This document shows positions 1 to 6,354 of a DNA stretch of 6,354 nucleotides, one piece after another. The DNA comes from Candidatus Iainarchaeum sp. GTDB taxonomy: Archaea > Iainarchaeota > Iainarchaeia > Iainarchaeales > CSSED10-239. The number at the start of each line of letters is the position of its first letter. Position 1 is the stretch's first letter. The translations under genes were made by a program, and so were the position numbers. The notes beneath the pieces were generated by a model that saw only the letters and a program-made list of their open reading frames with translations, was not told where the DNA came from and searched no databases. The stretch covers positions 1-6,354 of the forward strand of contig PWLL01000048.1 in NCBI GenBank assembly GCA_003559395.1, written 5' to 3'.

Positions 1-206
1 AAAAAATATACTCTGTAAAATTAATTAAGAAAAAATTAAGTGCAAAAGAAATTCTTAACCACTATGGGTTAAAAGAAATTAAAACTGATTTTCCTCTAGA
101 CTTTTTAATAGAAGAAATATTCTTAAGAAAAATAAGTCTTAAAGAAGTTTGTTCTTTAGGTTATAGTAAAACAGAAATTCTTAAAGCTGTAAAAAAAATA
201 AGATGA
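1..206 (+). CDS. 3' end of a hypothetical protein (5' end outside the window); the C-terminal 67 aa are visible
   Basis: Frame 3 is open from position 3 to TGA at 204-206. It translates to KIYSVKLIKKKLSAKEILNHYGLKEIKTDFPLDFLIEEIFLRKISLKEVCSLGYSKTEILKAVKKIR. There is an internal duplication, LSAKEILNHYGLKEIK versus ISLKEVCSLGYSKTEILK, with a helix-Gly-helix look. At DNA level gaaattcttaa occurs at both 48-58 and 174-184. I recognise no family. Confidence 0.5.
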   Translation, partial: KIYSVKLIKKKLSAKEILNHYGLKEIKTDFPLDFLIEEIFLRKISLKEVCSLGYSKTEILKAVKKIR

Positions 207-208
207 AA

Positions 209-532
209 CTATTTTTTTTTAACAGATAAATAAATATTAAGAACAAAGATAAACACAAATACAAAAATTAAAACAATTATACCAGAAGAAGCATAAGAGA
301 CTAAACCCGTGATTTTTGAAGTCGTATCTGTTGTTTTTTCTTCTTCAACAACGGTTTTATCTAAAGGAACATTTATATCTAAAGAAAGACTTTTTTTTTC
401 TGAATCTCTAGTTAATATTCTTTCTTCTGATTCGTTTGTATCTTGAGTATCTATGTTTTCTGTAGCATAAACAAAAGAAGTGCTTATGAAAAATACTAGA
501 CACAACAAAACAAATATTTTTTTCGCATACAT
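209..532 (-). CDS. Small (107 aa) secreted or surface-anchored protein with an N-terminal signal peptide, an acidic Thr-rich middle and a C-terminal TM helix plus KKK tail
   Basis: The N-terminus MYAKKIFVLLCLVFFISTSFVYA/TE looks like a Sec signal with an AxA-like cleavage site. The middle region is rich in D, E and T. The C-terminus GIIVLIFVFVFIFVLNIYLSVKKK is a hydrophobic helix followed by a basic tail. No competing plus-strand ORF exists here. No homology is recognised. Confidence 0.65.
   Translation of the reverse strand: MYAKKIFVLLCLVFFISTSFVYATENIDTQDTNESEERILTRDSEKKSLSLDINVPLDKTVVEEEKTTDTTSKITGLVSYASSGIIVLIFVFVFIFVLNIYLSVKKK
212..220 (+). terminator. T9 tract 6 nt after the TGA of the upstream plus-strand gene; candidate archaeal-type oligo-T terminator
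   Basis: tgaaactattttttttt: the T9 run at 212-220 lies inside the KKK-coding 3' end of the convergent minus-strand gene. The mirror A8 run at 191-198 gives a T8 tract downstream of the minus-strand gene's stop. Confidence 0.3.
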
Positions 533-573
533 ATTTTCTCTTTTTAACGATTTATCTGGAATTGGTTATTTGT

Positions 574-583
574 TAGGTTTATA
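574..583. repeat. Copy 1 of the 10-bp direct repeat TAGGTTTATA (TATA-box-like core) in the divergent intergenic region
   Basis: The same 10-mer occurs at 574-583 and 652-661. The 8-bp core GGTTTATA recurs at 3425-3432 in the other divergent intergenic region. Confidence 0.4.
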
Positions 584-598
584 TACATATTAACTAGG

Positions 599-618
599 AA
601 TATGTTTAAAAACATATT
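599..618. promoter_or_regulatory. Perfect 9-bp inverted repeat AATATGTTT-aa-AAACATATT; candidate operator between divergent genes
   Basis: I checked the arms base by base: 599-607 and 610-618 are exact reverse complements. The site lies between the two TAGGTTTATA copies in the 181-bp intergenic region 533-713. Confidence 0.3.
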
Positions 619-651
619 TATAAGAGCTTAATGCTGTTTTTTCATTAACTA

Positions 652-665
652 TAGGTTTATAAATA
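652..665 (+). promoter_or_regulatory. TATA-like box (TAGGTTTATAAATA) upstream of the ATP-grasp gene; copy 2 of the direct repeat
   Basis: It lies about 50-60 nt upstream of the ATG at 714. No Shine-Dalgarno motif precedes that ATG. A second AT box, atatattatttaat at 671-684, lies about 30 nt upstream and could drive a leaderless or short-leader transcript. Confidence 0.3.
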
Positions 666-713
666 ATTTGATATATTATTTAATTATCAGTTGCCTAAAA
701 ATAATCAGTAAAT

Positions 714-1646
714 ATGAACACAAAATTTTTAAAAGATTTAAAAGAAACAACTTCTAAAGAAGTTGGAGGTAAAGGATATTCTCTTAGTAAAATTTATTCT
801 TTAGGCTATAATGTGCCAAATGCTTTTGTTGTTTTTTCATGTGTTTTTGATGAATTTCTTATAGAAAATAAACTTTTAGATAAAATAAAGCTAAATCTTT
901 CAAAAGTTAATTTAAAAGAACCAAAAACAATAAAAAAAGCATCAGATCAAATTCAAGAACTTTTTTTAAAAACACCAATTTCTTCTTCTTTAAAACAAGA
1001 AATAATATCATCCTATAAAAAACTCAAAACTCAAAAAGTAGCCATAAGATCATCTGCAACAGCAGAAGATTCAAAAAAAGCTTCTTGGGCTGGACAATTG
1101 GATACTTTTTTGTATGTTTCTAAGAAAGATGTTATAGAATCTATAAAAAAATGTTGGGCATCTTTATACAATGAAAGAGCAATCTATTATAGATTTTTAA
1201 AAAAACAAGACAAAAAAGATATATCTGTAGCAGTTGTTGTCCAAAAGATGGTTGATTCTAAAGTTTCTGGTGTTAGTTTTTCTGTAAACCCAGTGACAGA
1301 AGATAAAACCCAAATAATTATTGAAAGTGCTTATGGTTTAGGTGAAGCCATTGTTTCAGGTCAAATATCAACAGATTGTGTTGTAGTTTCAAAAAAAAGC
1401 CTTAAGATTTTAGAAAAAAATATAGTTACTAAAAAAAGAGCCTTATATAAAAATAAACAAAAATATGGGTGGAAGAAAATTTCTTCTAATCTTCAAAAAA
1501 AACAAAGCCTTACTGATCAACAAATAAAAAAAATATCTATAATGATTATAGATCTAGAAAAAATAAACAAATGTGCTGTTGATATAGAATGGACACTAGA
1601 TCAAAAAATATATCTTTTGCAAGTAAGACCTATAACAAATCTATAA
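714..1646 (+). CDS. Stand-alone PPDK_N-type ATP-grasp (nucleotide-binding) domain protein of the PEP synthase / pyruvate-phosphate dikinase / rifampin phosphotransferase superfamily
   Basis: Three motifs match the N-terminal domain of PpsA, PPDK and RPH: VGGKGYSLSKIYSLGYNVPNAFVV (GGKxxxL...G.xVPxGF), VAIRSSATAEDSKKASWAGQLDTFLYV (RSSAxxEDxxxxSFAGQ) and KCWASLYNERAIYYR. The C-terminal DIEWTLDQKIYLLQVRPIT is the canonical end of that domain. The protein stops exactly there at 310 aa, with no swivel or TIM-barrel domain. Confidence 0.9.
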   Translation: MNTKFLKDLKETTSKEVGGKGYSLSKIYSLGYNVPNAFVVFSCVFDEFLIENKLLDKIKLNLSKVNLKEPKTIKKASDQIQELFLKTPISSSLKQEIISSYKKLKTQKVAIRSSATAEDSKKASWAGQLDTFLYVSKKDVIESIKKCWASLYNERAIYYRFLKKQDKKDISVAVVVQKMVDSKVSGVSFSVNPVTEDKTQIIIESAYGLGEAIVSGQISTDCVVVSKKSLKILEKNIVTKKRALYKNKQKYGWKKISSNLQKKQSLTDQQIKKISIMIIDLEKINKCAVDIEWTLDQKIYLLQVRPITNL

Positions 1647-1649
1647 AAA

Positions 1650-2411
1650 ATGATTATTATGCCACCAAGAAATAAAAAAACAATTTATGATAAACAAAAT
1701 ATCCATGACCCTTTGATAAAATTGTCATTTGGAAGACATGGACAAAAAAACCCAATAACAGGAAATCTTACAAAAAAAGGAAAAAAAGATGCAAGACAAA
1801 GAGCAAAAAAAATAAATCCTAAGAAAGTGTTTAAAGCATATACAAGTTCAGAAAAAAGAGCAAAACAAACTTTAGAAATAATTAAAGAAAACACAAAACA
1901 AAAATATAAAAGTGCTGTTAAAAAAGAACTGAACGAAAATAATGCTTTTGTTTTTTCAAAAAATACAAAAAAAATAATTGATTTTTTTAAGAATCTTGCA
2001 GGTAATAACAAATTTGCAAAAAGAACAGCAAATAAATGGCTTAACCATAAAATATCTGCAAAAATTATGAGGGCCCCAGAAGAAGTTGCAGATGAGGTTA
2101 TTAGAAAAAGAATAGGGTTAGTTGTTAGGTTTATAAGACTTAAAGAAAGTCAAGGAAAAATAAAAGAAACACCAAAAATACATATGGAAGCTATAACACA
2201 TGCAGGAATAATAATGCCTGTTTATGAAAGATTAACAGGATACAAATATTTTGAAAAATACAATGATATGCCAAATGTGAAAGAAACACTTACCTTTAAC
2301 TTTTCTCCATATAAAAAAGGAGAAGTAAAAATACTAATGAACTTTCGTAAAAGAAACTTTGATGTTACTGAAAAAGTTTATGAGATTTTAAAACAACAAA
2401 AAGTTTTATAG
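1650..2411 (+). CDS. Histidine phosphatase superfamily (branch 1, phosphoglycerate-mutase / SixA-like fold) protein
   Basis: The RHG catalytic motif FGRHGQK is present (R29-H30-G31, nt 1734-1742). It is followed by LTKKGKKDARQRAKKI and YTSSEKRAKQTLEII, which fit the LTxxGxxQA and SSxxxRAxQT patterns. The second catalytic His lies in AITHAGII (H184, nt 2199-2201). The start is 3 nt after the upstream stop. An alternative start is the ATG at 1659. Confidence 0.82.
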   Translation: MIIMPPRNKKTIYDKQNIHDPLIKLSFGRHGQKNPITGNLTKKGKKDARQRAKKINPKKVFKAYTSSEKRAKQTLEIIKENTKQKYKSAVKKELNENNAFVFSKNTKKIIDFFKNLAGNNKFAKRTANKWLNHKISAKIMRAPEEVADEVIRKRIGLVVRFIRLKESQGKIKETPKIHMEAITHAGIIMPVYERLTGYKYFEKYNDMPNVKETLTFNFSPYKKGEVKILMNFRKRNFDVTEKVYEILKQQKVL

Positions 2412-3407
2412 TTTTTTAATAATTCCTTTGCTTAAATTAATTTCTACATAATCTTTATTTTTTATATTAGAGAAAAGATCACTAACATTAACAACGCAAG
2501 GGATTTTGTTTTCTCTAGCAAAAATAGATGCATGTGAAAGTTTTGTTCCTTGTTCAGTAATAATGGCTTTTATTTCATTAATATAAGGAAAAAAATCAGG
2601 ATTTATTTTTTTTGCACACAATATTTTATTTTTACATTTTTGTAATTCCTTTTTATTTTTAATAACCATTACTTTTCCACAAATGAAATTTTCTTTATTT
2701 TTGCTAGTTACAACTCCTTTAAGAGATTTGTGTTTATTAACTTTTTTTAAATCTGAAAATATTTTATTTATCTTATTTTGATCATATGAAAAAGTTTCTT
2801 TATTAGCTTTTATATAATAGATAAATCCTTTTTTTCTTTGTTTTATTTGTTTTTCAAGATTAGTAATATTTATTTTATTTTCAATTATTTTTTCAACTTC
2901 TGAAATTGTTAAAAATAAAAGATCGTTTTTATTTATTTTTAATAAGTTTGATGTTTTTTCAAGAAAAGGAGTAATATATTTATAATGATCATTGTTCTTT
3001 ATATCTTTATAAGCTTTATTGTTTAGTTCGTTTTTTATATCACATTCATAATATATAAATCTATTATAAAAATCAAAAAATCTTAGTAATTTGAAAATTA
3101 ATAACAAATCTTCTTTTTTTTTAAGATTAATAAAATAAGTTTTTAGATCAAACATTATTTTTTTTAGTTTTTTTATGTTTTTATTAATTGTTTTTCTTTT
3201 ATTTTTAAAATTGTTTTTTGCAGAAGTACAATGTCTTTTATTTACAAGCTTAACAAATTGTTTGTTTTTGTAAATAATAATAATGTCTGGATATGTACAA
3301 TCAATTATTTTTTTATAATTAAAGTTTTTATCTGCAATACTGTTTAAGAAAATTCCTTGTTCTATATCTTTGTTAATATACCAGTCTCTAAGATTAATAT
3401 CAAACAT
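2406..3407 (-). CDS. Two-domain protein: an unrecognised N-terminal region of about 225 aa fused to a C-terminal PEP-utilizer mobile (phosphohistidine swivel) domain
   Basis: The C-terminal ~105 aa read LKGVVTSKNKENFICGKVMVIKNKKELQKCKNKILCAKKINPDFFPYINEIKAIITEQGTKLSHASIFARENKIPCVVNV. This fits the swivel-domain pattern G.xxxG.vxvi....ILVa..t.P.....l..v.gixTexGGxTSHaAIvARelgIPxVV. The candidate phospho-acceptor is His292 (codon at 2532-2534). The N-terminal region (about nt 2724-3407) is K/N-rich and looks helical, with no family motif I recognise. Confidence 0.85.
   Translation of the reverse strand: MFDINLRDWYINKDIEQGIFLNSIADKNFNYKKIIDCTYPDIIIIYKNKQFVKLVNKRHCTSAKNNFKNKRKTINKNIKKLKKIMFDLKTYFINLKKKEDLLLIFKLLRFFDFYNRFIYYECDIKNELNNKAYKDIKNNDHYKYITPFLEKTSNLLKINKNDLLFLTISEVEKIIENKINITNLEKQIKQRKKGFIYYIKANKETFSYDQNKINKIFSDLKKVNKHKSLKGVVTSKNKENFICGKVMVIKNKKELQKCKNKILCAKKINPDFFPYINEIKAIITEQGTKLSHASIFARENKIPCVVNVSDLFSNIKNKDYVEINLSKGIIKKL
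2412..2417 (+). terminator. T6 tract immediately after the TAG of the histidine-phosphatase gene; candidate oligo-T terminator
   Basis: The sequence tag-tttttt at 2409-2417 lies within the KK-coding 3' end of the convergent minus-strand gene. Confidence 0.25.
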
Positions 3408-3490
3408 AGTAATTTATTTTAAATGGTTTATAATATATATAAACTATATAGCTATAAATAGTTTACCTTTATGAAAAAATCAGATCAAAT
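3408..3490. promoter_or_regulatory. Divergent promoter region with several TATA-like boxes
   Basis: On the plus strand, ggtttataatatatataaa lies at 3425-3443 and ctataaata at 3452-3460, about 31-39 nt before the ATG at 3491. On the minus strand, tttatata lies about 28 nt before the ATG at 3407. Neither flanking gene has a Shine-Dalgarno motif, which fits short or absent leaders. Confidence 0.3.
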
Positions 3491-4210
3491 ATGAGATTAG
3501 ACAAATATTTATTAAAAAATAAACAAATAGATACTAGAAGTAAAGCAATATACTTTATAAAAAGTCAAAAAATAAAAATAAACAACCAAATAATAACAAA
3601 ACCAGCCTATAATATAAAACCAGAAGACAAAATACAGATTATTCCTAAAAAAATATATGTTAGCAAAGGAGCTTATAAACTAGAAAGTTTTTTAGAAAAA
3701 ATTTCATTTTCAATAGAAAATAAAACGATTTTAGATGTTGGTTGTTCAACAGGCGGATTTACTCATTATTTTTTAGAAAATAAAGCGAAACAAGTAGTTG
3801 CTATTGATGTTGCTAAAGATATAATATCTAAAAAACTCTTAAAATATAATAATTTAATATATAAAGATCAGATAGATGCAACAAATAAAGAAAATATTAA
3901 TTGTTTGCTAGATAGAAAAGTAGATGTTATATCTATAGATGTAAGTGATATATCTGTAAAAAAAGTATTATGTGCTGTACATGAATATCTTAAAAAAAAA
4001 GGAGCAATAATTCTATTATATAAACCACACTACGAAGGAGGAAAAGGAATTGTTTCAAAAGAAGAAAAACAAAAATTATTAGAAACTTTTGAAAAATGGA
4101 TTGTTGATAATAATATCTATAAGATCATACATAAAATAAACTCATCAGAAAGAGGAGGATATAATCTTAAAGGTAACAGAGAGATATTTTATATGTTAAA
4201 GCTTAAGTAA
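3491..4210 (+). CDS. tlyA: TlyA-family rRNA (cytidine-2'-O)-methyltransferase with an S4-like RNA-binding domain plus an FtsJ/RrmJ-type SAM methyltransferase domain
   Basis: MRLDKYLLKNKQIDTRSKAIYFIKSQKIKINNQIITKPAYNIKPEDKI is the S4 domain. YVSKGAYKLESFLEKISFSIENKTILDVGCSTGGFTHYFLENKAKQVVAIDVA matches the TlyA signature YVSRGxxKL...DxGxSTGGFTD...GAxxVxAxDV. ISIDVSDIS and LYKPHYEGGKG correspond to DVSFISL and KPQFE. Confidence 0.88.
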   Translation: MRLDKYLLKNKQIDTRSKAIYFIKSQKIKINNQIITKPAYNIKPEDKIQIIPKKIYVSKGAYKLESFLEKISFSIENKTILDVGCSTGGFTHYFLENKAKQVVAIDVAKDIISKKLLKYNNLIYKDQIDATNKENINCLLDRKVDVISIDVSDISVKKVLCAVHEYLKKKGAIILLYKPHYEGGKGIVSKEEKQKLLETFEKWIVDNNIYKIIHKINSSERGGYNLKGNREIFYMLKLK

Positions 4211-4273
4211 AATTGAATTGTTTAAATAAACTTAAATACTTTTTGGAATATAAATATATAAAAGTGATTTAAA

Positions 4274-4630
4274 ATGCCTCTAAAAAAAGTAAGAGTTGTT
4301 AAAAAACTAACAGCATTAGAAGAAAAACAAAAACTATATCAACAAAAAGGAGAAATATTAGATGTTTTTCTTAAATTTGATAAAGCATATAATCTAATAA
4401 AGCAGAAAAAAAAGCTTTCTGGAAGAAACTCATTTGAACAAAGTTTTGCAGAACTTAAAGCCATTAGTATTAAAATAAAAAAGTCAAATATATCTGAAAT
4501 AAAAAAACAAGAAATTTTAAAAAAACTTCAAGAAAACTTAAAACAAGAGCTCTTAAAAATAAAAGAAGTTTATCCTTTTCCAGAAAAACTAAAGAAAATA
4601 GAAAGATATATTATTTCTATCTATCCTTGA
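4274..4630 (+). CDS. Hypothetical lysine-rich, predicted coiled-coil protein (118 aa)
   Basis: This is an ORF in otherwise uncovered sequence. A partial SD-like GTGAT lies at 4264-4268, 5 nt before the ATG. Heptad-like K/E/L patterning occurs, for example KKQEILKKLQENLKQELLKIKE. No family is recognised. Confidence 0.5.
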   Translation: MPLKKVRVVKKLTALEEKQKLYQQKGEILDVFLKFDKAYNLIKQKKKLSGRNSFEQSFAELKAISIKIKKSNISEIKKQEILKKLQENLKQELLKIKEVYPFPEKLKKIERYIISIYP

Positions 4631-4714
4631 TATTAAGAAAATAATAAAAAAATGTGAAAAGCTTTAAAAACATGTTGGTAAACAAATATATTTTAGAAAA
4701 CTATATTTTATTAA

Positions 4715-5173
4715 ATGAAGAATATGTATGAACAAAAAATAGAAAAAATTACACTTAAAAAAATACGAAAAAAATTTAATAAATATTACTCTTTTTGTTA
4801 TGATGATGATTTTAGAAAGTGGGTTGATAGCTATGATTATATATCATATACTTTAAATAATAAAAAAATAATCGCAACACTACTTATTAAAGAATGTCCT
4901 GAGTTTCCAAGAATTTGGCAACTAGGAAGAATAATCGTAAATGAAGATTTTAGAAAAAATAATGTTGGTTCTAAACTTTTAAAAAATACAGAAGATTTTA
5001 TAAAAGAAAAAAACGGAGCCAAAATACTTGTGCATGTTTCAGATACAAACAAACCCGCACAAGCTTTCTATAAGAAAAACAACTATCTAAAAGAAGCAAC
5101 TATTAAAAAAATGAAACTAGGAAAAGAAAATCTGAACATATATAGTAAAGAAATAAAAGGAGATAAAAGATGA
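4715..5173 (+). CDS. GNAT-family N-acetyltransferase
   Basis: GNAT motif A and the acetyl-CoA pocket are recognisable in LGRIIVNEDFRKNNVGSKLLKNTEDFIKEKNGAKILVHVSDTNKPAQAFYKKNNY (hxVxxxxRxxGhGxxLh ... N..A..FYxKxGF). The 152-aa size is typical. An alternative start is the ATG at 4724. Confidence 0.85.
   Translation: MKNMYEQKIEKITLKKIRKKFNKYYSFCYDDDFRKWVDSYDYISYTLNNKKIIATLLIKECPEFPRIWQLGRIIVNEDFRKNNVGSKLLKNTEDFIKEKNGAKILVHVSDTNKPAQAFYKKNNYLKEATIKKMKLGKENLNIYSKEIKGDKR
5159..5162 (+). promoter_or_regulatory. Shine-Dalgarno (GGAG) for pyrB, inside the 3' end of the GNAT gene
   Basis: In aaggagataaaagATG the GGAG lies 7 nt upstream of the ATG at 5170. The pyrB ATG overlaps the GNAT TGA (ATGA at 5170-5173). 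Confidence 0.5.
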
Positions 5174-6090
5174 AAGATATAAAAAATATAATTTCAATAA
5201 AAGATTTATCTTCAGAACAAATAAACTATATTCTTACAGTTGCAGAAGATATTGAAAAAAATCCAGAAAAATATAAAAATATACTTAGAGGAAAAGTTAT
5301 TGCGAGCTTGTTTTTTGAACCATCAACAAGAACAAAACTCTCATTTGAAACTGCAATAAAAAAACTTGGAGGAAATACTGTTGGGTTTGATGATATACAA
5401 ACAACTTCTGTAAAGAAAAAAGAAACCTTTAGTGATTCAATAAAAGTAATTGCAGGCTATTCAGATCTTGTTGTTATGAGAACAAAAATTGAAGGTGCTT
5501 CAAGACTTGCAAGCGAAATGACAGATAAACCCATAATTAATGGAGGAGATGGAACAAACCAACATCCAACACAAACACTCCTAGATCTTTATACTATTAA
5601 AAAAGAAAAAAAACTTGAGAATCTAACAATTGGTTTTTTTGGAGATTTAAAATATGGTAGAACCGTTCATTCTCTTGTTGAAGCAATTTCTTTATATCAA
5701 CCAAAAAAAATAAAATTTATTTCTGCTCCTCAATTTGGAATCGGTAAAGAATATTTAGAAATGTTAGATAAAAAAGAAATTGAATATGAAATACATGAAG
5801 AAGCAAAAGGAAATCTTAAAGATTTAGATATTTTGTATGTTACACGTACGCAAGTAGAAAGAATAGTAGAACCAATAGAAATAGAACCTTTGAAAAAAAA
5901 ATATACAATTACTAAAGAACTTTTAGATGCAGAAGAAAATCCAGAATTAATAGTTATGCATCCACTACCAAGAGTCTATGAAATTTCAAAAGAAATAGAT
6001 GATACAAAACATAATGTTTATTTTAAACAATCAAATAACGGAATACCAGTAAGAAAAGCACTAATATGTATTCTTTTAAAACTTGTATGA
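5170..6090 (+). CDS. pyrB: Aspartate carbamoyltransferase catalytic subunit
   Basis: All ATCase signature blocks are present: FFEPSTRTKLSFETA (STRT carbamoyl-phosphate loop), VVMRTKIEGASRLA, INGGDGTNQHPTQTLLDLYTI (HPTQ), GDLKYGRTVHSL, YVTRTQVERI and HPLPRVYEI. The 306-aa length is typical. It is followed directly by pyrI. Confidence 0.97.
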   Translation: MKDIKNIISIKDLSSEQINYILTVAEDIEKNPEKYKNILRGKVIASLFFEPSTRTKLSFETAIKKLGGNTVGFDDIQTTSVKKKETFSDSIKVIAGYSDLVVMRTKIEGASRLASEMTDKPIINGGDGTNQHPTQTLLDLYTIKKEKKLENLTIGFFGDLKYGRTVHSLVEAISLYQPKKIKFISAPQFGIGKEYLEMLDKKEIEYEIHEEAKGNLKDLDILYVTRTQVERIVEPIEIEPLKKKYTITKELLDAEENPELIVMHPLPRVYEISKEIDDTKHNVYFKQSNNGIPVRKALICILLKLV

Positions 6091-6096
6091 AGGTGA
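6091..6096 (+). promoter_or_regulatory. Shine-Dalgarno (AGGTGA) for pyrI
   Basis: In aggtgaaaaaATG the motif begins right after the pyrB TGA (6088-6090) and ends 4 nt before the ATG at 6101. Confidence 0.6.
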
Positions 6097-6100
6097 AAAA

Positions 6101-6354
6101 ATGATTGAAAGAAAAATTGGTACAATAGATAATGGAGTCGTAATAGATCATATAGAATGTGGAAAAACAAAAGAAATATCAAATATTTTACAACTAAGTG
6201 ATTTAAAAGAATTTGTTGTTGTTGCAAATAATCTTCAAAGTGAAAAACAAAATAAAAAAGATCTTATAAAAATTGAAGGAAAAGAACTTAATAAAGAAGA
6301 ACTTAACAAAATAGCACTAATTTCAAAAAATGCAACCATAAATATTATTAAAAA
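6101..6354 (+). CDS. pyrI: Aspartate carbamoyltransferase regulatory subunit, N-terminal (allosteric) domain; the 3' end is outside the window
   Basis: This ORF is absent from the supplied track because it runs off the window, so I translated it myself: MIERKIGTIDNGVVIDHIECGKTKEISNILQLSDLKEFVVVANNLQSEKQNKKDLIKIEGKELNKEELNKIALISKNATINIIK. It matches PyrI blocks: NGTVIDHI is seen as NGVVIDHI, and GRKDLIKIE as NKKDLIKIE. LALxAPxATVNxI is seen as IALISKNATINII. Its position after pyrB is the canonical one. Confidence 0.9.
   Translation, partial: MIERKIGTIDNGVVIDHIECGKTKEISNILQLSDLKEFVVVANNLQSEKQNKKDLIKIEGKELNKEELNKIALISKNATINIIK

Follow-up and report, generated by a model that had tools for sequence, protein, structure and literature searches.

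A probable miniaturised RPH-class dikinase, split between an ATP-grasp protein and a phosphohistidine carrier, in a very AT-rich, probably DPANN-type archaeon

The stretch of DNA analysed here (the window, 6,354 nucleotides) probably encodes a two-component, trans-acting, ATP-dependent dikinase of the RPH class, as judged from the sequence of a very AT-rich and probably DPANN-type archaeon. This reading is supported by the way in which the domains are divided: one protein (310 aa) consists of an ATP-grasp domain only, the other (333 aa) of a substrate domain and a phosphohistidine swivel only, and there is no TIM barrel. Split dikinases are already known from bacteria; what the locus would add is an archaeal, miniaturised two-component member of the RPH class. 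The original prediction had proposed a trans-acting two-component phosphotransferase for this locus, and this is still the best reading; the premise of a novel substrate domain had to be given up, and the linkage of the gene trio is not conserved.

The gene inventory was read from one contig of 6.4 kb, and the open reading frames lie exactly where they had originally been placed (Table 1). The ATP-grasp gene and the gene for a 253-aa histidine-phosphatase-fold protein share a strand, with a gap of 4 nt between the stop codon of the former and the latter gene, and the carrier gene (2406-3407, reverse strand) converges on them with a stop-to-stop overlap of 6 nt (2406-2411). Being convergent, the ATP-grasp and carrier genes are not co-transcribed. 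A scan for sigma-70 promoters and terminators was uninformative in such DNA, with ~22% GC and a probable archaeon as its source (26 sites vs 24 expected). The trio sits among housekeeping genes. In Pfam searches, PF01326 and PF00391 were matched as predicted, and none of the window ORFs of at least 60 aa matched the PF02896 PEP/pyruvate TIM barrel, which confirms the absence of such motifs noted at the outset.

Table 1. Coordinates of the features of the locus within the window.
Feature	Position	Strand	Evidence
Standalone PPDK_N protein of 310 aa, the ATP-grasp (nucleotide-binding) subunit	714..1646	+	PF01326, E 1e-89
Histidine-phosphatase-fold protein, 253 aa	1650..2411	+	PF00300, 30.6 bits; RHG, R70, H184
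Phosphohistidine swivel domain, ~residues 230-333 of the 333-aa carrier	2409..2720	-	PF00391, E 2e-18
N-terminal domain of the 333-aa carrier, ~residues 1-229; shortened RPH-type substrate-binding (helical) domain	2721..3407	-	Profile and fold comparison

The 310-aa protein covers positions 2-311 of the 328-position PF01326 (PPDK_N) profile and carries no other Pfam domain. It aligns with residues 11-316 of RPH-Lm (E 3e-47) and, end to end, with residues 25-355 of the HpeI crystal structure 9GOJ (E 2e-36). Since RPH's ATP-grasp domain comprises residues 1-314 (PMC4844700), the protein ends at the ATP-grasp boundary, in good agreement with the original prediction. All four ATP-site residues probed by mutagenesis in RPH-Lm (K22, R117, T136 and E297; PMC4844700) are present, as K20 (codon at 771-773), R112 (1047-1049), T131 (1104-1106) and E292 (1587-1589). 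More than 3,700 database relatives were found, the nearest non-identical ones at 45-57% identity, and with matches as strong as these the domain assignments are not due to chance; across 31 standalone ATP-grasp homologues, 58 columns are invariant. Because the tested catalytic residues are all intact and standalone ATP-grasp proteins form a large conserved family, the locus is not frameshift debris, as had been argued from the start.

In the 333-aa protein, PF00391 (PEP-utilizers, residues 259-328) is the sole Pfam domain, and it is C-terminal as predicted. The swivel motif reads T284-E-Q-G287-T288-K-L-S291-H292, and His292 (codon at 2532-2534), the residue singled out originally, falls in alignments on the His that is catalytic in PEP synthase and in RPH; the domain matches residues 391-482 of PEP synthase 8A8E with an E-value of 6e-11. 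Within the family the His is strictly conserved (93/93), followed by G287 (92/93) and T284 (85/93), while the second Gly of the T/SxxGGxxxH motif is Thr288 here and Ser in the two other short forms.

These features bear on whether the locus might be a gluconeogenic PEP synthase or PPDK that has been split, or what is left of one as decayed pseudogene fragments, a reading that we regard as extremely improbable. The best NCBIfam models are indeed named 'phosphoenolpyruvate synthase', and relatives are annotated as 'pyruvate, water dikinase' in their sources, but every NCBIfam hit falls far short of its family cut-off: those to the PEP-synthase models reach 284 and 67 bits, where 598 or more would be needed. 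PEP synthase and PPDK share with the window homologous ATP-grasp and swivel domains and, presumably, the conversion of ATP to AMP and Pi via a phospho-His. However, they have a PF02896 TIM barrel, a central swivel and a regulatory Thr at His-2 near the catalytic His (motif GGxTS/CH; PMC12167813), and the window lacks all three: the barrel is absent, the swivel lies at the C-terminus, where RPH has it too, and the His-2 position is Leu290. Without a TIM barrel the locus is not a PEP synthase, so the original doubt about a gluconeogenic PpsA was well placed. As for a pseudogene series, the standalone ATP-grasp protein is conserved in thousands of relatives with its catalytic residues intact, and the 333-aa protein is conserved end to end. 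Taken together, the absence of PF02896, the sub-cut-off NCBIfam scores and the intact, conserved proteins effectively refute both versions. The locus corrects the customary labelling of such proteins as 'PEP synthase / pyruvate, water dikinase', which would falsely imply gluconeogenesis when the metabolism of CPR and DPANN organisms is reconstructed.

The N-terminal ~225 aa of the carrier had been described as novel. By profile and model-based fold comparison, we instead assign them as a shortened RPH-type (rifampin-binding) substrate-binding domain, found in a widespread class of partner proteins of ~300-400 aa in the CPR and DPANN groups; it is about half the size of the substrate domain of RPH or HpeH, and any small-molecule site in it is putative. 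In single-sequence searches the domain seems an orphan (nine real relatives with the 333-aa query and three with the N-terminal 240 aa), and its kinship emerges with profiles. A fourth N-terminal match, the 3,022-aa P0133, spans only residues 13-54. Positions 84-421 of the family profile align with residues 543-878 of RPH 5HV2 (E 7e-36), and the 333-aa protein corresponds to no more than the C-terminal half of RPH's substrate domain. HHalign matched the short forms to the CPR/DPANN module family (100%, E 8e-40, 305 columns, ~135 residues deleted) and the N-terminal domain alone to the short class (97.8%, E 1e-12, 217 columns). When the AlphaFold2 model of the 333-aa protein was compared by Foldseek, the best six matches were all RPH, over ~270 aligned columns; the model (pLDDT 68) was used for family-level fold matching only, and its TM-score to RPH is low (0.30), to which the orientation of the swivel relative to the N-terminal domain may contribute. 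The pLDDT values of 68 here and 65 for the 253-aa protein indicate moderate confidence and are no higher because the alignments are shallow. Profile, HHalign and Foldseek comparisons agree, and they bear out the proposed likeness of the 'unknown domain plus His domain' layout to the substrate and His domains of RPH.

Conserved motifs of the N-terminal domain are W9-Y10, 'YPDIIIIY', 'DFYxRxxYYE', 'FLTISEIE' and 'RKKGF'. The 333-aa protein as a whole is kept over its full length in three homologous lineages at 47-50% identity, which argues that it is under selection. The residues of RPH for phosphotransfer at the second site, Arg666-Glu667 and Lys670, appear as [RK][DE]xR[KR] in most of 89 CPR/DPANN modules, but the Arg666-Glu667 pair is not clearly conserved in the 333-aa protein: the MAFFT alignment has a gap there, HHalign places Y133-K134-D135 at the site with low confidence, and K134 and D135 are not kept in the other short forms P0002 and P0132.

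Both dikinase proteins of the window find their best match, in sequence as well as in fold, in RPH (PDB 5FBS, 5HV1; PMC4844700), which has the same order of ATP-grasp domain, substrate domain and C-terminal swivel and identical ATP-site residues. RPH differs in being a single chain of 867 aa whose rifampin-binding domain takes up ~440 aa, whereas the window has two chains and a substrate domain of ~225 aa. Other single-chain enzymes of the PRK06241 type are flavonoid phosphate synthetase and PigC/RedH. The original prediction held that known superfamily members always carry both domains on one polypeptide; this does not hold, since two-component homologues of RPH, in which ATP-grasp and swivel sit on separate proteins, have already been characterised as dikinases: PpsAB (phenylphosphate synthase), CreHI and HpeHI (PMC12167813). 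Like the window, these systems combine a separate ATP-grasp protein of ~310-390 aa with a protein made of an RPH-like substrate domain and a C-terminal swivel, use the His of a T/SxxGGxxxH motif, and have neither a TIM barrel nor the regulatory Thr. The HpeH H581Q variant is inactive, and a stable HpeH-HpeI complex is not required (PMC12167813). However, HpeH, CreH and PpsA are ~600-650 aa long, against 333 aa and about half the substrate domain here. Furthermore, the three known systems are bacterial, operonic and devoted to aromatic catabolism beside carboxylases, whereas the window belongs to a reduced, AT-rich, DPANN-like genome and has convergent genes, a housekeeping context and a histidine-phosphatase-fold neighbour. 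As the 310-aa protein is not closer to HpeI than to RPH or PEP synthase, the fission of the dikinase here may have been independent.

Homology suggests the following scheme, which covers the pairing of the 310-aa and 333-aa proteins, the release of AMP and Pi, the kind of acceptor and what the phosphatase-like protein does. The 310-aa protein would bind Mg-ATP, and the swivel of the separately encoded carrier would dock on it transiently. His292 would attack the beta-phosphate, with the gamma-phosphate leaving as Pi and AMP departing, and the phospho-His swivel would then swing back to its own RPH-like N-terminal domain and phosphorylate an acceptor bound there, most likely the hydroxyl group of a small molecule. 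The histidine-phosphatase-fold protein could serve as an accessory that hydrolyses or rearranges the phosphorylated product, or that resets the phospho-His carrier in the manner of SixA.

By sequence and model-based fold comparison, we place the 253-aa protein in branch 1 of the histidine phosphatase superfamily. Its PF00300 (His_Phos_1) score of 30.6 bits passes the cut-off of 21.7 bits, the match covering only residues 39-108, and the catalytic-type residues are R29-H30-G31 (1734-1742), R70 (1857-1859) and H184 in 'THAG' (2199-2201), of which R29, H30, R70 and H184 are invariant in the six closest homologues. Foldseek searches with the model of this protein returned exclusively matches to the histidine-phosphatase superfamily, all of them weak (best E 7e-4). 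The NCBIfam SixA model TIGR00249 matches weakly (E 6e-4) and far under the family threshold; as all NCBIfam scores are far under the cut-offs, we rejected an assignment to the SixA, dPGM or CobC subfamily, and no subfamily (SixA, dPGM, PhoE etc.) could be assigned.

Histidine-phosphatase-fold proteins are the commonest neighbours of related dikinases, flanking dikinase genes at ~20 loci and often lying 5-20 bp downstream. Enzymes of this superfamily act via a phospho-His intermediate, and by analogy with SixA-type phosphatases a protein of the His_Phos_1 family might dephosphorylate a phospho-His carrier. They also raise the alternative of a protein phosphorelay, in which the 333-aa protein would be mainly a phospho-His carrier, similar to Enzyme I but charged by ATP, and would donate to a protein such as the adjacent 253-aa protein of histidine-phosphatase or mutase fold, at its catalytic His30. 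Among the matches of the swivel is PTS Enzyme I, in its N-terminal domain, and there, as in the 333-aa protein, a helical domain precedes the phospho-His swivel; the loss of about half of the RPH substrate domain, the lack of a clear second-site Arg-Glu and the swivel-only mini-ORFs of the gene arrays would fit such a relay as well. We nevertheless consider it quite unlikely, given that it rests on pure inference and that we know of no RPH-class swivel that donates phosphate to a protein. Moreover, the conserved N-terminal domain is homologous to substrate-binding modules, which argues for ligand binding, and the L009 homologue of the 253-aa protein does not have the second catalytic His. Enzyme I itself takes its phosphate from PEP by way of a TIM barrel and hands it to HPr, whereas here an ATP-grasp protein would be the donor and there is no evident HPr.

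Turning to the wider family, we surveyed 80 related genome loci, counting partner genes within 10 kb. Split, fused and multi-module versions are plentiful among the ultra-small CPR bacteria and DPANN archaea. In 35 of the 80 loci the ATP-grasp gene stands alone, in 27 it is fused to one module and in 18 to 2-5 modules (45 fused in all), with multi-module polypeptides of up to 2,707 aa. Separate swivel genes, one to six in number, lie within 10 kb of 29 of the 35 standalone genes, and the gap to the nearest partner is 80 bp or less in 16 of these 29 loci. Taken as Rosetta-stone and operon evidence, these fusions and neighbouring genes speak for the two-protein dikinase. Partner genes are on the same strand in 72 of 75 cases and on the opposite strand in three, so that the convergent orientation of the window is exceptional; the two dikinase genes of the window are adjacent but convergent, with the third gene between them, and it is in the wider family that adjacency (29/35) and potential co-transcription (72/75) are found. 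Swivel-only mini-ORFs are also present in the gene arrays of the family.

The exact trio with its convergent layout recurs only in a 99%-identical strain (L099), and a metagenome scan with the short-form alignment returned this locus and no other. L001 and L100, which hold the short-form proteins most closely related to the 333-aa protein, share a synteny different from that of the trio locus, and their available flanks contain neither an ATP-grasp gene nor a phosphatase-like one; no swivel gene lies near the nearest ATP-grasp relatives (L009, L013-L015 and L095). The linkage that the original prediction had put up for comparison is thus not conserved.

This unlinked state of the L001 and L100 relatives, together with the convergent orientation of the carrier gene, raises the question of chance neighbours: the unit might consist of the ATP-grasp and phosphatase-fold genes, with the 333-aa protein charged by this ATP-grasp protein or by another one encoded elsewhere, or else independent. 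The two genes of such a unit are co-directional and closely spaced, and homologues of the 253-aa protein adjoin ATP-grasp genes elsewhere, following them directly in L095 and with one gene between in L009/L010, and, in L043, lying immediately upstream of the dikinase ORF. We judge this explanation unlikely, since a swivel is fused to the ATP-grasp domain or encoded within 10 kb of it in 74 of the 80 loci and, to our knowledge, the ATP-grasp domain of this family has no way of passing on phosphate other than through a swivel His domain. In addition, the phosphatase-like gene has kept its synteny in L096 and L098, where the ATP-grasp gene is absent, so the pair is not obligatory, and in a genome of ~1 Mb a partnership between the two dikinase proteins is possible without adjacency.

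Beyond the two-component dikinase, we tentatively entertain, as possible though doubtful, a broader reading in which the window would be a minimal case of an uncharacterised phosphotransfer system shared by entire lineages of the CPR and DPANN groups. A single ATP-grasp charger would serve interchangeable carriers, each a substrate module with a swivel (as 1-6 genes or 2-5 modules), alongside a dedicated histidine-phosphatase-fold partner; the role could be salvage or activation of host-derived metabolites, or an ATP-driven phospho-His relay to proteins with the 333-aa form mainly a carrier, rather than aromatic catabolism or antibiotic inactivation. We found no description of a CPR/DPANN dikinase expansion in the literature, where our coverage of subscription journals was thin and an earlier report is possible. 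The wider pattern weighs more than the single locus: genomes among the smallest known keep one ATP-grasp domain, up to six diversified substrate/carrier modules and a conserved phosphatase-fold partner, and so large a genomic investment points to an important phosphorylation function in the symbiotic lifestyle, such as scavenging, detoxification or signalling. Finally, in a neighbour-joining tree of 85 ATP-grasp domains, split and fused forms are interleaved, with at least 21 switches between them, and this natural series of split, fused and multi-module forms provides ready material for work on the tolerance of swivel-domain enzymes to being split and fused.

Pfam matches confirm the original prediction on the domain layout of the window, which has a GC content of about 22% and is densely coding (Table). 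The 310-aa protein consists of one complete ATP-grasp domain (PF01326 PPDK_N; E 1e-89) and no further domain, the swivel domain (PF00391, PEP-utilizers; E 2e-18) lies on the 333-aa protein, whose gene is convergent with that of the 253-aa histidine-phosphatase-fold protein and overlaps it by 6 nt, and PF02896 has no match in any ORF of at least 60 aa in the window. Judging from sequence and modelled structure, we consider it reasonably likely that the locus encodes a working trans-acting dikinase of the rifampin phosphotransferase (RPH) class, in which the substrate module is reduced and a phosphatase-fold protein serves as accessory. The original claim was nevertheless overstated, since the split is not new and the N-terminal domain of the 333-aa protein is not novel. 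Further downstream, the GNAT gene and PyrB share 4 nt (5170-5173) that include the PyrB start codon, and PyrB is followed by the start of the aspartate carbamoyltransferase regulatory chain ('VIDHI...'), a pyrB-pyrI pair that runs off the window.

Far from being unprecedented, a division of this kind has been described for the two-component dikinase HpeHI, with CreHI and the phenylphosphate synthase PpsAB named as other two-component members of a group regarded as a split version of RPH (Dexter et al., PMC12167813). HpeI is a standalone ATP-grasp protein of known crystal structure (9GOJ), which the 310-aa protein matches over its full length (E 2e-36). HpeH combines an RPH-like substrate-binding domain with a C-terminal swivel, and its H581Q variant is inactive (PMC12167813). 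No stable HpeH-HpeI complex was detected (PMC12167813), so transient docking suffices.

The N-terminal ~225 residues of the 333-aa protein had been taken for an unknown domain, a view that profile and structure comparisons overturn. A single-sequence search of residues 1-240 against 1.8 billion representatives returned just three real relatives, which is probably due to an extreme composition: the protein is rich in Lys (19%), Ile (13.5%) and Asn (12%), and GC drops to 0.156 (2751-3250) in the region coding for this domain. A profile built from the protein and its relatives, on the other hand, aligns at positions 84-421 with residues 543-878 of RPH-Lm (5HV2; E 7e-36), a stretch spanning the latter half of the rifampin-binding domain and the swivel, and PRK06241/RPH-type NCBIfam models align from about residue 159 on. 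In Foldseek, the six best matches to the AF2 model (pLDDT 68) are without exception RPH, over ~270 aligned columns compared to ~106 for proteins sharing only the swivel. The 333-aa protein and its two nearest relatives (L001, L100; together, the short forms) match 89 CPR/DPANN 'N-domain + swivel' proteins in HHalign with 100% probability (E 8e-40, 305 columns), with ~135 residues deleted mid-protein relative to that module family. On its own, the N-domain matches the 300-400-aa class profile over nearly its full length (97.8%, E 1e-12). Partner protein lengths are bimodal, with modes at ~330-390 and ~480-510 aa, and the 333-aa protein is a member of the short, common class. Identity among the three short forms is 47-50%, with conservation spanning the full length, which argues that the N-domain is maintained and not decaying.

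The ATP-site residues of RPH-Lm that have been probed by mutagenesis (K22, R117, T136 and E297; PMC4844700) are all identical in the 310-aa protein (K20, R112, T131 and E292), and 58 columns are invariant across 31 standalone ATP-grasp homologues. The swivel motif of the 333-aa protein reads T284-xx-G287-T288-xx-S291-H292, its His is invariant in 93/93 family members, and the presence of Leu at His-2 means that the regulatory Thr of the PEP-synthase type is absent. RPH Arg666-Glu667 and Lys670 are broadly kept in CPR/DPANN modules, but their counterparts in the short forms are not confidently placeable by alignment; this leaves the small-molecule-kinase reading with its largest gap.

Relatives of the standalone ATP-grasp protein number more than 3,700; the best 120 are almost all 310-326 aa long, share 45-57% identity with it and derive from DPANN archaea and CPR/Patescibacteria. 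We scanned 80 genome loci of relatives with purpose-built HMMs. In 29, a standalone ATP-grasp gene is accompanied within 10 kb by 1-6 separate swivel genes (the nearest at most 80 bp away in 16), and in six its flank lacks a swivel gene; in 27 the ATP-grasp domain is fused to one module in an RPH-like arrangement (661-853 aa), and in 18 to 2-5 modules in a single ORF (1,007-2,707 aa). Partner genes are co-stranded with the ATP-grasp gene in 72/75 cases, and seven of the largest multi-module ORFs, when inspected, contained neither N nor an internal stop codon. A neighbour-joining tree of 85 ATP-grasp domains interleaves split with fused forms, requiring at least 21 switches, and architecture differs between nearest neighbours in 21/85 cases. 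Together, adjacency and fusions across the 80 loci provide strong Rosetta-stone and operon evidence that the standalone ATP-grasp proteins of this family act with separately encoded swivel proteins. Each giant ORF encodes a single ATP-grasp domain and, behind it, 3-5 repeats of a (substrate-domain + swivel) module, uninterrupted by N or stop codons. Small ORFs that are swivel-only or nearly so, located inside or beside arrays, may represent free-standing phospho-carriers or fragments of genes.

Within the window's own lineage, linkage of the trio is weak. The layout recurs in a near-identical strain (L099, 99% identical), but the short-form swivel genes of L001 and L100 share a different synteny, with neither an ATP-grasp nor a phosphatase-like gene in the available flanks. 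L095 keeps the ATP-grasp gene followed by the phosphatase-like gene, but the gene convergent with this pair does not encode a swivel protein; in L009 and L010 a small P-loop protein separates these two genes, which lie between ribosomal protein S7 and EF-2, and no swivel gene is found nearby. In L096 and L098 the genes for the 107-aa-type membrane protein and the phosphatase-like protein lie side by side in divergent orientation and lack an intervening ATP-grasp gene, suggesting that the ATP-grasp gene was inserted into or lost from this block. The partnership proposed for the window therefore draws on family behaviour and domain complementarity, not on conserved synteny of the trio. The nearest named ATP-grasp relatives are from Ca. 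Iainarchaeum (50% identity) and Woesearchaeota (49%), and relatives lie in archaeal gene surroundings (RNA polymerase A'', L7Ae, S12/S7, aEF-2, L10P/L12, aIF5A); the window probably comes from a DPANN-type archaeon. Five loci from DPANN genomes place the standalone ATP-grasp gene inside the conserved S12-S7 ... aEF-2 translation cluster, with an unannotated 187-240-aa gene upstream and no swivel gene in the flanks.

In the 253-aa protein, R29-H30-G31, R70 and H184 are invariant in the six closest homologues, and fold matches, though weak, all belong to the histidine-phosphatase superfamily. Genes of this fold are the commonest non-dikinase neighbours of dikinase loci (~20 loci), often starting 5-20 bp behind a fused dikinase gene, and their products form three subfamilies distantly related to one another (HHalign 84%, 84%, 31%). 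Genes that also recur beside the dikinase arrays encode LMW-PTP-type phosphatases, DUF5674 proteins and MurA-like enolpyruvyl transferases (four loci each), together with an HD phosphohydrolase in L011. Since these and other phosphatase genes recur, a phosphatase-type accessory is a feature of the family; its role is inferred. We found no description in the searchable literature of the CPR/DPANN-wide split, fused and multi-module series with its recurrent histidine-phosphatase-fold partner, which is the apparently unreported part. The 253-aa protein's homologue in L009 (E 1e-30) carries 'SSDM' in place of the second catalytic-type His motif, 'THAG' in the others, and may be inactive or work differently. 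Beside the swivel genes of L030, a 640-aa ORF fuses His_Phos_1-like and N-formylglutamate amidohydrolase (FGase) domains.

Table. Features of the window and of related genome loci (L numbers); lengths marked 'class' are ranges for the feature type
Locus	Coordinates	Strand	Feature	Length (aa)	Remark
Window	209-532	-	Small membrane-type ORF	107	
Window	714-1646	+	ATP-grasp only	310	PF01326 PPDK_N
Window	1650-2411	+	Histidine-phosphatase fold	253	Passes Pfam His_Phos_1 threshold
Window	2406-3407	-	N-domain + swivel	333	PF00391 at residues 259-328
Window	3491-4210	+	TlyA-like rRNA methyltransferase	239	
Window	4274-4630	+	Unknown	118	
Window	4715-5173	+	GNAT acetyltransferase	152	
Window	5170-6090	+	PyrB	306	
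Window	6098-6354 (window end)	+	PyrI start		Partial
L061	4166-12286		Giant ORF	1,900-2,700 (class)	DPANN/CPR
L057	10004-17053		Giant ORF		DPANN/CPR
L043	10073-17155		Giant ORF		DPANN/CPR
L050	5565-11621		Giant ORF		DPANN/CPR
L018	9986-15700		Giant ORF		DPANN/CPR
L053	7131-7412		Swivel-only or nearly so	80-244 (class)	
L083	8582-8911		Swivel-only or nearly so		
L086	9663-9986		Swivel-only or nearly so		
L030	11756-12376		Swivel-only or nearly so		
L037	3764-4474		Swivel-only or nearly so		
L091	3420-4151		Swivel-only or nearly so		
L009, L010, L013, L014	~3000-9000		ATP-grasp gene in translation cluster		
L015	~8000-14000		ATP-grasp gene in translation cluster		
L096	720-1948		Membrane-protein + phosphatase-like genes		
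L098	47-1245		Membrane-protein + phosphatase-like genes		
L009	6472-7206		Homologue of 253-aa protein		
L030	12472-14391		His_Phos_1-like/FGase fusion	640	
L025	15124-15585		LMW-PTP-type phosphatase		4 loci
L020, L066, L078			LMW-PTP-type phosphatase		
L011	7444-8043		HD phosphohydrolase		Between two swivel genes
L060	6030-6389		DUF5674		4 loci
L017, L019, L064			DUF5674		
L065	557-1867		MurA-like enolpyruvyl transferase		4 loci
L060, L072, L079			MurA-like enolpyruvyl transferase

What the first reader, a model, noticed from the sequence alone, without database searches (positions are those of the whole stretch)
1650..2411. Histidine-phosphatase-fold gene wedged between the ATP-grasp and swivel genes: possible reset or erase component of the phosphotransfer module
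The middle gene carries the RHG motif (R29-H30-G31), the SSxxRAxQT block and the second catalytic His (H184) of histidine phosphatase superfamily branch 1. This fold includes SixA, a bona fide phosphohistidine phosphatase, as well as many small-molecule phosphatases. It starts 3 nt after the ATP-grasp stop and its 3' end overlaps the swivel gene by 6 nt, so the physical linkage is very tight. There are two non-exclusive inferences. It may dephosphorylate the phospho-His292 carrier, acting as a regulator or safety valve. Alternatively it may remove the phosphate installed on the unknown substrate, giving a write/erase pair. An established precedent for a dikinase plus phosphatase cycle is plant starch phosphorylation by glucan-water dikinase and dephosphorylation by SEX4/LSF2, although those phosphatases have a different fold. 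I know of no described system that pairs a PPDK_N/swivel dikinase with a His_Phos_1 protein.
Basis: partly seen in the sequence, partly recalled or inferred. Interest (0 to 1): 0.68.

Follow-up and report, generated by a model that had tools for sequence, protein, structure and literature searches.

The report
Histidine-phosphatase gene linked to split dikinase
The gene at 1650-2411 is a real, apparently active histidine-phosphatase-fold enzyme from a previously undescribed family in tiny (DPANN-type) archaea, and it sits next to ATP-grasp/swivel dikinase genes far more often than chance allows, so the two probably work together, although what it dephosphorylates is still unknown.

Summary
ORF 1650-2411 (+, 253 aa) has R29-H30-G31, S66-S67-x-x-R70-A-x-Q-T and H184. 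It passes Pfam His_Phos_1 (30.6 bits against a cutoff of 21.7). A confident AlphaFold model (pLDDT 85) matches only histidine-phosphatase-superfamily structures. It starts 3 nt after the PPDK_N stop.

The swivel gene (2406-3407) is on the opposite strand. The 6-nt overlap is therefore convergent and the two genes do not share an operon.

The protein belongs to a distinct family of about 220-260 aa. R29, H30, R70 and W130 are invariant, and H184 is kept in at least 90% of members.

Gene context gives mixed but positive support for coupling to the dikinase:
- All four sampled lineages of a distant clade (about 24% identity) have a fused PPDK_N...swivel dikinase directly downstream.
- One further lineage has PPDK_N directly upstream, and another has a swivel-only gene downstream.
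- Five lineages have neither. These include the window's closest relatives, which have orf107 | phosphatase | orf118 instead.

Nothing points to SixA-like specificity: the protein has a large helical cap and resembles small-molecule phosphatases. My best guess (0.4) is that it hydrolyses the dikinase's phosphorylated product, as HpeD does beside HpeHI. I class it as a new variant of a known kind.

The parts
1650..2411 (+). Histidine phosphatase superfamily (branch 1-like) gene, 253 aa, with catalytic R29, H30, R70, E96 and H184. It belongs to a distinct family of about 220-260 aa that has an invariant Trp (W130) in the helical cap and a C-terminal 'FDVT' motif.
714..1646 (+). Stand-alone ATP-grasp (PPDK_N) protein, 310 aa. 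It is the likely nucleotide-binding component of a two-component RPH/HpeHI-like dikinase. Its ORF ends 3 nt before the phosphatase start codon, so the two genes are probably co-transcribed.
   Evidence: PF01326 at E 1e-89 over residues 15-309. It is 43-46% identical to the N-terminal domain of the fused dikinases in L012-L017 and 56% identical to the L002 orthologue.
2406..3407 (-). Swivel (PEP-utilizers mobile domain) protein, 333 aa, with H292. It is the likely phospho-carrier and substrate-binding component. It is convergent with the phosphatase gene and overlaps its 3' end by 6 nt.
   Evidence: PF00391 at E 2e-18 over residues 259-328. Residues 141-331 align to the C-terminal 190 aa of the 844-aa fused dikinase of L013 (29% identity, E 1e-25).
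209..532 (-). orf107, a small protein with hydrophobic N- and C-terminal segments. It is the conserved divergent upstream neighbour of the phosphatase gene in relatives that lack PPDK_N. I treat it as a synteny marker, not as part of the module.
   Evidence: tblastn hits in L001, L004 and L010 lie directly upstream of the phosphatase homologue.
4274..4630 (+). orf118, with no family match. In L010 it is the direct downstream neighbour of the phosphatase homologue. I treat it as a synteny marker.

Best explanation
The gene encodes a catalytically competent histidine-phosphatase-fold enzyme. It belongs to a previously uncharacterised family found in small-genome (DPANN-type) archaea, and this family is functionally coupled to an RPH/HpeHI-like water dikinase.

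In the window the dikinase is split into two proteins: PPDK_N (714-1646), which binds ATP, and a swivel protein (2406-3407). H292 of the swivel protein would take the beta-phosphate of ATP and pass it to a substrate bound by its own N-terminal part.

The phosphatase is probably co-transcribed with PPDK_N. Its most likely role is to hydrolyse the phosphate ester made by the dikinase, or that of a later intermediate, through a phospho-H30 enzyme intermediate. It would then be the second, 'erase' step of a phosphorylate-then-dephosphorylate route, as the HAD phosphatase HpeD is beside the split dikinase HpeHI.

What is shown: the fold, the conservation of the catalytic residues, and the non-random gene linkage. 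What is inferred: that the enzyme acts on the dikinase's product rather than on the phospho-His carrier, and that this product is a small molecule.
For: Fold and active site:
- Pfam match above cutoff.
- Profile against PDB reaches E 1.7e-9, with RH, R70 and the second His aligned to the PhoE catalytic residues.
- AF2 model with pLDDT 85; the top 50 Foldseek hits are all histidine phosphatases.
- R29, H30 and R70 are invariant and H184 is kept in at least 90% of 45 members.

Gene linkage:
- PPDK_N is directly upstream on the same strand in the window and in L002, where the phosphatase is 48% and PPDK_N 56% identical to the window's proteins.
- A fused PPDK_N...swivel gene lies 86-127 nt downstream on the same strand in all four sampled lineages of the Iainarchaeum-type clade.
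- A 495-aa swivel-only gene lies directly downstream in L020.
- A rough neighbour-joining tree places these three arrangements in three separate parts of the family.
- If a random gene has a dikinase neighbour with probability 0.006 (my assumed rate), three or more independent cases among 12 lineages has P about 5e-5.

Small-molecule leaning:
- The model has a helical cap of about 70 residues (helices 104-116, 120-131, 143-167).
- The best structural matches by target-normalised TM-score are GpgP, PhoE, RosC, phosphoserine phosphatase and TIGAR. No SixA chain is in the top 50.

Precedent: the hpe cluster encodes the split dikinase HpeHI and the phosphatase HpeD (PMC9618137, PMC12167813).
Against: - Five of the 12 lineages have no dikinase gene beside the phosphatase: L001, L003-5, L010, L018 and L019. 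This set includes the window's closest non-strain relatives. The enzyme can therefore be kept without local linkage and may have a dikinase-independent job.
- In the genome that carries two paralogues, the one nearer to the window's protein (P0026, in L019) is the one that is not next to the dikinase.
- No enzyme that would transform a phosphorylated intermediate is conserved in these loci. A plain kinase-plus-phosphatase pair would be a futile cycle unless it is regulated.
- The substrate is unknown.
- Capped histidine phosphatases such as Sts-1 and PGAM5 do act on proteins, so the cap argument is weak.
- The independence of the 12 lineages and the background rate used in the enrichment estimate are my assumptions.
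Confidence: 0.4

Rival explanations
1. The enzyme is a phosphohistidine phosphatase acting on the carrier. It removes the phosphate from phospho-H292 of the swivel protein, or of the several swivel modules in the fused versions. It would reset or throttle the dikinase, in the way SixA acts on NPr and on the catalytic phospho-His of Ndk.
For: - The gene linkage is the same as for the best explanation.
- In L020 the only dikinase part beside the phosphatase is a swivel protein.
- No pathway enzyme is conserved in the loci.
- The profile also matches the protein phosphatases Sts-1/2 and PGAM5 (E about 2e-5 to 1e-4).
- Precedents: SixA on NPr (PMC7948535, PMC6282199) and SixA on the Ndk phospho-His intermediate (PMC12934123).
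Against: - SixA chains are among the weakest profile matches (E 0.04-0.13) and are absent from the top 50 fold matches.
- The protein is about 90 residues longer than SixA and has a helical cap over the active site. The comparison with SixA's size and lack of a cap is from my own knowledge.
- In L002 the neighbour is PPDK_N and not a swivel gene.
- Stand-alone swivel homologues have no such phosphatase nearby.
- Stripping the carrier would turn the dikinase into an ATPase.
Confidence: 0.2
2. The enzyme is an independent housekeeping phosphatase. It has its own substrate, and its position next to dikinase genes reflects inherited or accidental gene order with no shared function.
For: - Five of the 12 lineages lack the linkage.
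- In the window's own clade the stable neighbours are orf107 and orf118, not the dikinase genes.
- The swivel gene is convergent rather than operonic.
- The four Iainarchaeum-type loci share wider synteny (DNA ligase, SIMPL, AA_kinase, ProRS), so their linkage could count as a single inherited event.
- The paralogue in L019 lies beside unrelated genes, CysD and CysNC.
Against: - The linkage recurs in three different gene orders in three separate parts of the family tree.
- The Iainarchaeum-type clade keeps the pair adjacent down to 42% phosphatase identity, while the other neighbours vary.
- The spacing to PPDK_N is only 3 nt in the window and about 2-10 nt in L002.
Confidence: 0.25
3. The enzyme is a phosphoryl-relay or transferase partner. 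H30 accepts the phosphate from phospho-H292 (His to His) and passes it on to an acceptor, or the relay primes a mutase-type reaction. The histidine-phosphatase fold would then be the dikinase's third catalytic domain and not an eraser.
For: - Histidine-phosphatase-fold enzymes work through a phospho-His intermediate, and some are transferases or mutases. This is established knowledge of the family.
- The dikinases here lack the PEP/pyruvate (PEP-utilizers_C) domain.
- The Glu proton donor that aids hydrolysis is not conserved across the family.
Against: - The fused dikinases carry about 400 residues between PPDK_N and swivel, and this region can serve as a substrate domain as it does in RPH.
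- HpeH alone carries out phosphotransfer without a third protein (PMC12167813).
- No fusion of this family with PPDK_N or swivel was found among 150 profile hits.
- There is no direct evidence for this reading.
Confidence: 0.1

Closest known systems
HpeHI with HpeD (hydroxyphenylethanone pathway of Rhodococcus), and the related split dikinases CreHI and phenylphosphate synthase PpsAB
   Same: These systems have a two-component RPH-like dikinase: a separate ATP-grasp protein plus a swivel/substrate-binding protein. In the hpe cluster a phosphatase removes the installed phosphate later in the pathway (PMC12167813, PMC9618137).
   Different: - HpeD is a NagD-like HAD-fold phosphatase, not a histidine phosphatase.
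- HpeH is 71 kDa, whereas the swivel protein here is 333 aa.
- The hpe cluster contains a carboxylase that acts between the kinase and phosphatase steps. No such enzyme is conserved here.
- Those systems are bacterial aromatic catabolism. These loci are from small-genome archaea.
- The swivel gene here is on the opposite strand.
SixA (phosphohistidine phosphatase, His_Phos_1)
   Same: It belongs to the same superfamily and has the same RH...R...H catalytic core. It dephosphorylates phospho-His on phosphotransfer proteins: NPr of a PTS whose enzyme I carries a swivel domain, and Ndk (PMC7948535, PMC6282199, PMC12934123).
   Different: - SixA is about 160 aa and has no cap domain (my own knowledge). 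This protein is 253 aa with a helical cap of about 70 residues.
- The NCBIfam SixA model scores 19.6 bits against a cutoff of 74.5.
- SixA PDB chains score only E 0.04-0.13 against the family profile.
PhoE/YhfR, GpgP (Rv2419c), PspA, CobC and RosC: small-molecule phosphatases of His_Phos_1
   Same: They are among the best sequence-profile matches and give the highest target-normalised TM-scores, about 0.6. They are of similar size and have a capped active site.
   Different: - Sequence identity is only 12-16%.
- This family has its own invariant Trp (W130), a C-terminal beta-hairpin with an 'FDVT' motif, and a non-conserved G of RHG. Most members have no conserved Glu donor, and many have 'THD' instead.
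Rifampin phosphotransferase (RPH) and PigC/RedH-type dikinases
   Same: The fused partners in L013-L017 have the RPH layout, with an ATP-grasp domain, a long middle region and a C-terminal swivel domain. They hit the RPH, PigC and 'PEP synthase' NCBIfam models only over the two end domains.
   Different: None reaches any equivalog cutoff. Some carry three swivel modules behind a single ATP-grasp domain. I know of no histidine-phosphatase partner described for RPH or PigC, and searches found none.
Glucan, water dikinase with SEX4/LSF2 (plant starch)
   Same: It is a dikinase write step paired with a phosphatase erase step on one substrate.
   Different: The phosphatases have a dual-specificity fold, the genes are eukaryotic and unlinked, and the substrate is a polymer.

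Membership tests
Histidine phosphatase superfamily, branch 1 (Pfam PF00300) | Sequence match to the family model above the curated cutoff. | tested here: met
   30.6 bits against a cutoff of 21.7, E 3.3e-7. Only residues 39-108 are aligned. The L010 homologue scores 29.1 bits.
Histidine phosphatase superfamily, branch 1 (Pfam PF00300) | Catalytic core: the Arg-His of 'RHG' at the end of strand 1, a second Arg, and a second His after a strand, all conserved. | tested here: met
   R29, H30 and R70 are invariant and H184 is kept in at least 90% of 45 members. They align to the PhoE RHG, Arg and THG. In the model they sit after strands 23-29, 60-65 and 177-183. G31 is not conserved.
Histidine phosphatase superfamily, branch 1 (Pfam PF00300) | Glu proton donor after strand 3 (branch 1), as opposed to the Asp of an 'HD' motif (branch 2). 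| tested here: inconclusive
   E96 is invariant in the six close sequences and lies after strand 88-90. It is not conserved family-wide, and many members have 'THD'.
Histidine phosphatase superfamily, branch 1 (Pfam PF00300) | The alpha/beta fold of the superfamily. | tested here: met
   The model has pLDDT 85.4. Foldseek gives 259 PDB matches at E<=1e-3, the top 50 are all superfamily members at probability 1.00, and the target-normalised TM-score reaches 0.60.
SixA phosphohistidine phosphatase (TIGR00249) | Score above the equivalog cutoff, and a small cap-less architecture of about 160 aa. | tested here: not met
   19.6 bits against a cutoff of 74.5. The protein is 253 aa with a helical cap. 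SixA chains score E 0.04-0.13 and are not in the top 50 fold matches.
SixA phosphohistidine phosphatase (TIGR00249) | Dephosphorylates phospho-His on a protein substrate. | not testable with these tools
   This needs biochemistry.
Cofactor-dependent phosphoglycerate mutase (TIGR01258 and related models) | Score above the model cutoff. | tested here: not met
   22.8 bits against a cutoff of 81.7. All dPGM equivalogs are far below their cutoffs.
Two-component RPH-like small-molecule dikinase (HpeHI/CreHI/PpsAB type), for the neighbouring genes | A separate ATP-grasp (PPDK_N) protein and a separate protein with a C-terminal swivel domain carrying the conserved His, with no PEP-utilizers_C domain. 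| tested here: met
   PF01326 at E 1e-89 in the 310-aa protein. PF00391 at E 2e-18 at residues 259-328 of the 333-aa protein, with H292 in TxxGTxxxH. No third domain is present. The two parts are fused in relatives.
Two-component RPH-like small-molecule dikinase (HpeHI/CreHI/PpsAB type), for the neighbouring genes | The two components are encoded together and act together. | tested here: inconclusive
   In the window they are adjacent but on opposite strands. The closest swivel homologue, P0007 at 49% identity, has no PPDK_N within a 15-kb contig. Activity was not tested.
Known anti-phage defence systems (PADLOC) | Any match of the three proteins to a defence-system model. | tested here: not met
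   No hits at E<=0.01.

The most novel reading that the evidence does not exclude
This histidine-phosphatase family could be a dedicated protein partner of archaeal swivel dikinases, acting directly on the phospho-His carrier. In one version it resets the carrier. In the other it takes the phosphate onto its own H30 and passes it on. Either would make this a three-protein His-to-His phosphorelay built from metabolic-enzyme folds, in organisms that largely lack classical two-component systems. In the Iainarchaeum-type loci, one ATP-grasp domain would charge several swivel modules.
Probability: 0.2. Interest if true: 0.8.

Novelty: new variant of a known kind. Interest (0 to 1): 0.5.

Why it matters
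If the coupling is real, it defines a new, compact phosphorylate/dephosphorylate module in DPANN-type archaea, whose reduced genomes keep few accessory enzymes. It also gives a functional handle on two large sets of 'hypothetical' or mis-named genes. One set is the family of about 220-260 aa, which sources leave unnamed or call 'PhoE'. The other is the many 'PEP synthase-like' proteins that lack the PEP domain.

It extends the recently recognised subfamily of two-component small-molecule dikinases (HpeHI, CreHI, PpsAB) to archaea. It also adds a histidine-phosphatase-fold partner where only HAD phosphatases were known.

If the target turned out to be the phospho-His carrier itself, this would be a new example of enzymatic control of a catalytic phosphohistidine, alongside SixA acting on NPr and Ndk.

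Tried and rejected
- **Pattern scans with the close alignment.** A genome-contig scan with the six-sequence alignment found no relatives. The metagenome scan added only L010 and a duplicate of L007.
- **Broader alignments.** A4 worked but gave only three loci. A proper co-occurrence census was therefore not possible.
- **First structure model.** The model built on a six-sequence MSA was poor (pLDDT 65) and its fold matches were weak. I replaced it with the 23-sequence model.
- **Single-sequence PDB search.** It gave only marginal PhoE hits at E 0.07.
- **Approach from the swivel side.** The contexts of three stand-alone swivel homologues showed no phosphatase and no PPDK_N.
- **Fusion search.** I looked among the deep hits for fusions of the family with dikinase domains. 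The long hits are tRNA synthetases or tandem generic His_Phos_1 proteins, not dikinase fusions.
- **Defence system.** Rejected, because PADLOC gave no hits.
- **RNA features.** There are no tRNA or Rfam matches in the window.
- **Promoter and terminator scan.** The sigma-70 and terminator scan is uninformative in this DNA of about 23% GC, which is probably archaeal: 26 sites found against 24 expected.
- **Regulatory Thr of PPDK/PpsA.** PPDK and PpsA carry this Thr two residues before the catalytic His (my own knowledge). It is absent here, where the motif is L-S-H, so a PDRP/PpsR-type control site is not present.
- **Opposite-strand ORF.** I regard the ORF at 1685-2011 (-) as spurious, because the plus-strand frame is conserved across homologues of 44-55% identity.
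Full report
**1. What is in the window**

The 6354-base window is about 16-30% GC. It carries these ORFs:
- orf107, 209-532 (-)
- a 310-aa ORF, 714-1646 (+)
- the 253-aa ORF of the finding, 1650-2411 (+)
- a 333-aa ORF, 2406-3407 (-)
- a TlyA-type rRNA methyltransferase, 3491-4210 (+)
- orf118, 4274-4630 (+)
- a GNAT acetyltransferase, 4715-5173 (+)
- aspartate carbamoyltransferase, 5170-6090 (+)

Pfam assigns the 310-aa protein to PPDK_N (E 1e-89) and the C-terminus of the 333-aa protein to the PEP-utilizers swivel domain (E 2e-18). It assigns the 253-aa protein to His_Phos_1 at 30.6 bits against a cutoff of 21.7. No NCBIfam equivalog cutoff is reached by any of the three proteins.

**2. Check of the observation**

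The phosphatase start codon follows the PPDK_N stop after 3 nt, and the ORFs 1650-2411 and 2406-3407 share 6 nt.

The wording of the finding hides one fact. The swivel gene is on the minus strand, so the two genes converge and cannot share a transcript.

The fold assignment is solid:
- A profile of 45 family members finds PDB histidine phosphatases down to E 1.7e-9. The RH pair, R70 and the second His align to the corresponding PhoE residues.
- A first AlphaFold model from six sequences was poor, with pLDDT 65.
- A second model from 23 sequences reached pLDDT 85.4 and pTM 0.85. It gave 259 PDB matches at E<=1e-3, and the top 50 are all histidine-phosphatase-superfamily structures.
- In the model the catalytic residues sit at the canonical places. 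R29/H30 are at the end of strand 23-29, R70 follows strand 60-65, E96 follows strand 88-90, and H184 follows strand 177-183.

**3. The family**

The word-indexed search found only five relatives, at 98, 54, 48, 46 and 46% identity. An exhaustive profile search found 150 proteins at E<=1e-3 and 37 at E<=1e-10. Several dozen of these are full-length matches of 213-290 aa.

In an alignment of 45 of them, R29, H30, R70 and W130 are invariant, and H184, L195, V239 and T240 are kept in at least 90%. The family has its own signatures:
- a 'W-L-D/N-G-K' motif in the helical cap
- an 'A-V-F-E-R-L-T-G' helix after the second His
- a C-terminal 'F-D-V-T' motif

The G of RHG and the Glu donor (E96) are not conserved outside the window's own clade, and many members read 'THD'. 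Named members come from 'archaeon' and 'Candidatus Iainarchaeum' MAGs. L010 carries a diphthamide-synthase-domain gene. From this I infer that the window is from a DPANN-type archaeon.

**4. Gene context, which is the core test**

*Strain variants.* L007 and L008 are 99.3-99.4% identical in DNA to the window. They repeat its arrangement and do not count as independent.

*The window's own clade:*
- L002 (phosphatase 48% identical) has a 310-aa PPDK_N (56% identical) ending 1-10 nt before the phosphatase start. Its convergent downstream gene is PurD, not a swivel gene.
- L001 (54%) and L003-5 (46%) have an orf107 homologue divergently upstream and no PPDK_N or swivel gene.
- L010 (51%), a 20-kb stretch of a 118-kb contig, reads orf107 | phosphatase | orf118 with no dikinase gene.
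- L006 has too little upstream sequence to judge.

Relative to L010, the window has PPDK_N inserted on one side of the phosphatase and swivel plus TlyA on the other.

*A distant clade.* This clade is about 20-25% identical to the window's protein and 41-79% identical within itself. All four lineages I could look up have a PPDK_N domain starting 86-127 nt downstream on the same strand. That domain is 43-46% identical to the window's PPDK_N. It is fused to a long middle region and a C-terminal swivel domain, giving proteins of 844, 799 and 1894 aa. In L012, L015 and L016 two further swivel modules follow.

*The remaining part of the family:*
- L020 has a 495-aa swivel-only protein directly downstream.
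- L018 has CutA and topoisomerase VI genes instead.
- L019 is a paralogue in the same genome as L012. It lies beside sulfatase-like, CysD and CysNC genes.

*Tally.* A dikinase gene is the immediate neighbour in 7 of 12 lineages, in three different gene orders, located in three separate parts of a rough neighbour-joining tree. I assumed a generous background of 0.6% for a random gene to have such a neighbour. Counting only the three arrangement types as independent events then gives P about 5e-5. The background rate and the independence of the events are my assumptions.

*View from the swivel side.* The association is not visible from this direction. Three stand-alone swivel homologues at 49, 36 and 30% identity have neither PPDK_N nor this phosphatase nearby.

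**5. The neighbouring genes as a dikinase**

Residues 141-331 of the window's swivel protein align to the C-terminal 190 residues of the fused 844-aa protein (E 1e-25). The window's PPDK_N aligns end to end with that protein's N-terminal domain. This fusion argues that the window's two genes are partners.

The layout matches the recently characterised two-component subfamily of RPH-like small-molecule dikinases. In that subfamily, HpeI, CreI and PpsB are the ATP-grasp parts, and HpeH, CreH and PpsA are the swivel plus substrate-binding parts (PMC12167813). The fused proteins hit the 'PEP synthase', RPH and PigC models only over the two terminal domains and reach no cutoff. None has a PEP-utilizers_C domain. 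They are therefore not PEP synthases.

**6. Mechanism**

*Shown:* an intact histidine-phosphatase active site, probable co-transcription with the ATP-grasp component, and recurrent linkage with dikinase genes.

*Inferred:* the target of the phosphatase. I favour hydrolysis of the phospho-ester that the dikinase makes, or that of a later intermediate, for three reasons:
- The model has a helical cap of about 70 residues over the active site.
- The closest structures by sequence profile and by fold are small-molecule phosphatases: PhoE, GpgP, phosphoserine phosphatase, RosC and TIGAR. SixA scores poorly against the family.
- A split dikinase encoded together with a phosphatase that removes the installed phosphate is an experimentally established pattern. 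HpeHI with HpeD is the example (PMC9618137).

The weaknesses of this reading are real:
- No intermediate-transforming enzyme is conserved in the loci.
- Five lineages lack the linkage.
- In the one genome that carries two paralogues, the copy nearer to the window's protein is the unlinked one.
- Capped family members such as Sts-1 and PGAM5 act on proteins.

The phosphohistidine-phosphatase reading stays open, with SixA on NPr and Ndk as precedents (PMC7948535, PMC6282199, PMC12934123). So does a His-to-His relay, and so does plain non-functional synteny.

**7. Comparison with what is known, and novelty**

Membership of histidine phosphatase branch 1 is met on the model score, the catalytic core and the fold. 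The proton-donor feature is inconclusive across the family. Membership of SixA and of dPGM is not met.

A histidine-phosphatase-fold partner, in archaea, with partly multi-swivel dikinases, is not described in the literature I could search. I therefore class this as a new variant of a known kind.

**8. Verdict**

The specific phospho-His 'reset' idea has no positive support.
- Interest is moderate, at 0.5.
- The most novel reading still open is a direct protein-level partnership with the phospho-His carrier. I give it a probability of about 0.2.

Noticed in passing
L016 8823-14507; L015 5977-11908; L012 about 8815-16729: The Iainarchaeum-type loci encode multi-swivel dikinases. A single PPDK_N domain is followed by three modules that each end in a swivel domain. 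These form one 1894-aa protein in L016, and three genes of 799, 480 and 683 aa in L015, the last of which is fused to a NicX/Peptidase_M29-like domain. One ATP-grasp domain may charge several carrier and substrate modules.
   Followed up: partly
window 209-532 (-) and 4274-4630 (+); L010 9492-9809 (-) and 10700-11101 (+): orf107 is a small protein with hydrophobic ends, and orf118 has no family match. In L010 they are the direct flanks of the phosphatase gene, and orf107 also flanks it in L001 and L004. Relative to L010, the window has PPDK_N inserted on one side and swivel plus TlyA on the other.
   Followed up: partly
alignment A2, family-wide: The Glu proton donor (E96) is conserved only in the window's clade. 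Many other members have 'THD' after the second catalytic His, which resembles the His-Asp arrangement of branch-2 acid phosphatases. Branch-2 enzymes were also among the top Foldseek matches.
   Followed up: no
P0037 (1161 aa) and P0128 (1043 aa), from the deep profile search: These are class-I aminoacyl-tRNA-synthetase-like proteins that carry two to four generic His_Phos_1 domains inserted in or appended to the catalytic domain.
   Followed up: no
L019 5433-14990: A paralogue of the family (P0026) occurs in the same genome as L012. It lies between sulfatase/phosphodiesterase-like genes and a CysD plus CysN/CysC (sulfate activation) pair, which hints at a different substrate context for that copy.
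   Followed up: no
L013/L014 13832-14289; L020 4132-4567: HicA/HicB toxin-antitoxin pairs lie within a few kb downstream of the phosphatase-dikinase pair in two unrelated loci.
   Followed up: no
window 5170-5173: The GNAT acetyltransferase ORF (4715-5173) overlaps the start of the aspartate carbamoyltransferase ORF (5170-6090) by 4 nt, which suggests translational coupling of two functionally unrelated genes.
   Followed up: no
window 1650-2411 compared with L007 238-990: Between the window and its strain variant at 99.3% DNA identity, the phosphatase gene has 4 non-synonymous and 2 synonymous codon differences (K72Q, I77M, T82I, Q84P). All four lie in the helix after R70. TlyA has no non-synonymous differences.
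   Followed up: no
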